Positions 1-64,000 of a stretch of 64,000 nt of DNA are shown here, one piece after another; within the stretch, counting starts at the first letter, position 1; the number at the start of each line of letters is the position of its first letter. This DNA comes from a virus. Its lineage: Duplodnaviria > Caudoviricetes. The position numbers and the translations under genes are program-made. Where the stretch lies: the IMG/VR virus record IMGVR_UViG_3300020508_000005, positions 1 through 64,000 of that record; one strand, 5' to 3'. The notes under the pieces are model-generated. The model saw only the letters and a list, made by a program, of their open reading frames with translations. It made no database searches and was not told the origin of the DNA.

Positions 1-86
1 CATTTACTGCCGTGCCATTAACTACAGTTCCGCCAGTTGCAATAACATTATCTGTAACGACATTTACTGCCGTGCCATTAACTACA
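1..86. repeat. 60-bp-period direct repeat inside the fibre gene
   Basis: catttactgccgtgccattaactaca at 1 and 61; atgttatatgttgcaaaggatgttgctgtcccattta also recurs at 1731 and 1911. Confidence 0.9.
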
Positions 87-2677
87 ATTCCACCAGTTGT
101 GGCGACGTTAAAGTTTATATTGGCCCTTGCTAAGCCGCTAGCAAGCGAACCGCCTGCCATGGCGTCTCTTACGGTCAAGCCTGCATTTGCAGACCCAGTA
201 ACAAAAACACCGCCACTTGGCACAATATTATACGTAGCAAATAAATTCGCTTGTCCATTTGCAATTGCTCCACCAGACATGGATTCTACATCAACAAAAT
301 CCTCTATTGATGTGCCACTAAGTTTCGCTCCGTTCGTTGCTAAGAAGTTGTAACTTGCACTAAATGGAGCCGAGCCATTAATAACAGAAGTGCTGATGAT
401 TGATGGCTCGATTAAAACCGCATGCATTTTCCAACTATTTGCAATGCTTTGTAAATTATTGTTTTCCCCTAGAGTAAAAATGCCTGTTTCGGGATAGTTT
501 TGATACCATGCACTGCTCTGTATCGTGGCTCGAAGCGGGTCATTTATGGAAATTACAGATTCGTCAGAAGTAATTATAAAATCATATAAATGCCTTGCAA
601 ATCCTATGGCCCAAGAATTAGGCACAGAACTTGTCAAAGAGATTTTCATGTCATTTCCAGTATCACTTCCTTCATAAATTGTTGGACTGAAACTTGGGCT
701 TATTTCAGGCAAATTTGTGCCAGAAATTCTTACAGCATATGCCACTAAGTCTATCCCACTTGCAGAAGGATCTGAAAACGTAATTGTTATAGGGCTCGAT
801 GTCGGATATTTAACGGTCGCACACATGGTGTATAGCCCTTCAACATTAATACCTGCAAAAGATGTCCAATAAAGGTTATGGCCAGTTATGCTTTCTAAAA
901 CAAGATTAGAATCTAAAGGATCAGTGTAGACTACTCCTACAACAATAACTTCCCCCTCCACTGGAGTCCATGTTGGTAAAGTAACAACAATGTTATAATC
1001 TGACGAATTTACTGTGGTTTTAATGTATTGTTCTAAAACAATGTTATCGGTTATTACAGATTTGGCTATTATATTGCAAGTTAGATTTGGCCTTGCAATG
1101 CCACTTGCGATTGTTCCTCCAGTTGAAATAACATTTCTTACTACATTAGGAGAGGTCGTTCCGCTTAAAGAAATTCCCCTTGTTGCTGAAGTATTGTATG
1201 TAACAAATAATGACGATGTGCCATTAAGTAAAATGCCACCAGACATACTTTCAAAATCAACAAAATTAGAAGATAGCGTGCCGCTCACAACGCTACCGCC
1301 TGAAATTCCTATAATATATGTCAATAGTGAACTAGCTTCGCCATTACATAAAGAACCTCCAGTTGATGTGATTTGATAATTAGTAGAAGAAAAAACAGAA
1401 CCACTTATTTTTAATCCACCTGATGTGATTGGCAAATAAGATAAATTGTTTAAACTAGACCCACTAGCAAGCGAACCGCCATTTGAAATCACATTATAAA
1501 ATGTTGATATTGTCGCAGTGCCGCTAGAAGAAATGCCTCCCAACATAGATTCTGTCGTGCTATACCCAGAAGCTAAGGACCCAGAAAGTGTTACACCTCC
1601 ACTTGAAATAAAGTCGTAAACAATAGATGATGTTGCATTGCCATTTGCAATTGTTCCACCAGACATGATTTCAATATCATTGAACACAAAGACAGAAGTG
1701 CCACCTACAACACTGCCACCTGTTGTTGTGATGTTATATGTTGCAAAGGATGTTGCTGTCCCATTTACGGAAGACCCTCCGACAGCCACAATGTTAAAAA
1801 TTGACAAAGGAGCATTTGATCCATTAAGTAAAATGCCGCCTGACATGGTGTCAACATTGTTAAATGCTGCACTTGAGGTTCCGCTTGCGACACTTCCGCC
1901 AGTTGCTGTGATGTTATATGTTGCAAAGGATGTTGCTGTCCCATTTAAAGAAACGCCACCTGTCATTAGTTCTGTGTTTATGTAATTGAACAGAATTGAG
2001 CCTGAAAGTATGGCTCCACCTTGTGAAGGTAAATTGTACGACAGTGAGCCTTGTGCTGTTCCGCCTAAAAATGCACCTTGAGAACTTTGTAAGTTAAAAG
2101 TGCTTTGAGCAAGTGCAGTGCCACTAGAAAGTGTGCCCCCAGTAAAAATAATGCTGCTTAATTTGAAATAAATCGCACTGCCACTGACGATAGAGCCGCC
2201 TACAGCACTTATATTATAGGTGAACTCTACTGTTGATGTCCCATTTAGATTTGCTCCACTTGAAGCAATAACATCTTTAACAACATAGTAATCGGAGCTT
2301 CCACCAGCACTAATTCCACCAGAAGCAATAAAATCTCCTGCTTCGTCAAAAAGAGATGCTGATCCACCTACAACGCAACCACCAGATGCATTTTCCAAAA
2401 TTGATTCTGTGTTTGTGGCTGTGCCAGCAAGTAAGATTCCACTAGAAGAAATCCAACTCAGAACAATTTGTGTAGTGGCTGTGCCATTAACCTGTACGCC
2501 ACCCGTTGAAACATAAACAGTGCTTATATCGGCACTACCAGATGCTACGACGCCGCCCTGTATGACATATCCAGACTCTACGGCTGCAATACCAGAAGCT
2601 ACAAGACCTCCCACCAATGGTGATAGGTTTATGTTAAAATTGGTATCAAATTGACGCAGCCTGATATCAAACGACAT
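1..2677 (-). CDS. Long Gly/Ser/Thr/Ala-rich repeat virion protein (fibre/filament scaffold); continues beyond the window start
   Basis: Not in the ORF track (no stop in window). ATG at 2677 after GAGG; MSFDIRLRQFDTNFNINL... then a 20-aa period (YNxxxxGGxxxxG[TS]Axxxxx), interrupted by a non-repetitive domain at ~420-1060; same frame at both ends. Confidence 0.85.
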   Translation of the reverse strand, partial: MSFDIRLRQFDTNFNINLSPLVGGLVASGIAAVESGYVIQGGVVASGSADISTVYVSTGGVQVNGTATTQIVLSWISSSGILLAGTATNTESILENASGGCVVGGSASLFDEAGDFIASGGISAGGSSDYYVVKDVIASSGANLNGTSTVEFTYNISAVGGSIVSGSAIYFKLSSIIFTGGTLSSGTALAQSTFNLQSSQGAFLGGTAQGSLSYNLPSQGGAILSGSILFNYINTELMTGGVSLNGTATSFATYNITATGGSVASGTSSAAFNNVDTMSGGILLNGSNAPLSIFNIVAVGGSSVNGTATSFATYNITTTGGSVVGGTSVFVFNDIEIMSGGTIANGNATSSIVYDFISSGGVTLSGSLASGYSTTESMLGGISSSGTATISTFYNVISNGGSLASGSSLNNLSYLPITSGGLKISGSVFSSTNYQITSTGGSLCNGEASSLLTYIIGISGGSVVSGTLSSNFVDFESMSGGILLNGTSSLFVTYNTSATRGISLSGTTSPNVVRNVISTGGTIASGIARPNLTCNIIAKSVITDNIVLEQYIKTTVNSSDYNIVVTLPTWTPVEGEVIVVGVVYTDPLDSNLVLESITGHNLYWTSFAGINVEGLYTMCATVKYPTSSPITITFSDPSASGIDLVAYAVRISGTNLPEISPSFSPTIYEGSDTGNDMKISLTSSVPNSWAIGFARHLYDFIITSDESVISINDPLRATIQSSAWYQNYPETGIFTLGENNNLQSIANSWKMHAVLIEPSIISTSVINGSAPFSASYNFLATNGAKLSGTSIEDFVDVESMSGGAIANGQANLFATYNIVPSGGVFVTGSANAGLTVRDAMAGGSLASGLARANINFNVATTGGIVVNGTAVNVVTDNVIATGGTVVNGTAVN

Positions 2678-2686
2678 TATACCTCA

Positions 2687-4624
2687 TTAGCTAGCTAAGC
2701 CTCTAGGTGTTATTCCAAGGTGTGCGGCATCCTGTTGGGCAGAAACATAATATGAAGCGGTGTTATCGTAAACCGTGAAGGTGTATGAAGAAGCACTTTG
2801 ACTCACAGTTTGCTCTTGAATTACTACATCATCTGACGCTCTGATTAGTTGCAAGTCAATGTTGTCAACTCCATTACTACCACTAATGTTTCCCGACACA
2901 GAAAAAGTGATACTGTGATAGCTTATAATCATAACCGAGCCATCAGAAACTGCGGTTGTATAATAAAATCTGTAGTCTCTTGCTTGTTCAATATCGATTC
3001 TATTTCTTTCTATAGATTGGGGAAATCTTTTGACTAAATCGTGTCCAGAAAAAATCATCAAACTACAAGCCAATTCGCCATCGCCAATGTAAGCATCTAT
3101 AAAAAACTCATAATATCCTGCACCTTGAGTTTCACTTGATAAACACTCAACATCTACACCTATGGCTTGAGATGCAGAACTAGTCCATAAATATTGCAAA
3201 ATTGCTAAGCCGTTGATGTAATAATTCGATTCTGGTATTGAAAAAGCAAAATCAGTCAGTCTCGTGTTACCGGTCAATGCAGCATCCCATGCCAACATAA
3301 TTTTTAAAACAGTATGGTTGTGAGCACCAATTCCTGAGGTGCTTAGATCGCTTTCATAGTTTAAAGTTATATAACCAGCGACATTTGTGAGCAAATTCGT
3401 TGCATCGGACGAAAAGCCATCTACATTTAATGTATTCAGTCCTCTGGCAATAGTGAATGCGGCACCTTGTACTGAACCGGAATCGATTCTTTGTTGCAAA
3501 CAAAACATTCCACAAATAGTGTTACTGCCAGTTGTTGTGTAAGATCTAAGAGATTGGCTTCCTGCTCTAAAAGACAAACCTGTAGTTGATTGACTTGCAT
3601 TCCAATTAATTCTAAAAGCTGATTGCTTTAAAGCAAGAGTTCCCGGCTCAACAAGATAGAAATTTGATTGATGCCTACTTCCATTAGCTGGTGTGGTGCC
3701 CCCTAATGGAGTATCTAAATCCATGGGTATTAAAATTGAATTTAGGACTTTAGAAGTTGTTGAGGCATCGAACTCATATGTAACTATCAAATCAATAACT
3801 GTATGGGCTCCACGGTTAACCACTGAAGACCACATTTGAAATGTGTGAGAACTTGTTGTAGATGGGATTGTGCTTGGCAGCCAAATCCATCTACAAAATC
3901 TTTCTGATGCCAATGATCGCTCTTGTGCTCCAAAAACATATGCTGTTCCACTATCAATATTTGTGGATATGGTATAGTCGGCAGTATTGTTTTGCCCTGC
4001 TTCATTGGATTCAAGTAGAAAAAAATAACTTTTTATATTTGGTGATGCTTCACATAACAAACCACCAGCCCCAGTAAGTGCGGGGTAAGTGTTTATGTTC
4101 GTGTTTGCTGTGGCGGTTAAAAAACCACTAGGACTTTCTAATGGTATTCTAACAGTTTTTATTTGAGTTGGATTAGTTGTGGTGCTATCGTCATATGTGT
4201 ATGTAACATAAAGAATAGCAGTGACATTTCTCATGCCGAGTGTTGTTCCAGTGGTTTGGTCAAAATAAACTTGGATATCACAAGTCATGGATGTTCCGGT
4301 CCAGTTAGTTGTAAAATGTGATGTAAAATCCAAAGGGCCAATAACTCCCGAAATGTTTTCGGCAGTGTTAGTGAGGTCATCAAGCTCGGTGATTGTTGTG
4401 TATGCACTTGCTCCTAGCCTTAAGCCGCAACGGTGTTCGCCGATGGTCCCGCCAGTAAGAGTTATTACATCTTGAAATCCTACTTCAACAAAAACCGAAG
4501 TGAATGTTGGAGAAGCCTCCGGTATAGAAACTGTAATTTGTGTGAAATTAGTCGTTGTAGCATCAGTGACTACTGTCGTAATCATATCGAAACCAAACAT
4601 TAATGTTTTTTCTCTTGTGGCCAT
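2687..4624 (-). CDS. Putative virion structural protein (Thr/Ser-rich, beta-rich)
   Basis: 650-aa ORF, likely start MATREK at 4624; composition typical of fibre/baseplate proteins; directly upstream of the repeat protein. Confidence 0.65.
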   Translation of the reverse strand: MATREKTLMFGFDMITTVVTDATTTNFTQITVSIPEASPTFTSVFVEVGFQDVITLTGGTIGEHRCGLRLGASAYTTITELDDLTNTAENISGVIGPLDFTSHFTTNWTGTSMTCDIQVYFDQTTGTTLGMRNVTAILYVTYTYDDSTTTNPTQIKTVRIPLESPSGFLTATANTNINTYPALTGAGGLLCEASPNIKSYFFLLESNEAGQNNTADYTISTNIDSGTAYVFGAQERSLASERFCRWIWLPSTIPSTTSSHTFQMWSSVVNRGAHTVIDLIVTYEFDASTTSKVLNSILIPMDLDTPLGGTTPANGSRHQSNFYLVEPGTLALKQSAFRINWNASQSTTGLSFRAGSQSLRSYTTTGSNTICGMFCLQQRIDSGSVQGAAFTIARGLNTLNVDGFSSDATNLLTNVAGYITLNYESDLSTSGIGAHNHTVLKIMLAWDAALTGNTRLTDFAFSIPESNYYINGLAILQYLWTSSASQAIGVDVECLSSETQGAGYYEFFIDAYIGDGELACSLMIFSGHDLVKRFPQSIERNRIDIEQARDYRFYYTTAVSDGSVMIISYHSITFSVSGNISGSNGVDNIDLQLIRASDDVVIQEQTVSQSASSYTFTVYDNTASYYVSAQQDAAHLGITPRGLAS

Positions 4625-4810
4625 AACCTTATTTACCAATTATTATGAAATAAAAAGCCAAAACTGTTTTGCTAAATGCAATAATTAAATTCATAGCAAG
4701 TCCTAGCAAAATCAAGCCGTTCAGAATATATTTAGGGTCATATTGACTGTTGTGTGCAAGTCTTGCAAAAAACATTTAGTCCTGTATAAAAACATAAATG
4801 GAGAACAAAT

Positions 4811-5728
4811 TTGAAGATTGCAGTTCCATGGCCATTCAATATCACAAGCCAAATAAGAATTAAAGAAGCTCTTTCTTTATGGAAAAATAAAAATCTGCTA
4901 ACTTTGTGCTTGGTTGAAGAATCCAATGACACTTTTTTGAATGAATTTGACACAATTTTACTGCCGAGAAATTCATCGATACTTGGCACTCAATCAAAAA
5001 AATGTTTTATTTCAGACATGATTGAAATGCTTGTTGCCAAGCACCCAAACGAAGACTTTTATGGTTTTGGTAATAGTGATATTGTGCCTATAGGATGCTT
5101 TCAAGAAACGCAGGATTACGAAGCACTTGTTTATCACAGAACTGACATTCAAGAATGGGAATTTAGATTCCCTGATCATAATCAAGACGAAATCAAACGA
5201 TTGATTGGCACTTTGCGTTTTGCAAGTTATTCAGATAAAAGAATTGCACGTATGATGAACATCCAAGAGACTCCCGTGCCAGAAGGGGAGTCGGAATGGA
5301 CCTATGAAAATGTGCGAAAAGCCATGAAAAAACAAGGGGAAATTTTCTTTAGAGGCCAAGATCTTTTTTTATTTCGTAGAGACGTAGTTCATTCAATTTT
5401 AAATGATTATTTGAAGCCAAAAGATTTCATTCTTGGCACAGGCGGATTTGATCCTAGAGTTTCTCGTTATCTTATGGAAAACTACAATAGTGCTAGAATT
5501 TTACATAAAATATTTCATAAAAAACATGTTTCAGAGTGGGCTTCGAACGAAATAGAATGCATACACAATGGGGGTGACATACCACAATCTGAAACAGAGT
5601 TGTATTATGGTCATAAATATTTACTAAAATTAGAATGTGATTGCCACAAACCTATGGTGCCGGTGGTTATGAAGCAGTTTTTAAGAAAAAGTGATCCCTA
5701 CTTATACGATAGATTGAGCAAAGTATAA
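4811..5728 (+). CDS. Hypothetical, possible GT-A-fold glycosyltransferase
   Basis: FYGFGNSDI and GQDLFLF motifs resemble phage GT-like proteins. Confidence 0.4.
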   Translation: MKIAVPWPFNITSQIRIKEALSLWKNKNLLTLCLVEESNDTFLNEFDTILLPRNSSILGTQSKKCFISDMIEMLVAKHPNEDFYGFGNSDIVPIGCFQETQDYEALVYHRTDIQEWEFRFPDHNQDEIKRLIGTLRFASYSDKRIARMMNIQETPVPEGESEWTYENVRKAMKKQGEIFFRGQDLFLFRRDVVHSILNDYLKPKDFILGTGGFDPRVSRYLMENYNSARILHKIFHKKHVSEWASNEIECIHNGGDIPQSETELYYGHKYLLKLECDCHKPMVPVVMKQFLRKSDPYLYDRLSKV

Positions 5729-5877
5729 AATAATCAAATACAAATTTAAATTTCTTTGTATTATTAAATTTGGAAATTAAGTTTTGAATTTGGAAAAAAT
5801 TGTGTTACTTGATAATTTCTACTTGCAAATGATATATAAAAACAACGATCTGGTTATAAATTGGGAGTTATTGAATC

Positions 5878-6912
5878 ATGAAATACCAAGAATGGAAACT
5901 GATCGCAGAGTCTATCGGCAGTGCGATAACTCTCGGTGTAAGCAGACCACAAATAATTGGAAGTCCTTTTGGATCGCAATTTGCTGAAGAAGGATTTAAA
6001 GACGGCGAAGATGTTGAAGACTCAGACGAGTCTGATGAAAGAAAGTTTCCGCCCGACGAAGCAGATGACATGGATAATCAAACTGGTTCTTCGTGTGCCT
6101 CACCTAAGTTTATGTCAAAATCTTACATGGACGACATGGAAGATGATGATGTGAGTGACGATATGGATGACAGCGAAGAGGGTATGGGAGATGATATGTC
6201 TGACGATGAAGGCATGGGAGATGATATGTCTGACGTTATGGACGACGATATGTCTGACGATGAAGGCATGGGAGATGACATGTCTGACGTTATGGACGAC
6301 GAAGGCGGCAACGAAAAGGACGACATGGGCTTCCTAAATGACATCGACCCAGCACTCATGGGAGATGAAAGCGATTCTGATATGGGCGACGAGCCATCAA
6401 TGGATGGTGATGAAGATGCTGCCATGGGCGGAGATATTGATGCTGAGCCTGTTATTGATGACAATGGCGATATGCACAAAGACACCATGGAACTGATGAA
6501 GAAAATGGCTGCTTATTGCGGTAAGTATATGAAGGCTGAAGCAAAGCAAATGGATGGAAATGATCCTGAAGATATGCCTGAAAAGCCGAAAAAAACAATC
6601 AAAAAAGATGCTAAAAAAGATGTCAAGCACATGGGCAAATCTTGCCATTGTGAAAATAATGACTTAGCAGATTCTTTAGCTAAAAATATGAAATTGCAAA
6701 AACCTGTAAGTGAAGATGCTCTATTTGGAGACATTGACGTTGAAGATGAAATTGCACCCGGAAGTGTTGGTTTCGCTCCTCAAGGTCGCATGGGATCTAT
6801 CGGTGGCGGATACACCAAGGATGACTTTGCAGACATTCCTGTTTTGGGAGAATGTCATCGCTTGCCAACTTTAAAGGATTGGCGAAGTTTCAAAAAAGCT
6901 AGACAGAACTAA
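5878..6912 (+). CDS. Highly acidic Asp/Met/Gly-repeat protein, possible prohead core/internal protein
   Basis: N-terminus MKYQEWKLIAES; GMGDDMSDDE repeats. Confidence 0.6.
   Translation: MKYQEWKLIAESIGSAITLGVSRPQIIGSPFGSQFAEEGFKDGEDVEDSDESDERKFPPDEADDMDNQTGSSCASPKFMSKSYMDDMEDDDVSDDMDDSEEGMGDDMSDDEGMGDDMSDVMDDDMSDDEGMGDDMSDVMDDEGGNEKDDMGFLNDIDPALMGDESDSDMGDEPSMDGDEDAAMGGDIDAEPVIDDNGDMHKDTMELMKKMAAYCGKYMKAEAKQMDGNDPEDMPEKPKKTIKKDAKKDVKHMGKSCHCENNDLADSLAKNMKLQKPVSEDALFGDIDVEDEIAPGSVGFAPQGRMGSIGGGYTKDDFADIPVLGECHRLPTLKDWRSFKKARQN
6193..6300. repeat. 54-bp tandem duplication in the acidic protein gene
   Basis: gatatgtctgacgatgaaggcatgggagatga(t/c)atgtctgacgttatggacgac at 6193 and 6247. Confidence 0.9.
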
Positions 6913-7807
6913 GGTTTTGTAAATAGCTTTTAATTCCAGACTTAAGTGAGAACTCGGGGTTATACCCGAGTTCTTTTTTTGCCAAATCAATATTACATTC
7001 AGTATGAGTTTGATATGCTTCAGAAAATGAACACGGCACATAATTTACTTTAATTGATTTTCCTGATATTTCTTGAATGCATTGAATTATTTCATTAAAA
7101 GTAACGGAAACGCCGCTTCCAATATTATAAATTTGACCTTTGCCAAAATCTTTCTTTTCCAAAGCTTTAATATTAGCTTGTACAACATCTTCAACGTACA
7201 CCCAATCTCTTCTTTGCTCTCCAAATTCAAAAAGACTTGGCTCTTTGCCTTGCAAAAATTGTCTTAATATTTGTCCTATCATACTCATCCTTCTTCCTTT
7301 TTGCTCTTCTCCCGGCCCGTAAATATTGCAATATCTTAAACCATGAACTGTAACTGAAAAATTCTTTGCAAATTCCATGGCAAATATATCAAAAGCCGCT
7401 TTTGATTCTCCATATGCATTCAAAGGCATAACAGGAGTCACAGATTCAATGTAAGGAGCAGGTTGACTACCGTACACCGCTGTGCTTGAAGCGTAGATAA
7501 AGCACTTGCATCCCTTAGATCGGGTTTGATAAAACAATTCTCTCGGCTCGTCAACATTTATACGAAACATTTCTTGTTTATCTTGGAATAATGTGTCATT
7601 ATTTGCCATGAGATGGATCACTGCATCCAAATAGGATAAATGCTTATAATTGACTCCATTTAATCCGGCATATAACACTTTGGAAACGCCAGCAATATCA
7701 GGTTCGTTACCAGTTGAGGTGATTATGACTTCGTGCCCGTCATGGACTAACTTTTTTGATAAATTTCTTCCAACAAAACCACTACCACCAGTAATTAAGA
7801 TTTTCAT
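6899..7807 (-). CDS. hldD: NAD-dependent epimerase, ADP-L-glycero-D-manno-heptose-6-epimerase-like
   Basis: ITGGSGFVG, YASSTAVYG, YGESK, YGPGEEQKGRRMSMI (HldD-type), RDWVYVEDV. Confidence 0.75.
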   Translation of the reverse strand: MKILITGGSGFVGRNLSKKLVHDGHEVIITSTGNEPDIAGVSKVLYAGLNGVNYKHLSYLDAVIHLMANNDTLFQDKQEMFRINVDEPRELFYQTRSKGCKCFIYASSTAVYGSQPAPYIESVTPVMPLNAYGESKAAFDIFAMEFAKNFSVTVHGLRYCNIYGPGEEQKGRRMSMIGQILRQFLQGKEPSLFEFGEQRRDWVYVEDVVQANIKALEKKDFGKGQIYNIGSGVSVTFNEIIQCIQEISGKSIKVNYVPCSFSEAYQTHTECNIDLAKKELGYNPEFSLKSGIKSYLQNLSSV

Positions 7808-7889
7808 AATAACTCCGTTGCCATCAATAAGCTCATAGGATAAAATAGTATAGTGGATTAAGGATCAAACGTTTAGCAGGCGGATTTAT

Positions 7890-8606
7890 ATGCCAACAAT
7901 CATGGATCATTTCGAAGCTTTGACCAGACAAGGTCTGAAAGTGATTCCTTTGCGTGAAAATTCAAAAATCCCTTTATACAAAAATTGGAATAACAATTGG
8001 GAATATCATTGGGTAAGGAGTAAATTTGAGCGATTTCCCAATTCAAACATCGGGCTTCTTTTAGGCGATATTGTAGATGTTGAGGGAGACTCCGAAGAGG
8101 CCAATACAACGATTTTGAATTTGGTCAAAGATTATCCACACCCAACCTACCGAAGCTCAAAGTCAATCCATCATCTTTTTTTGACGCCCGATAAATCGCT
8201 AAGACATTTCAGGTGGAAAGAAATAGAATTTCGAGGACATGGACATCAATCAGTTCTTCCACCAAGTCAAACCAAAGAAGTGACATATAAATGGCTCAAG
8301 AATTTTAAGTTTCCTGTGCCTCCCATGCCGCATGAACTGATTGTCTTTCTTGAAAGAAAAAGAAAGAAAAAACTTTTTAAAGTTGAGATTAAGCCCGGCC
8401 ATAAAAAAGTTCGATGTTTTACGTGTCAACAAGAAATATTCTTGCACGAGAAAAGACATGAACTTGAATTAAAAGCGTTCACACTTTTAGGTCTAAAATG
8501 GGATTGTCAAGATTGCCGTGCTATGGATTTAAGACCTGCTTGTCGTCTTATCAGGGCTGGAGTACCTGATAAGATTGTTGCAATAAATGGTTTTATCAAG
8601 GAATAG
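7890..8606 (+). CDS. Bifunctional primase/polymerase (Prim-Pol) domain with C-terminal Zn ribbon
   Basis: VIPL..SKIP, NIGLLLG..VDVE, HHLF, VLPPS; CxxC...CxxC at C-terminus. Confidence 0.8.
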   Translation: MPTIMDHFEALTRQGLKVIPLRENSKIPLYKNWNNNWEYHWVRSKFERFPNSNIGLLLGDIVDVEGDSEEANTTILNLVKDYPHPTYRSSKSIHHLFLTPDKSLRHFRWKEIEFRGHGHQSVLPPSQTKEVTYKWLKNFKFPVPPMPHELIVFLERKRKKKLFKVEIKPGHKKVRCFTCQQEIFLHEKRHELELKAFTLLGLKWDCQDCRAMDLRPACRLIRAGVPDKIVAINGFIKE

Positions 8607-9533
8607 TTATTTGATGTTCCAGTTTTGATAAAATGTATTATCTAATTTTCGGTTGATCATGGAATGTAAATTTGAAACCAATTTTTTTGGCATCAAACTT
8701 TCTGCAAGCTTCATATGATCTTTTACTTTCGACTGATCTGTTTCATTGATGCCTTGTCTTAACAAATTTGGATCATATTTTTTACACGTCCAAGCGTCAG
8801 ATGCATCTCCAGAATCAATATATTTTTCGAGATCAAAATCCCACATTTGAGAAGCAATACCATTTTCAACGCATTCGATTGCTTGCATGGTCAAATCATA
8901 TATTAAACTAACCATATCGGGGCTTTCTAACCAAAAGTTTCCTAAAGGGCGATACTCCATTCCATATGGTTTAGTACGATAACGACCGGCTTTGCCGTAA
9001 ATTGCTCTGCGTCTTGGGCTAGTGGGATCTTGATCCAACCAGAGGGATGGAACGCCCACAAGCAAATCCATCATATAAACAGCCAATATCGGCTCAGGCC
9101 CGTCACCCAATAGTATATCTGCACCGACATGAATATGTCCGCCACAAGACCTCAAATTTCCTTGAGCTATTTCTTCTACTGGAGCATCTTTTATTTGCAT
9201 TTCATATGCACAAAAATCTTTGGCACAACCAACTCGTCTCGCGTCATCATGGTTTAACTCGCTGTCGTCAAATAACATGCTTGCCATGGGAACAAGCCTG
9301 TAAGGACTCACCATATTCGCGTATATTTGCAAGCAATCTTGAAAATTTTCAACAACTTCTTTTTTAGTAGAGCCGGGCTTAATTGCACATTCGGCAAGAA
9401 CGTTGTCATAATAAAATTGATGACCATTTACTGATAATCGATCTTCGATATTACCTTTTACTATGCCAATTGCTGATCTTGGCGTTTCGTTCAAAAACAG
9501 CATTAATTCTGGATCGCTTCCAAATGTTCTCAT
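8607..9533 (-). CDS. phiEco32-like COOH-NH2 ligase (type 2)
   Basis: GSDPE, DNVLAE, GGHIHVG, RRxxYGKAGRYRxKPYGMEYR, NFW. Confidence 0.85.
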   Translation of the reverse strand: MRTFGSDPELMLFLNETPRSAIGIVKGNIEDRLSVNGHQFYYDNVLAECAIKPGSTKKEVVENFQDCLQIYANMVSPYRLVPMASMLFDDSELNHDDARRVGCAKDFCAYEMQIKDAPVEEIAQGNLRSCGGHIHVGADILLGDGPEPILAVYMMDLLVGVPSLWLDQDPTSPRRRAIYGKAGRYRTKPYGMEYRPLGNFWLESPDMVSLIYDLTMQAIECVENGIASQMWDFDLEKYIDSGDASDAWTCKKYDPNLLRQGINETDQSKVKDHMKLAESLMPKKLVSNLHSMINRKLDNTFYQNWNIK

Positions 9534-9544
9534 TTCAATGTCCC

Positions 9545-10312
9545 TTAAACTTTATGCCACTCTGGAAAAATACATTTTGTTTTCTCTTTAGAAAAACCAA
9601 CAATGCCACAGTTTTCATGCATAGTATAAACTTTGCATGTCTCTTTATAATTCTTGTCTAAACTTGAATTAAAAATCTTTCTATCAGAATAAATTAAAAT
9701 CTTGTTGATTCCCTGTATGGCGTCTGAAATCATTTTTTTATCACGATTTTTATCATCATAATAAGACTTTAATTTACCATCTTTAATTTTGTTCAATGTA
9801 ACTTCTAAAGAATCTGCTGGATCATGAACTAATCCGACTCTTATTAAGAGTGTGTAAAAAGACAACATGGGAGCAGACTTTAGCCACCTTTTACTTCCGT
9901 CTAAGATCCAAACACCGGACTTTTTGTAAATTGGTGGACATTTTTTGCTTTTTTCAAGCACTGTTCTCGACATTTTCATGCGATCCTCCACAGAGTGGAG
10001 CAATGGCAAAACATTTTCTTGAAGTCTTTTGCCAAATTCATGGTCTTTGTAATTTGTAACCAAAAGTCTCAAACGCCTTATTGAAGGGGCTGGAGACTCT
10101 TCTGGGTTATATTTGAATCCATAAATTTCAATAGGTTTCTGATTTACATGAGCCCAAATGACATCTTGCATAAAATCCTTGCACCAAACCAATTGATTAA
10201 GCTGTTCGTACTTTGCTGATAACATAGCAAATTCGAGCCCTTCTTTTGGAATTTGTGCGATTCGATTTGTTTTCGGATGCCACTTTACTTCTCTTAAGAC
10301 GATTTCTTCCAT
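9545..10312 (-). CDS. Hypothetical protein co-transcribed with the COOH-NH2 ligase
   Basis: 255-aa ORF with SD and upstream sigma70-like promoter. Confidence 0.7.
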   Translation of the reverse strand: MEEIVLREVKWHPKTNRIAQIPKEGLEFAMLSAKYEQLNQLVWCKDFMQDVIWAHVNQKPIEIYGFKYNPEESPAPSIRRLRLLVTNYKDHEFGKRLQENVLPLLHSVEDRMKMSRTVLEKSKKCPPIYKKSGVWILDGSKRWLKSAPMLSFYTLLIRVGLVHDPADSLEVTLNKIKDGKLKSYYDDKNRDKKMISDAIQGINKILIYSDRKIFNSSLDKNYKETCKVYTMHENCGIVGFSKEKTKCIFPEWHKV

Positions 10313-10341
10313 AATTTATAATTCCTTAAAAGCCTACATAA

Positions 10342-10370
10342 AATGTACTATCTTAAACATAAACCGTCAA
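10342..10370 (-). promoter_or_regulatory. sigma70-like promoter
   Basis: TTGACG-N17-TACATT upstream of 10312. Confidence 0.55.
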
Positions 10371-10396
10371 GGTCTAAATAGGCACAAGGATAATTT

Positions 10397-11257
10397 ATGA
10401 CCACAAATGCCAACGATATAACCCTATGGCTCTCAGGCGGAGCCTCAAATATTAATGCAAACCTATCTTTAGGTGGCGATCCATCTATTTTTCCAGTCAC
10501 TAGCAATGTCTTGAATAACCTTTTTGATGACGTAAGTGCGGATGAAGCTCTAAATGGAGACGAAAATTACCGATGTATCTACATTTTTAATGATGGCGAT
10601 ACCAAAATTTGGAACGTAAAGTTGTTCATTCAATCTGATTTAGAAAATGGAGCCGTAATCGAGCTTGGTATTTACGACCGAAACGAATCTCAAAGATTGA
10701 CTATTACAGGGGCGTCTCCGTCAACGACAGGGAAACTAGTTCTTTCGTATGCAAACAAATCATTTGATTTGCTTTACAATTCAAATATTGGCACCATGGC
10801 TTCTGCGTTGCAGTCAGCTTTGGAAGCTTTGGTTAAAAATGAAGAAACCGGTGAGACTTTTTTTAAAAATGTTACCGTAACTGCTCAAGGAACAGCCGAG
10901 ACAAATATTTTTGACATAAAATGGGATGGAAAAGATGCTAAGAGAAGCTTTGAAAGCATACTATTGGCTACTGGTGGAAATCAATTAGTTCCTGCCACAA
11001 CAGTCGGTCTTTCCACAATACAAAATGGATCTCCTATAAATACAATAGCGGGAGAAATTGGCACAGAGAGTACGCCACCCGGAGGTGTGGGGTTTTTCGC
11101 AGCAACTTCCGAATCGCCAATTTCAATACCATTTTTGGGACCTGATGATGCCTTGCCAATATGGATTAAAAGAAGCGTTATTGCTGGAACAAATGCCGTT
11201 GAAAACGATAATTTCGTTTTGAGAATACGTGTCGAATCATTGGAGCCGATTGCATGA
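10397..11257 (+). CDS. Putative virion structural protein
   Basis: LSGG..SLGG..NNLFDDVS..YRCIYI..N motif typical of phage structural proteins. Confidence 0.65.
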   Translation: MTTNANDITLWLSGGASNINANLSLGGDPSIFPVTSNVLNNLFDDVSADEALNGDENYRCIYIFNDGDTKIWNVKLFIQSDLENGAVIELGIYDRNESQRLTITGASPSTTGKLVLSYANKSFDLLYNSNIGTMASALQSALEALVKNEETGETFFKNVTVTAQGTAETNIFDIKWDGKDAKRSFESILLATGGNQLVPATTVGLSTIQNGSPINTIAGEIGTESTPPGGVGFFAATSESPISIPFLGPDDALPIWIKRSVIAGTNAVENDNFVLRIRVESLEPIA

Positions 11258-11742
11258 CGATAAAACAATGCCCACAATGCAAAGAGATTGCTCATCTTTA
11301 TGGGACGGTAACAGACCTCATGCCAAATGGGTCATACAAGACTATACATATTTGTGCTGAATGTGTTCGCATATATTTTCAAATTTGCGAACATAAAGTA
11401 AAAGTCATAAATTCAGTTGATGGTCTTTTAGACTTTTTAGATTGTGTAAAATACGACAAGAGTTTGCTTGCTTGCAAGTGTGGAATTACAGAATTAGATT
11501 TAGAAAAAAATTATCAATTAGGTTGTCCCGATTGTTACGAAGTCTTCAAGGATAAATTAAATGAGATTCTAAAAGCACATCATGGATCATCTAAGCATAC
11601 AGGAAAAGTACCAAACAATACTTTAAAAGCCAATAAAGAAGATGAGCTTAAAACCCTCAAGCTCAAATACGCAAAAGCACTTGAGCTTGAAAAATATGAA
11701 GATTGTAAAAAACTCAAAAACCAAATTGATGATCTTATTTAA
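11254..11742 (+). CDS. mcsA: McsA-like protein (CxxC motifs plus UvrB/UvrC coiled coil)
   Basis: CPQC, HICAEC, LGCPDCY, HHG..HTGKVP, C-terminal ALELEKYEDCKKLKNQI. Confidence 0.8.
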   Translation: MTIKQCPQCKEIAHLYGTVTDLMPNGSYKTIHICAECVRIYFQICEHKVKVINSVDGLLDFLDCVKYDKSLLACKCGITELDLEKNYQLGCPDCYEVFKDKLNEILKAHHGSSKHTGKVPNNTLKANKEDELKTLKLKYAKALELEKYEDCKKLKNQIDDLI

Positions 11743-12694
11743 CTGAATTCATGGCTTCACAAAATTTTCTGGGATCTATTATACCGAATCCTCCATAAAA
11801 CTTTGCATCATGTAAATCTATATTGTTCAAGGCAACGGTATACCTTCTTAACATTTCTCTGCACTCGTCAGACGTTCTAATTTGAAACCCAGAGTTTCCT
11901 TTCTTGCTGTAGGCAATCATTAGGGCGGCTACACCTACGGCAAATGGACAAGCCATAGAAGTTCCAGATAAGGTTGCATACCAATCATCTGGAACTGTAG
12001 AAAATATGTCTACGCCGGGTGCCATGAAATCTAAGTTCTGGCCGGTATTAGAAAAGTCTGCTCTAGTAAAATTTTCATTTATAGCACCGACTGCAATTGA
12101 TTCAGGATAATTTGCAGGATAGAAAATCTCTTCCGTTTTACCTGCATTTCCGGCAGCACAAAATGTTATTGTGCCTTTAGATTCAGCGTATTGAATGGCT
12201 TTTCTAACTTGTTGTACTTTTATTGGTGCCCCAAGACTCATGGTAATTAAATCAACACCTTGATCAGCAGCCCATTTAATCCCTTGACACACACTTAGCA
12301 TGTTGCCAATTCCTTTTTTGTCAAGCACTTTTACAGGTCGCACTTTGGCTTTAGGGCACACACCCACCATGCCAATATCATTGTCTTTGGCCACCAAAAT
12401 ACCAGTAATGTGCGTTCCGTGTCCATTTTCATCTATTGGTAACTTTCCTGTCTCAACAAAATTAATTCCATCAAGTAGATTCTCTTTCAGATCTGGGTGA
12501 TCCAAATCACAACCAGTGTCCAATACCGCTATGACAACATCTTCGCCTTTAGTTTTCTCCCAAGTTTTGGGCAAATCGAAAGCAGTTATCCCCCACCCAG
12601 ATTTTTGTTTAGCTTCTTGAATAGACAAACAATCTGTACGTTCAAATGGCAATAACTTACATTTATACTTGGAATCAGAATCCTTCTTAGCCAT
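11735..12694 (-). CDS. Subtilisin-like S8 serine peptidase
   Basis: VLDTG, NGHGTH, AAGN, GTSMACP catalytic motifs. Confidence 0.93.
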   Translation of the reverse strand: MAKKDSDSKYKCKLLPFERTDCLSIQEAKQKSGWGITAFDLPKTWEKTKGEDVVIAVLDTGCDLDHPDLKENLLDGINFVETGKLPIDENGHGTHITGILVAKDNDIGMVGVCPKAKVRPVKVLDKKGIGNMLSVCQGIKWAADQGVDLITMSLGAPIKVQQVRKAIQYAESKGTITFCAAGNAGKTEEIFYPANYPESIAVGAINENFTRADFSNTGQNLDFMAPGVDIFSTVPDDWYATLSGTSMACPFAVGVAALMIAYSKKGNSGFQIRTSDECREMLRRYTVALNNIDLHDAKFYGGFGIIDPRKFCEAMNSVK

Positions 12695-12727
12695 AATATT
12701 GTTGCCTCCTACACAAAAAATACACAC

Positions 12728-14614
12728 TTATTTAGAGATAATAGTTGATAATTCAAGTTGTTTCTTTATTTCACCCCACATTCGTTCGACAGAAACTCCT
12801 GTAACACATTCCTGAACCCCTCTTTCACAAGTTGTGGTGGCGACACATGGCAAAGCTTTTCTGTGATGGCAACCAATGCAATCTAAGTTACTTGCCACCA
12901 CAGCCGTAATGCTTTTGTTTATGAGACGTGTTTCAGGGATGATGGAGCCAAAAAATGCCACACCTTTTACGCCAAATGTTTCTGCTACCATCATAGGAAA
13001 TGAATCAGTTCCTATGAAAAAATACGAATGCTTGATTATATCAGCTAATTGTGCGATGTTTGTCATGCCTCTTAAGTCAAGGTCAGTACACACAGGCTTA
13101 TGATCAGATAAAGTTCCGACACAAACTATTTTGTGTCCCTCTGATCGTAAGCGATTAGAAATTTGATCAAATTTTATAGTTGACCAACCTCTTCCTGCCC
13201 AAAATGTATTACCTGCGTGCATGACCACGAACTTTTCGGGCAATTGATGATTTGTTGCCTCTGTTTTTAAAAATAATTGGCAATCTTTAGATTGAACACC
13301 AACAGCATCTGCGTAAGACTCTAAAAAGTTTGTTGAAGGGCGATATTCATAGGCCATGTCAAGGTTAAAAAAGAGATTAAATTGACGCTCAGAATAGTCG
13401 TTGATTATTTGGTCAATCCAAGGATTTCCTTCCACAACTTCTGGGCAATCAGTTGAAAAAACAATTTTTGCTTTAGGGTATTTTTTCTTCAAGGCGGGAG
13501 CTACAGCAGCAGCAACTAAAACGTCTCCATGAGCCATTTGTCGCCTAATAAGAATGCTGTTTATTTCTGGAAGCTTTTCTAATCGTGGGCTATCAATAAG
13601 AGAATCAATTCTTCCTGATCTAATCCATTTATTGAAAAACATTACTTCTCCATGTTTTTCAAATTTGTCTAAAGGTCTAAAAGGTTTGTGATATGATCTT
13701 GCAGATTGTTGATACAAAACCTTACGACCTTTTTCTTTCAACATGCAACAAAAATCAGCATCGCTCCAATTTTGATGAAACAAGGTCGAAGAAAAGCCAC
13801 CAAGCTCTTGAAAGTCCGCTCGATTGACAGCCATAAAGTTACTACTTACAACTTGCCTATCGCCAGATTGAAAAATATCTAAAGGCACATTGTTCATCTG
13901 AAATGGCTTCTGCAATTTTTTACCTTTGTAAATTTTAGACCCTATTTGCAAAAAAGAATTATTTTCCCATGACCATTCTAAGCCTGATTCAATGACACTA
14001 TCTTCTTGTTCATTGACATGCAAACCACCAACAGCCCCAACGTTTTTTTGTAAAACTGCTTTAGCCATACTGGTAATCGAGCCGGGAAATAATTTGCTTT
14101 CTGGGTGTAAGAACAAGAGAATTTTCCCGGTTGCTACTTCTGCACCAAAATTACAGCAGGCTCCATAACCTTGTGTTGCAGACCCAACATAAATTCTTCC
14201 CATGCCTTTCGGAGCTTCATTTTTGCGTTGCTCCAAAAGTTTTGCAACTTTGCTTCCAGTCTGCCAAGGGCAATTATCATCAACAAAAATAAACTCTACT
14301 CTTAGACCATCATGTGAAAAGTCCCAAGAGTCTACAAGATCATCTAAAGTGTTCATGTACAAAGGGCAAATTACAGAAATGTCTGCTTTCTGACTGTAAG
14401 TAAACCAAGTTGGCGTGGGAAGCAATGAGTAAAGTTGTCCGCTCGAATACGTCAAATCTAAAAGCATGCTTTTGTCGTGGTGTTGTGAAATTCTGAAAGC
14501 CTTACTAGGCTTTTTATTTACAGCAATTGATTGAATCACTTTAGGTTTTTTCAATGTCTTGACAGATTTTTTGAATTGGTTTTTTAGATAAGTCATGTAA
14601 TTGCCTTTCATCAC
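12728..14614 (-). CDS. Fused GT2 + GT9 (heptosyltransferase-like) glycosyltransferase
   Basis: FIFVDD and GYGACCN (GT2); HGDVL, DLRG.TNIAQLA..I, GTDS (GT9). Confidence 0.85.
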   Translation of the reverse strand: MMKGNYMTYLKNQFKKSVKTLKKPKVIQSIAVNKKPSKAFRISQHHDKSMLLDLTYSSGQLYSLLPTPTWFTYSQKADISVICPLYMNTLDDLVDSWDFSHDGLRVEFIFVDDNCPWQTGSKVAKLLEQRKNEAPKGMGRIYVGSATQGYGACCNFGAEVATGKILLFLHPESKLFPGSITSMAKAVLQKNVGAVGGLHVNEQEDSVIESGLEWSWENNSFLQIGSKIYKGKKLQKPFQMNNVPLDIFQSGDRQVVSSNFMAVNRADFQELGGFSSTLFHQNWSDADFCCMLKEKGRKVLYQQSARSYHKPFRPLDKFEKHGEVMFFNKWIRSGRIDSLIDSPRLEKLPEINSILIRRQMAHGDVLVAAAVAPALKKKYPKAKIVFSTDCPEVVEGNPWIDQIINDYSERQFNLFFNLDMAYEYRPSTNFLESYADAVGVQSKDCQLFLKTEATNHQLPEKFVVMHAGNTFWAGRGWSTIKFDQISNRLRSEGHKIVCVGTLSDHKPVCTDLDLRGMTNIAQLADIIKHSYFFIGTDSFPMMVAETFGVKGVAFFGSIIPETRLINKSITAVVASNLDCIGCHHRKALPCVATTTCERGVQECVTGVSVERMWGEIKKQLELSTIISK

Positions 14615-14662
14615 ATCTATATTGCTCTATATAATAACAAAGTATTTTAGGAATTTTGTATA

Positions 14663-15604
14663 ATGATAAATCGAAATCAAAGAACGCAAAGAATCCAAGA
14701 AAAAAGAAATTGCAATCAGACACATAAAACAGACATGCGAAAGCTTGTCAGTGCCAAAAAAATATCACGTCCACTAAAAGCAAAAATGACTAAATCTTTG
14801 GATTATGGTTTTATATCTGGAGGAATTGGGGATGTTATTGCAGTTGAAAGTTTTTTATCAACAGAACATAGAAATCGATTAAAAACCATTTTTTATGCAA
14901 CTAAAAAACAGCAAGAAATTGAACAGCTTTTCAAATCTCTTACAAATTATCCTAACCTTGAAGAGCATCTAAGTGTATGGGATGACTTTTCACAATTTTG
15001 GTGTTTTTATTCTTTACAAGACTATTTAAATAAATCTAGACACATACAACCACTTAAGACGCAAGCGAGAGTTGCAACAGATTTGAGCATCTTATCGGTT
15101 TTTGAGAATATAAAAAGTGGACTTTATCAATACAATCATTCGTCTTTTTTACAACAAGAATTAACAAATATTGTCCACTTAAATCTACCTAGTAATTACG
15201 TTGTTGTCTTGCCTTATAGTACCGACAAAAGAATTAAAAAAAGAGATTTTACCGAAGAAGATTGGAATCAAATTCTGAAAACTCTTAAAGATTCTCAAAT
15301 TAAAGGCGTTGTCATAAATTCTGAAAATGAAGAAATTCCTGAAAGCGATTTGTTGATAAATTTAAGTCAAAAGACTACTTTAACAGAAGCTATTGAGGTG
15401 CTTAAGATGGCCAAGGGCTATTTTGGTATTGATTCTTGGATGTCTGTTTTAGCTGCCAAGCTTTTTGATATTCCCAATTTGCAGATTAAGTCGCAAAATG
15501 AACATTGTTATAATAATTCTGCATTTTACTTTGCTCCTAAAACAAATTTTGAGTTTATGGTAAAACAAATAATAGCACCAAGCCTACCTTTGATATTTTA
15601 TTAA
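14663..15604 (+). CDS. GT9-like glycosyltransferase
   Basis: GGIGDV and YFGIDS..SVLAA. Confidence 0.7.
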   Translation: MINRNQRTQRIQEKRNCNQTHKTDMRKLVSAKKISRPLKAKMTKSLDYGFISGGIGDVIAVESFLSTEHRNRLKTIFYATKKQQEIEQLFKSLTNYPNLEEHLSVWDDFSQFWCFYSLQDYLNKSRHIQPLKTQARVATDLSILSVFENIKSGLYQYNHSSFLQQELTNIVHLNLPSNYVVVLPYSTDKRIKKRDFTEEDWNQILKTLKDSQIKGVVINSENEEIPESDLLINLSQKTTLTEAIEVLKMAKGYFGIDSWMSVLAAKLFDIPNLQIKSQNEHCYNNSAFYFAPKTNFEFMVKQIIAPSLPLIFY

Positions 15605-15609
15605 AAGAA

Positions 15610-16263
15610 ATGGACATTTTTATGGACCCAATAATCGCACGCTATTCATCAATATCTTTTGATGAACTTTCTTGGTGTCAAAATGAAGGCATAATGTATC
15701 AGACCGATATGTCTCAATCTGTTGAATATGGAGTTGATTACTATGAAAAATATGTGGGATATGAATCAACTATTATTGCAAAAAAGCTTAATGAAGGCAG
15801 AACTAACATAACAAGTAGGTTTTGCGAAAGCATCCTTGACATTGGCGTAGGCTCTGGTGAGTTTATCAAAAATTCAAAAATCAAAACTTACGGTTTTGAT
15901 ATTAATCCTGTAGCAGTTGAATGGTTGAAAAAATTAGATTTGTATAAAGATCCATATTTAGATATGCCTGATGTTGATGGATTGACTTTTTGGGATTCAC
16001 TTGAGCATATTCCAGACCCGAATGCCTTACTTTGTCTGATGCAGTCAAATCAGTATGCTTTTATATCAATTCCAATATTTGATGATTTACAAAAAATCAA
16101 GATGAGCAAACACTATAGGCCCAATGAGCATTACTACTATTTTACTCAAGAGGGGCTTAAAAAATACATGGAAGATTCAGGCTTTAAATTTATTGCTTGT
16201 GAGGGCTTCGAAATAGAAGCTGGAAGAGAAGACATTCTCACTTTTGTTTTTCGCAAAAAATAA
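15610..16263 (+). CDS. Class I SAM-dependent methyltransferase
   Basis: ILDIGVGSG, GFDIN, WDSLEHI. Confidence 0.85.
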   Translation: MDIFMDPIIARYSSISFDELSWCQNEGIMYQTDMSQSVEYGVDYYEKYVGYESTIIAKKLNEGRTNITSRFCESILDIGVGSGEFIKNSKIKTYGFDINPVAVEWLKKLDLYKDPYLDMPDVDGLTFWDSLEHIPDPNALLCLMQSNQYAFISIPIFDDLQKIKMSKHYRPNEHYYYFTQEGLKKYMEDSGFKFIACEGFEIEAGREDILTFVFRKK

Positions 16264-16268
16264 ATTTA

Positions 16269-16646
16269 TCACATTGTAGGATTTCTAAAAGCGGATCTAG
16301 CTTGATTAAGATTAAGCCTTGCTCCACGACGTGCGGCACTATCGCTTTTTGCTTGTAATAATTGTTGCACTTGTGCATTAAATGCTTGTTGTGCTTGCAA
16401 AATTACATTTACAGGTTTTTGAGCCAAAGATTGTGTAGCTCTGCGTAGATGTTGTGCAGTTTGTCCGCTTAAAGCATCGTAAGGATTTTCCGTGTTGTTT
16501 GCCTGTTGCATAGGACTAGATTGCATAGGTGCAGGGCTTGGAGGCATGTCTGGCTGAGCGTTTTGAGCCGCATCAGGCTGACCAAAAGCGTTTGAATAAA
16601 GTTCGTGAAACCTTTTCTGGGTTTTCCATTGATTGTATGAATTCAT
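16269..16646 (-). CDS. Gln/Ala-rich hypothetical, possible internal head protein
   Basis: N-terminus MNSYNQWK; overlaps upstream gene by ATGA. Confidence 0.6.
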   Translation of the reverse strand: MNSYNQWKTQKRFHELYSNAFGQPDAAQNAQPDMPPSPAPMQSSPMQQANNTENPYDALSGQTAQHLRRATQSLAQKPVNVILQAQQAFNAQVQQLLQAKSDSAARRGARLNLNQARSAFRNPTM

Positions 16647-17014
16647 AACATTTCTCCTAAATTTGGATCTTGATTGGTGGTTACTGCACCATTCATTCCG
16701 GTGGGGATCATTTTTTTATTTTGCTTTTCTTCAGGACTATTTACAGATTGATTTCTTAAATCTTCCAATCCTTTTTTTATTTTTGTCGGCCAGCTAGCAA
16801 TTTGCTCTCTGCTTACTCCCAGTAAGGATGAAAGCCCTTCCGGGTTTTTGCACAAAGAGATCAATTCATCCCAAAAAGGAGTTTGATTATCGTGATGAAG
16901 ATCTCGGCCAGCTTTTAATACAGCCATAACAGAACGATTGTCATCGCCACCCATAAGAGGGGATGATTTTTTACGATTTTCTATTTGTTCCCATAATTGT
17001 TGTAACGAGACCAT
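16643..17014 (-). CDS. Hypothetical protein
   Basis: 123-aa ORF in a tight operon. Confidence 0.65.
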   Translation of the reverse strand: MVSLQQLWEQIENRKKSSPLMGGDDNRSVMAVLKAGRDLHHDNQTPFWDELISLCKNPEGLSSLLGVSREQIASWPTKIKKGLEDLRNQSVNSPEEKQNKKMIPTGMNGAVTTNQDPNLGEML

Positions 17015-17022
17015 CGAGTCAC

Positions 17023-17322
17023 CTATCCACTAAATCCTATACTTGCCACATTTCTTGTAGATACAGGAAATCTGTCTTTTTTGTCTGCAATCATTGAAAA
17101 TCTATCTTTCGGGATACGATCTCTTTTATTGAATCCAAACAATATTTCAGGCTTAATTGTCTTGGAATCACTATCCTTAGAATTTTCACCATCACTGGTA
17201 GAAATTTTAGACCGAACCGGCATATTAACATTCAAATTTTGGTTCGGAGCCTCACCTATGCCGCCGTGCAACACGCCAGTTCCTACTGTAGATTCTTTTT
17301 GAAGCCAATCTTTGAATTTCAC
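17023..17322 (-). CDS. Hypothetical with capsid-targeting-like leader
   Basis: MKFKDWLQKES; CTATATA motif just upstream. Confidence 0.65.
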   Translation of the reverse strand: MKFKDWLQKESTVGTGVLHGGIGEAPNQNLNVNMPVRSKISTSDGENSKDSDSKTIKPEILFGFNKRDRIPKDRFSMIADKKDRFPVSTRNVASIGFSG

Positions 17323-17353
17323 AACAGTATATAGAGACTGAAACTAAGATTAA

Positions 17354-18136
17354 TCAATAGTTCATCCATATGACTTCCAGTTTGCGGTCCTTATTTGATC
17401 CTTGAACGTTTTTCTTTTTGGTTTTCCAGCCTTTCAAAGATCTGTTGTAAAGAGGGCAAGAACTACCACTTATTAAGACTTTGCCACGAGCATTTTTAGC
17501 TAAGGCAATCAACTGGATATGATCCTCAACACTCATAAGATGTTTTTGAGATGAGTTATTTTCTTCTTTAGAATTCGGCAAATTAGGCGGATCAAGATAC
17601 CAAAAAGTATCATCTTCATCCCAGACTTTCAATACATCAAATACTGGCACATTTAAAATGGTACAGTTTGCAATTCTTTCAGCTATCAAAGCAAGCTCTG
17701 CAATAGTTTTTGGCCAAGTTGTGTTTCCTACGTAGTAGGTCTTTTTCATTCCATTTCTACTTAAACGACGCAAAACCAGTTCATTAAGACCCTGATCAAC
17801 ATAATCCTCATAGTCATTTTCAGATTTGATTTGAGCGGCCTTAAAAGCTTTTTCACTTATTCTAATCTTCTTAAGCCTATCAAAAAACTCTTTAGGCTCG
17901 TCTCGTAAAGATTTGAATATGCACATCAAGTCTTTATCTATATCATTTAAAACTTCTTCCTTGGATGCTTTTTTGTTAAGAAATACCGAGGCTCCCGCAC
18001 ACAAGGGTTCGACAAAAGTCAACTCCTCATAGTTTTGAGGAAAATGTTCAATAATCCAACTTGCTAAAGTAGCTTTACTCCCTTGGGTCTTCACTGGAGG
18101 TTTCACTTTCTTCTTCATAATATTCCTCACTGTCAT
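17354..18136 (-). CDS. Dam-family (D12) DNA adenine methyltransferase-like, degenerate motifs
   Basis: FVEPLCAGASV, EVLNDID, YLDPPN (instead of DPPY). Confidence 0.8.
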   Translation of the reverse strand: MTVRNIMKKKVKPPVKTQGSKATLASWIIEHFPQNYEELTFVEPLCAGASVFLNKKASKEEVLNDIDKDLMCIFKSLRDEPKEFFDRLKKIRISEKAFKAAQIKSENDYEDYVDQGLNELVLRRLSRNGMKKTYYVGNTTWPKTIAELALIAERIANCTILNVPVFDVLKVWDEDDTFWYLDPPNLPNSKEENNSSQKHLMSVEDHIQLIALAKNARGKVLISGSSCPLYNRSLKGWKTKKKNVQGSNKDRKLEVIWMNY

Positions 18137-18329
18137 CAGCTTTGTGAATTAATTTGCCGCACAAGCAACACTTCCAATCATAGTTGCTGTATCCTTGTTT
18201 TGAGCCATTATAGAAAGCTCCCGTATCAGGCATTTTGTCGTCATGACACTCTATGCACATGGCAGAAATAACGCGATCCTCTTCAGGGACTTCCATGTCA
18301 ATAAAAAGATAACAATCTAAATCATTCAT
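18075..18329 (-). CDS. Small Zn-ribbon protein
   Basis: CIEC...CCLC, acidic tail. Confidence 0.6.
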   Translation of the reverse strand: MNDLDCYLFIDMEVPEEDRVISAMCIECHDDKMPDTGAFYNGSKQGYSNYDWKCCLCGKLIHKADDSEEYYEEESETSSEDPRE

Positions 18330-18385
18330 AGTAAATACAATAGAGTATCAAATCTATAAATATTCAAATTTCTTGAGGTTACCTT

Positions 18386-18733
18386 ATGGACAAAAGACAA
18401 GCTTGTTCGAACCCCTATACACTCCCTCGTGCAACCATGTTGGCTATGCTTGAAAGTAAAATAGATAGAACTAAAGCTATCGTGGTAGGGACGGATCAAA
18501 TTATAGACCTAACTAATATGGACTTTAATGAATACAGAACAAAAATAAGCAATGGGGAGTGGTCTTACTATGAAGAGTACTTGCCAAGACGAATGCTTAT
18601 TAGCAATCCAAACTGGAAAGTATTGAGCTTTGAGCCTAAGACAAGATTTGTCTGCGTAGAAATCACATCTACAAAAGGAACCAGATTGCTTAACTTTACT
18701 TTGCCAGAGTTGTATCCAAGTCTTACGAAATAA
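18386..18733 (+). CDS. Hypothetical protein
   Basis: GAGG SD, upstream TATAAATA, downstream terminator. Confidence 0.7.
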   Translation: MDKRQACSNPYTLPRATMLAMLESKIDRTKAIVVGTDQIIDLTNMDFNEYRTKISNGEWSYYEEYLPRRMLISNPNWKVLSFEPKTRFVCVEITSTKGTRLLNFTLPELYPSLTK

Positions 18734-18763
18734 AAAACCGCTTCTCTTGAGAAGCGGTTTTTT
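18732..18763. terminator. Bidirectional intrinsic terminator
   Basis: aaaaaaccgcttctc-tt-gagaagcggtttttt between convergent genes. Confidence 0.85.
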
Positions 18764-18784
18764 ATTTTTTCAAATCATTAAAAC

Positions 18785-19321
18785 TTACTTATCAAAAGTA
18801 AGCCATGTCAAAAATGCATTAGCATCCATGAAGCCACTCGCAGTTTTTATTTTAGCTTCATTAGAATTTGTCACAACATAAGAAGGCAAACCGGTTATGC
18901 TGAATTTCCCTACGCCACTTCTGTCTTTGTCTGTATCAACATACACAACGACATAGTTTTTCATGGCATCTTTTACTTTTTTGTTTGACAAAGTCTCCGA
19001 TTTCATTCTTTTACAATACGCACACCAATCAGCAGTGTAAATTACGAGAATTTGTTTTTTCAAATCTCTAGCTGTGCTAATGGCATCAGAATAACTTAGC
19101 GTTTCGATTTGCTCATTCAACTTGCTAGGTTCTGTTTTTTCATTGTCGTTTGGTTTTGAAGATTTATTAGGTGGCATGTTGCCATTCCAACTATCATCCC
19201 ATTTCCATTGCGATTCTTGCGATTGAGCCCTACGGCCTTTGTTCATGCTAATAAACAATGCTCCGCACACCACTGCGGCCAATCCAACCAAGAAAATCAT
19301 CATGATTTTACGATGGTCCAT
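18785..19321 (-). CDS. Membrane-anchored thioredoxin-family protein
   Basis: N-terminal hydrophobic helix; ADWCAYC; GLPS cis-Pro loop. Confidence 0.85.
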   Translation of the reverse strand: MDHRKIMMIFLVGLAAVVCGALFISMNKGRRAQSQESQWKWDDSWNGNMPPNKSSKPNDNEKTEPSKLNEQIETLSYSDAISTARDLKKQILVIYTADWCAYCKRMKSETLSNKKVKDAMKNYVVVYVDTDKDRSGVGKFSITGLPSYVVTNSNEAKIKTASGFMDANAFLTWLTFDK

Positions 19322-19389
19322 ATAACCTCCTTATCTGTTAGCAACTAACAAATATGTATGATTATTAGGACTTTCTAGACCTTAGATAT

Positions 19390-19731
19390 TTAGCAGCTAA
19401 ATGAACTTCCGCAGCCACAAGATTTAGTTGCATTTGGATTGTCAAAAACAAAACCACGCTTATCTAAACCATCATGGTAATCAACTGTAACTCCATCAAG
19501 GTATAAAAGAGACTTGTTGTCAACTACTGCGTCTAAACCTTCAAATGAAAACTGTGTTGAATTCAGTTGATCAATTTCAGATTTGTTTTTGAAGCCAAGC
19601 TTGTACTGAAATCCAGTGCAGCCCCCTCCAACAACACCAACTTCCAATACGCTTTCTTGGTCTGAAATATTTTGTTCTTTCATAACTCGTTTGATTTCGT
19701 TTACTGCTTTTTCAGTTACATTAATTGACAT
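19390..19731 (-). CDS. iscA: IscA/HesB Fe-S cluster carrier
   Basis: GGGCTGFQY, NPNA..SCGCGSSF. Confidence 0.93.
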   Translation of the reverse strand: MSINVTEKAVNEIKRVMKEQNISDQESVLEVGVVGGGCTGFQYKLGFKNKSEIDQLNSTQFSFEGLDAVVDNKSLLYLDGVTVDYHDGLDKRGFVFDNPNATKSCGCGSSFSC

Positions 19732-19990
19732 TTTGTTCTCCTAAAAAAATAAGACCTGTTTTTTCGCCGACTTGTCCGTAATCAATTACAATCCCTGTAG
19801 TGTTTACTTTGCTTGAAATCACAATTGAAAGCTCACCGTTTTTCATGGTAGTGCCTATCGGATTTCTGGTAAAGCTCATTCCGAGATTGCCATCATAAAC
19901 ACCTATTTCTAAAAAGGTGGTAGTGACATCCAATCCTTTAGATTTCATAACATTTAATATTGCACTAGTTGCAGAGTCTGTGATTCTCAT
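19721..19990 (-). CDS. Cys-less IscA/HesB-like paralogue
   Basis: MRITDSA..I..VM, FLEIGV, GIVIDY...GLIF align with the adjacent IscA; no Cys. Confidence 0.55.
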   Translation of the reverse strand: MRITDSATSAILNVMKSKGLDVTTTFLEIGVYDGNLGMSFTRNPIGTTMKNGELSIVISSKVNTTGIVIDYGQVGEKTGLIFLGEQNVN

Positions 19991-20039
19991 GTGTTAATTG
20001 AGTATTCAAATTTCTATAAATTAATGCTAAATATTTAAT

Positions 20040-20540
20040 ATGAAGCATTTTAATGAATCTAGTTTAGACGATCTTTTCAATCATGCCGTTATTGCGTTTC
20101 CGAACACAAAAATGAGACAGCACGCAGTGCAGCCTATTGTAATTGAAACTTTGCGTTATACCCCATTTATTGGCATGAAGACTTTGTTTATTAAAGGACA
20201 TGCAAGAAACGAAGACAGACATTACGACACAATCATCTTGTTCAAGAATGTCGATTATACCAATGAGCAAGTAAAAATAAAAGCTAGCGACAATAAATTA
20301 TACCAATTTGGTAAATTGTCACTAGAATCTACCGATGTATTGGTGCGATGCTCTTGTCCAGATTTCAAATGGCGTTTCAATTATTATGATCATTTAGATA
20401 GATCACTGTACGGCACAAAAAGATCCAAATACGAAGGATCGACGGGAATTGCTGCCAATCCAAAACAGTTGCCCGGAATGTGCAAACATTTAATGGCTAC
20501 AACTAAACTCTTACATGAATCAGGAATATTTTTGGACTAA
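20040..20540 (+). CDS. SWIM zinc-finger protein
   Basis: CSCPDF...MCKH. Confidence 0.75.
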   Translation: MKHFNESSLDDLFNHAVIAFPNTKMRQHAVQPIVIETLRYTPFIGMKTLFIKGHARNEDRHYDTIILFKNVDYTNEQVKIKASDNKLYQFGKLSLESTDVLVRCSCPDFKWRFNYYDHLDRSLYGTKRSKYEGSTGIAANPKQLPGMCKHLMATTKLLHESGIFLD

Positions 20541-21265
20541 TTTCCAAATAAGCTTTTCGCTTTCATGTTCGCTGAATAATACCCATCTATATTTTCTCCA
20601 CAATCGGCCCACCAGCCTTTTAATTGATGGACTTTGAGTTGTCCTTTTTTTAAATAGTGATTGTTAACATCGGTAATTTCAAGTTCACCTCTAGCAGATG
20701 GCTCTAAATCATAAATGAAATCCCACAAAGTCTTGTCGTACAAATAAAGACCAGTGGCAATTGTGTTACCAGTGGGGTTTTTAGGCTTTTCAATTATTTG
20801 TAAAACTTTACCATTTTCGTCTTTTTCGATTACTCCATAAAATTCTGGATGCTCTACATCATAGCCAAAAATTACAGCACCTTCAGGTTTACTTGAAAAT
20901 TCTTTTACTGGAGCTTCAAAATTCTCTGAAAAAATATTGTCAGCCAAAATCACACACATACTATCATCGCCAACAAATTCTTCAGCTAAACTCAGAGCGT
21001 CAGCAATTCCCTTCGGTTCAGATTGGTACGTGTAATGCAAATGACGCAATCCAAAATCTTCGCCATTGCCTAAAATTCTCAAAAACTCTCCTGCTGCATT
21101 TCCTCCACAGACCATAAGAATGTCTTTAATTCCTGCATTTACCAAAGATTGAATTGGATAATAAACCATTGGCTTATTATAAATTGGCAACAGACATTTG
21201 TTAGTAACTTTAGTTAAGGGATATAATCGAGTACCTAAACCACCAGCCAATACAATACCTTTCAT
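20537..21265 (-). CDS. rmlA: Glucose-1-phosphate thymidylyltransferase-like sugar nucleotidyltransferase
   Basis: GIVLAGGLGTRLYPLT, EKP, SARGELEITD. Confidence 0.9.
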   Translation of the reverse strand: MKGIVLAGGLGTRLYPLTKVTNKCLLPIYNKPMVYYPIQSLVNAGIKDILMVCGGNAAGEFLRILGNGEDFGLRHLHYTYQSEPKGIADALSLAEEFVGDDSMCVILADNIFSENFEAPVKEFSSKPEGAVIFGYDVEHPEFYGVIEKDENGKVLQIIEKPKNPTGNTIATGLYLYDKTLWDFIYDLEPSARGELEITDVNNHYLKKGQLKVHQLKGWWADCGENIDGYYSANMKAKSLFGN

Positions 21266-21267
21266 AC

Positions 21268-21621
21268 TTACTCCTTATTTTCGCCTGTGCTATTTGTTAT
21301 GTGAAGATTGTACACTACATTCACAATTGCCGTGCCTTTTTCTTCGCGGTAGATCAAATTGTGAATAATCCGGCTTATCGTAGCAAAAGTTACATCGTAC
21401 TTTTTGGACAATTCCTTTATGGAAGCTCCTTCCGAATGAAGTTTTCTAATTTCTGTTGCCCTTTTGCCGTCCAATTTGCCACAACCGTAATTTGGCTTTG
21501 GTTGATACAAATTGTATTTTTTTAACCAATTGATTATTGTTTTTTCAGTAACGCCAAATTTTTTTGCAGCTTCTTTTCTACTTTCCCTGTAAGGAAGTAA
21601 CTCATCTTTGCTTGGAATCAT
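21268..21621 (-). CDS. Double helix-turn-helix DNA-binding protein (copy 1)
   Basis: Start MIPSK after GAGG; EAAKKFGVTEKTIINW and ELSKKYDVTFATISRI. Confidence 0.8.
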   Translation of the reverse strand: MIPSKDELLPYRESRKEAAKKFGVTEKTIINWLKKYNLYQPKPNYGCGKLDGKRATEIRKLHSEGASIKELSKKYDVTFATISRIIHNLIYREEKGTAIVNVVYNLHITNSTGENKE

Positions 21622-21738
21622 AAAAACCTCGAAAATCCTTCCAAGTAAAATTAGTACAAAGAAAAAAAATTTTTTTGTACTGAGGTGCATACCTAATTGC
21701 AAATGCCTTTTAAAAGGAAGTAAAGAAGGAGAATAATT

Positions 21739-22152
21739 ATGCCACTAGTAGTACCTGACGTAGGCGAACTAAGACTTTTGGACACCATGTTGAAGTTGGC
21801 TTTGTCCACCAACGAAAACCACATTTTGAAGTTATACTCAAACAACTATACCCCGATCTCTACCGCTGCTGTTGGATCGTTTACAGAAGCTAACTTCACT
21901 GGATATGCTGCTCGTACTTTGACTCGTTCTACTTGGAACAGTGCTGTAACTGTTTCGGGTAAGGGCGAAACATCTTACGGATCAGTTCAATCTTGGACTT
22001 GCGGAACAACCGGACAAACCATTTTTGGTTATTATGTACAAGGCTCAGCAGGAACATTGCTTTGGGCTGAATTGTTTACGACAAGCCGTGTTTTGGCTAG
22101 CGGTGACGTTCTTAACATCACTCCGAAGTTTACCTTGTCCTCAGAAACCTAA
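21739..22152 (+). CDS. Small virion fibre/filament subunit (copy 1)
   Basis: Strong SD (AGGAG); LKLY.N, TGY, GYYV, LLWAE.F; paralogue of 41818..42219. Confidence 0.7.
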   Translation: MPLVVPDVGELRLLDTMLKLALSTNENHILKLYSNNYTPISTAAVGSFTEANFTGYAARTLTRSTWNSAVTVSGKGETSYGSVQSWTCGTTGQTIFGYYVQGSAGTLLWAELFTTSRVLASGDVLNITPKFTLSSET

Positions 22153-22180
22153 TCTTACTTTTCAAGTTTTGTTTTCATAT

Positions 22181-22222
22181 AATACCCTTGTGAACCATTT
22201 GGCCACAAGGGTATTTTTTTTT
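22181..22222 (+). terminator. Intrinsic terminator
   Basis: aatacccttgtg...cacaagggtatt plus T-run. Confidence 0.75.
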
Positions 22223-22233
22223 GAGAAGTTGAC

Positions 22234-23061
22234 ATGAAACAAAAGCTGTTAATCCTTATTTTGCTTCTACTTACATTTTTTGTATCCGTTGTTTTTGTAC
22301 GAGAAACAAAAAACAAGAAGCCTCAAGTTTCTGTAGGAAAAATTCAACTAGAAACTCCAAAAGCACCAAGTAATGAAAACTTCTTGATTGATTTGCTGAA
22401 AGAAGTCAACGAGTTAAATAAAAACATTTTCTCTTTTTCTTGTGAAGAAGCTGAAGTAAAGATTTGGGAAAATGGTCACAGATTTAGGTTGCAAGCCAAA
22501 GTTTTTTATCAAAAACCTTTAAGTTTTCATATGAAAGTTAATTCCATTTTTGGAGAAGAGCTTGTTTTAGGCTCTAATGATAAAAGCTTTTGGTACTGGT
22601 CAAGACGTGATCGCCGCCCTGCGTTGTATTGGGCATCTTACGAAGATTTCAGCAAAACTCGTTTGAAAACTCCATTTAATCCCATGTTCATGAAATCAAC
22701 TTTAGGTTTGGAAGACATTTCTCTTTCAGATGCAAAAATTTCAGAAACTCAAAAGAAAATATTAGTAACATACCCACGAGTTGATTCTATGGGCAGAGCG
22801 ATTTTATACTCTGTTTTGGTTGATAAGCAAAAGAAAATCATTTCTGGTTTTTTGATTGCAAATACTTCTGGTCAAAACCTAGTTGAATGTATGATTGAAA
22901 GAGCAAATGATAATTCTACGACAAAAATAAATTATATCTGGCACGAAGAAAATCGAGTGATGACTTTGGAATTTAAAAATGCAAAATACAATCAGGATAT
23001 ATCTAGAAGCGTATTTTTAATGCCAAATATTGACCCAAAAATCAATATGGCTGATGAATAA
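22234..23061 (+). CDS. Membrane-anchored protein, possible LolA-like fold
   Basis: N-terminal TM helix; LGSND..FWYW; beta-rich. Confidence 0.5.
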   Translation: MKQKLLILILLLLTFFVSVVFVRETKNKKPQVSVGKIQLETPKAPSNENFLIDLLKEVNELNKNIFSFSCEEAEVKIWENGHRFRLQAKVFYQKPLSFHMKVNSIFGEELVLGSNDKSFWYWSRRDRRPALYWASYEDFSKTRLKTPFNPMFMKSTLGLEDISLSDAKISETQKKILVTYPRVDSMGRAILYSVLVDKQKKIISGFLIANTSGQNLVECMIERANDNSTTKINYIWHEENRVMTLEFKNAKYNQDISRSVFLMPNIDPKINMADE

Positions 23062-23089
23062 AAAAAGGCTGGAAAATCCAGCCTTATGA

Positions 23090-23329
23090 CTATTTGTTAA
23101 GTCGCTTTTTAATAGCTTCTCTTCGCAGTTTTTCTGCTTTTAATCTTTGTTCATCCATTCTACGATGTTCTCCAACGCTTACAGATTGTTGCATTCCCAT
23201 AGCTCTCAACTCTGCTGGTGTCGGCCCTGCCGCTGAACCGCCTTGAATAGATCGAGGCCCCACTGACGGCCTGAAGGTTATAGATCCCCTTCTAGCTGGT
23301 GAACTTTTTTTTCCACATCCACATCCCAT
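23090..23329 (-). CDS. Small basic protein with MGCGCG N-terminus
   Basis: GGAGG SD; 79 aa. Confidence 0.7.
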   Translation of the reverse strand: MGCGCGKKSSPARRGSITFRPSVGPRSIQGGSAAGPTPAELRAMGMQQSVSVGEHRRMDEQRLKAEKLRREAIKKRLNK

Positions 23330-23421
23330 AATAGTTCCTCCAAAAAACCTATTGTATATATCCTTCTAAATTTGATTAAGACATACTCTTTTGGTTATGT
23401 ACTTGGAAAAAGGAACATTCT

Positions 23422-25023
23422 ATGTCGAACGAAAATGAACAATTATTAGAAAACGCAAATCAAATCATGGAAGAAGCTGTGGAAAAAGCAGGTGAACTGC
23501 TTATGAGCAAGCCACAGATTGCAGAAATAATTCTTAAACAATGCCTTAAATGCGATCCAGAGCACAATGCTGCCTTACAACTTTTGGGTTTGTGTAAACA
23601 CAGAATGGGTGAAAATGCTGAAGCAATTGAAATTATTCAAACGGTTCTAGATCTTGATCCGTCGAACGCAGATAACTGGAACAATTTAGGACTTGCTTAT
23701 GGTGGCCTTGGAAATGAAGAAAAGGCTATAGAGTGTATCAAAAAAGCTCTTGAAATTAATCCTAATCATTTTCTTTATCAAAATAATTTGGGGCTTCATT
23801 ATCGAGCAAGTGGCGATTATGAAAATGCAATTGCTTCTTTGCGTCAAGCTCTGAAATCTGAAGAACGACCACAACTTTGGGTAAATCTTGGTGGTATGTA
23901 CGGTGAGCTTTGCAATTTAGAAGAAGCTGAAAAATGCTTTGAAAGTGCTATCAAACTAGACCCAGAGTACGCTGCTGCGTATGTTGACCTTGCATTTGTT
24001 TATCATTTAAGAGGCGATTGGAAAAAAGGCTTTGCTGCCAATGAATGGCGATTCTTCTATTATCCCCAAATGAAATATTATCATAGTTCTTTCGACATGC
24101 AAAAACTTTGGGATGGCAAAGCCGATCTTAATGGTAAGCGTGTTTTGATTTATGGAGAGCAAGGACTTGGAGATATTATTCAATTTGTGCGATTCACAAA
24201 ATTTTTAAAAGAAAAAGGTGCTCATGTAATTGTTCATTGTCCTACAAACTTGGACGCAATAATTAGAAGAGTGGAAGGCGTTGACGAAACAACAAATAAA
24301 GATATTTACAATAAAACAGATGAAGTTTTTCCTGAATACGATTATCAGTTTTCAATGATGAGTTTCCCGTATCTTTTGAATTTAGATACCATCAGTGGAA
24401 AGCCTTATGTTAAACCTGCTACAACGGCTTTCAAAGATTATATGCAAAAAGAATATGGAAAAACTTTAAACGTTGGTATTGTTTGGGCAGGAAATCCTGC
24501 TCATCCTCACGATCAAAGACGCTCAATTCCATTAGAGAACTTTAGACTATTGCACGATACTCCGGGCGTGAAGTTGTTTAGTTTACAAATTGAAAGCTCA
24601 AAAAGACAATATGGAGTAACTTATCGTAACCTTGAAAGTGTCGCAAAACCAGATGATACTTGTATCAATAAATTTATACCTCAGCACGGTATAGTAGATT
24701 ACAGCGAAAACTGTGAAGATATGAAAATCGTAGATCTTACTAAAATGATACAATCATTTGATGACACAGCAACTATTTTAGCAGGTTTAGATCTCGTTGT
24801 TTGTTGCGATACCGCCACCGCACATTTAGCAGGTGCTATGGGCGTTCCTGTTTGGGTTGCTATCCCTTATAATCCTGATTGGCGTTGGGAACTTAAGGGC
24901 GATACCACATATTGGTACGACAGTATGAAGTTGTATCGCCAGCCTGAAAGAGATGATTGGAAATCTGTATTTGAAAGGATGCAAAAAGATCTAAATGAAA
25001 CTGTACTACAGAATCAGCGATAA
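23422..25023 (+). CDS. TPR-repeat glycosyltransferase (GT9-like C-terminus)
   Basis: Several TPRs; EQGLGDIIQFVRF, GIVWAGNP, DTATAHLAGAMG. Confidence 0.9.
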   Translation: MSNENEQLLENANQIMEEAVEKAGELLMSKPQIAEIILKQCLKCDPEHNAALQLLGLCKHRMGENAEAIEIIQTVLDLDPSNADNWNNLGLAYGGLGNEEKAIECIKKALEINPNHFLYQNNLGLHYRASGDYENAIASLRQALKSEERPQLWVNLGGMYGELCNLEEAEKCFESAIKLDPEYAAAYVDLAFVYHLRGDWKKGFAANEWRFFYYPQMKYYHSSFDMQKLWDGKADLNGKRVLIYGEQGLGDIIQFVRFTKFLKEKGAHVIVHCPTNLDAIIRRVEGVDETTNKDIYNKTDEVFPEYDYQFSMMSFPYLLNLDTISGKPYVKPATTAFKDYMQKEYGKTLNVGIVWAGNPAHPHDQRRSIPLENFRLLHDTPGVKLFSLQIESSKRQYGVTYRNLESVAKPDDTCINKFIPQHGIVDYSENCEDMKIVDLTKMIQSFDDTATILAGLDLVVCCDTATAHLAGAMGVPVWVAIPYNPDWRWELKGDTTYWYDSMKLYRQPERDDWKSVFERMQKDLNETVLQNQR

Positions 25024-25828
25024 TAGTTACAAAAAAGACAAGCTTATTGGTGCAACAAAAGAAATTTGTTTGATTAATTTTGTGAAAGCATTTCATGAAA
25101 TTATCTTCGGTCCTGTAATGCCTCCTTTGCAAGATTTCATTCCCCCTATGAAAATCATTGCGGATAAATGCGAAGACAAAACAATAGCCATGTTGCACGA
25201 GACCGGCATTCCTGTCGTTGTTACAAATTACGGGAATGCCGGTTCTTTAAAATATGCTCTAGATATTGCTCTTGAAGAGTGTAAAGATGATGAAGTTGTC
25301 TATTTTGTAGAAGATGATTATTTACATCTTGGAAGTGCTCCAAAATTGCTAGAAGAAGGCATCAAACGAGCAGATTATGTGACACTTTATGACCACCCAG
25401 ATAAGTATACCCCTCAATACAACGGAGGAGAGTACTCAAAAGTAATCAGGACTGCATCAAGTCATTGGCGTTACACCATAAGCACATGCATGACTTTTGC
25501 CACCAAAGTCAAGACTTTGAGAGAGGATTATGGAACTTGGGCTAAGTTTATTGACGGCATCCATCCTCATGATCACCAAATTTTTACCGAACTCAATAAA
25601 GATAAGCGTCGTAGATTAGCAGTTTGTATTCCCGGCGTTGCATGTCATTGCGATTTAGAGTATTCGCAACGAGTCCAAAAAATGCTTATTGAGCCTTGGG
25701 CTATTGATTTGGTTTGTGACGAGTTATTGGCAAAAATAAATCCAAACCATCCATCCTTAAGTGCCCTCTCATCTAAGAAGGGCCTAGAAAAACTCATGCT
25801 CTTACATGCTATAGTGCAATTGAAATAA
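24995..25828 (+). CDS. GT-A/GT2-like glycosyltransferase
   Basis: VYFVEDDYLH. Confidence 0.7.
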   Translation: MKLYYRISDNSYKKDKLIGATKEICLINFVKAFHEIIFGPVMPPLQDFIPPMKIIADKCEDKTIAMLHETGIPVVVTNYGNAGSLKYALDIALEECKDDEVVYFVEDDYLHLGSAPKLLEEGIKRADYVTLYDHPDKYTPQYNGGEYSKVIRTASSHWRYTISTCMTFATKVKTLREDYGTWAKFIDGIHPHDHQIFTELNKDKRRRLAVCIPGVACHCDLEYSQRVQKMLIEPWAIDLVCDELLAKINPNHPSLSALSSKKGLEKLMLLHAIVQLK

Positions 25829-25855
25829 AAAAGGCGTCCTTTAGGACGCCTTTTT
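25828..25855. terminator. Bidirectional intrinsic terminator
   Basis: aaaaaggcgtcct..aggacgccttttt. Confidence 0.85.
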
Positions 25856-25879
25856 CTTACAACTCATTCAAAGCTTAAA

Positions 25880-26233
25880 TTAGTTATTCTTTTCGGTAGA
25901 ACTTGTCTTTGTACAGGCACTTACTGCTGGAGCAGACACAGTCTTCTTTGCAACAGGCTTTGTGCTCTTCTTAGCAACAGAAGCCTGCTTTGCGACAGGC
26001 TTAACGCTCTTCTTAGCAGCCTTCTTTTGCAGTTCGGCAACTTCATATTCCCATCCTAGCGTGTTTGCAAGACGTTTAGCGGCTTGTGTAAGAGACCCAC
26101 GATTTGGAAAAACAGTGGTTCCATCCTTTCGAGCCAATTTGGCTGGGCTAGAATTTGGCAACTGATATACACCTTCAACTCCGGTGTTAGTTCCAGTGGT
26201 GCGGCTCTTCAAAGTAACGATTAATTTTGACAT
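25880..26233 (-). CDS. Basic protein with histone-H1-like (P/S)VAKK tail
   Basis: KKAAKKSVKPVAKQASVAKKSTKPVAKK. Confidence 0.7.
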   Translation of the reverse strand: MSKLIVTLKSRTTGTNTGVEGVYQLPNSSPAKLARKDGTTVFPNRGSLTQAAKRLANTLGWEYEVAELQKKAAKKSVKPVAKQASVAKKSTKPVAKKTVSAPAVSACTKTSSTEKNN

Positions 26234-26318
26234 TAGAAAATCCTTTCTATAGATTTGATGATTCGACCTGAATCACATAATAATGTACTTGTATCAATAA
26301 AGTCGCTTTTCGTCAAGA

Positions 26319-27032
26319 TTAAATGATAATCATAGAACTTTTTGTAAAATTTCTTGTTGTTTCAAAAAATTCTTCATTGTTCTTAGACGAAACTATGCCA
26401 TTTAAAGTTGGAATTAAAAGGCGACGATCTGTTGGGCGTATTCTTTGTTCGTAAAATAAACTCATAGCTTTTTCAAATCTGCTATAAAGCACTTCTTCTT
26501 TTTGAAGGTTCAAATAATGCTTTAAATCAAATACATCAAAGATTAATTTTGTAGTCAATTTTATTTCATCAAAAGGTGCTTTACGTGAATGATTGCCTAT
26601 TTTGTTGAAATCTAGATACCACATAAAATTTGCTGGATCATAACTAAAAGCAGGATTGTTTGATCCTATTGTGTGATGAGATTCAATCATCGATTCTAGT
26701 TGCCCCAAATATAAGGTGCGTGGGTTTGCATCATAATATCGATAATACAAAAAACCTATTATGCCACGAAATGACATGGGCAAGATCTCACGACTAGATC
26801 TAAAATTATGGCTGTGGCGGATACAAAAGGGGCAGTAAAATTTATTTCCGCTAAGTTTGTCGCATGATTGAAAATTTTGCGAACACACCCTAACTATCTT
26901 ATCGCAAAAGGCACAAATTCGATAAGATTTATCAAAAACACTCTTATCGGCTTCGGTTTCAATTGTGGTTACGTTGACTTCTTGTAAGTTCATAAATAAT
27001 CCATCTGAATTTGGCCTTAATTTAATAGGCAA
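26319..27032 (-). CDS. Zn-finger hypothetical protein
   Basis: CAFC...YCPFC. Confidence 0.65.
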   Translation of the reverse strand: MPIKLRPNSDGLFMNLQEVNVTTIETEADKSVFDKSYRICAFCDKIVRVCSQNFQSCDKLSGNKFYCPFCIRHSHNFRSSREILPMSFRGIIGFLYYRYYDANPRTLYLGQLESMIESHHTIGSNNPAFSYDPANFMWYLDFNKIGNHSRKAPFDEIKLTTKLIFDVFDLKHYLNLQKEEVLYSRFEKAMSLFYEQRIRPTDRRLLIPTLNGIVSSKNNEEFFETTRNFTKSSMIII

Positions 27033-27098
27033 TTCGAAAAAAGTATCGAATTGCCTATATACTTTTAAGTTAAGATTAGATTTTTTGAGAGGAAAACC

Positions 27099-27323
27099 AT
27101 GCTTGATTTCGCAAAATGGTGCTCAGGTAAAGGATTGCCACTGCCTGAGCCAACTACAGTTGAAAATGCAACTCGTACAGGTGTAAAGCCACAGTATCCT
27201 GATGGGTACCTTCGATCCCAATATCCAGATGCATACTTTGCACCTACATCGGCAACTGCCTACCTCGACCTAAAGAACTCTAAATCTGTTCGTAGCGTTA
27301 AAGGCTCAGGAAGAGCAGAGTAA
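27099..27323 (+). CDS. Small hypothetical, possible internal head peptide
   Basis: GAGG SD; QYPD repeated twice; terminator at ~27340-27382. Confidence 0.65.
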   Translation: MLDFAKWCSGKGLPLPEPTTVENATRTGVKPQYPDGYLRSQYPDAYFAPTSATAYLDLKNSKSVRSVKGSGRAE

Positions 27324-27380
27324 TTTACTAAGTCACTGCAAAACAAAAAACCTCTTCATTAAGTGTGGAGGTTTTTTGTT

Positions 27381-27755
27381 TTAAATTTGCCCAACAAAAT
27401 AAACGTCCGTCTGCGAAAAGCTGCCAGCTATTTGTTTGTCTATGCGATTATCTTTGTCTTTTTGCGAAATGCCCCTATTGTCTTTGGGCAAGGCTTCTGG
27501 GCACCTTTCCCAATAACCCCAATGATCTTCGTTTGTGGGATGAGGATAAATAAGAGGCGGAGTAATTTTGCTGACATACTTCTCAATGATCTGTTCAACT
27601 CGCTGCCTTGCCAGACCGGTTTCCTTTACGATTGCTGGTACGCTCCTGTAATCATACTTGCTGTGCCGAGCCAAGGCTCGGAAAACTTTGGCCTCCTCAT
27701 CGCCTTCCTTAGTTCCATATGGGTAGACTTCTGTCCATTTCTTAGGCTGATCCAT
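27381..27755 (-). CDS. Hypothetical (possible winged helix)
   Basis: Likely start MDQPKK after GGAG; RSVPAIVKETGLARQRVEQII. Confidence 0.6.
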   Translation of the reverse strand: MDQPKKWTEVYPYGTKEGDEEAKVFRALARHSKYDYRSVPAIVKETGLARQRVEQIIEKYVSKITPPLIYPHPTNEDHWGYWERCPEALPKDNRGISQKDKDNRIDKQIAGSFSQTDVYFVGQI

Positions 27756-27834
27756 TTGCTTTCTCCAGTAAAAAACTATTAGTTGCCTACTATTATACTG
27801 GTGGTAACAAATTAAGTCAAACGGAGTTTGTTTT

Positions 27835-28284
27835 ATGAAATACAGAAAATTCAATAAGTATGAAAAGAAAGAGGTAAAAGCTCAAATGCTTCAAAATGCT
27901 CTACATGGCGAAGGCATTTATCTTTACCGTAACAACACCAATGCCGACCTAACACTTCCGAGAGCTACGAAAAGTGGCATCAGAACTGTTTCGGCAGGTA
28001 GAGAATTCCAAGGCGATAATTATTATATGCAACTCGTGAGGCAAGGAATGTTGCGTCTTGTGAAAGAAATTCAATCCCCAGAACAGCAACGTGCTGAAGA
28101 GGTCAAAATGGAAGAAAAGCTAATTTTAGATCAACCCGATATGATTACCGAGCAAGGAAAGGTGGAGCATGTTGTTTCCAATCCTGCTAAAAAACTAAAT
28201 GAAGAAAAAAGCGACAAAGACAAACAACCAGACGTACTTTTGAACGAAGGTCCTGTTGAAGGTGGTTTTGTAATCGTAGGCTAA
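27835..28284 (+). CDS. Hypothetical protein
   Basis: 149-aa ORF with SD. Confidence 0.7.
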   Translation: MKYRKFNKYEKKEVKAQMLQNALHGEGIYLYRNNTNADLTLPRATKSGIRTVSAGREFQGDNYYMQLVRQGMLRLVKEIQSPEQQRAEEVKMEEKLILDQPDMITEQGKVEHVVSNPAKKLNEEKSDKDKQPDVLLNEGPVEGGFVIVG

Positions 28285-28371
28285 AAAGCGAAATTAAATT
28301 GACAAGGCCCTTATTCAAAATCACAACACTCTTTTTGATTATAATCACATAAGCATATATGAGGTCAAAAA

Positions 28372-28779
28372 ATGGAAGCTGTGATTTTAGATAAGGGCCT
28401 GTTATATTTGGGGATCAATTCTAATCGATCAAGAGAAATAGCTCAACAAAATGCAGGATCGACACTGCACTCTAATATTACCCTAGAATGCTTATCTGAT
28501 CTGCTCGGGTTTTCAGACGCAAAATTAGAGTCAAACCAAGGTTTTGAGTCCGAAGCTGCAAAAAAATTGCTCGAAAAACTAAAAAGCCTTGGATTCGATA
28601 ACTCAACTGACATACAATCTTCTCACGGAGAAAAAACCTGCGTAGAAGTCAAATCCCTCGGATTGCGAGGCATGAAGACTGTTTACGATAGCGTGATTGC
28701 AATGAATGAATTGATGCGGCAAACCGCTGCAAGCCAAGAAGAGATTGCGGAGAACGAAGATGTCAAGTTTGATTGTTGA
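28372..28779 (+). CDS. Hypothetical protein heading the RNA-repair/NAD block
   Basis: GAGG SD; overlaps the RNA ligase start. Confidence 0.65.
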   Translation: MEAVILDKGLLYLGINSNRSREIAQQNAGSTLHSNITLECLSDLLGFSDAKLESNQGFESEAAKKLLEKLKSLGFDNSTDIQSSHGEKTCVEVKSLGLRGMKTVYDSVIAMNELMRQTAASQEEIAENEDVKFDC

Positions 28780-29878
28780 GGTCTGCGAAGTAGAAGAAAT
28801 TGCACCAATTGAAGGTGCTGATCGAATCGAACGAGTACGAGTGAAAAATTGGTGGTGTGTTTCTGGCAAAGGAACATATAGCACCGGCGACAAAGTTGTG
28901 TTTGTGCCTCCAGATGCAGTAATTAGCGAAGAACTGGCTAATCGCTGGGGAATTGCAAAATACTGTCCCAAATTGCCGCAATCAATGTGTGGCGAAAACG
29001 AAATTAAGTATCGGATCAAAGCCGCTCGATTTCGCGGAACGCCATCGTTTGGAACAATTCAAAGCTTGGACGATCAATCATGGCCTGTTGGTCATAATGT
29101 TAAAGAGCATTATGGCATAACCAAATATGAGCCACCTGTTAAGGCTTTAGATGGCGATGCTGCTGCTGAAATTCCAGCTTTCCATGCATATTCTAGCATT
29201 GAAAATATTGGGAACTTTCCTAATATTTTTCAAGAGGAAGAAGAAGTTATCGTGACTGAAAAAATTCACGGAACAAACTGTCGCTTAGGGTATGTGCTTG
29301 CTGGACAAACACCGGACGGCGATCAAAAGTGGGAAATAGTTGCTGGATCACACTCTGTGCGTCGAAAAGAATTTGACGCCAAAGGACATCGCAGTAAGTA
29401 TTGGATGCCACTGAAGCAAGATGGTTCATGTCCAATCAGCAATATGCTTGTGCAAGTTTTTGTTGCTGAAAAGGCAAGTCGATCTGTTGTGCTGTTTGGA
29501 GAAATTTTTGGACAAGGTATTCAAGACATGGATTACGGCCAAAAGACTCCAAGTTTTAGAGCGTTTGATTTGGCGGTTGATGGCAAGTATTTAGATTGGG
29601 ATAAAACTTGTGAGTACTTAAAGAGGCACGACATACCTGTTGTTCCTCTTTTGTATCGAGGGCCATTTTCCATGGAAGTTTTGGATCAACATGTTGATGG
29701 TCAAACCACAATTTGTGATGCTAACAATATCAAAACGCCATTCAAAGGCCGAGAAGGAATTGTTATCAAGCCGACCCAAGAAAGATACAATGACAAACTT
29801 TATGGTCGGACAATTTTAAAATATGTATCCGCCGACTATCACGATAGACGGAATCCAAACCCTAGCGAAGATCACTAA
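28760..29878 (+). CDS. ATP-dependent RNA ligase, DRB0094/Rnl5 family
   Basis: N-terminal OB-like IEGADRIE; motif I TEKIHGTN; FGEIFG, FRAFDL, EGIVIK, LKYVS. Confidence 0.9.
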   Translation: MSSLIVEVCEVEEIAPIEGADRIERVRVKNWWCVSGKGTYSTGDKVVFVPPDAVISEELANRWGIAKYCPKLPQSMCGENEIKYRIKAARFRGTPSFGTIQSLDDQSWPVGHNVKEHYGITKYEPPVKALDGDAAAEIPAFHAYSSIENIGNFPNIFQEEEEVIVTEKIHGTNCRLGYVLAGQTPDGDQKWEIVAGSHSVRRKEFDAKGHRSKYWMPLKQDGSCPISNMLVQVFVAEKASRSVVLFGEIFGQGIQDMDYGQKTPSFRAFDLAVDGKYLDWDKTCEYLKRHDIPVVPLLYRGPFSMEVLDQHVDGQTTICDANNIKTPFKGREGIVIKPTQERYNDKLYGRTILKYVSADYHDRRNPNPSEDH

Positions 29879-29900
29879 CAATTATTTTGAGGATAAAAAC

Positions 29901-30737
29901 ATGGCAGACAAAACAGCTTTGGGCGATAGAATGAAATCGTATGAAGGACGATTTACCAATCAATCTTTTATGCCTATGGCACCTGTTGTTGCAAGATTAG
30001 ATGGTCGATCTTTTCACACATTTACGCGTGGCTTGAAAAGACCATATGATCCACGTTTGTCAAAGCTTATGCTTGAAACAACCAAGTTTTTGGTCGGCGA
30101 AACAGATGCTCGTTGCGGCTACACTCAAAGCGATGAGATTAGTCTGGTTTGGCTCGCAGAAGAGTGGGAAACAAAAATTTTCTTTGGTGGGAAGCTACAA
30201 AAAATGGTTTCTGTTCTTGCTGCTTTGGCTTCAAGTTTTTTTAACAAAAATTTGCCAAAGTATTTGCCAGAAAAGGCTGAAAGCTTTCCTGTGTTTGATT
30301 GCAGAGTTTTTCAAGTCCCTAACGAGAAAGAAGCAGTGAACTGTTTTGTTTGGAGACAACAAGATGCGACAAGAAACTCTATTCAGATGGCAGCACGATG
30401 CTTTTATTCTGATAAAGAATGTTTCAAAAAGAATTCTTCGGCCCTTCAAGAAATGTTGCACGCCAAAGGAGTGAATTGGAGTGGGTATCCTGAATTTTTC
30501 AAACGTGGCACCTTTGTGCGAAGAAAAGTTTTGACTCGGGAATATAGTAAAGAAGAATTAGATTCTTTGCCGCCCAAACACCACGCTCGAACGAATCCCG
30601 AACTACAAATTAAACGCACTATTATTCAAGAAGAATCTTTGTGTGCACTCACAAAGCTTCCTAATAAAGAAGCTGTTTTGCTGCATGGTGCCGAACCATG
30701 TCGATTACCTACAGATTTAAACTTGTATAGTTCCTGA
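29901..30737 (+). CDS. Thg1-like tRNA(His) guanylyltransferase / 3'-5' polymerase
   Basis: DRMKSYE, RLDGRSFH, YTQSDEIS, FDCR, WRQQDATRNS. Confidence 0.93.
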   Translation: MADKTALGDRMKSYEGRFTNQSFMPMAPVVARLDGRSFHTFTRGLKRPYDPRLSKLMLETTKFLVGETDARCGYTQSDEISLVWLAEEWETKIFFGGKLQKMVSVLAALASSFFNKNLPKYLPEKAESFPVFDCRVFQVPNEKEAVNCFVWRQQDATRNSIQMAARCFYSDKECFKKNSSALQEMLHAKGVNWSGYPEFFKRGTFVRRKVLTREYSKEELDSLPPKHHARTNPELQIKRTIIQEESLCALTKLPNKEAVLLHGAEPCRLPTDLNLYSS

Positions 30738-30857
30738 AGTTTTGGCATGTGTTTAAAACACTGTTGTCTATAAATCAAGAAATCAGAATAAGATGTTTAC
30801 AGAATTTTTTGATTTCTTGTATTTTGAGTTTTGTACCCTTTTTGGAAACAACACCTT

Positions 30858-30930
30858 GCATCCTTAGCTCAATTGGTAGAGTGGTGAACTCTAAATTCAC
30901 AGGTTGTGGGTTCGAGCCCCACAGGATGCA
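30858..30930 (+). tRNA. Amber-suppressor tRNA, anticodon CUA (CCA not encoded)
   Basis: Acceptor GCATCCT/AGGATGC + A73; D-arm GCTC-AATTGGTA-GAGT; anticodon stem GTGAA/TTCAC with loop CT-CTA-AA; T-arm GTGGG-TTCGAGC-CCCAC. Confidence 0.9.
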
Positions 30931-30964
30931 TTTTCATTTTAAGAAATTAGTTTAAAGGCACAAC

Positions 30965-32128
30965 ATGTCAATCATTCGTTCAATTCTTGACACCGATCTT
31001 TACAAGTTGACCATGCAAAAAGCGGTGCTCGATTATCGGCAAAATGTTCCAGTGCGATATGTGTTCAACAATCGTCGTCCAGAAGGAAAGTTCAATAATA
31101 GTTTTGCTTCTGCTTTTGAAGCAGAACTAGATAAAATGAAAGATCTCACTATGAGTGATGATCAATGTAAATGGTTGCGTGAAACTTTGCCATGGATTGG
31201 AGAAGATTACATTCAGTATTTGAAAAATTACCGTTTTGATCCAAATGAAGTGAACTGGGCCATCATTAACGGAGAACTTCAACTTAGTGTTGTTGGAACT
31301 TGGGAACGTACAATCCTATGGGAAGTGCCATTAATGGCATTGATTTCAGAATTGTTTTTCAAGCATTGCGACCTATTATGGGACACCGAACTTAAAAAAC
31401 AAGCGGAGAAAATAGAGGAAAAAGGCCGTACTCTTGATGGCCATACTTTTACAGATTTTGGCACACGTCGCCGACGTGGTTATGAAATTCAAGATTTGGT
31501 TGTTGGAATATTGAAAAAGTTTTCAACATTCAATGGCACCAGTAATGTACACTTAGCCCACAAACACAGCTTATCTCCTATAGGAACTATGGCTCATGAA
31601 TGGATTATGGGCATATCGGCCTTAGAGGGCCTTCGTCACGCCAATAGTTCAGCCTTAAATATTTGGAGTCGAATATTTGGTGGGAGATTAGGAATAGCTC
31701 TCACAGACACTTTTGGTTCAGAAGCCTTTTTTAGGGATTTCAATCCAAAACTGGCACGTCTATATGATGGAGTAAGGCATGATTCAAGTGATCCATTTGA
31801 ATTTGTTGAAAAAACAATAAGTGCATACCGCTCTCTTGGAATAGAACCAAACACGAAAAAGATTGTTTTTAGTGACTCTTTAAATCCACAAAAATGCTTG
31901 GATATTGCAGATTACTGTGCAGGAAGAATCCAAGCAGTCTCTGGTATTGGAACCAATTTTACTAACGATTTTGCAGAATCACCCGCTTTAAATATGGTCA
32001 TTAAGCTTGCTAGTTGTAACAATGTACCGGTTGTGAAATTAAGTGACTCACCAACTAAAGCGATTGGTGATCGTGATGCATTGCGTGTGGCACGTTGGAC
32101 ATTTTTCAATACTCCTTTAGATCAATAG
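30965..32128 (+). CDS. pncB: Nicotinate phosphoribosyltransferase
   Basis: LDTDLYKLTM, DFGTRRR, GTSNV, GTMAHEW, ALTDTFG, GVRHDS, FSDSL, GIGT, KLSD. Confidence 0.93.
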   Translation: MSIIRSILDTDLYKLTMQKAVLDYRQNVPVRYVFNNRRPEGKFNNSFASAFEAELDKMKDLTMSDDQCKWLRETLPWIGEDYIQYLKNYRFDPNEVNWAIINGELQLSVVGTWERTILWEVPLMALISELFFKHCDLLWDTELKKQAEKIEEKGRTLDGHTFTDFGTRRRRGYEIQDLVVGILKKFSTFNGTSNVHLAHKHSLSPIGTMAHEWIMGISALEGLRHANSSALNIWSRIFGGRLGIALTDTFGSEAFFRDFNPKLARLYDGVRHDSSDPFEFVEKTISAYRSLGIEPNTKKIVFSDSLNPQKCLDIADYCAGRIQAVSGIGTNFTNDFAESPALNMVIKLASCNNVPVVKLSDSPTKAIGDRDALRVARWTFFNTPLDQ

Positions 32129-32137
32129 GCTACAATT

Positions 32138-34150
32138 ATGAATAATTTGGGATTTGTTAGGATTGCTGTTTGCTCTCCAAAAATATCGGTTGGAAACCCA
32201 AGGAATAATTATTCTCAAATCGCCTCTCTATTAGATCAAAATGCAGATGCTGATATTGTAGTTTTTCCCGAATTATGCGTCACGGGATATACTTGTGGCG
32301 ACTTGTTTCGACAAGAGTATTTGCTTCAATCTGCCAAAGACATAATCCATGGAATTTCTGCTTATGCAACAAAGAAAAAACATCAATTGGTCTTTGTCGG
32401 TGCACCCTACGTTGTAAATAACGAACTTTTTAATTGTGCCTTCGCCATCAACAATGGAAAAGTAATTGGAATTGTTCCTAAGACTAACATTCCTAATTAT
32501 TCTGAATTCTATGAAAGTCGTTGGTTTCGTTCAGCAACCGGAGACGAACCTAGCGAAGTTTCATTTACAGACTATAACTATAAAGTGCCTTTTGGCATTG
32601 ATTTACTTTTTAAGTTTCGAGATCTGTCTGTGTTTGCAGAAATTTGCGAAGATCTTTGGATGCCAATCCCTCCTAGTAGTTTTGCGGCAATACATGGAGC
32701 TAATGTGTTAGTCAATCTGTCAGCTTCAAATGAAACTGTTGGTAAAAACGAATATCGTGTTGATCTTGTGAAAAACCAGTCCGCAAGATGCATCGCAGCT
32801 TATGCCTACGCATCTGCTGGACCATCAGAATCTACAAGTGATCTTGTTTTTGGTGGACACTGCATTGTTGCTGAGAATGGAAAAGTTCTTGCCCAAACTC
32901 AAAGAGTAGGAGAAAACAAACAATCATCATTTGAAAATGGTTGGTACACGAGTGTTGATGTTGATATAGAGAAATTACAAAATGAACGCCGTACAATCAC
33001 TAGTTTTGGAGATTCAACTCGCACAATCAATAAAAAGTTCCGAAATGTAGAGTTTCTTTTGAAAATAGAAAGCTCTCATGATTCCTTGCCAACACTCAAA
33101 AGGCAAGTTGATGGCAATCCATTCGTACCTGAAAACGCTATAGAAAAAACCAAGCGTTGTGCTGAGGTTTTTGAAATCCAGTGTGCTGGATTGCATAAAA
33201 GATTAGAGGCTTTGAATTTTGGAAATATTTACATTGGTGTTTCGGGCGGGTTAGATTCCACTTTGGCACTACTCGTTGCAGCAAAAACTTATAAAATGGC
33301 CGGTGTTGATGTCGCAAAAATTCATGGAATAACTTTGCCCGGTTTTGGCACCACTAGCAAAACCAAAAACAACGCTTTGGCTTTAATGTCAGCGTTGGGA
33401 ATATCTCAAGAGACTATCGACATCCGTCCAATTTGCCTTGAAACCTTCAAAGCATTGAAACACAAATCATTTGGGGCGATTGATTATGACATCACTCTTG
33501 AAGAGTTTGAAAAAGCATTAAAGTTAGTGCCAAAGTCTCAGAGATATGATTTGGTTTTTGAAAATGTACAAGCCAGAGAAAGAACTAAGCTTTTAATGAG
33601 TCGCGGATTTGTTTTGGGAACAGGGGATCTGTCTGAAGCCGCCTTGGGTTGGTGCACTTACAATGGCGACCACATGAGCATGTATAATGTTAATTGTTCA
33701 GTGCCAAAAACTTTGGTGCGTTCAGTAGTTGATTTCGTAGCTAGAAGAGATAATAAAATGGACGATCTCTTCGCAGTGCTTACAGATATTCTTGACACAA
33801 CAATTTCACCAGAGCTATTACCTCCTAACGAGTCTGGTGAAATTGAACAGTCTACCGAAGATGTGCTTGGTCCATATGAATTGCACGATTTTTATCTTGC
33901 AAACTTTGTAAAGAATGGATTTTCTCCTGAAAAGATTTTGTACCTTTCTGAATATGCAAAATTTTCTAAGACATATTCAACAGATGTGCGTGAAAAAACG
34001 TTGAAAACATTTTTAAGCCGGTTTTTTAGTCAACAATATAAACGAAATTGTGTGCCCGATGGGCCTAAAGTTGGTTCTGTGAGCTTATCTCCTCGTGGAG
34101 ATTGGCGAATGCCTTCTGATGCCGATCCTAGCATGTGGTTCAAGCAATGA
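32138..34150 (+). CDS. nadE: Glutamine-dependent NAD+ synthetase
   Basis: Nitrilase domain (FPEL, PK, EICEDLW) plus SGGLDS, ENVQARER, GTGDLSE, LSPRGDWRMPSD. Confidence 0.95.
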   Translation: MNNLGFVRIAVCSPKISVGNPRNNYSQIASLLDQNADADIVVFPELCVTGYTCGDLFRQEYLLQSAKDIIHGISAYATKKKHQLVFVGAPYVVNNELFNCAFAINNGKVIGIVPKTNIPNYSEFYESRWFRSATGDEPSEVSFTDYNYKVPFGIDLLFKFRDLSVFAEICEDLWMPIPPSSFAAIHGANVLVNLSASNETVGKNEYRVDLVKNQSARCIAAYAYASAGPSESTSDLVFGGHCIVAENGKVLAQTQRVGENKQSSFENGWYTSVDVDIEKLQNERRTITSFGDSTRTINKKFRNVEFLLKIESSHDSLPTLKRQVDGNPFVPENAIEKTKRCAEVFEIQCAGLHKRLEALNFGNIYIGVSGGLDSTLALLVAAKTYKMAGVDVAKIHGITLPGFGTTSKTKNNALALMSALGISQETIDIRPICLETFKALKHKSFGAIDYDITLEEFEKALKLVPKSQRYDLVFENVQARERTKLLMSRGFVLGTGDLSEAALGWCTYNGDHMSMYNVNCSVPKTLVRSVVDFVARRDNKMDDLFAVLTDILDTTISPELLPPNESGEIEQSTEDVLGPYELHDFYLANFVKNGFSPEKILYLSEYAKFSKTYSTDVREKTLKTFLSRFFSQQYKRNCVPDGPKVGSVSLSPRGDWRMPSDADPSMWFKQ

Positions 34151-34731
34151 GAAAAGTAGCTTTATTTGGCGGAGCATTCGACCCTGTTACTTTGGCACAT
34201 CAAATGGTATGCCAAAAAATACACGAAGAAACTGGATGTGAAATATGGCTACTTCCATGTTGGGAACATAAGTTTGGAAAGCAACCTACTCCAGCCTATC
34301 ATAGATGGGCTATGCTTTCCTTGATGTGCATAAATAACCCTTATATCAATCTTTGTTCGTGGGAAATTGATGCACAACACACTGGATCGATGTATGAAAC
34401 TATTCATGGAGTAAAATGCTCGTTCCCAGACGTTGCGTTTCATTTAGTAATTGGAATGGATAACGCAAATGTCATTAAAGAAAAATGGGATCGTGGTGAT
34501 CAGTTGGTTTCACAAAATCCATTTTTAGTAGTTACACGAAAAAACGAAAATTCAACCACTAATTGGTATAACGAGCCTCCCCACAGACTTTTAGAAGTTG
34601 ACAGTGGTATAAGCTCAACTATAATACGTGACGCTGTGGCGAATCAAAAATTTGATGATGCTGCAAAAATGGTCACGAAAAATGTTTGGGATTACATCGT
34701 TAAAAATTCTTTATATGGATTGAAAAAATGA
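34147..34731 (+). CDS. nadD: Nicotinate-nucleotide adenylyltransferase
   Basis: FGGAFDPVTLAH, IGMDN, ISSTIIR; ATGA overlap with nadE. Confidence 0.9.
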   Translation: MRKVALFGGAFDPVTLAHQMVCQKIHEETGCEIWLLPCWEHKFGKQPTPAYHRWAMLSLMCINNPYINLCSWEIDAQHTGSMYETIHGVKCSFPDVAFHLVIGMDNANVIKEKWDRGDQLVSQNPFLVVTRKNENSTTNWYNEPPHRLLEVDSGISSTIIRDAVANQKFDDAAKMVTKNVWDYIVKNSLYGLKK

Positions 34732-35006
34732 AACATCTACTTGGATCATCCCGCAACATACGTCTTGCAGTAAATGATCAAAAAGATAAAATAATTGTCG
34801 AACCAGAAATTGAATGCATTCTTGCTTTGATCGAAAACAATTTTGAATTTGAAGCAACAGATGTTAAATCTGTTCCTAAAATATCTTCATTTCGTTTCGG
34901 TCTTGATTTGGAAGGTGCAAAGCACCTACGAGATTCGCTTGATACTTGGATTGAAGAAGCCGAGTCTTTAAATGGCCGACAATTAGAATTTAAAATTGAA
35001 GAGTGA
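34728..35006 (+). CDS. Hypothetical protein
   Basis: ATGA-coupled to nadD. Confidence 0.65.
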   Translation: MKHLLGSSRNIRLAVNDQKDKIIVEPEIECILALIENNFEFEATDVKSVPKISSFRFGLDLEGAKHLRDSLDTWIEEAESLNGRQLEFKIEE

Positions 35007-35444
35007 TTCAAGATCTTTTAGAATCGACCACTCATTAAAATGAGATATTTTTTTCCGTATCTTGCTGAGATACTTAGATAAATTTTCTTTGAGTTTTGGG
35101 TGTAAATTTAAAGATTTCAAATCTTTGAAGTTCACCCATTTTGCGTCTGTGTGCTCGTGATTAAGTTTTACTGTAAACTGCTTGTCAATTTGATACAAAA
35201 ATGCAGTATAGGGCTTCGTTGTCTGGTCGTTTGTTACTGAATCAAAATTTTCACCCGGCACTTTTTCCAAACCAGTTTCTTCCATCGTTTCTCTAATTGC
35301 AGTTTCTAAATCACTTTCTCCTGATTTAGATTTTCCTCCGGGCAAGCCCCAAGTGTTCGCATTCTTTCCTTCCGAACGCAACAAAAGAAGAATTGACTGT
35401 CCATCCGTGAATAATATTCCTGCTGCTTTTTTTATCTTGCCCAT
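34983..35444 (-). CDS. NUDIX hydrolase
   Basis: GGKSKSGESDLETAIRETMEETG Nudix box. Confidence 0.9.
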   Translation of the reverse strand: MGKIKKAAGILFTDGQSILLLLRSEGKNANTWGLPGGKSKSGESDLETAIRETMEETGLEKVPGENFDSVTNDQTTKPYTAFLYQIDKQFTVKLNHEHTDAKWVNFKDLKSLNLHPKLKENLSKYLSKIRKKISHFNEWSILKDLESLFNFKF

Positions 35445-35908
35445 TACTTGGGGCCTCTCTTCATTGGAACTTTTTTTAGCTTTTCAATATGCCGATCAGG
35501 TTTATCTTTGAGGCTATGCATCGTGTTACGAACTTGAGATACTATTTCAGAGGCGGTTTCAGCATCACATTCTTTACTGTCTTGGACGGAGACCGTTTTT
35601 CTGTCTTTGTTATAAAACCCCTTAGATATAACATAGCATTTTTGCTTAGAATTCCAAGAGACAACACATACCCACTCCCCATTATCCCAATGACGGGAAG
35701 AGATTAATATTCTAAAGGGTTCTTGCTCAAAAACTTGCTTTACATGGAAGTCTTGTTTTTTCAAAGCAGCAGAAGCAAATCCTAGGGTGATTTTAGCGGC
35801 ATTTTTCAAAACTTCATCAGTGCTTGTACGGAAATTAACCTCTACACTGTAGCGTGTATCGGATTCGTTCAAGCTTTCTTGTTTAAGCCAACCTATAAAT
35901 GTATGCAT
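35444..35908 (-). CDS. Hypothetical with capsid-targeting-like leader
   Basis: Likely start MHTFIGWLKQESLNES after GAGG. Confidence 0.65.
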   Translation of the reverse strand: MHTFIGWLKQESLNESDTRYSVEVNFRTSTDEVLKNAAKITLGFASAALKKQDFHVKQVFEQEPFRILISSRHWDNGEWVCVVSWNSKQKCYVISKGFYNKDRKTVSVQDSKECDAETASEIVSQVRNTMHSLKDKPDRHIEKLKKVPMKRGPK

Positions 35909-35995
35909 CTTTACTTTCCTCTTCATATTTAGTCTATTGAAAAGAAAAAAGACCACGTTTGAGTGGTCTTTTGATTTAATGAAATTGCCTGAGGA

Positions 35996-36913
35996 TTAAT
36001 CGAGGGTAATTGGGAGTATGTCACCGAACTTATAAATAAGTTCTTCTTGCCATTTTTCTTTTAACTCCCAACCTTTTGATTTCATGTATTCCCCATCAAG
36101 AGCCATGCCTCCACCCGGTCCCGGTGGTTGCTGATATTTTCCTCTAATATGGCCAAGCATGATCATGGCATGTGCCAAAGCACCTTCTTGCATAGCTTGG
36201 TTTACCTCTTTCCAATCTTTGCATTTTTGCATGTAATGAACAATTACCTTTTGGGCTCTACATGGAATTGGATAAAGTTTTATGTAGCCGGGATCTGAAA
36301 CCCATTCCCATCCGCCTATATTGCTTGAAATTTTACTGAACATTTGTTCGTACTGCTTGTATAAAACCCACTCACCAGCACGACCCCAAATTGGCTGAAT
36401 TGGGTTTAGCATGCCGCCCATGGCTCCTTCTCCTCCACCGGGATAAAAGTACTCCAAAGGAATGGCACCACCTAGATCTGATGCTTGAAATCCCATTTGC
36501 CCGTTTTCTTTATAAAACACGTTTCTAATAAGGCCAACATCATCAGGCATTTTATAGACGCTTTTTCCGGGACTAGTAAAAAATGTGTAATAGTCGAAGA
36601 ATTCACGGCCTGCGTATTCTTCAAATACTTTCATAGACTGATCAACCGCCAAATCTAATTGCTGTTGATCTAACTCTACTTTCACTACTGGGGCACCCAG
36701 CATTAAAAGCACATAATCTTTCAAATCCTCACGAACTTTTTCACGAGTTTTACGAGGTGAAAGTTTCCTGTCATGTGGGCCAACAGGTGAATTACAAGCA
36801 GGAGTGCCGCAACCACCCATAGATGTTTTGCTGCCACCTGACCCACAAAGTTGATCGTATTGTTGTTTTGAGGGACGACCAATTACTAAAGTATTAGATC
36901 CAGAACATGTCAT
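35996..36913 (-). CDS. Neck / head-completion protein (T4 gp13-like)
   Basis: LKDYVLLMLGAPVVKVELDQQQLD, LGHIRGKY, PGPGGG..LDG; likely start MTCSGS. Confidence 0.85.
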   Translation of the reverse strand: MTCSGSNTLVIGRPSKQQYDQLCGSGGSKTSMGGCGTPACNSPVGPHDRKLSPRKTREKVREDLKDYVLLMLGAPVVKVELDQQQLDLAVDQSMKVFEEYAGREFFDYYTFFTSPGKSVYKMPDDVGLIRNVFYKENGQMGFQASDLGGAIPLEYFYPGGGEGAMGGMLNPIQPIWGRAGEWVLYKQYEQMFSKISSNIGGWEWVSDPGYIKLYPIPCRAQKVIVHYMQKCKDWKEVNQAMQEGALAHAMIMLGHIRGKYQQPPGPGGGMALDGEYMKSKGWELKEKWQEELIYKFGDILPITLD

Positions 36914-36954
36914 AGTATCATATATAGGGATAGTAAGAATAGTTTGAGGTAAAA

Positions 36955-39900
36955 GTGAACAAGAGTTTCTTAGACTACATGAATAACAAACAAAAATATA
37001 ACCTTTCAGAAAGTGCTCCGACTGGCATTTCACATTCTGAGCTTAAAATGCCATTAAATTTTCCTCCTCTTAGTAATTTTCTTATGGCAATTGCTGGATC
37101 GGAAGCGGTAAAAGGTCGAGTTCTTAACTGGGTATTTTCTGAAGGCTTAATGGAAGCCAGCAAGAATCGTGAAGTCCTTTATCAAATGGTTCTGAAAGTT
37201 ATGGAGCCAATTACAAAACCCAACAACACAACCAATGTTGTTACGACGCCAAATGTGCCCTTTAAAAAAGCAGTCAATGAAATGGCTTTCAAGCCAGAGG
37301 ACATAGTTGGTCCAGATTATGATGATTCCGAGGAAATCAAATCTGTAGATCTTTTTTCTCCACAAGCTTGGGCAAGATCTAATTATTTGAAAAGAGCCGA
37401 TCAAATTTTTCGAAGAACGCATGGCTTGGGGATTTTAGCTTACTACGAAAAGAACCTTGAACCCAAAACTATGACGATTGATATTGACGACCAAAAAGGA
37501 ACAAGAGTAATTTTTGACTTGCCAACTATTAGACAAAAAGTTCAAGCTAAAAAACTAACACCATTTTATTTTGGAAGCAGACTTAATGAGTCTACTGGAG
37601 AAATAAAAATTGGATACATGCAATTTGTTGAAAAAGGCGACTGGCTACCAAGCATTCATCCAAGAGCTTTGATAAATTCAAATGATCAAAATGGCCCCAG
37701 TCTAGAGCCACTAACAACCATTGATCCAGACACTAAAAAAATAGACACCTCTAGATCAGTAGAAGTTCGAAATAATAAACTTCAATACAACTTTCAGGGC
37801 GGAGGATTCATTCCTAGCAAAGAAAGAGCCGATGAGCAAATTCGTAATATGCGTTTTTATTTCATTAAGGCAGCATCAAAAGATCCAAGTATTCCTGAAG
37901 AAGATAAAGCATATATCAACAGTATTGCTGAATTTATCAGCCAATTACAACAAACAGAAGTGCCCCTAAAAGGAAAAGGAAAAGCTGCTGGCAAAGCTGG
38001 AATGGACAATATGAGATCGGGAGTTGAAGATAGACCTTTACCTAATGATGTTGATACATTCAAAAATCTGATTGCCAAAGGGTTGCAACAACCTTTAAGA
38101 GGGTTTGATGAAGCGTCATTCATCAATATCGATGGAATTGGTAGGAATATAGAAAATGCAAGTGAAGCACAAGCTATTAACCCTGATGAAGGTTGGTGGA
38201 TGAGAGATCCCATAAAAAAAGGCAAAGTAATTATTAAATTTAGCAAACTTCATCGAGAAGCAATTTTTAATAAAATTTTTGAACGTGAAGCAGATGGGAT
38301 TTACACAGGTAGACTTCGATATAACACTGTCAAAGGTCTACAATATGAATCCTCAAATGGAGTGCAAAACATATTTAATCCTAATTCCAAGTTAAACGTA
38401 TCAGCAATTGTAAATAGAGCATTTGATAAAGATTTTAAGCTTAAAAAAGATTTAAGCATGACTGTTTTTCGATTACCAACTGCTGCGGATTATAAAAAAA
38501 TTGGAAAAGTGCAGCCTCAAAGTGAGGCAGATTGGCCTCAATTAGGTCGTCCTAAAAAATTAGGGCAAGTTAAAAAAGAATTGAAAGGATTTACTCCTTT
38601 TATGCCTGAGGCTAATGAAATTATCGAAAAACTTTGGGATATGGGATTTAAGTGGGAGGCATCGAAGAAAGGCCAAAATGAAAATCCTTTAATTCCAACA
38701 GACGGATATGAACCTTCTTATGCTTTTATTAAAAACCCTGCTGGAATAAGAATTAAAATTGCCAAAGAGGGAGAGCTTTGGTTTGCTTATTTTCCATCTG
38801 ATTTTGCTACTGATGAAGAGGTGGCCTTGAAAGGTCACGGGGTCGATGTAAATGCTCCTCTGCTTGGGGCAAAAGGATCTGTCTTCAAAAGTTCTAGGGC
38901 AGGACATATTGAAGCTATGGCTGTTGGTCCTAAAGCATGGAAAGTTATTGAGCAAGAACTTCTTAAGGGGCCAAATGGCAAATTAGGCGAATGGGAAGAC
39001 TGGAGTAAAACACCAGAAACAGATGGGCCTGTATATGATAGCATTTGGAATATTCCAAGTGTTGTAAGAGGTGTTCAGCAAGCAAAAGCTTGGTTTAACA
39101 AGATCTATGGCAAAACAGACGCTATGAAGGAATGGTTTCGTACAAGTAATATAGCTCAAGCCTTGGGCGGAACAACAAGCAGCGAAGCAAAGCCTGCTGA
39201 TCACTTTGATCAAACTGAATTGCAACAATGGGCTGTAGAGTCGTTAAAATTACATTCAAATGACCCTGCATTTCAATTAGGGTGGACTACTCAAGCACAA
39301 TGGGAAGCAAACACTAGTACAAAAAATACGCTTGACGATTATCTACAAACACAATTTGAAAAGAGTCTTTTTGGTGGAAATAAAAAAGCATATGGCATCA
39401 GAGCACTTTTGATGAAGACTGATGCTTATGGCGATATTGCAAAAGACAACAATGAATTGCAACAAGTAATTGATCAAAGAATTGAAGAAAAAATTAAGCA
39501 AGCAAGAATCAATCAAAACATCGAAAGCTTTTTCATTTTACCAGTTTTTGATGAAAGAGATGATCAAGGCAATAGAGCAACACCAGAAATTTACCAAGCT
39601 TATGCGTTAAATGCTTTAGAGTTTCGAAAGAGAAAAGTTGCAACATTTGTTGCAGACAAAATGGGAGAGAAATTACGCAACAACGAAAATAAAGCTACAG
39701 TTCCGATGCCTCAAGGAAAAACCAAAGAAGGTGAGAGTACACAAGTTGATTTTGCGGATAAAGGATATTTGGATATGAGAGGCGAATACGAGCCTGAGGA
39801 TATATCTCACATTCAAAAACTTGATGACCTATATGCCAAATTAGGGATTTCTCCTCAAGACATAATTTCTAGTCCAACTAAGGTCGTAAATAAAATTTCA

Positions 39901-40464
39901 CAAGCCGTCCGAGGAGGACAACAAACTGCACCACAAGTAGGATCGAAAACTACTTCAACACAGCAGCCAAAAAATCCACTTCAAGGTATGACGCCGCAAG
40001 ATTTATTGAAAAAAGTTCAAGAAGAAAGGGCTCGACTGTTAGCAAGGCAGGCTCAAAGAACCACCCAAGCTTCGCCTAGTGCTCCAACTTCAGCACAACC
40101 AAAGCCAACTATTCAGCCACCAACTCCAACGACACCTATTTCAACGACACCTGTTACTCCAGAAAGACAGATAGATAAAGCCGCATTACTTCAAAAGCTC
40201 CAATTATTAAAAGCCAAAAACGCTCCCAAAACGGAAGCGTTTACTAGCTTTCGAACTTGGCAAAATCTTTCTATTAAAGAAATGACAGGAACATCTGCTG
40301 TGTATGATAAAAAATTTAGAAAACCTAAAGCTGGTACAGGGTTTAATTGGTGGGGAGCACCGGGAAATATTGGCGGTACATCAATTGCAGGCGAAGTAGA
40401 AACTACTAATTCTGATCCAGATGGCACGAAAGGAATTAAACATGCCAGAAAACAACCAAAATAA
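36955..40464 (+). CDS. Large hypothetical protein (1169 aa), possible internal/ejected protein
   Basis: Long ORF; KSFLDY..LSES at N-terminus, SFRTW..IKEMTGT near C-terminus. Confidence 0.7.
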   Translation: MNKSFLDYMNNKQKYNLSESAPTGISHSELKMPLNFPPLSNFLMAIAGSEAVKGRVLNWVFSEGLMEASKNREVLYQMVLKVMEPITKPNNTTNVVTTPNVPFKKAVNEMAFKPEDIVGPDYDDSEEIKSVDLFSPQAWARSNYLKRADQIFRRTHGLGILAYYEKNLEPKTMTIDIDDQKGTRVIFDLPTIRQKVQAKKLTPFYFGSRLNESTGEIKIGYMQFVEKGDWLPSIHPRALINSNDQNGPSLEPLTTIDPDTKKIDTSRSVEVRNNKLQYNFQGGGFIPSKERADEQIRNMRFYFIKAASKDPSIPEEDKAYINSIAEFISQLQQTEVPLKGKGKAAGKAGMDNMRSGVEDRPLPNDVDTFKNLIAKGLQQPLRGFDEASFINIDGIGRNIENASEAQAINPDEGWWMRDPIKKGKVIIKFSKLHREAIFNKIFEREADGIYTGRLRYNTVKGLQYESSNGVQNIFNPNSKLNVSAIVNRAFDKDFKLKKDLSMTVFRLPTAADYKKIGKVQPQSEADWPQLGRPKKLGQVKKELKGFTPFMPEANEIIEKLWDMGFKWEASKKGQNENPLIPTDGYEPSYAFIKNPAGIRIKIAKEGELWFAYFPSDFATDEEVALKGHGVDVNAPLLGAKGSVFKSSRAGHIEAMAVGPKAWKVIEQELLKGPNGKLGEWEDWSKTPETDGPVYDSIWNIPSVVRGVQQAKAWFNKIYGKTDAMKEWFRTSNIAQALGGTTSSEAKPADHFDQTELQQWAVESLKLHSNDPAFQLGWTTQAQWEANTSTKNTLDDYLQTQFEKSLFGGNKKAYGIRALLMKTDAYGDIAKDNNELQQVIDQRIEEKIKQARINQNIESFFILPVFDERDDQGNRATPEIYQAYALNALEFRKRKVATFVADKMGEKLRNNENKATVPMPQGKTKEGESTQVDFADKGYLDMRGEYEPEDISHIQKLDDLYAKLGISPQDIISSPTKVVNKISQAVRGGQQTAPQVGSKTTSTQQPKNPLQGMTPQDLLKKVQEERARLLARQAQRTTQASPSAPTSAQPKPTIQPPTPTTPISTTPVTPERQIDKAALLQKLQLLKAKNAPKTEAFTSFRTWQNLSIKEMTGTSAVYDKKFRKPKAGTGFNWWGAPGNIGGTSIAGEVETTNSDPDGTKGIKHARKQPK

Positions 40465-40732
40465 CTTCATGCGTTACATGGCCAATCCCAAGGCTTTTAC
40501 TATCAAAAAATGGCTTTATGAATTGCTTCAATTAAATTATGCTGCTCATGATCAAATTGTTGAGAGAGTTTCTTCTACTTTAGTCACCGACAGAGATCTT
40601 GAAGATTTCAGTAAATTGGTTGGTCAAATTTTTGAAGCTGGATATAAAAAAGCTGTGGATGATTATCGCAAACAGTTTGAAGATATGGGATTGAAAGTTC
40701 AAATTATCACATCCGCAAATGAGACTAACTAA
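40442..40732 (+). CDS. Hypothetical protein
   Basis: Likely start MPENNQ after AGGA. Confidence 0.65.
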   Translation: MPENNQNNFMRYMANPKAFTIKKWLYELLQLNYAAHDQIVERVSSTLVTDRDLEDFSKLVGQIFEAGYKKAVDDYRKQFEDMGLKVQIITSANETN

Positions 40733-41387
40733 AATCAGGATTTAAATCTGATATTGTTCCTTTGCAAAGATGTCCGCCACTTTTTGATTCTGTTTCAGAA
40801 ATTCGCCACCATCTCTCTCCGCCCTGTTGATCTTTCTTTAAGATTATTGAATCTTTAGTAAGTTCACGCATACACCAAAATTGGATTTCAAGATCAGATT
40901 GTGCAATTATGACTGCGTCGAATATAAATTTCGTTCCATATTTGTTAGTTGTATAGCTTGTTCCATACAATTCATCTTTCCACAATTTCTGGCCAATTAC
41001 AGGAGCACAATAAAATTCAGTACCTCTATCTTTAAGAATTTTAGCAGTTTTTTCATCTACGTGAATTGTGATGCTCTCTTGATCTTCTTTAATTGGCGGA
41101 GGCATTTCAGTAATTGGATCAGGAGCAGAAACCTCTTCTATAAAGTCTCTAGGAGATATAACTTGACTTGGCTCAGGACCTTGATATAAATCCAACTCTT
41201 CAGATATGTTTTTAACACTAGTAGCAAATTCTTTTATTGGATTTCTACTATCGGCTATCACTTCTTCTTTTGATCCAAAGTGATTTACAAGTTTTACGGC
41301 TTCTTTATTCCAATCGCTCATATCTTTGACCAAAGGATTTGGACCACGTAGTTTGTACACCTTCCCATCTTTGTCTTTAATTGCCAT
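40725..41387 (-). CDS. Hypothetical, possible head-closure paralogue
   Basis: MAIKDKDGKVY resembles MAIKNPNGSTY of 44383. Confidence 0.5.
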   Translation of the reverse strand: MAIKDKDGKVYKLRGPNPLVKDMSDWNKEAVKLVNHFGSKEEVIADSRNPIKEFATSVKNISEELDLYQGPEPSQVISPRDFIEEVSAPDPITEMPPPIKEDQESITIHVDEKTAKILKDRGTEFYCAPVIGQKLWKDELYGTSYTTNKYGTKFIFDAVIIAQSDLEIQFWCMRELTKDSIILKKDQQGGERWWRISETESKSGGHLCKGTISDLNPDFS

Positions 41388-41748
41388 ATTTGTAACCAAC
41401 TTTTACTAAAGCATTCCCGCTTACTTTAAAATAATTAGTTTTTTTGTGCGATTGATTATTTACAATCTTAGATACCATCGACTGACTGATATTGTATTTT
41501 TCTGCAATCTCTTTTTGTTTATATTTTCCAGTTTGGTATAAATTTCTTATATCAGAAATTATTTGACTACTAAGATTTTTAGGTCCGTGATTCATTTTAG
41601 CCATGTCATAATCTTTAATGATTCGATCTAAAGTTCTTTCTGATATTTCAAAATAGTTGCAAATATCTTTTCTAGCACAATTTGCAAGTATTTCAATCAA
41701 TTCTTCTTTGGAAATATTCAATGATTTTATTTTAGATGGTTTTGGCAT
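41377..41748 (-). CDS. Double helix-turn-helix DNA-binding protein (copy 2)
   Basis: DICNYFEISERTLDRI and EIAEKYNISQSMVSKI. Confidence 0.8.
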   Translation of the reverse strand: MPKPSKIKSLNISKEELIEILANCARKDICNYFEISERTLDRIIKDYDMAKMNHGPKNLSSQIISDIRNLYQTGKYKQKEIAEKYNISQSMVSKIVNNQSHKKTNYFKVSGNALVKVGYKYGN

Positions 41749-41817
41749 TTGAATTTCCTTTAAATATTACTTCGCCAATATGTATATAATATAAACTCTT
41801 TATTGAAAGGAAAATTT

Positions 41818-42219
41818 ATGCCTATTGTATGTCCTGATGTTCATGGAGAACTTTTATTGCTTCAATATATTGTTGGAATGGTCAATGCGGATAATCCAGT
41901 TTTGCACTTGTATGCCAATGACATTGTTCCTTCTGACACCACAGTGAAGGCTGATTTAACTGAAATTGGCACTCAAACTGGCTATACTCCAATAACTTTA
42001 TTGTCAGCTAATTGGACCACTGTGCAATCAAGTGGCGTGACTTCGGCAGTTTATTCAGAGCAGACTTTTACTTTCACTACAGACACAACTGCGTATGGCT
42101 ATTATGTTACCAATCAATCGAATCAACTATTGTGGCTTGAAAGATTTACTGGTGCCCCATTTGAGATACCAGATGGCGGTGGAAGCATTAGTGTCACAGC
42201 AAGTCTTACCTTGAGCTAA
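41818..42219 (+). CDS. Small virion fibre/filament subunit (copy 2)
   Basis: MPIVCPDV..ELLLL, LHLYAN, TGY, YGYYV, LLWLERF, LTLS; paralogue of 21739. Confidence 0.7.
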   Translation: MPIVCPDVHGELLLLQYIVGMVNADNPVLHLYANDIVPSDTTVKADLTEIGTQTGYTPITLLSANWTTVQSSGVTSAVYSEQTFTFTTDTTAYGYYVTNQSNQLLWLERFTGAPFEIPDGGGSISVTASLTLS

Positions 42220-42265
42220 AAAGACCGTGATGTGACACGGCCTTTTTAGCATACTCATAGTAGTT

Positions 42266-43507
42266 TTACTTAGTTGAAGACATGACAAATTTAATGCCAT
42301 CTTCTAAATGTTTTTGAGCAAATTCTTGAAGATTAGATGGCTTTAAATTTTCGGCACATTCTTTGATTAAATTAATATTCATTAATTTTTGATGTTGTTC
42401 AACAAACCAAGCATTATCAATTGATAGTTCAATTCCAGCCATGACAGTGTTGGCAACTCCGTGAACATTTTGAAGACCTTTAATCTTGCTGTAAATGTAT
42501 TGTTTTTTGCATATTTCAAACAATTCATCGGGAAATCCATTTTCCTTTACTTTATTGAATAGCTTGACAAGTTCTTCTTCTGCTTTTTCGAGATGTTCAT
42601 TGCTTGTCAGCATTGATATAATTGCATGGTTGTTTTCATAGTGACTAAAGCCACTTATTGAAACGCCATAACATAATCCAAGATCATCACGAATATGTTC
42701 GTACAAGTACTTGTTTAATGCATACATGAAAAATGTAGGAACAAATTTTTGTTCAATATTTTCTTTGAGAGAAATCCATTTTTGAACATGGCCGAATGCA
42801 GCTTGTTCAAATCTGCTGGTTTCAAAAGCGTATCTCTTCTCTTCATTCAAAAGAGAATTTAGGCAAGTCCCTGTTTTTTGAACTTGTGGGATTTGTGGTA
42901 AAATTTTATTCACCGCATCCATCACATGTGTGAATTTTAAATTGCCAACAATAATCAAACCCATATTTTGTTGGCCGTACCATTTATTTCGGTATCGATG
43001 CAATTTTTCGGGGCTCATGTCACGAATAGACTGTTCTGTTCCAATGATGGGGTGTGTTTCTGTTGTGCCAAAACATTTTTTAGCTACAAAATTCCAGAAA
43101 AATTCGGTGGGATAATTATCATACATACGCCACTCTTCAATTATAACACTTTTTTCTTTTTCAAATTCTTGCTCAGGAAAGTTCGAATCGAAAACAGCTT
43201 CTTTCAAAAGCATTAAACCTTTTTCGAAGTCTTCATTAAGAGCATCAAAATGATATGTGGTGGCAAAATAGTTTGTGGATGCATTAAAAGATCCAACCAA
43301 AGCTTGATCACGAGAAATTTGGTGTTTATTTTTAAGTGGGGTCCCTTGAAAACAACAGTGCTCAAGAAAGTGAGCAACGCCCCAAGAATCTTGATCCTCT
43401 TGAGCAGAGCCGCAATTAGCGACTAAAATTACCTTGCAAATAGCAGAATCGGGCATTTTGACATGATAAACTGGAATGCCCGAATTACAAACTGAGTAGT
43501 TCAACAT
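42266..43507 (-). CDS. M16 (pitrilysin/insulinase) metallopeptidase
   Basis: GVAHFLEH, NAST, EKEKSVIIEE, IRDDLGLCYG. Confidence 0.92.
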   Translation of the reverse strand: MLNYSVCNSGIPVYHVKMPDSAICKVILVANCGSAQEDQDSWGVAHFLEHCCFQGTPLKNKHQISRDQALVGSFNASTNYFATTYHFDALNEDFEKGLMLLKEAVFDSNFPEQEFEKEKSVIIEEWRMYDNYPTEFFWNFVAKKCFGTTETHPIIGTEQSIRDMSPEKLHRYRNKWYGQQNMGLIIVGNLKFTHVMDAVNKILPQIPQVQKTGTCLNSLLNEEKRYAFETSRFEQAAFGHVQKWISLKENIEQKFVPTFFMYALNKYLYEHIRDDLGLCYGVSISGFSHYENNHAIISMLTSNEHLEKAEEELVKLFNKVKENGFPDELFEICKKQYIYSKIKGLQNVHGVANTVMAGIELSIDNAWFVEQHQKLMNINLIKECAENLKPSNLQEFAQKHLEDGIKFVMSSTK

Positions 43508-43614
43508 TTGACTTTTTCTTTTTGTTGGAAAAAATTATAACATAGCCATGAATCGGCTTTATATAATTTATACCAAACTTAAAACAAAACTCAATATGTT
43601 TTTTGAAAACAAAT

Positions 43615-44106
43615 TCATTTCTTAACGCTTGGAAGTCCAACCATTTGGCCATAAAGCATAACCCATTGAGCTTCCATTTGGTCTGAAGGCTTTGGTTTGA
43701 AGTTGCCTTTACGATATTTTTCTATGATCCAATCGATAGCATGAGAAATTAAAACATTGATGACATAATCACGCACCAAAGCAGAAAAGGGCCGAAGCCA
43801 AATTGGCATAGCTTCTTTGATGATGTAATCGTAGATTTTACCAATCGCAGCTAGCACTGTAGCTTTTTTATCTGCTCCAGTGGCACTATCAATTTGATCA
43901 ACATATGCAATAAGATCATCTAAGCATTTAAGTAAAAAATCAGTTACGGGGGTCAAGCTTCGCACTGCCCAAAATTGCCACCACGACGCTGTTTTTTCCA
44001 TAGAGTCCCATAAGGCTTTCATAGAATCAACAAACATATCAATGTAATTGTTTTCAATCACTTTGCCGACTGGATTTGGACTTTCTTTAATTTGCATCTG
44101 TTTCAC
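43615..44106 (-). CDS. Hypothetical helical protein
   Basis: 163-aa ORF; GADKK motif. Confidence 0.6.
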   Translation of the reverse strand: MKQMQIKESPNPVGKVIENNYIDMFVDSMKALWDSMEKTASWWQFWAVRSLTPVTDFLLKCLDDLIAYVDQIDSATGADKKATVLAAIGKIYDYIIKEAMPIWLRPFSALVRDYVINVLISHAIDWIIEKYRKGNFKPKPSDQMEAQWVMLYGQMVGLPSVKK

Positions 44107-44299
44107 CTTTGATTTCCTTCAGCCAAACCGCAAAGACATCGTCAACATGCTTCGTTAAAATAGCATCAATTACTCCAGCATTAAATTCTTTTATTTTTTC
44201 TAAAAGTTGTTGAACTTGTTCTACAGAAATATCAGCTTTTATTGACTCGTTTTTTTGATTGTTTTTAAACAATCTGCCCAACGCAAATACATTCTTCAT
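44087..44299 (-). CDS. Hypothetical protein
   Basis: GAGGTG SD. Confidence 0.65.
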   Translation of the reverse strand: MKNVFALGRLFKNNQKNESIKADISVEQVQQLLEKIKEFNAGVIDAILTKHVDDVFAVWLKEIKGETDAN

Positions 44300-44382
44300 G
44301 TGTCACCTCTTGTAAAACATGGTCACATACTATTTACCCTTGATAACCATAAAACGACACATTAAGAATACATACTTTTGTT

Positions 44383-44976
44383 ATGGCTATCAAAAACCCA
44401 AATGGCAGTACTTATCAACCTAGCGGCTCTTTGCAGCAATTCGATCCAGAGAATCTGGAGTATGATCTTTTCAATGTATGGGATCAAGAAGTAATAGAAA
44501 TAGGTGGATCACCTTTATTATATTACGATGTATTTATTAATGTAAATAACATAGACGACTTATATGTTGAGGCTAGAGATAAGATTTATAGCCAATCTCC
44601 TATTCAAATCTATGGATATTACGACCCGATTCCTTCACAAAACATGATGGGCGTTTTTGGAGTCGATAGTCCAGATGAGATGATGTTTGAGTTTAATTAT
44701 CGACATGTTTTGAAGACTTTAGGTCATGCTCCAAAGATTGGGTCTCGAATTTTTTCACCTCACAAGCGTGAAAATTGGATGGTAATTCAGAGAAATGTTG
44801 AAGTTTTTAAACTATGGGGAGAGCTTAGATTGCAGGTAATGTGCGTTAGATTTCAAGAATCTCTTACTACTGGTGAAGGTAAAGTTAGCCAAAGACAACC
44901 AGATTTTAAAGTCAACAGTATTAAAGATATCAGAAACAAAACTACTAATTGGGCTGGTGGCCAAGAATCGCCTTAA
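44383..44976 (+). CDS. Head-closure / neck protein (T4 gp14-like)
   Basis: EVIEIGG...YY, IDDLYVEARDK, FG..SPDE, PKIGSRI; precedes terminator and sheath genes. Confidence 0.75.
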   Translation: MAIKNPNGSTYQPSGSLQQFDPENLEYDLFNVWDQEVIEIGGSPLLYYDVFINVNNIDDLYVEARDKIYSQSPIQIYGYYDPIPSQNMMGVFGVDSPDEMMFEFNYRHVLKTLGHAPKIGSRIFSPHKRENWMVIQRNVEVFKLWGELRLQVMCVRFQESLTTGEGKVSQRQPDFKVNSIKDIRNKTTNWAGGQESP

Positions 44977-45119
44977 GGCGGAGAAATGATTTGGTTCTTA
45001 CGCAAAGCTATTGCATTTTTGCAGAAATAAAGAGGCACCTTAACCTTTTTAATAGGCGGTACAATCTTTGTTTTTCTAATTTTGCAAGTTGTATTAAGCA
45101 ATATCTTATAGGGTTTCAT
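44973..45119 (-). CDS. Possible 48-aa basic peptide (below ORF-track cut-off)
   Basis: MKPYKILLNTTCKIRKTKIVPPIKK...SPP*; fills the gap exactly. Confidence 0.35.
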   Translation of the reverse strand: MKPYKILLNTTCKIRKTKIVPPIKKVKVPLYFCKNAIALRKNQIISPP

Positions 45120-45231
45120 GCATTATATTAGTAAAAAATAGCTTAAATTATCAAACTTTATGTTTTCTAATAAAAGATCCAATCAATCTAATAAAGAAGT
45201 CTGGATATTGAAAACTAAACCATAGATAAAC

Positions 45232-46260
45232 GTGAGGAAAAAAATGAGCGAGCCTAATCTTAACCCTTGTAGCGAACCGGGATTTATTGATGACATCAAT
45301 ATAGATCCTTCGTCGCCATATTGCAGAGAAGGCCAAGTTATTTCAAGCTCTGGCACTATAGACAAGAAACCATTTAAAGAAAGTCAAAGTGATGTGGCCA
45401 ACCAAGATATGTCTTGGTTGGAAGAAGCAACACAAAGTAAGCTTGGAAATGGTTCAGCAGTCATGTGTGACCCACAACAAACTGGTCACATAATTAATGA
45501 ACAGGGCATGTCTCCCCCAAACCGAAACATAGTATATCGATACGCTAAATCTATTCGTGGAACCGACGAAGCTGTCAAAGACTTATTTAAAGACATAGTT
45601 GTCCAAGATGAGTCTGGTAAAGTCCATAATGTCCCTATTATTTGGGGCACACAGGAAAAAGCAGTTGCTTATATTCTGCAAGAAAACATGCGTAAAGATG
45701 AAAGTTTGGTAGTAGACCGCATTCGGTTACCGATGTTGGCGATTCATTCTTCAGACTTCAATTTTAATCAAGACAGATACATCTATCACAAAGCAATTGA
45801 TTATCTTAGAAATCCAAGAGACAACTGGAGGCCCGGTTTTACGACAAGCGAAAGATATGAAAGAGATACCGTCTTTGGAGTGACTAGAGGTATACCAGTG
45901 GATATTGGTTACAGCTTGTATGCGTGGACGATGTATGAAGAAGACATGAATCAGATTCTCACTCAAATAGTAACAAAATTCTCACCGATAGCATACATAC
46001 GGGTAAAGGGAATCTCGTGGGAGATCGGAGTTAAGCTAACAAGTATTGCTAATAACGTCGATTATGAGCCCGGAGATAAAGCTGTTCGAGTATTTAAGTA
46101 TCAATTTAGTTTTACAGCAGAGTCATTTGTTGCACAACCTATTGTAAGGCGAAAAGCCGTTCTTAAAACTCGCATCGAAATCACCGACTCACCTAACGAG
46201 GAAGACATTACAGAAGTGCTAACTCGGTTAGAGCAAGCAGTAAAGGAATTGGAAGAATGA
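45232..46260 (+). CDS. Tail terminator / sheath stabiliser (T4 gp15-like)
   Basis: VPIIWGTQEK, RLPMLAI, PVDIGYSL...EDMNQILTQI..KF. Confidence 0.8.
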   Translation: MRKKMSEPNLNPCSEPGFIDDINIDPSSPYCREGQVISSSGTIDKKPFKESQSDVANQDMSWLEEATQSKLGNGSAVMCDPQQTGHIINEQGMSPPNRNIVYRYAKSIRGTDEAVKDLFKDIVVQDESGKVHNVPIIWGTQEKAVAYILQENMRKDESLVVDRIRLPMLAIHSSDFNFNQDRYIYHKAIDYLRNPRDNWRPGFTTSERYERDTVFGVTRGIPVDIGYSLYAWTMYEEDMNQILTQIVTKFSPIAYIRVKGISWEIGVKLTSIANNVDYEPGDKAVRVFKYQFSFTAESFVAQPIVRRKAVLKTRIEITDSPNEEDITEVLTRLEQAVKELEE

Positions 46261-46481
46261 TTGAGATTAAGAACAAGCAAAAAAGCCCAGTGCAGCTAGT
46301 GGTGAGATCGAGGAAGGCTCCCCGTGCTTTCACGACCTTGATTATTCCCGGTATTGGCAAGGGAAACAATGTCAGGCTAATCGAGGATGAGTTGGTAACT
46401 GAATACATAGAACGAGTCGAAAAGATGGGCCTGATAACGACTAAATATGTACCAAACAATGAAATTCGTAAGGGAGAGTAA
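46257..46481 (+). CDS. Small hypothetical in tail operon
   Basis: ATGA-coupled, directly before the sheath gene. Confidence 0.7.
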   Translation: MIEIKNKQKSPVQLVVRSRKAPRAFTTLIIPGIGKGNNVRLIEDELVTEYIERVEKMGLITTKYVPNNEIRKGE

Positions 46482-46484
46482 GAC

Positions 46485-48839
46485 ATGGCTATTTTAAGGG
46501 GATTTCCGCCATCTAACACGATTTCGCCAAGCGTCAGAATCACCGAAAAGGATTTGAGCTTCATTGCTCCCGAACAATCCTTTCACCGTGCTGGCTTAGT
46601 TGGATTCGCAAGTAAGGGACCAATCAACGTCCCAACTTTGATTTCAACCCAGCGTCAGTTGAATACTGTGTTCGGGTACCCGCATCCTGAAAGCGGCGAT
46701 CCTTATCTGATTTATGCTGCCGAGCAATACCTGTTAGTGGCAAACGAACTATATGTTGTTCGTGTTGCTGATGAAGAAAACGTTAGCGACGAAAAAGCAG
46801 ACACAGCTTCTGTAGATATTCCATCTGCTGGTGGAAGAATCGTGGTTATGTCGCAAGAACAAGGACCATACACTTTTGCAAACGATTCGTTCTTCCGTTG
46901 GAGACTAAACGGCGTTCTGATGTCTAAGACCTTGGTGGTCTTGGCTGGAACATATACCGCTGCTCAACTCGCTGAAGAAATGAACTTGCAATTAGACGGT
47001 CAAGTAGATGGCATCGAGTTTGTAACTGACACAGGCGACGATTATATCGGCGTTCAAACCACTTGGGCGTTTGGTCCAGATAGTGAGTTGGAACTCGTGT
47101 CTGTTCAAGATGCAATGTACGGTGGGGCTGTAATTGATGGCAACGTAACTGGTCTTGGCACGGGTATGACCCAAGCTGAGATTACAGGTAGCAACGACCG
47201 TTATCCAGCATCCTATCAAGCCGCTGGTGAATACGATCTAGCTGGTTTAAGTGATCTCAATATTCAAATTGTTGTTGACGGAACAGATAATGTTCTTATT
47301 GATAACGTAGTTCAAATTATTGATCTTGCAGATATTGAAGGAACTGAATCCACAATTGCTGAAGTTGTTACTGAAATTAACAGTCAGTTGGTGGAAAATG
47401 GTGGTGATCTACCGGGCGGTTGGGAGGCTTATGCAGATGGCGATAATTTGGCTTTCCGCACCATGCACCATGGTCGTGATGCACGCCTTTTGATCAAACC
47501 AGACAGCACTGCTGCTGCACTTTTCGGCCTAGAAAGCGTCACTAAAGTTGGTGATAGCCCAATTGGGACTTCAGGCGATCCAGCCGAAGATACCTATGGT
47601 CGTATTAATGGCGATAGCAACTCTACTGGTGCAGTAACATTCACCATTAATGCAGATTCTGCTGGTATTGACGGTAATGCAACTCAGGTTGTAATCGAGA
47701 ACAATATTCGTGAAGGCAACTTCATTCTACAAATTTACAACAATGGAGTAGAAGTAGAAACTTGGGGTGGTCTAACCAAAGATGAAAACTCAAGATTCTA
47801 TGTTGAGACCTTCTTGTCACTAGTTTCTGATTGGATTCGTGTTTCAGACAATACTGCTAATTCCGCTCCTCCACTAGACGGAACTTACCGCCTTGAAGGC
47901 GGATCTGATGGTATTCCTTCTGATCCAGATATGCAAGATGAGTTAATTATTGGCAATAGAGTTGGCTACTCCGGTATGTACGCTCTATCAGAGCCAGAAC
48001 AAATTGATCTTGACTTGATCGCTGTTCCGGGTCATAGCAGCACAGCAGTTGTGACCGCTTTGTTGGATTTATGCCAAAATGTTCGTATGGACTGCTTGGC
48101 GATTATTGATCCTCCATTTGGTCTTACTGTGAAGGAAATAGTTCATTGGCAAAATGGCTCGCACCCACTTAACACTGTAAGATTTGACAGTGATTTTGGT
48201 GCTCTTTACTGGCCTTGGGTCAAGATTAGAGACAACTTCAATAGAGTTGATATTTGGGCTCCTCCATCCGGTTCAGTTATGGCGACTATTGCTCGTTCCG
48301 ATCAATTGTCAGCCCCATGGTTTGCTCCTGCGGGTGTTAATCGTGGTAATGTGCCTAACATTACAGATGTATTCAGTCGTCCAACGCTTGAAGAAAGAGA
48401 TCTGATGTATGGCTATAGAAACGCTATTAATCCAATCGTTCAATTTGTTGATTTTGATGGCTTTGTTATCTGGGGTCAAAAAACTCTTCAACGTCGCCCA
48501 ACAGCTTTGGATCGTGTTAACGTCCGTCGCTTGATGTTCGTGATCGAGAAAAGAATTCGTGCTGCCAGCCGTCAATTGCTATTCGATCCTCACGACGACA
48601 TTCTACGCCAGAAGTTTGTAAGAATTTCAACAGCAATTCTTTCTGAAATTCAGGTAGGTAGAGGGGTTAATGACTTCCGTGTGAAGTGCGATGAAGAACT
48701 TAACACGGCAGATGTGATCGATAGAAATGAAATGCGTGCTCGAATCGGCGTTCAACCTATTCGTGCTGCTGAGTTTATCTTTATCGAGTTTAGCATCCAC
48801 AGAACTGGAAGCTTCGGAGAGAACGCCGATACGTTCTAA
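46485..48839 (+). CDS. Contractile tail sheath protein
   Basis: SPSVRITEKDLS, GFASKGP, ALYWPW, WFAPAG.NRG, GQKTLQ..ALDRVNVRRL, AEFI.IEF. Confidence 0.97.
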   Translation: MAILRGFPPSNTISPSVRITEKDLSFIAPEQSFHRAGLVGFASKGPINVPTLISTQRQLNTVFGYPHPESGDPYLIYAAEQYLLVANELYVVRVADEENVSDEKADTASVDIPSAGGRIVVMSQEQGPYTFANDSFFRWRLNGVLMSKTLVVLAGTYTAAQLAEEMNLQLDGQVDGIEFVTDTGDDYIGVQTTWAFGPDSELELVSVQDAMYGGAVIDGNVTGLGTGMTQAEITGSNDRYPASYQAAGEYDLAGLSDLNIQIVVDGTDNVLIDNVVQIIDLADIEGTESTIAEVVTEINSQLVENGGDLPGGWEAYADGDNLAFRTMHHGRDARLLIKPDSTAAALFGLESVTKVGDSPIGTSGDPAEDTYGRINGDSNSTGAVTFTINADSAGIDGNATQVVIENNIREGNFILQIYNNGVEVETWGGLTKDENSRFYVETFLSLVSDWIRVSDNTANSAPPLDGTYRLEGGSDGIPSDPDMQDELIIGNRVGYSGMYALSEPEQIDLDLIAVPGHSSTAVVTALLDLCQNVRMDCLAIIDPPFGLTVKEIVHWQNGSHPLNTVRFDSDFGALYWPWVKIRDNFNRVDIWAPPSGSVMATIARSDQLSAPWFAPAGVNRGNVPNITDVFSRPTLEERDLMYGYRNAINPIVQFVDFDGFVIWGQKTLQRRPTALDRVNVRRLMFVIEKRIRAASRQLLFDPHDDILRQKFVRISTAILSEIQVGRGVNDFRVKCDEELNTADVIDRNEMRARIGVQPIRAAEFIFIEFSIHRTGSFGENADTF

Positions 48840-48853
48840 GAAATAAAAAAGAC

Positions 48854-48886
48854 TAAGGTATCCGGGGAATATCCCCGGATACCTTA
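48854..48886 (+). terminator. 15-bp hairpin between sheath and first tube gene
   Basis: taaggtatccgggga-ata-tccccggatacctta. Confidence 0.7.
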
Positions 48887-48911
48887 TGGCTATGAAAGAT
48901 AGAGGTAAGAA

Positions 48912-49460
48912 ATGGGAATGGGAATAGGAAGACTTGGTGCCCCAAACATCATCATAAAAAGAAAGTTTCGCTGGACCTTGCGTATTGAAACGCCTAGGGG
49001 AACAATCCCAGAGCATTACGTAAAAGTAGCGGCTAGACCACAACTTGATATTGATGAAACAGAGATAAATTTTCTGAATGCGACAACATGGATTCCCGGT
49101 AAAGGCAAATGGCAACCAATAACCGTTTCATACATTGATGTTGCCGCTGATGACGTTGGTCCTTTGTATGATTGGATAGCTTCAGTTTACAACTTCAACA
49201 CACAAAATCCGTCAACTGACTTGCCTCAAACAGAGAAGATTGGTTGGAATGCAACAGCAATTTTACAAGTTTATGATGGTTGTGGCAAAGCATTAGAACG
49301 ATGGAAGTTGCAGTCAGTATGGCCACAGTCGGTAAATTTTGGCGATCTGGATATGGCTGACTCATCAGAGCTTACGATAGACCTTACTTTAAGATATTCA
49401 GAAGTCAATTACCAAAACCTATGCGGCCCTCAAGTAGTGGGTTCATGCATAGGTTGTTAA
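48912..49460 (+). CDS. Tail tube protein 1 (gp19-like)
   Basis: KRKFRW, RP.L.I.E.EI, PGKGKW, WP..VNFGDLD, LTLRY. Confidence 0.9.
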   Translation: MGMGIGRLGAPNIIIKRKFRWTLRIETPRGTIPEHYVKVAARPQLDIDETEINFLNATTWIPGKGKWQPITVSYIDVAADDVGPLYDWIASVYNFNTQNPSTDLPQTEKIGWNATAILQVYDGCGKALERWKLQSVWPQSVNFGDLDMADSSELTIDLTLRYSEVNYQNLCGPQVVGSCIGC

Positions 49461-49481
49461 AACAAATTTTAGGAGAATAAA

Positions 49482-50084
49482 ATGGCTGACAAAAAACCAA
49501 TGGGTATTGGAGTTATTGGGCAACCAGATATGGTGTTCAAGCGTAAATTTCGCTGGACATTCGAAATTCTTGGTTTTTGCGACAATCAGAAAAACGTAGT
49601 TCCTGAGAGCTTTGTTAATGTTGCTTCACGTCCAAATCTCTCCATCGAAGAAACCGAAATAAATCACTTGAATGCTAAGACTTGGATTCCGGGCAAGGCA
49701 TCTTGGGAAACTATAACAGTTACATATCTCGATGTAGCACACTCAGAGATGCGTACACTGTGGAACTGGCTTGCAACAGTTTATGACTTCACAGATCCAA
49801 TCAATCTCCGTCAAGGTGAAAGAAGAGACTGGGATGCTACTGGATTATTAAGCATGTATGATGGTTGCGGTACATTAATTGAAATGTGGCAACTTCAAAG
49901 ACTGTGGCCAACGTCAATTAATTTTGGCGATTTGGATTACAGTTCTTCAGACATTGCAACAATCGAACTAACCCTTCGTTATTCAGATGTTAAATACAGA
50001 AGCTACTGCCCAGACTTCCAACCAGAACCTTGCTGTGGTGGTTGCGGCACTACTGTAAAGTATCCAAATAAGACATACATCTAA
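49482..50084 (+). CDS. Tail tube protein 2
   Basis: Same motifs as tube 1. Confidence 0.9.
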   Translation: MADKKPMGIGVIGQPDMVFKRKFRWTFEILGFCDNQKNVVPESFVNVASRPNLSIEETEINHLNAKTWIPGKASWETITVTYLDVAHSEMRTLWNWLATVYDFTDPINLRQGERRDWDATGLLSMYDGCGTLIEMWQLQRLWPTSINFGDLDYSSSDIATIELTLRYSDVKYRSYCPDFQPEPCCGGCGTTVKYPNKTYI

Positions 50085-50104
50085 TAGATAGATAGGAGTT
50101 AGAA

Positions 50105-50707
50105 ATGGCTGAAAAGATCCCTATGGGGATTGGACAACTAGGATTCAAAAATCTTCCTTTCAAAAGAAAGTTCAGATTCACTTTGGAATTGTTTGATATT
50201 TGTGGTTCTCAGTCCGTCCCCAAGCACTATGTAAAAACAGCAGGAAGACCAAATCTTTCTATTGAAGAAACAGAAATTAACTTTCTGAATGCTAAGACGT
50301 GGATTCCCGGAAAAGCGTCTTGGGAATCTCTTACTGTTACTTATATCGACGTTGCTACAGCAGAAGTCGCCCCTTTGTTTAACTGGTTAGCATCGGTTTA
50401 CAATTTTACCGATCCAATCAACTTGCAAATGGGTGCTGTTCGTGCTGACTATACATGTACTGCGATTTTAAAACTGTGGGACGGTTGCGGAAGCTTGATG
50501 GAAACTTGGGAAATGAAAGACGTGTGGCCTACAGCTATCAACTTTGGTGATTTAGATTACGCAAATTCTGAAGAATGCACAATCGAACTTACTCTTAGAT
50601 ACTCGGATGTTAAGTACGTAAACTCGTGTCCCGGATTTACTATTACGCCTTGTTGTACTGGTTGTGATACACCACAAAACAATCCACAAAGCAATCTAGA
50701 AAATTAA
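50105..50707 (+). CDS. Tail tube protein 3
   Basis: Same motifs as tube 1. Confidence 0.9.
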   Translation: MAEKIPMGIGQLGFKNLPFKRKFRFTLELFDICGSQSVPKHYVKTAGRPNLSIEETEINFLNAKTWIPGKASWESLTVTYIDVATAEVAPLFNWLASVYNFTDPINLQMGAVRADYTCTAILKLWDGCGSLMETWEMKDVWPTAINFGDLDYANSEECTIELTLRYSDVKYVNSCPGFTITPCCTGCDTPQNNPQSNLEN

Positions 50708-50743
50708 ATAAAACAATTCGTTTAAGATACTAACTATTTTATA

Positions 50744-50773
50744 GGGTAGCTGGATTTTTCCAGCTACCTTTTT
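50744..50773 (+). terminator. Intrinsic terminator before tube 4
   Basis: gggtagctgga-tttt-tccagctacc plus T-run. Confidence 0.7.
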
Positions 50774-50788
50774 CTTTAGGAGATTTTT

Positions 50789-51313
50789 ATGGCTAAAATG
50801 GGTTTGCAATTTGGCTTAGAAGGCAATGGTAGATATTGCAAAAGACAATTTAGATGGCTGTTCGAAATACCTGAAGTAGTTGGCGACACAACTTCGGCAC
50901 AAAAAGGCATTCCTGCTTTGCCTCCAGAAAAAAGTGCTCGTCCTAATCTTGATTTTAAAGAAATTGAAGTAAAACACCTTACCGAAGATTATTTTTATCC
51001 CGCTAAACCAAGTTGGAAACCAGTAAGCTTAACTCTATGGGATCTTAAGTATAATGAACACCCTGTTTACAAGTGGTTGTTGGAAATGTACGACCCAGAA
51101 AAGGCCACATGGCAAACTGCCACGAAAGGAAAGTTTATTAAAACTTGCTATTTGACTCTTTATGATGCGATTGGCGAACCCATAGAAAAATGGGTTTGGG
51201 AAGATGCGTGGCCTCAAGCAATTAACTTTCAGACTCTTGATATGACAACGACAGGGATTGTCATGTGCGAAATCACGTTAAGATATGCTAGAGCTTACAT
51301 ACAAAAAGTTTAA
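50789..51313 (+). CDS. Tail tube protein 4 (divergent)
   Basis: KRQFRW, ARPNL, AWPQAINF..LDM, ITLRY. Confidence 0.85.
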   Translation: MAKMGLQFGLEGNGRYCKRQFRWLFEIPEVVGDTTSAQKGIPALPPEKSARPNLDFKEIEVKHLTEDYFYPAKPSWKPVSLTLWDLKYNEHPVYKWLLEMYDPEKATWQTATKGKFIKTCYLTLYDAIGEPIEKWVWEDAWPQAINFQTLDMTTTGIVMCEITLRYARAYIQKV

Positions 51314-51594
51314 TCTTCGTCGTCGTCGTCTTTATGCTGAAGATCTTCTATGTCGATATCAAATTCAGCAGCAAGAATGGTACGCATTTCTTCAAGAGCA
51401 TCTTCTAGTTTTTTGCCTTTCCAATTAAGTCTACGGCAAGTGCTGCTCTTATTAAGACGGCCTTTTTTTGTATAGCAATCTTTTTCGTTATCTAACAAAC
51501 AATCCACGAGTTCGGAATATCCAGCTTCTCTCAGCTTGTCTATTACCTCTTGAGTCTCTATGGCATTTACTGGGTTAATAATTGGTTTACTCAT
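51310..51594 (-). CDS. Hypothetical protein
   Basis: YTKKGRLNKS; acidic tail. Confidence 0.65.
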   Translation of the reverse strand: MSKPIINPVNAIETQEVIDKLREAGYSELVDCLLDNEKDCYTKKGRLNKSSTCRRLNWKGKKLEDALEEMRTILAAEFDIDIEDLQHKDDDDED

Positions 51595-51628
51595 ACTTAT
51601 ATTGTTATATCACATAAATAAAATTAGA

Positions 51629-52165
51629 TCAATATCCTTTTTCACAAAATCTCATTTCTTTACCATTTCTGATAATAACACTTTCAAATTTCTCAGATTG
51701 AAAATTTTGATATCGTTTTTTAAGTTCATTGTAATTACGAGCACTACGATAAAGCTGCCTGAAATGATTCAATATACACGTTGTCATATAATTGAAAGCC
51801 TTGCCTTTTCTTGGGTCAAATCTATTGATCTTTTCAAAGCAAATTAAAACACCCTCTTGTATTGCATCATCAATATCAATGCCACTGAATTTTGCGTAGT
51901 TTGCTATATTCTCTGACAAAATGTAAAAAGCATGAGCCAATTGATTTTGAAATTCTTTAAAACTTTCACATGCCTCTTGGTGTAATTTCTGGCTTTCAAG
52001 CCATGCTTGTTTTTTGCTTTCATCGCCGTATTTAACAACTCTTCGATCATTTGTTTCTTTTAAATCTTTCATGATCAATTCATATTTCGCTTTTTGCCTT
52101 TTGAAGAATTGAAAGGCATGGATTACAGACTCAAAAGTTCTGTTATTAATATATTCGTTGGCCAT
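51629..52165 (-). CDS. Late-transcription sigma factor (T4 gp55-like)
   Basis: YINN..F, ENIA...KFSG, DDAIQEGV..C...I.RFDP..GKAFNYMT..I.NHF. Confidence 0.85.
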   Translation of the reverse strand: MANEYINNRTFESVIHAFQFFKRQKAKYELIMKDLKETNDRRVVKYGDESKKQAWLESQKLHQEACESFKEFQNQLAHAFYILSENIANYAKFSGIDIDDAIQEGVLICFEKINRFDPRKGKAFNYMTTCILNHFRQLYRSARNYNELKKRYQNFQSEKFESVIIRNGKEMRFCEKGY

Positions 52166-52256
52166 AGTTCTCCACCGGGGGATTTTAAAAAGTATCTATG
52201 TGCTGACGACGGCTTATTTTATAGAGAAATCCATTTCCTTAACTCTGTAATGTAGT

Positions 52257-52457
52257 ATGAATCTGACAAACTTATATGCCACCCTGCAAACAAACCCTCG
52301 AAGCAAAGATGTTTATCGTAAGCTTAAAGAAAAGTATGAATTGCTGGGCATGCTAAATGAAGCCAAGGCTTTTCAAGAACTTATAGAAAAGAAATTTAAT
52401 GCTGACAGTTCAAATAATCACAAAGAACAATCAAAAAACCCTGAAATCAACTCTTGA
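52257..52457 (+). CDS. Small hypothetical protein
   Basis: 66 aa, overlaps next gene. Confidence 0.5.
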   Translation: MNLTNLYATLQTNPRSKDVYRKLKEKYELLGMLNEAKAFQELIEKKFNADSSNNHKEQSKNPEINS

Positions 52458-53346
52458 TTCTATTGCTGAACTTCGGCCTAAAGTTCTTGTCGGAGATTAT
52501 GGAAGCACTGATAGCACTATTGATATTTGCAAAAAGTACAATATAGAAATTTTTGATGTGTCTACCAAAACACGAGATCAAGCTAGAATGTTTCTTAATT
52601 CAAAAAGCCAAAATAATTGGAATCTATGGATTGAACCATGGGAAACAATAATTCAAAACAACTTTAACTTTGATAAAGAAAAAATACAGTTTGGTTATGT
52701 GCGAGTTATTCATGGCCAATCTCTTCTTTGGGATATCAGATTGTGGAGAGGCCACTGTAAGTTCGTTAATCCTGTTTTTGAACGCATAGAGTCATCTGTT
52801 GGCACAAATACAGGCATTGTGTTGTCGTCTACAGGAGGACACAATAACAACGATGCAATGGACTGTTTGCAAAAATGGAAATTAGAAAGCCCACTATCTG
52901 CACAACCATACTATTACCAAGCTTGTCTGCTCTTAGCTGAAAAAAGATATGAAGAATTTTTGAGTTGTGCTGAGAATTATTTGTTTTTAGAAAAGCAGCC
53001 TACTGTTTCGGCCATCATGACCAGATACTACTATGCCATGACTCAATTAATGCACAAAAGAGCCGTAAAGCCGACTCTGCAAAACCTAAACCTTTGTCTT
53101 TGTGCAAAGCCTCTTATGGCCGAGTTTTGGTGCCTCACAGGAGATGTATACTATCATTTACTTAATAAATTTGCTGTGGCTAAAGAGTTTTATGAAAATG
53201 CAATTATTCTAGGTGCAAAAAGACTGGCAAATGATAGATGGCCTATGGATATTTCTAAATACAATAAATATCCAAAAATGATGATCAAGAGTTGTGATCA
53301 ACTTCTCAACAACAATACTAATTACGTGCCAAAGAACTCTCAGTAA
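52399..53346 (+). CDS. GT2-like plus TPR protein
   Basis: IITKN..TL..TLDSI, DYGSTDSTIDI; C-terminal TPRs. Confidence 0.75.
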   Translation: MLTVQIITKNNQKTLKSTLDSIAELRPKVLVGDYGSTDSTIDICKKYNIEIFDVSTKTRDQARMFLNSKSQNNWNLWIEPWETIIQNNFNFDKEKIQFGYVRVIHGQSLLWDIRLWRGHCKFVNPVFERIESSVGTNTGIVLSSTGGHNNNDAMDCLQKWKLESPLSAQPYYYQACLLLAEKRYEEFLSCAENYLFLEKQPTVSAIMTRYYYAMTQLMHKRAVKPTLQNLNLCLCAKPLMAEFWCLTGDVYYHLLNKFAVAKEFYENAIILGAKRLANDRWPMDISKYNKYPKMMIKSCDQLLNNNTNYVPKNSQ

Positions 53347-53571
53347 ATGGCCTAAAGGCGATTGTGAGTTTCTAAAAAATTAAAATCGATAATATGGATT
53401 TGATGGTCATCTTGCGGCTTTGTCAATTAATCGCATCAATGGAGAAAAGCATAGAAGAGAAATAGGGAATAGACATATTGTCAATTGGTTGAAAGAACTT
53501 ATCTAAAAGTGTTCCAAGTGCTCTGCGTGAATTGGAATTCTATCAAAAAGATAGCAAAATAAAGAATACAT

Positions 53572-53964
53572 CTACCAAATTTGGCCTTCTAAATGATTTA
53601 TCACTACTGTGACTTGATCTTGATATCTTGCAATATCAAGTTGCTTTCTTCCCGGTCCTAACTTTCGCAATTCAGACACAAGCTCGTCTACATGGCAATT
53701 GATAACCTGCCATTCATTTTTAGCAAGTTTTTCTATATCTTTTTCAAATTCTTCAGGAACAATTTCGTCTTTTGTTGGAAAGTATGCAGCAACTTGTTTT
53801 CCAGCTTTTCTCATCACGTTAATGTAAATTGGGTGATTGCATGCACAGCCGGGATTTTTCAAAAATTTTGTCACGTCTTCCTGTAGTTCTTCTGGAAGAG
53901 AAGCTCGAAATCTTTCATCTAAAAGAGCTTGCTTGACATCATGCACTGTGACTTTTTTCTTCAT
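53572..53964 (-). CDS. Hypothetical protein
   Basis: Operon member; NPGCACN. Confidence 0.65.
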   Translation of the reverse strand: MKKKVTVHDVKQALLDERFRASLPEELQEDVTKFLKNPGCACNHPIYINVMRKAGKQVAAYFPTKDEIVPEEFEKDIEKLAKNEWQVINCHVDELVSELRKLGPGRKQLDIARYQDQVTVVINHLEGQIW

Positions 53965-53974
53965 TTTTCTTTCC

Positions 53975-54352
53975 TTACGAGCTTTCTAAATTGGGCCTCT
54001 CAGGAGGCAATCCATCTTGTATTCTTTTTTTGCGGTCATTTTCTTGCCTTTCAGCTTCTGTTTTTGCATCTCTTAGCTTGATGGCTTTTGCAATTGCACC
54101 CTGAACCTCTTTGGCAACAACGCCCCTTCCGCATCTAGGGCATTTATATTTTTTTGCTTGAGTTTTTTGTGGCCTTTCTTTTGCTTTTCCTGTTCTTGGA
54201 TCTAATATAGGAGCCCCCGATGGAATTGCTGAAGTTTTGATTTCAACCAAATCACAATCATCAGGATTTTTTGGAATAATTTGCTTGAACGCACATGACT
54301 CACAAAAAATCATGAGTTGTTTATTCTTTGCTTTCTGTTCCATTTTCCTCAC
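53975..54352 (-). CDS. Zn-ribbon protein
   Basis: CESC...CPRCG. Confidence 0.65.
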   Translation of the reverse strand: MRKMEQKAKNKQLMIFCESCAFKQIIPKNPDDCDLVEIKTSAIPSGAPILDPRTGKAKERPQKTQAKKYKCPRCGRGVVAKEVQGAIAKAIKLRDAKTEAERQENDRKKRIQDGLPPERPNLESS

Positions 54353-54680
54353 TATTCACTACAAAATCTGTCTTGCTTCGTATCATGTAAATATACTCAC
54401 TGTAAAAACCAGATAAAAGACTACCTGCAAAAGCATAAGGCAAAATTAGTAACCATGGCTGTTGAAAATACATATACAGAATAGCCAAGCATCCATTGAA
54501 TAATCCTGACCACCAACCTGTGCATTCATAGCAAGCTAGAATTTCACTGATAAATTTTACAGAATTTAACCACTCTCTAATGCTTTTGTTGAACAACTTG
54601 ATTACATCAAGAATGCGACCATGAACTAGTATGTTGGTCAAACCAATAGTCGCAAATACAAATAATAATAAAGATGCCAT
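54321..54680 (-). CDS. Membrane protein (DUF1360-like)
   Basis: Hydrophobic helices around L.CYECTGWW.G. Confidence 0.6.
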   Translation of the reverse strand: MASLLLFVFATIGLTNILVHGRILDVIKLFNKSIREWLNSVKFISEILACYECTGWWSGLFNGCLAILYMYFQQPWLLILPYAFAGSLLSGFYSEYIYMIRSKTDFVVNSEENGTESKE

Positions 54681-55012
54681 TATTCTGATACCTTACTAGA
54701 TTTCTTTTCTCTTTCTACAAGCTCACGATAAACCATTTCACGTTCTTTGGCTCTTTCTTCTTTTCTTCTTTCTAAATATTCCAAGTCACTGTGCGTTCTC
54801 GGAACAAATCTAGGAAAAGCCTTGTCAAAATCAACTTTTTCAATTCTACAAGCCTCTTTAGTGGTTGGTACAACCGCCACTCGATATTCGCTTTCATTTT
54901 GAATAGCTTCAAAAAGATCCTTGTTAACTTGTTTAAAAACCTCGATTGTCTGTACAAGATCTTGTCCTAAGTCTGGATGGTAATTAATATAAAACGTAAC
55001 TATGCCTTTCAT
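54680..55012 (-). CDS. Hypothetical protein
   Basis: AGGA SD; operon member. Confidence 0.65.
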   Translation of the reverse strand: MKGIVTFYINYHPDLGQDLVQTIEVFKQVNKDLFEAIQNESEYRVAVVPTTKEACRIEKVDFDKAFPRFVPRTHSDLEYLERRKEERAKEREMVYRELVEREKKSSKVSE

Positions 55013-55031
55013 TTCTATTCCTTTCTAATGT

Positions 55032-55406
55032 TTATCTCCAAAATGTAATATGCAAATTTTCTGAATCTCTCCACGTCGAAAAATAATTCATTCCTTGGAT
55101 TCTGCATAAGTATTCACAAATTTCAGATTCGGAAATAGGAATGATGAAATTTTGCACTACAGTATAGTTGAGTTTTTCAAGTTCAATTTTATCACCAAAA
55201 TATTCTTCAAGTATTGCCAAGTCTTCATCTGTAATGGTATTGAGGAAGTCTAAAATTGCTTGTTTTCCTAAAGATGACAAGTAAGGAATGCGTTTTGACA
55301 TTCTCCATTGTTCAAAAATACTAAACATTTCAATTTTTAATCGGCTCTGTAAATTAGTATCATAAAAAATCAAGTCTTCAGCGTTTGAAAAATTTATTTG
55401 CAACAT
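55032..55406 (-). CDS. Hypothetical protein
   Basis: 124-aa ORF. Confidence 0.65.
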   Translation of the reverse strand: MLQINFSNAEDLIFYDTNLQSRLKIEMFSIFEQWRMSKRIPYLSSLGKQAILDFLNTITDEDLAILEEYFGDKIELEKLNYTVVQNFIIPISESEICEYLCRIQGMNYFSTWRDSENLHITFWR

Positions 55407-55461
55407 ACTCTCATAACCTCAGTACAAGCTACAAGCTAATCATAGTTTATAGGAGATAATT

Positions 55462-56634
55462 ATGGCAGATGATGTTTTCCGTCAAAACCGAAAAAAAGTA
55501 ACAGCAGACGACCTTGGTGAAACAACAGACAATCCACTGGACACTATTAGATCTGTTCAAGAAGCCGTAGCGAAAGAAACAGGCGTAGAAGCTCCCAAGA
55601 ATTTTGGTGATGCACCGTTTCAAATTTCAGGCAACATTCCAGCAGCATTTAAAGACGCTATAAGTATTAACAAATTTCAGAATAGTCAAGGCGACAACGT
55701 GCCGAAGACACCTGTGAATCGTAAACCCATGGGCAATCCAGTAGATGAAGATGATGGATTTAGTGGATTTGATGTGCCTCCCGAAAGACCTCGCCCCCAA
55801 CAATCAGCCAAACCCACCCCTGATGCGAAGATTCGTGTTCAAGGCAGCGATGCCCTTGAAGGCTTGCTTGCACAGTTAGCAGAACAACATACGTGGGAAG
55901 AATTTGAATTCCCATCTAAAGGAAAATTCTATTCTAACATCCCAGCTACAGTTCATGTTAGGGCTATGACCGGTGGAGAAGAGCAAATTTTAGCCACTCC
56001 ACGATGGGTCAAAAAGGGAAAAGCCATTGATATGATTTTCCGTCGCTGCATCAAAGAGCAAATCAACACAGAAGATCTTCTAAGTTCTGATCGAACCAAT
56101 CTACTTATTTATTTGCGTGGTATTTCTTATACTCCAGAATATGACGTTGAAATCAAATGTCCTAACTGTTCAATCAAGTTCGCTCACGTAATTGACTTAA
56201 ACGATATGGATGTTGAAGTATGTCCAGATAATTTTGGACCAGATCAATTGTCAGGCGTTCTTCCAACAAGTAAATTCCGTTATCGTTATAGACTTGCAAC
56301 CGGACAAGATGAGCAAGAAATTAACAGTTATCGAGAAAAAAGAATTCAACAATGGGGCGATCAAGGGGATGACGATACTTTGCTGTACCGTACAGCATTG
56401 CTTCTTGAAGAAATTGAAGGCGTAACTCTGAAGAAAGAGTTAGCCCAACTGTTGGCCAAATTGCCAATTCAAGACGTTTCTTACTTAAGAAATGAAATCA
56501 ATACTCCACCTTTTGGAGTCGATACAGAGCTTCCTATTCTGTGCCCTTCATGTACAGAAGAATTTAAAATTGATTTGCCGCTTGAAACAAGTTTTTTCTT
56601 CCCAAGGAAGAAGGCAAGCGAGAACCAAGCGTAG
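55462..56634 (+). CDS. Baseplate hub / tail assembly chaperone (T4 gp26-like)
   Basis: PSKGKFY, RAMT..EEQIL, DR..LLIYLRGISY, CPNC, CPSC, terminal SFFFP. Confidence 0.8.
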   Translation: MADDVFRQNRKKVTADDLGETTDNPLDTIRSVQEAVAKETGVEAPKNFGDAPFQISGNIPAAFKDAISINKFQNSQGDNVPKTPVNRKPMGNPVDEDDGFSGFDVPPERPRPQQSAKPTPDAKIRVQGSDALEGLLAQLAEQHTWEEFEFPSKGKFYSNIPATVHVRAMTGGEEQILATPRWVKKGKAIDMIFRRCIKEQINTEDLLSSDRTNLLIYLRGISYTPEYDVEIKCPNCSIKFAHVIDLNDMDVEVCPDNFGPDQLSGVLPTSKFRYRYRLATGQDEQEINSYREKRIQQWGDQGDDDTLLYRTALLLEEIEGVTLKKELAQLLAKLPIQDVSYLRNEINTPPFGVDTELPILCPSCTEEFKIDLPLETSFFFPRKKASENQA

Positions 56635-56651
56635 AGCTTTGGGAAACACTT

Positions 56652-56813
56652 ATGGAGGAGTTGTTCTTCTTCCAATATCATATGCATATGAGCAAGGAAG
56701 ATTGCATGTCCTTGCCAGTTCATGAACGAAAATGGCTGATTCAGCGATTTATCGAGCAGAAGAAAAAAGAAAATGAAGCAATAGACAGAGCCAAAAAAAC
56801 TAAGAAATTTTAA
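56652..56813 (+). CDS. gp51-like small partner of the hub protein (below ORF-track cut-off)
   Basis: MEELFFFQYHMHMSKEDCMSLPVHERKWLIQRFIEQKKKENEA. Confidence 0.75.
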   Translation: MEELFFFQYHMHMSKEDCMSLPVHERKWLIQRFIEQKKKENEAIDRAKKTKKF

Positions 56814-56856
56814 TCTTAGTCTTTTTGGTCCATGAAATAAAAAAGGAGTTTAAATC

Positions 56857-57600
56857 GTGGGAGCGACAAAAGAAAGATATCAAAATCCAGCGGTAGGAGA
56901 CAACATCAATTTAAGATTGATGACTTACAATAGCAACAATCTTAGTGATGTCCATGACATCGAGAAAGTAGAAATATACTTTCTTGATCCTAGCTTGAGA
57001 TCTGAGGAAAACCCAGACGGAGTTCGTTTAGTTGATTCATTTGATCCTTCATCGGTTACACATGAAGATACTGGGACGTATTTGCTGAATTTGCCAACTG
57101 AGGGCGTCAAATACACAATTGGAACATATTACGATCAATGGACAGTAAGAGTAGATTCTGATCAACCTTATCACACCATAAATCAAAGATTTGAAATTTA
57201 CCCAAATCTGTGGTATAGCACTCCAATTCCAGTGGTTTATGATTTTGACTTTAGATTTCAACCAAACAAAATGAGGCAAGGCTCCAAGCAATTTTTGATG
57301 ATTGAAATTAAGCCTAATGTGCCTACAGCGGGTGATCTTCGTGCATATTACGAAAATTTAGCGATTGTATCTAATCTTAAGATTTCAATTGAACAAAACT
57401 GTGGTGATTGTGTGCCAGCAGAAGTTGATTTGAGAAGGATAGTTGAAGATGCACCAGTTGATTATAGAGAAAAACGTTTAGGCTACTATAAAATTGACAC
57501 CACAGAAATGGACTGTGGCATTTATGACATTTGGTTCAAGTTAGAGATTGGAGAAAATGTCTACATTTCAGATAGGTATAAGTTTCAAGTGTATGACTAA
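56857..57600 (+). CDS. Putative baseplate/virion protein
   Basis: AGGAG SD; beta-rich (TGTY, GIYDIWF). Confidence 0.55.
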   Translation: MGATKERYQNPAVGDNINLRLMTYNSNNLSDVHDIEKVEIYFLDPSLRSEENPDGVRLVDSFDPSSVTHEDTGTYLLNLPTEGVKYTIGTYYDQWTVRVDSDQPYHTINQRFEIYPNLWYSTPIPVVYDFDFRFQPNKMRQGSKQFLMIEIKPNVPTAGDLRAYYENLAIVSNLKISIEQNCGDCVPAEVDLRRIVEDAPVDYREKRLGYYKIDTTEMDCGIYDIWFKLEIGENVYISDRYKFQVYD

Positions 57601-57608
57601 GGACATTT

Positions 57609-58073
57609 ATGGAAGAATTTAAAAAAACAAACGAATGCAACAAGACGACTTTATTAGCAAGTAAGTTTTTGTTTTGGCCAAAAATTTTTCCTGATCTTTA
57701 TCTGAATATATTAAGTGTTAAATGGGAAGAATGCAAAAACACATTGACATTGACTATGGCAGAAACTGTTGAATTCAATGTTTTAAAATGGATTAAATTG
57801 ATTAAAAATAGCGATGAAATCAGCAGAAATCCAATTACTGATCTTGAAGCACACTTAGCGTTTTTGCATTTTTTAAATGGGGAAAATGAAAAAATTGCTA
57901 CTTTTAAATTTAGAGGCTTCACACTAATTGAGCACTTATGTGAAATGAATTATGATCTAAGTGATGCTCTCGAACACAAAATAGTAATTAAATATTCAAG
58001 TTCAGAATTTGTTATGCCTGTAGGTGATGATTGTGATGAGATTGATCAATTAAAAGACAAAGTCTTAAAATAA
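57609..58073 (+). CDS. Hypothetical, possible degenerate tail-tube fold
   Basis: C-terminal pattern aligns loosely with tube proteins. Confidence 0.45.
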   Translation: MEEFKKTNECNKTTLLASKFLFWPKIFPDLYLNILSVKWEECKNTLTLTMAETVEFNVLKWIKLIKNSDEISRNPITDLEAHLAFLHFLNGENEKIATFKFRGFTLIEHLCEMNYDLSDALEHKIVIKYSSSEFVMPVGDDCDEIDQLKDKVLK

Positions 58074-58206
58074 AAATCAATTCATATTTAAAAAACCACT
58101 AAACTTTCTATATTTATTTAGCGAGTAAAAATTCCTTGGAGGCAAACCATAGCCTCTAAATTTATGCCCAAGTGAGGATGAGGGTTAACTCGTAAAAGGA
58201 GAATAT

Positions 58207-59028
58207 ATGGTTTATTCAAATAAATTTGTTGTGTGTGTTTTAGTTAATGATACGCCTCAAAATGAACTTGCAAACGGAATTGTCAAGATTCCATTTAATT
58301 CAGAATACGTTTTACGATTTAGAAATAAAAACAATCGTCGTGCTCTAGTCAAAGTAGCGATTGATGGAGAAAATGTTTCAAATCATGGCTTTATTATTCC
58401 AGCCAACTCTTACATTGATGTAAAAAGACCAATTAATAAGGATGCTGCCTTTAAATTTGTCTCTTTGGATTCTCCAGATGCAATAGATCATGGAAAAAAT
58501 GGCCCTAATGATGATAAAATTAAAGGCACCATAGATGTGAAGTGCTATCTTGAAAAAGAATTATCGCTGCAAAAAATTTATTTTGCAAAATATCCAAGTT
58601 GGGCAAGCAACAACACTGTATATAGAAAAAAATCTAATTGTGACTCCAAATCAGTATTTGGGACGGCTAGTTGTTTACGTTGCCTGCCACAAAATGCAAA
58701 ATTAAATCAACCCCTTGATTTAAAAACTATTGAGACAGATGATTCGCAAGATGGTTGCACAGTTGAAGGTAATGAAACAGGGCAAGAATTTGTTTCTGCC
58801 TCGATTGAATGTGAGGAAACTTATACTTCAGTTAAGTTGTTTTTGCAAGGTTGCCAGCCTCAAGAAACTAAACCAACTATCTCTACAAATAGAAAAGTAG
58901 ATGCCCTTGAAGCAGAGAATCAAAAACTTCGAGAGCAGATCGCTGAGTTAGAAAATAAGAAGCTTAAGTTACGACTCAATGAGTTATCTAAAACTACGAC
59001 TAAGAAAAGAACAAAAAAAAGTGTATAA
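58207..59028 (+). CDS. Hypothetical beta-sandwich protein with C-terminal coiled coil
   Basis: EYVLRFRN..RRA.V.V.IDG; AGGAG SD; terminator follows. Confidence 0.7.
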   Translation: MVYSNKFVVCVLVNDTPQNELANGIVKIPFNSEYVLRFRNKNNRRALVKVAIDGENVSNHGFIIPANSYIDVKRPINKDAAFKFVSLDSPDAIDHGKNGPNDDKIKGTIDVKCYLEKELSLQKIYFAKYPSWASNNTVYRKKSNCDSKSVFGTASCLRCLPQNAKLNQPLDLKTIETDDSQDGCTVEGNETGQEFVSASIECEETYTSVKLFLQGCQPQETKPTISTNRKVDALEAENQKLREQIAELENKKLKLRLNELSKTTTKKRTKKSV

Positions 59029-59035
59029 CACTGTT

Positions 59036-59063
59036 AAAAAGCTCGGGGAAACCCGAGCTTTTT
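59036..59063. terminator. Bidirectional intrinsic terminator
   Basis: aaaaagctcggg-GAAA-cccgagcttttt. Confidence 0.9.
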
Positions 59064-59323
59064 TATTTCATTTTTAGTGTTGATGCTTCATAAGTCACAC
59101 TTTCAATTATATGTTTAATTTCAGTTGGAAACTCATCATCAAATATATCGCAGATATTTTCTAAATTTAATTCTCTTTCAATTTTAAATATCATGTCTAT
59201 TAGATCAAAAGAATCAAAATTTAAATCTTTCACTACATCCATATTTTCATCTATAGACTTCACCTCAATAGCGGCAATGTCCGCTATAATTTTCATTATA
59301 GATTCACTTGTATTTATTGACAT
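59063..59323 (-). CDS. Acyl carrier protein
   Basis: DLNFDSFDLIDMI phosphopantetheine site; small and acidic. Confidence 0.8.
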   Translation of the reverse strand: MSINTSESIMKIIADIAAIEVKSIDENMDVVKDLNFDSFDLIDMIFKIERELNLENICDIFDDEFPTEIKHIIESVTYEASTLKMK

Positions 59324-59327
59324 ATTT

Positions 59328-59879
59328 TTATGAAAACCAAAAATTGCGATCTGTTTGGTTTAATAAATCGCCCAAAAGCATTATGACCCAATCTTTGTAA
59401 TGAATTCTGTAAGTGAATATAGATTCATCAAGAGGTGCTAAATCACTTAAAAGTATCATAGCTAGCCACGGCTTTCTTGAACGTTTCCAGCATATTAAAG
59501 GCTTGCGTCCACAGTAGCTTGCGTCACGCTGTGACTGCTCGATAAACGTGTCTATACGAGATATACCATCATTAAACAAAGCGTTTAAGTCTATGTCATC
59601 CTCATAGCCACCTTTAGATTCAATCACCCATTTGAATTTTTCTGGAACACACACATCACCTGTAAGGGTTTTCTTAGCGTGCTCTGGCAAAAAAGAAACT
59701 TGACTCCATCTTGCACCTGATCCGGGGGCCTTAGAAAATTCTTCTCCAAAGTGGTCGCTTAGTAGTTTGCAAAGCTGAAGTTCCGTTCGGTTTCCTTTTG
59801 CTTTTCCATCGACTTTTTTCTTATTCGTTTTTTGCTTGCTATCAAACAAGTTTTCAATTTGCAGGTCTTTATCATCCAT
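59328..59879 (-). CDS. Holliday junction resolvase (PD-(D/E)XK)
   Basis: KAKGNRTE, PGSGA, GDV, IESK. Confidence 0.8.
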   Translation of the reverse strand: MDDKDLQIENLFDSKQKTNKKKVDGKAKGNRTELQLCKLLSDHFGEEFSKAPGSGARWSQVSFLPEHAKKTLTGDVCVPEKFKWVIESKGGYEDDIDLNALFNDGISRIDTFIEQSQRDASYCGRKPLICWKRSRKPWLAMILLSDLAPLDESIFTYRIHYKDWVIMLLGDLLNQTDRNFWFS

Positions 59880-59887
59880 GTGGCTCC

Positions 59888-61108
59888 TTAATTTTGAACT
59901 AACCTCAAAGTTCCCTTCAAATCGTCTTTTATTTGATTCAAGCTTTGTAATACAGAATCATATCTTTCAACGTCCATAGATCCTTCACTAATCAGGTTGC
60001 CCATGGTTACTTCAATATCTTTAGTGATTCTTCCAATATCAAAACACGAATCTTCGTAATCTATCGAACTAAATTTATCTAAATCAGAAACTTCAAAATT
60101 ATCATCTTTTTTCCAAAGATCAAAGTCGTTTTCGTACTCATCTAATGTAGTATTGCCCTTAGGTTTTTTAAATGTTTTGATTTCATCATCTTCATCTAAA
60201 TTTGAAACAATTTCAAAATCTGCCTTGGCAGGTTTAATTTCTTTGTATGAGCCTATTTCGAACTCTTTTCCCGAATCATAAACCTTTAATTGAAATCTAT
60301 AAATGTCCGAATCTTGAATGTGACCGCTAGAATGATTAAGAGAAAAATACCAAGCTTGACGCGAAGGCAATTCAATTAGCTTGGTTGAATTAAAGCATAG
60401 ATTTTGTAATTGTGGGTTAAATAATAGAGCTTTACTCCATATGTCTGGAGTTGAAAAGAAAAATATTTGTCCTAGTAAATCACGTAAATCTACTAACCAC
60501 AATGGTCGTTTTTCATTTCTAAAAAGAAATAGCCCTCTTTCATCATAGCTAATTCTTTCACCCAAAGCAACTGCCATAGCACCTTGAGATATATGCGACC
60601 ATATATCTTTAATTCCATTCAATCTAGAAGTGATTTCAGGCGAGATATTTTCTAATGGATTTTCTTGTGAATCCATTCCATGTTCATAGATTCGCAACAA
60701 ACACTCAGAGTCTGTTTGAGATAATGTTTGATATTTGCTTTTAAGATATTCTGCCTCATCAATATTTCCATTATGGACCATGCCTATTCTTTTATCAACG
60801 CTGACGAAAGGGTGATTGTTCGCATTTACATTCGCATTTCCGCCTTGGCTTGAAGTTGCTCTCGCATGAATCAAAACAGTGTCTGTTTTGATTTTCTTTA
60901 GCCTTTGCCAAAAAGGATCTTTAATAAATTTACTAGAACGAATAGGCTCTTTGTGATACAGAACGCGACCTTTTCCACCATGTTCAGTAGCCCATACTCC
61001 CGATGCGTCAAAACCTCGGGTTTCAAGAAAATCAAACAAAGCGGTAATTAGTTCAAAACTCGTCTTAGGCTTTTTAGAAGCACCAATATAACCAGCAATT
61101 CCACACAT
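59888..61108 (-). CDS. Class II glutamine amidotransferase
   Basis: MCGIAG, RG.DASG, HARAT, NNHPF, HNG, TDSE. Confidence 0.9.
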   Translation of the reverse strand: MCGIAGYIGASKKPKTSFELITALFDFLETRGFDASGVWATEHGGKGRVLYHKEPIRSSKFIKDPFWQRLKKIKTDTVLIHARATSSQGGNANVNANNHPFVSVDKRIGMVHNGNIDEAEYLKSKYQTLSQTDSECLLRIYEHGMDSQENPLENISPEITSRLNGIKDIWSHISQGAMAVALGERISYDERGLFLFRNEKRPLWLVDLRDLLGQIFFFSTPDIWSKALLFNPQLQNLCFNSTKLIELPSRQAWYFSLNHSSGHIQDSDIYRFQLKVYDSGKEFEIGSYKEIKPAKADFEIVSNLDEDDEIKTFKKPKGNTTLDEYENDFDLWKKDDNFEVSDLDKFSSIDYEDSCFDIGRITKDIEVTMGNLISEGSMDVERYDSVLQSLNQIKDDLKGTLRLVQN

Positions 61109-61126
61109 TTTAAGTCTCCAAGGTTC

Positions 61127-61155
61127 AGTATATCTTTTATTTCCTTGTTAAGCAA
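61127..61155 (-). promoter_or_regulatory. sigma70-like promoter
   Basis: TTGCTT-N17-TATACT upstream of the GATase. Confidence 0.6.
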
Positions 61156-61173
61156 GGCTTATAAAAGAATTTG

Positions 61174-61722
61174 CTACATCATAAGGCTGGCATCTAAACC
61201 TCCAGTAGGAGGCATTTCTGTCTGTGAGGTCATTTGATCCAAAGGTTGATTTCCTTGAGGTTGCCCTTGAGGCTGTCCTTGTATTTGTTGAGGTTTCTTT
61301 TTCGAAAAATCAGGCTGTTCTCCAGTAGATTGAAACTCTTCTGGAGATATATTAGAACTATCTTGTGTCTCTGGGGCATTTAAATTATTTACTTTAACTC
61401 CCAATCTTCCTGATAAGTTTGATAGAGCACTTAAGGCTGCTGGAATAACTTGCTTCAAATCGCCTCTATCCTCTATAGTTTTTTGAATAGCAACTGCAAT
61501 TTTTTGCAATTCCTTAAGCTGATTATTGTACTTAGGATTCCAATGTTGATGTAAAATCAATCTAATTTGATTTACTATTTCCTCTGATAAACGAGATAGT
61601 TGTCTAGATCCTAAATTGTCAACATCGCTTTGAAAGTTTTGTAAAGACGATAGCACATTGCCAACCTTCTTTCCAAGATAGCTTTTTTCTTCATTAAGTA
61701 AAAAAGTACTAAATTTTTCCAT
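61174..61722 (-). CDS. Hypothetical with capsid-targeting-like leader
   Basis: MEKFSTFLLNEE; Gln-rich tail. Confidence 0.65.
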   Translation of the reverse strand: MEKFSTFLLNEEKSYLGKKVGNVLSSLQNFQSDVDNLGSRQLSRLSEEIVNQIRLILHQHWNPKYNNQLKELQKIAVAIQKTIEDRGDLKQVIPAALSALSNLSGRLGVKVNNLNAPETQDSSNISPEEFQSTGEQPDFSKKKPQQIQGQPQGQPQGNQPLDQMTSQTEMPPTGGLDASLMM

Positions 61723-61723
61723 A

Positions 61724-63313
61724 TTATTTACCTATAGCAGCCGCTTTGATTAATCCGTCAAATAAAGGTGCTGGATCACCCAATCTACTTTTAAATTCAG
61801 GATGAGCTTGAGTGCCTACAAAATAAGGGTGCACTTCCTTTTTTAATTCCATCATTTCTACAAGACCACTTTCTGGATTCCTACCAGAAACGATGAAGCC
61901 TTCTTTTGCATACCTATCTGTATATTCTCCATTAACTTCTAAGCGGTGACGATGCCTTTCACTAATTAGCTTTTTCTTATATAGGTCACGAACAATCGTA
62001 TCTTTTTCTAGTTCGCAGTCATAAGCTCCTAATCGCATGGTCCCAGATTTCTTTAAATTAGATGTTTGACCATGAATGAAATGTATCACAGGCTCTTCTG
62101 TTTTGGAATCAAACTCCTGACTATTGGCGGATTTAATGCCTAAGACATTTTGAGCAAATTCAATAACAGCACATTGAAGACCTAAACATATACCTAAGAA
62201 AGGTATTTTGTTTTCCCTGCAATATCGAATCGCTGCAATTTTTGTGTCAACGCCACGTTTGTCAAATCCGCCCGGCACAATTATGCCATCTAGACCTTGT
62301 AAGTCATCTGTAGTCCAAGAGTCTGTTGTGAGCCATTTAATTTTTACTTTTACGTTGTTGTTTACGGCGGCATGCACCAAAGCTTCTTTCATACTCAAAT
62401 AAGCTTCATCACAATTATCATACTTTCCAACAAGTCCAATATTCACTACTGGCCAATTATGCCCATTTATGTAGTTTTCAACTAGATCACGATATTTGTG
62501 TATGCGACACATGGATCTTTTTAGACCAAACTTACTTGCTATCAAATCATCAACATGCCTCTTATAAAATTCAATTGGCACTTGATAAATTGTTGGAACG
62601 TCAGGGGCTTCAAAAACTGATTCTCTTGGAACGAATGTAAGACGAGCAACTTTATCCAGCATTTTTGGTGGAAGCTCTTCTTCGCAACGACAAAGCAACA
62701 TATCGCAATGCAAACCGCAACTGCGTAAAGCCCTCACAGCATTTTGTAAAGGTTTAGTTTTAAGCTCTTTTACAGTATTGTTAATAATAATAGGGGCCAC
62801 CATAACGATCATAACATCATTTGGATACTGATGTTTGAATTGAGCAATAGCCTCATACATCCCAGCACTTTCGTAATCGCCTACCGTTCCACCAATCTCT
62901 GCTATGACAATGTCAAAGTTTTCGCCAAGCTTCAAAAGCTTATTTTGTATTTTATCGGTGACATGTGGGACAATCTGAACAGTCTCGCCCAAGTATTCCC
63001 CACGCTCCTCTTCAGCCAAAACTTCTTGATACAATTTACCATTAGTAAATATGTTATTGCCTGTCATGGTTACGCCAGTTAATCGTTCATAGTGACCTAG
63101 ATCTAAGTCTGTCTCAGATCCGTCGTCACATAGATAAACCTCTCCATGTTGCCGTGGATTCATCGTTCCTGCGTTAATATTTAAGTAAGGATCGCATTTG
63201 ATTAAGGTGACGTTTTCTCCACGCATTTTCATGAGAAAAGCTATAGAAGCCGCACTAATTCCTTTTCCGGTGCCGCTGTAAACACCCCCAACTACAACAA
63301 TAAATTTTGCCAC
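61724..63313 (-). CDS. pyrG: CTP synthase
   Basis: GGV.SG.GKG, DPYLN, DLDLGHYER, KTKP.Q, GICLG, HRHR, HPEF. Confidence 0.97.
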   Translation of the reverse strand: MAKFIVVVGGVYSGTGKGISAASIAFLMKMRGENVTLIKCDPYLNINAGTMNPRQHGEVYLCDDGSETDLDLGHYERLTGVTMTGNNIFTNGKLYQEVLAEEERGEYLGETVQIVPHVTDKIQNKLLKLGENFDIVIAEIGGTVGDYESAGMYEAIAQFKHQYPNDVMIVMVAPIIINNTVKELKTKPLQNAVRALRSCGLHCDMLLCRCEEELPPKMLDKVARLTFVPRESVFEAPDVPTIYQVPIEFYKRHVDDLIASKFGLKRSMCRIHKYRDLVENYINGHNWPVVNIGLVGKYDNCDEAYLSMKEALVHAAVNNNVKVKIKWLTTDSWTTDDLQGLDGIIVPGGFDKRGVDTKIAAIRYCRENKIPFLGICLGLQCAVIEFAQNVLGIKSANSQEFDSKTEEPVIHFIHGQTSNLKKSGTMRLGAYDCELEKDTIVRDLYKKKLISERHRHRLEVNGEYTDRYAKEGFIVSGRNPESGLVEMMELKKEVHPYFVGTQAHPEFKSRLGDPAPLFDGLIKAAAIGK

Positions 63314-63395
63314 TATTCTTTCCTTTCAATCATTCGGTTTTTTTATTTAGCATTCTCAAAGCCATTGCTTACAAAAAACCTCCCCTAGATTTATT

Positions 63396-63424
63396 ATCGT
63401 AAGGGAGGCTTAATAAATTTGCAA
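63396..63424 (-). promoter_or_regulatory. sigma70-like promoter overlapping a terminator hairpin
   Basis: TTGCAA-N17-TACGAT upstream of pyrG. Confidence 0.5.
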
Positions 63425-63446
63425 GCAGTTCTATGTTGAAAAGAAG

Positions 63447-64000
63447 TTATGCGAATTGCGTATCGCATTTTCCGCCAGAACATGCCCACTCTTGGGCCTG
63501 TTTCGTATTGTCTTGCTCTTCTACCATTTCAGTATAGTCTACATCTTTATATTCACGACGCAAATCACACCAATATTTCCAATTTGAAACATCCTTGAGG
63601 CAATAAGTCATTTCTTTGAAATTGCCACCAAAATAACGTTCTGCAAATTGCTTGGCTCTACGCACCCAATCAACTTTCAAAGACCAATCTAAAACGACAG
63701 CAAAATGCTCATTTGCTTCTTCTTGAGAATCCCAAGTATCTTCATGTGCAATAACCTTTTTAATTTTTTCTTGTTCTACTGGTGTTTCAATTCCAGTTCC
63801 GTAAATCACAGCATCGCAAGCCTTCCATAAATTGTTATTAAACGCCTCCAAACCATCTACAATCAATCCAGAGGCCATCAAGCTTCCATCGCCATACATC
63901 TTGGCGATCTCAACAGGAGTATGAATGGCGGTAAAAGGTGCTTGTGGATAGTCTTTATCACCGCTTATTGAAAGCAAAGATACGCCGCAAAAATGTTGAC
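63447..64000 (-). CDS. Ribonucleotide reductase large subunit, C-terminal part (starts beyond the window)
   Basis: GVSLL..GDKDYPQAPF and C-terminal redox pair ACSGGKC. Confidence 0.8.
   Translation of the reverse strand, partial: QHFCGVSLLSISGDKDYPQAPFTAIHTPVEIAKMYGDGSLMASGLIVDGLEAFNNNLWKACDAVIYGTGIETPVEQEKIKKVIAHEDTWDSQEEANEHFAVVLDWSLKVDWVRRAKQFAERYFGGNFKEMTYCLKDVSNWKYWCDLRREYKDVDYTEMVEEQDNTKQAQEWACSGGKCDTQFA

Follow-up and report, generated by a model that had tools for sequence, protein, structure and literature searches.

Why would a small double-HTH protein be encoded twice in the same phage, each time divergently from a small putative structural protein, and why would it end in a tail that shares a motif with the repeats of a long protein from the same genome? 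The window analysed here, a stretch of 64,000 nucleotides from a 94-kb viral record (G000), is a fragment of a T4-like jumbo myovirus, in which genes for the sheath, the sheath stabiliser, the hub and the neck adaptor were found. The attribution to a jumbo phage is based on near-complete relatives of 459-527 kb. The CheckV-type completeness of the record is about 19%, hence the copy counts given here are lower bounds. The initial annotation had described a double-HTH regulator ending in a copy of a fibre repeat, opposite a small virion subunit. The features concerned are the following.

21268-21621, minus strand: hth1 (117 aa), which combines two HTH domains with a conserved, beta-prone C-terminal tail and lacks a nuclease domain
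21622-21738: spacer 1, the divergent spacer of 117 nt between hth1 and sub1
21739-22152, plus strand: sub1, a predicted bead protein of 137 aa (whisker/Fiber-1, Gp80-like)
41377-41748, minus strand: hth2, the 123-aa paralogue of hth1, located between the 220/224-aa gene and sub2
41749-41817: spacer 2, the divergent spacer of 69 nt between hth2 and sub2
41818-42219, plus strand: sub2, the predicted bead paralogue of 133 aa, within a neck/tail module
2-2677, minus strand: the repeat-protein gene, with 20-aa repeats, partial because the record start cuts the gene, a candidate rope for the sub1 beads
20537-21265, minus strand: a nucleotidyltransferase (RmlA-like) gene, which starts 2 nt past the hth1 stop
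40725-41387, minus strand: a conserved gene of 220 aa, which starts a few nt from the hth2 stop

The same divergent arrangement indeed occurs twice at these positions, and the paralogy that had been proposed for both members was borne out: sub1 and sub2 are 36% identical (E 6e-17), and hth1 and hth2 are 28% identical (E 2e-11). The start codons at 21621, 21739, 41748 and 41818 match the N-termini of homologues, and the 94-kb record contains two copies only of the HTH gene and of the bead gene. The "double-HTH" description was also accurate, with two HTH domains recognised by Pfam in each of the two proteins and a structure model of hth1 composed of two three-helix bundles. All Pfam matches of hth1 and hth2 are to HTH families (HTH_28 and HTH_23 for hth1), and no nuclease domain was found by Pfam in either protein. 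In the hth1 model, no secondary structure is assigned to the tail beyond residue 90, where the pLDDT is about 61-67 through residue 110 and drops below 50 thereafter. Foldseek searches with this model returned only weak matches to bipartite-HTH structures (7s03, 1u78 and 4u7b, E 0.04 or worse). The Mor/C activator family (PF08765) scored 21.1 and 15.2 bits, and the identification of the HTH proteins as Mor/C late transcription activators was not supported, as both scores fall below the gathering cut-off of 24.9 bits.

The "small virion subunit" of the initial annotation is borne out by the bead fold of the sub1 model. At the sequence level, sub1 scores 21.4 bits against PF23140 (Gp80), under the 27-bit cut-off, and sub2 gave no match to this family. 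A match to PF23140 at E 0.01 or better was obtained for 22 of 33 sub1 homologues (best 3.8e-7), and 29 of 30 Atlas neighbours were in Gp80-bearing sets. The sub1 model (pLDDT 87.9) begins with a helix (H7-24) followed by strands, and displays the N-terminal helix, the small sheet and the incomplete beta-sandwich that characterize the bead fold. It aligns with the Bas63 whisker (9mt4_K; Z 9.7, rmsd 2.8 over 106/107 residues), the Sf14 neck/whisker protein (9c39_K; Z 9.3) and the GP4 Fiber-1 protein gp80 (8jou_a; Z 8.3). A comparison of the bead profile with the sequences of solved structures gave no match, and tblastn of sub1 against deposited phages returned a single match, to a hypothetical protein. 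On the basis of the modelled fold, sub1 and sub2 are predicted to be paralogous bead proteins of the Gp80/whisker family and components of a beads-on-a-rope fibre. In solved fibres of this family, bead dimers wrap the rope "like beads on a string", and a strand of the rope completes the incomplete beta-sandwich of the monomer (PMC12609058). The rope carries five dimers in GP4 and eleven in A1002, where the beads are of two kinds, encoded by paralogues that have diverged (PMC13730344).

Two bead paralogues per genome were found in G001, G002 and G005, and also on four viral contigs; judging from these sequences, two paralogues per genome appear to be the rule in the clade, with both conserved across it. 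The sub2 gene is surrounded by neck and tail genes, keeps its synteny with genes encoding proteins of 1169, 103 and 224 aa, and is followed by a terminator-like hairpin (42225-42240). A 413-aa M16-type peptidase-like gene (42266-43507) comes after sub2 in the window, L073 and L087, and is missing there in L084. In L087, a contig otherwise 99.6% identical to L084, tblastn recovered the sub2 homologue (L087:894-1308) in two parts, a sign of a possible frameshift, and the gene was called as one with that of the peptidase downstream. In the close relative L074 (4001-5200), which lacks the HTH gene, sub2 has the opposite orientation with respect to its flanks, so that the 220-aa gene follows it on the same strand. 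On the 3′ side of sub1 (22234-25023) are encoded a protein of 275 aa whose N-terminus includes a hydrophobic segment, one of 79 aa on the opposite strand and a TPR-containing protein of 533 aa, and the synteny of this gene set is kept in L002, L006, L007, L088 and L099-L103. Compared with L088:1974-2387, sub1 has a dS of 0.74 and a third-position identity of 0.64, most neighbouring genes being saturated or nearly so. Such a low synonymous divergence may be due to strong constraint on codons, or else the region of the bead gene may have undergone gene conversion recently.

The initial annotation had further proposed that the small subunit binds each repeat of the long protein encoded at 2-2677, which has a period of 20 aa. 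A homologue of this repeat protein is convergent with hth and adjoins the sub1 pair in L007, L100/L101 and L102/L103, and the same adjacency to hth/sub1 is probable in the P0142 contigs. In G001, the repeat gene is located at the far end of the contig whose start is hth/sub1, and in the window it lies 19 kb from hth1/sub1. By analogy with the solved fibres, docking of the small subunit on the repeats is plausible: it is reasonable because the repeat-protein gene adjoins hth/sub1 in relatives, and it is indirectly supported by the Gp80/whisker fold, as solved bead dimers wrap a rope strand. The repeat protein gave no match to the sequences of solved structures. No candidate rope was found for sub2 when a PSSM of the hth2-clade tails was scanned over the 94-kb record, where nothing scored above 7.9 bits. 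In L007 (1-2931), L100 (759-2066) and L102 (1-2073), the repeats of the rope-like protein are followed by a conserved C-terminal domain of about 70 aa that is rich in Cys; the corresponding end of the window's repeat gene lies beyond the record start.

Whether the HTH proteins end in a copy of this repeat was addressed with a PSSM built from the 11-residue core of the 20-aa repeats and scanned over 30,071 positions of the 94-kb record. The hth1 tail obtained about 19-19.9 bits and ranked 1/30,071, with a runner-up at 10.9 bits, and its core score was reached by none of 1e6 random 11-mers. Over the full 20-residue repeat, the hth1 tail scored 4 bits versus 17-44 bits for real repeats. The hth2 tail was outside the top 250 positions with the core PSSM, tails of the hth2 clade scored 4.5 bits at most, which is background level, and no hth2-tail-like motif was found in other proteins of the 94-kb record. 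The resemblance claimed for the tails is thereby retained for the 11-residue core of hth1 and lost for the 20-residue unit and for hth2. The G-x-A-x5-Y motif is present in both tails, as had been noticed, and four times in unrelated ORFs. No DNA-level similarity was found between the tail-coding DNA and the repeat gene, the longest chance matches being of 9 nt or less, which ruled out the tail as a DNA-level copy of the repeat. The search for hth1 homologues returned 27 proteins, full length at 50-77% identity. Among the 25 with which the tail was compared, V102 and Y104 never vary and A98 hardly does, but there is no conservation of the motif's G. Compared with the rope repeats of their own genomes, the tails of L007, L100, L102 and G001 scored 2.4, -3.1, 5.9 and -2.9 bits, respectively, versus 19.9 bits in the window. 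Because the window alone scores high among these five genomes, there is no co-variation between tail and rope.

The distribution of the HTH gene is patchy. It is located directly upstream of the bead gene, on the opposite strand, at 20 of 82 viral loci and is missing at the other 62. HTH-less copy-2 alleles with otherwise identical synteny occur in L003, L075, L081, L046 and L050, where a 224-aa gene is directly divergent from sub2. In the complete genome of G005 (527 kb), both bead genes are present and no HTH-plus-tail gene was found, and G001 carries the HTH gene at one of its bead genes only. Hence, this is an intergenic insertion between conserved genes that shows presence/absence polymorphism. 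In close relatives of sub1 (75-87% identity), the HTH gene is found at every locus examined, and in this subclade it behaves as a stable resident rather than a mobile gene. The divergent synteny, which was expected to be kept in homologues, is thus kept among close sub1 relatives but not across the viral loci as a whole.

The HTH tree contains two clades that match the class of the neighbouring bead (SH-aLRT 92), with the nuclease-bearing forms nested in the sub2 clade. This topology would fit two locus-specific lineages or, equally, an old co-duplication of the pair. A dN/dS of 0.10 was obtained for hth1 at a dS of 0.8 (L088 versus L090), and such values indicate that the nuclease-free HTH genes are under purifying selection and maintained by it. 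At synonymous sites, hth1 has diverged no more than most neighbours. A separate descent of hth, considered on the basis of high dS, was rejected because the other neighbours are equally saturated and sub1 is unusually conserved.

The upstream HTH ORF exists in several forms: a 72-aa protein with a single HTH and the tail, proteins of 110-140 aa with a double HTH and the tail, and fusions with other domains. In L058, LAGLIDADG_2 is joined to an HTH and the tail (E 4.6e-27), while in L060 the order is HTH, LAGLIDADG_2, HTH and tail (E 6.4e-22), with the nuclease domain in the inter-HTH linker (hth1 residues 38-43). At the hth2 site of L084, a phage 70-80% identical to the window, the 215-aa protein P0151 combines a T5orf172/MUG113 nuclease domain with two HTH units and the tail. 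The HTH-plus-tail protein of L019 matches AP2 weakly, at 24.2 bits versus a cut-off of 33.3 bits. P0224 also bears the tail, and its context ends at a contig edge. More broadly, matches to the HTH core were found in 36,127 proteins, frequently with 3-15 copies in tandem; among the best 60 of these 36,127 matches, GIY-YIG is present in 14 and HNH_3 in 8. Fusions of the HTH core with GIY-YIG and HNH_3 were again found in a search of longer proteins, and PHROG matches are located on the C-termini of HNH and homing endonucleases. In these searches, the HTH module is homologous to the DNA-binding module of known endonuclease families.

The spacers contain several candidate signals. In spacer 1, a block of 21 nt (21641-21661) that occurs only once in the window is identical in five genomes (the window, L088, L099, L100 and L102). 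Its conservation contrasts with the saturated synonymous sites of the flanking genes, and it may serve as the promoter or operator of hth1. The A/T palindrome that comes after this block (21653-21681) is only partly conserved. A sub1-proximal block (21687-21697) was rejected as an operator because it is present in HTH-less loci too and is not enriched in the window. In spacer 2, a late-promoter-like TATATAA box (41783-41789) is located upstream of sub2. Boxes of this type occur 25-35 nt before the start codons of sub2-class genes at many loci, with or without an HTH gene, and probably represent the late-promoter form of the clade. Because the promoter-like boxes near the bead genes do not depend on the presence of the HTH gene, bead expression is apparently independent of it. 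An inverted repeat in spacer 2 was rejected as an element, as it corresponds to two ribosome-binding sites. On the other side of the HTH genes, the RmlA-like gene is probably co-transcribed with hth1, and the hth1/RmlA-like arrangement is repeated in L088, L090 and L099. The upstream region of the 220-aa gene appears to have been displaced by the insertion of hth2. An insert that carries expression signals for its downstream neighbour has a known reason for being retained (PMC2988022).

Taken as a whole, the sequence evidence leads us to favour, with moderate confidence, the reading of hth1 and hth2 as nuclease-free members of two locus-specific lineages of the free-standing homing-endonuclease type, one per bead paralogue, because the same module carries LAGLIDADG, T5orf172 or AP2 at these loci. 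This reading leaves the 19-bit core match of the hth1 tail in this genome unexplained. The stable presence in the sub1 subclade also speaks against it, as does the dS, which gives no sign of separate descent, and a strand-prone, unstructured tail of moderate-to-low confidence is also as expected of a partner-binding peptide. Such a peptide is central to the circuit of the initial annotation, in which the HTH protein would regulate the divergent promoter, the tail would act as a decoy rope repeat, and free bead would bind it and feed back. A single strand could dock in the incomplete bead sandwich, which a rope strand completes (PMC12609058), and the first rank of the hth1 tail against the repeat-core PSSM, the conservation of a tail without assigned structure, the gene order rope, hth, bead in L007, L100 and L102/L103, and the constant HTH/bead pairing among close relatives all agree with this idea. 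However, the tails of L007, L100, L102 and G001 do not match the rope repeats of their own genomes (-3.1 to 5.9 bits), those of the hth2 clade are unlike repeats and have no similar motif elsewhere in the record, and even in hth1 the match fails over the 20-residue unit and the motif G is not conserved among homologues. In addition, the same tail is carried by nuclease-bearing, homing-endonuclease-like proteins at the same locus, and the complete genome of G005 keeps both beads without an HTH-plus-tail gene, and 62 of the 82 viral loci lack the HTH gene. A regulator with a decoy repeat is hence not supported, and we regard the circuit as very improbable. In a variant of it, the HTH tail would serve as a donor-strand chaperone for bead monomers. 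In general terms, docking of the tail in the bead groove in the manner of a rope strand, coupling the free-bead pool to DNA binding or chaperoning monomers, is given the same slight probability, because a strand-prone unstructured tail is found beside a protein with a strand-accepting groove. In the case of chaperoning, the HTH tail would provide donor-strand complementation until the beads pass to a rope with over 35 repeats.

Two further explanations dispense with the beads as binding partners of the tail. The HTH proteins could be an ordinary pair of phage transcription factors, derived from one old cassette duplication without any selfish history, the nuclease fusions being secondary captures of a convenient DNA-binding domain. 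The congruence of the HTH tree with the bead class, the purifying selection, the conserved 21-nt block of the spacer, the stable presence in the sub1 subclade and the weak Mor/late-activator matches would all be in line with this. Nevertheless, we find it unlikely, as most loci and a complete genome lack the HTH gene whereas the bead paralogues occur throughout the clade, LAGLIDADG, T5orf172 and AP2 domains are joined to the lineage at the same site, the promoter-like boxes of the bead genes persist without the HTH gene, and the Mor matches remain below the cut-off. Alternatively, hth1 and hth2 could be the decaying remains of homing endonuclease genes, now devoid of both nuclease and function, in keeping with the lack of a nuclease domain, the patchy distribution and the shorter 72-aa single-HTH forms, which would be expected for stepwise loss. 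Decay is considered improbable given the dN/dS of about 0.1, the full-length homologues at 50-77% identity, the conserved tail and the translational coupling to downstream genes.

According to the favoured reading of nuclease-free proteins of homing-endonuclease type, the two members of each pair would have separate roles. Dimers of sub1- and sub2-type beads would thread onto the rope strand to form beads-on-a-string fibres, and the HTH proteins, which most likely act as local DNA binders, would have their DNA targets within or close to the spacer or the 5′ end of the bead gene. In the nuclease-bearing relatives, this binding could aim cleavage at HTH-less genomes and thus lead to homing. The hth1 and hth2 proteins of the window would bind only, and may have been kept as local (auto)regulators and also since they would now carry expression signals of the downstream genes. 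The tail would then be a part of the DNA-binding module, involved in DNA contact or dimerisation, and not a copy of the fibre repeat.

With these results, a tempting assembly-sensing circuit is removed, as the evidence does not support it. On the basis of their predicted fold, two unannotated jumbo-phage proteins join the beads-on-a-rope family, the structures of which were solved recently, and the candidate rope greatly exceeds all solved ropes in length. Furthermore, one locus-specific DNA-binding lineage appears joined to different nuclease or AP2 domains or to none, the nuclease-free form being the commonest. The locus could hence serve as a natural test case for the shuffling of homing-endonuclease modules and for the possible domestication of their DNA-binding parts as local regulators.

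The predicted bead proteins resemble Bas63 gp5 and the Sf14 whisker, GP4 gp80, and A1002 gp40/gp41 in their size of about 135 aa and in the N-terminal helix followed by an incomplete beta-sandwich. As in A1002, two diverged bead paralogues are encoded in one phage, and similarly to Bas63, sub2 is located in the neck module of a myovirus. In relatives, though not in the window, where 19 kb separate the two, the bead gene has a repeat-rich candidate rope gene as its neighbour, in likeness to the solved bead fibres. Unlike in the solved cases, the bead paralogues of the window are 20 kb apart rather than adjacent, and at least 35-45 repeats of 20 aa make up the candidate rope, whereas the solved ropes have 2, 5 and 11 docking sites.

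The closest parallels to the HTH genes are found among the free-standing endonuclease genes of T4-like phages (seg and mob), which are intergenic and located between conserved genes (PMC2988022). Like seg and mob, the HTH genes are small, intergenic, present or absent among related phages and tightly packed with downstream genes, and they belong to a modular lineage of nuclease and DNA-binding parts, with an HTH core common to GIY-YIG and HNH enzymes. They differ from seg and mob in that the two HTH proteins of the window have no nuclease domain and are under purifying selection, in that one DNA-binding lineage is combined with LAGLIDADG, T5orf172 or AP2 at one locus, and in the conserved strand-like tail after the last HTH. 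The two three-helix HTH units with a linker are also reminiscent of Tc1/mariner transposases and paired domains, a likeness of architecture based on weak matches, but hth1 and hth2 lack the transposase core. For their candidate regulatory role, which would consist of operator binding with no cleavage, the nearest precedent is the autorepression of I-TevI, whose DNA-binding domain alone acts as a repressor (PMC2988022), with the difference that I-TevI keeps its nuclease and hth1 and hth2 are wholly without one.

What the first reader, a model, noticed from the sequence alone, without database searches (positions are those of the whole stretch)
30965..34731. Complete phage-encoded Preiss-Handler NAD+ route (PncB-NadE-NadD): candidate third NAD-reconstitution anti-defence pathway
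Seen: three closely spaced genes with recognisable catalytic motifs that convert nicotinate to NaMN, NaAD and NAD+. Known: described phage NAD-reconstitution pathways (NARP1 Adps+Namat; NARP2 Nampt+Nmnat) use the amidated route to counter NAD-depleting defences (Thoeris, SIR2/TIR effectors). Here the PRTase is PncB-type and a 670-aa Gln-dependent NadE is added, so flux goes through deamidated intermediates. Inference: this restores NAD+ via NaMN/NaAD, which may escape defence NADases. No nicotinamidase is in the window, so host PncA or a distal gene is needed.
Basis: partly seen in the sequence, partly recalled or inferred. Interest (0 to 1): 0.85.

Follow-up and report, generated by a model that had tools for sequence, protein, structure and literature searches.

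The report
Megaphage nicotinate-to-NAD+ synthesis operon
A fragment of a very large uncultured phage carries three intact, tightly packed genes that should turn nicotinate into the cofactor NAD+, but such clusters were reported from sequence in other giant phages in 2024 and their proposed role against NAD-destroying bacterial immunity is still untested.

Summary
Window 30965-34731 encodes PncB (ATP-coupled nicotinate phosphoribosyltransferase), a 670-aa two-domain glutamine-dependent NadE, and NadD. All are intact with catalytic motifs present. nadE/nadD and nadD/orf92 overlap in ATGA. The block lies in a real phage (tail sheath, baseplate hub, adaptor); the 94-kb record is about 19% complete, implying roughly 500 kb. 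It is not a host chimera: the gene order recurs in at least six related phage contigs, and the best cellular PncB is only about 46% identical.

- "Third" is out of date, because NARP3 (PnuC+NadR) was published in 2026.
- Phage pncB-nadD-nadE "Preiss-Handler" clusters, and the idea that they counter NAD+ depletion, were published in 2024 (Li et al., Microbiome). Neither has been tested.
- This scan has noted the same kind of cluster on other DNA many times.

No nicotinamidase, PRPP synthetase or NAD-dependent ligase is in the available 94 kb. Some relatives lack one of the three genes. That fits boosting of the host's own pathway better than a closed recycling loop.

The amber-read-through PncB-NadE fusion idea is not conserved in relatives.

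Verdict: solid new member of a known kind, with low-to-moderate interest.

The parts
30965..32128 (+). pncB: type I, ATP-coupled nicotinate phosphoribosyltransferase (nicotinate + PRPP -> NaMN). Stop codon is TAG.
   Evidence: NF003704 445 bits and TIGR01514 418.6 bits, both over their cut-offs. All best solved-structure matches are NAPRTases, E 1e-81. The phospho-His motif GTMAHEW is conserved.
32138..34150 (+). nadE: two-domain glutamine-dependent NAD+ synthetase (NaAD + ATP + Gln -> NAD+).
   Evidence: NF002730 816.6 bits, over cut-off 473. Matches M. tuberculosis NadE 3DLA over its full length, E 1.9e-124. The Glu/Lys/Cys triad and the SGGLDS P-loop align.
34147..34731 (+). nadD: nicotinate-mononucleotide adenylyltransferase (NaMN + ATP -> NaAD). 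The ATG overlaps the nadE stop (ATGA).
   Evidence: Only NadD families hit, but below their cut-offs. The best solved relatives are bacterial NadD enzymes. Motifs GGAFDPVTLAH and ISSTIIR are present. Junction sequence seen.
34728..35006 (+). orf92: small conserved protein of unknown function. Its ATG overlaps the nadD stop (ATGA).
   Evidence: No Pfam, NCBIfam or PHROG family. 27 cluster representatives at E <= 1e-3. A homolog follows nadD only in the closest relative, L001. Confident AF2 model, pLDDT 92.5, with only weak COMM-domain-like or levivirus-coat-like fold matches.
30857..30931 (+). tRNA with anticodon CUA (amber suppressor type), 34 nt upstream of pncB. It is a neighbour and is not shown to be part of the pathway.
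   Evidence: ARAGORN. Rfam tRNA 70.5 bits. Conserved at the same position in L001 only.
28745..30737 (+). Upstream co-oriented RNA-repair genes: RNA ligase (28745-29878) and a Thg1-like 3'-5' nucleotidyltransferase (29823-30737).
   Evidence: PF09414, and TIGR02306 at 146 bits. PF04446, and phrog_4717 at E 1.5e-82. Syntenic in relatives.
34983..35444 (-). Convergent Nudix hydrolase whose 3' end overlaps orf92. Syntenic in relatives; substrate unknown.
   Evidence: PF00293. Intact Nudix box, with no NudC or ADP-ribose-pyrophosphatase signature seen.

Best explanation
The block is an auxiliary NAD+ biosynthesis operon of a phage of roughly 500 kb.

The predicted chemistry runs in three steps:
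- PncB converts nicotinate plus PRPP to NaMN. The reaction is driven by ATP through a phospho-histidine.
- NadD adenylates NaMN to NaAD.
- The two-domain NadE amidates NaAD to NAD+, using ammonia channelled from glutamine.

The overlapping start and stop codons (ATGA) suggest that nadE, nadD and a small unknown gene are translated as one unit.

All three steps duplicate functions that bacteria normally have. The module therefore most likely raises the infected cell's capacity to make NAD+ from nicotinate. That nicotinate could come from the environment or the host, or from nicotinamide through a PncA encoded by the host or by the unsequenced part of the phage. The higher capacity would keep the NAD+ pool up during infection. 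Buffering against NAD+-depleting defence systems is a plausible benefit, but it is not shown.

Shown: gene identities, intact motifs, phage residence, conservation and purifying selection.
Inferred: substrate preferences, co-expression, and the physiological role.
For: - Family assignments and motifs.
- ATGA overlaps at the nadE/nadD and nadD/orf92 junctions.
- Phage hallmark genes flank the block. The record is a virus record that CheckV puts at 19% complete.
- The same block sits between the RNA-ligase/Thg1 genes and the Nudix/adaptor genes in L001, L002, L004, L005, L006 and L084. L006, L004 and L091 are true relatives, with tail sheaths 80%, 66% and about 60% identical.
- The PncB tree places the window with the syntenic phage copies. 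The best cellular PncB is at most about 46% identical.
- dN is far below dS against L001.
- Relatives that lack one gene fit flux supplementation: L002 has no nadD, L005 has no nadE, and G003 has no pncB in 320 kb.
- Published precedent exists for phage Preiss-Handler clusters (PMC11662467).
Against: - There are no expression, activity or NAD+ measurements.
- NadD scores below its curated family cut-offs, so its preference for NaMN over NMN is assumed.
- Only about a fifth of the genome is available, so partners such as PncA, Prs, transporters or NAD consumers may exist unseen.
- The host is unknown.
- Location next to RNA-repair genes and a tRNA could indicate a more specific counter-defence role than general supply.
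Confidence: 0.75

Rival explanations
1. The operon is a dedicated anti-defence system, a fourth NARP-like pathway. It would be selected specifically to restore NAD+ after cleavage by SIR2, TIR or SEFIR NADase effectors. Its deamidated intermediates would be invisible to those NADases.
For: - NARP1-3 show that phage NAD+ synthesis can defeat NADase defences, and NARP2 and NARP3 are ordinary salvage enzymes.
- Li et al. propose this role for NAD-jumbo phages.
- The module sits in a co-oriented block with RNA ligase, a Thg1-like enzyme and a tRNA. These are typical answers to RNA-targeting defences.
Against: - NADases release nicotinamide and ADP-ribose. The module uses neither, and no PncA is in the 94-kb record or in the related fragments.
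- The product is still NAD+, so it remains a target.
- Each NAD+ costs PRPP, several ATP and a glutamine, in a cell that is being depleted.
- Gene content varies among relatives.
- There is no experimental test anywhere.
Confidence: 0.35
2. The module supplies NAD+ for the phage's own NAD-consuming enzymes, such as an NAD-dependent DNA ligase, ADP-ribosyltransferases or NAD-capping of RNA. On this reading it is not there to maintain the general pool.
For: - Li et al. report many NAD-consuming enzymes in NAD-jumbo phages.
- A Nudix hydrolase of the Ap4A or decapping type lies next to the module and is syntenic in relatives.
Against: - No NAD-dependent ligase domain (PF01653) is found in the 94-kb record. 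None is found in five relatives either, one of them 63% complete.
- The Nudix protein has no NAD-specific signature.
- Most of the genome is unseen.
Confidence: 0.15
3. The block is host chromosomal DNA joined to phage sequence by misassembly, or it is a very recent host capture.
For: All three genes are ordinary bacterial housekeeping families.
Against: - Composition is uniform across the block, GC 0.37-0.41.
- Phage genes lie on both sides.
- The same synteny occurs in at least six independent viral contigs.
- Phage copies cluster in the tree, and cellular copies are at most about 46% identical.
- The two best "MAG" hits, L107 and L108, have the phage gene order. L108 also carries 11 tRNA genes just upstream. 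This suggests they are mis-binned phage contigs.
Confidence: 0.02
4. Amber read-through by the adjacent tRNA(CUA) fuses PncB to NadE. The pncB TAG stop is in frame with nadE, three codons upstream of its ATG. Read-through would give a substrate-channelling fusion of about 1061 aa.
For: In the window, pncB ends in TAG. The nadE ATG is in frame nine bases later with no further stop. The tRNA(CUA) lies 34 nt upstream of pncB.
Against: - In L001, which keeps the tRNA(CUA), pncB ends in TAA and nadE is in another frame.
- pncB ends in TAA in all 13 other loci checked (L002, L004, L006, L084, L107, L108 and more distant ones), and the frame is not conserved.
- The chance of TAG plus the same frame arising by coincidence is about 1 in 9.
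Confidence: 0.03

Closest known systems
Preiss-Handler gene clusters of 'NAD-jumbo phages' (e.g. Kuafu_71 pncB-nadD-nadE, Kuafu_19; Li et al. 2024, Microbiome 12:268, PMC11662467)
   Same: A very large phage carries pncB, nadD and nadE clustered together. They are annotated as a complete nicotinate-to-NAD+ route, and the same untested counter-defence idea is attached to them.
   Different: - Here the order is pncB-nadE-nadD and NadE is the 670-aa glutamine-dependent two-domain type.
- The IMG/VR lineage with the published gene order (pncB-nadD, then nadE) has a PncB only about 36% identical. Its NadE is short (243-268 aa in three of the five records) and lacks a glutaminase domain.
- The present clade is a different phage group and its host is unknown.
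- I did not have the Kuafu sequences for a direct comparison.
NARP2 (Nampt + Nmnat; Vibrio phage KVP40 NadV/NatV; Osterman et al. 2024)
   Same: A phage-encoded PRTase plus an adenylyltransferase make NAD+ from a pyridine base, PRPP and ATP.
   Different: - NARP2 uses nicotinamide directly, through NMN, and needs no amidation step.
- Here the PRTase is PncB (nicotinate) and a NadE step is required.
- NARP2 has been shown experimentally to counter NADase defences; this module has not.
NARP3 (PnuC-like transporter + NadR-like enzyme, phage Bas30; Yan et al. 2026, Sci Adv, PMC13464706)
   Same: A phage salvage route rebuilds NAD+ from an external precursor, not from ADP-ribose.
   Different: - The precursor is different (nicotinamide riboside) and so are the enzymes.
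- NARP3 includes a transporter; no transporter is seen here.
- It already occupies the name 'third pathway'.
Bacterial Preiss-Handler pathway (PncA-PncB-NadD-NadE), e.g. M. tuberculosis NadE (3DLA), Pseudomonas PncB (1YIR), Bacillus NadD (1KAM)
   Same: The enzyme families, catalytic residues and predicted chemistry are the same.
   Different: - It is encoded by a phage and lacks PncA in the available sequence.
- The sequences are divergent: at most about 46% identity for PncB and about 48% for NadE against the nearest cellular genes found.
PncB genes of deposited huge phages: Agrobacterium phage Atu_ph07 (490 kb), Sinorhizobium phage Phosso (469 kb), and the huge uncultured-phage records LR756500, LR756501/LR756503 and LR756511
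   Same: These are jumbo or megaphages with an annotated or detectable nicotinate phosphoribosyltransferase.
   Different: - Identity is only 30-46%.
- In Atu_ph07 pncB stands without an adjacent nadE or nadD.
- Gln-dependent NadE was found in only 8 unannotated faecal phage records out of 50,697.

Membership tests
PncB, type I nicotinate phosphoribosyltransferase (TIGR01514 / NF003704) | Whole-protein score over the curated equivalog/subfamily cut-off | tested here: met
   418.6 bits against 269.55, and 445 bits against 379. The NAMPT-type PHROG scores only 50.8 bits.
PncB, type I nicotinate phosphoribosyltransferase (TIGR01514 / NF003704) | Conserved histidine of the ATP-coupled (phospho-His) mechanism, and the N-terminal domain | tested here: met
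   GTMAHEW aligns with solved PncB structures. Identifying this His as the phosphorylation site rests on my own knowledge of Salmonella PncB His219. PF17767 is present.
PncB, type I nicotinate phosphoribosyltransferase (TIGR01514 / NF003704) | Preference for nicotinate over nicotinamide | not testable with these tools
   Needs an enzyme assay.
Glutamine-dependent NAD+ synthetase (NF002730, M. tuberculosis type) | Score over the cut-off and the two-domain architecture | tested here: met
   816.6 bits against 473. CN_hydrolase at residues 8-260 plus NAD_synthase at 348-606. Full-length match to 3DLA.
Glutamine-dependent NAD+ synthetase (NF002730, M. tuberculosis type) | Glutaminase Glu-Lys-Cys triad and the ATP-pyrophosphatase P-loop SGGxDS | tested here: met
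   FPEL, VPK and EICED align to the corresponding 3DLA motifs, and SGGLDS is present. The motifs are conserved in phage relatives.
NadD, nicotinate-nucleotide adenylyltransferase (TIGR00482 and NF000840-type models) | Score over the curated cut-off | tested here: not met
   97.1 bits against 112.45, and all other NadD models are also below their cut-offs. Only NadD-type families and NadD structures are hit. It is a divergent NadD-like enzyme; strict equivalog membership is not shown.
NadD, nicotinate-nucleotide adenylyltransferase (TIGR00482 and NF000840-type models) | Nucleotidyltransferase (H/T)xxH motif and SxTxxR motif | tested here: met
   GGAFDPVTLAH and ISSTIIR.
NadD, nicotinate-nucleotide adenylyltransferase (TIGR00482 and NF000840-type models) | Preference for NaMN over NMN | not testable with these tools
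   Needs an enzyme assay. Inferred only from the presence of NadE in the same operon.
NAD+ reconstitution pathways (NARP1-3) as anti-defence systems | Uses the products of defence NADases (nicotinamide and/or ADP-ribose), or an imported precursor, through phage-encoded steps | tested here: not met
   No nicotinamidase, ADPR-utilising enzyme or Prs-like enzyme is found in the 94-kb record. The caveat is that the record is about 19% complete.
NAD+ reconstitution pathways (NARP1-3) as anti-defence systems | Restores NAD+ and phage growth in cells expressing an NADase defence | not testable with these tools
   Experimental.
'NAD-jumbo phage' with a Preiss-Handler cluster (Li et al. 2024) | pncB, nadD and nadE all encoded and clustered in a phage genome | tested here: met
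'NAD-jumbo phage' with a Preiss-Handler cluster (Li et al. 2024) | Genome larger than 200 kb | tested here: inconclusive
   Only 94 kb is held. A CheckV completeness of 19% implies about 500 kb. Relatives with the same sheath give similar extrapolations: 158 kb at 31% and 320 kb at 63%.

The most novel reading that the evidence does not exclude
The pncB-nadE-nadD operon would be a genuine fourth NAD+-restoring counter-defence route. It would rebuild NAD+ from nicotinate at high flux, independently of the NADase products. NaMN and NaAD would not be substrates of SIR2/TIR/RES effectors, so the phage could outrun depletion, including by defences such as aRES that defeat NARP1. Its placement with RNA ligase, a Thg1-like enzyme and a tRNA would mark a combined 'repair what defences destroy' island.
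Probability: 0.3. Interest if true: 0.6.

Novelty: new member of a known kind. Interest (0 to 1): 0.3.

Why it matters
NAD+ depletion is a widespread bacterial anti-phage strategy, and phage countermeasures (NARP1-3) are an active field. A nicotinate-based route has been noted in giant phages only from sequence. Nobody has shown that it makes NAD+ in an infected cell or defeats an NADase defence.

This locus adds four things:
- A compact, intact and probably translationally coupled example, with the glutamine-dependent NadE.
- Evidence that the module is old and under purifying selection in a clade of phages of about 500 kb.
- Evidence that a second phage lineage assembled the same pathway independently, with a different NadE type.
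- Evidence that relatives can drop single steps.

Together these give clean candidate genes for a direct test. The concept itself is not new.

Tried and rejected
- **Host chimera or misassembly:** rejected on synteny, the tree and composition.
- **PncA, Prs and LigA in the 94-kb record:** none found. PncA was also not found in related fragments G011-G015. A PncA-like gene does exist in G001, but G001 does not share the sheath and is not a relative. A weak isochorismatase-like C-terminus (26.3 bits, cut-off 27) sits upstream of pncB in relative L004; this is inconclusive.
- **NAD riboswitch or other Rfam element near the operon:** none apart from the tRNA.
- **orf92 function:** no family was found. 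The family alignment was too variable for the search for related loci. Two single-protein viral scans found nothing, and there was no hit in five large records. The fold search gave only weak matches.
- **Promoter and terminator scan:** uninformative overall. The one exception is a perfect sigma-70 consensus inside the nadD 3' end.


Full report
**What is there.** Between 30965 and 34731 the + strand carries three ORFs with almost no spacing.

- **pncB (30965-32128).** The 387-aa product passes the curated cut-offs of both NCBIfam PncB models (NF003704 445 against 379 bits; TIGR01514 418.6 against 269.55). It has both Pfam NAPRTase domains. Its six best solved relatives are all nicotinate phosphoribosyltransferases (E down to 1e-81). 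The GTSN and GTMAHEW motifs align. From my own knowledge of Salmonella PncB His219, the His in GTMAHEW is the phospho-histidine of the ATP-coupled enzymes. The PHROG for nicotinamide PRTase scores only 50.8 bits.
- **nadE (32138-34150).** The 670-aa product scores 816.6 bits on NF002730 (cut-off 473). It has CN_hydrolase plus NAD_synthase domains. It aligns end to end with M. tuberculosis glutamine-dependent NadE (3DLA, E 1.9e-124). The glutaminase triad motifs (FPEL, VPK, EICED) and the SGGLDS P-loop are in place.
- **nadD (34147-34731).** This protein hits only NadD families and NadD structures, and it carries GGAFDPVTLAH and ISSTIIR. It scores below every curated cut-off (TIGR00482 97.1 against 112.45). 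It is a divergent NadD-like adenylyltransferase, and its NaMN preference is inferred.
- **Junctions.** The likely nadD start at 34147 overlaps the nadE stop as ATGA. A further 92-codon ORF (34728-35006) overlaps the nadD stop in the same way. This suggests translational coupling.

**Context.** The window is phage.

- A tail sheath (phrog_23, E 4.5e-85), baseplate hub, sheath stabiliser and head-tail adaptor lie within 2-20 kb.
- The genome held is one 94,129-bp IMG/VR virus record with no terminal repeat. CheckV completeness is 19%, which implies about 500 kb.
- Upstream and co-oriented are an RNA ligase, a Thg1-like enzyme and a tRNA with anticodon CUA.
- Downstream and convergent are a Nudix hydrolase with a generic Nudix box and the adaptor gene.
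- No riboswitch or other Rfam element is present apart from the tRNA.

**Not a chimera; an old phage lineage.**

- IMG/VR holds 155 stretches encoding PncB relatives and 20 encoding relatives of this NadE.
- Contigs L001, L002, L003/L004, L005, L006 and L084 carry the NAD genes between the same RNA-ligase/Thg1 and Nudix/orf170/adaptor genes. L087 carries nadE-nadD beside orf170, the adaptor and a sheath 72% identical.
- Tail sheaths of L006, L004 and L091 are 80%, 66% and about 60% identical to the window's.
- The nearest proteins in the 5.8-billion-protein set are unnamed metagenomic PncBs at 55-72% identity. Several lie on contigs of 500-660 kb.
- The best cellular PncBs are at most about 46% identical (Verrucomicrobiota, Melainabacteria). 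The two better "MAG" hits, L107 and L108, have the phage gene order. L108 also has 11 tRNA genes just upstream. Both are probably mis-binned phage.
- In a maximum-likelihood tree the window groups with the syntenic phage copies, and a single origin of that group is not excluded.
- PncB and NadE catalytic motifs are invariant across the clade. Against L001, dN is far below dS: pncB about 0.09 with dS saturated, nadD 0.29.

**Variation among relatives.**

- All three genes occur in the window, L001, L004, L006 and L084.
- L002 has no nadD in 74 kb. L005 has no nadE in 73 kb. G003 (320 kb, 63% complete) has nadE and nadD but no pncB.
- More distant relatives insert a PP2C-type phosphatase between nadE and nadD, and a kinase-like gene after nadD.
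- A second IMG/VR lineage has a PncB only about 36% identical that branches elsewhere in the tree. It includes terminal-repeat-complete genomes of 331 and 467 kb. It carries pncB-nadD followed by a NadE without a glutaminase domain. Phages have therefore assembled this route at least twice.

**Prior knowledge.**

- NARP1 and NARP2 were described in 2024. The preprint does not mention nicotinate, PncB or NadE.
- NARP3, published in August 2026, is PnuC plus NadR. The "third pathway" slot is taken.
- More importantly, Li et al. (Microbiome 2024, PMC11662467) report 174 "NAD-jumbo phages". They state that Kuafu_71 carries a cluster of pncB, nadD and nadE giving the Preiss-Handler pathway. [quoted passage not shown]
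- Among 50,697 deposited phage records, PncB is detectable in 13. These are mostly huge phages and include cultured Atu_ph07 and Phosso. This NadE type is detectable in 8 unannotated faecal contigs.
- The scan's own index shows the same kind of cluster noted on many other genomes, with follow-ups that reached the same closest known. I had found the paper independently.

**How it most likely works.** The enzymology is standard: nicotinate, then NaMN, then NaAD, then NAD+. All three steps duplicate functions bacteria normally have. Relatives tolerate loss of single steps. No nicotinamidase, Prs or ADPR-using enzyme is present in the DNA available. I therefore read the operon as a flux booster for NAD+ supply in the infected cell. 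Protection against NAD+-depleting defences is a plausible but unproven benefit. A need for NAD+ by a phage NAD-dependent ligase is also not supported: no PF01653 domain occurs in this record or in five relatives.

**Side hypotheses.**

- The pncB TAG stop is in frame with nadE, and a tRNA(CUA) lies just upstream. In L001, which keeps the tRNA, pncB ends in TAA and nadE is in another frame. All other loci checked also use TAA. The fusion idea is therefore unlikely.
- orf92 belongs to a small family of proteins of about 90 aa. It folds confidently into a β-sheet plus a C-terminal helix. It has only weak COMM-domain-like or levivirus-coat-like matches, and it accompanies nadD only in L001. Its role is unknown.

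**Limits.** I could therefore obtain neither the genomic contexts of the orf92 family nor any environmental or expression data. About 80% of the genome is unseen.

**Verdict.** This is a new member of a known, sequence-described but experimentally untested kind.

Noticed in passing
window 30857-30931: A tRNA with anticodon CUA (amber suppressor type) lies in a phage whose long genes read open in code 11. It is conserved at the same position upstream of pncB in L001 (7429-7503) but not in the more distant relatives.
   Followed up: partly
window 34728-35006: orf92 overlaps the nadD stop (ATGA). It is a member of a small uncharacterised family of proteins of about 90 aa, with invariant N10, E29 and R56. 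The AF2 model has pLDDT 92.5. The best fold hints are COMM-domain proteins and levivirus coat proteins, at Foldseek E of 0.03 or weaker.
   Followed up: partly
window 34598-34625: A perfect sigma-70 consensus (TTGACA-16-TATAAT) lies inside the 3' end of nadD, about 100 nt upstream of orf92. It could give orf92 its own transcript.
   Followed up: no
L004 11200-12051 and 13331-15217; L006 11384-12376 and 12965-14668; L084 9974-10831 and 11469-13181; L005 9970-10809 and 11629-13347: In more distant relatives a PP2C-type phosphatase sits between nadE and nadD, and a protein of about 570-630 aa with weak protein-kinase similarity follows nadD. The window and L001 lack both.
   Followed up: partly
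L004 6209-7084: A 291-aa ORF just upstream of pncB has a C-terminal isochorismatase/nicotinamidase-like stretch (Pfam 26.3 bits against cut-off 27; NF008623 18.7 bits). It is a possible divergent PncA in a true relative.
   Followed up: partly
L003/L004 about 12056-12649: The NadD-like match in this relative contains two in-frame stops within the tblastn range. The gene may be broken there.
   Followed up: no
L108 345-3325 (contig CALFYV010000090.1, 546 kb, binned as Bacteriovoracaceae) and L107: Contigs filed in bacterial MAGs carry the phage-type pncB-nadE(-nadD) order. L108 also has 11 tRNA genes just upstream. They are probably mis-binned megaphage sequence.
   Followed up: partly
window 28745-30737: An RNA ligase (DRB0094-like, 146 bits, just under cut-off 151) and a Thg1-like 3'-5' nucleotidyltransferase overlap by 56 nt. 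They lie directly upstream of the tRNA and the NAD operon. This is a likely tRNA/RNA repair pair.
   Followed up: no
L112 and L113 (Melainabacteria): In these cellular genomes pncB and a NadE 39-48% identical to the phage's are separated by an intervening gene of 1.3-2 kb. By eye it looks like a ribose-phosphate pyrophosphokinase. I did not scan it.
   Followed up: no
window 42266-43507 (-) and 23422-25023 (+): An M16 (insulinase-type) peptidase and a 533-aa TPR-repeat protein are encoded in the phage.
   Followed up: no
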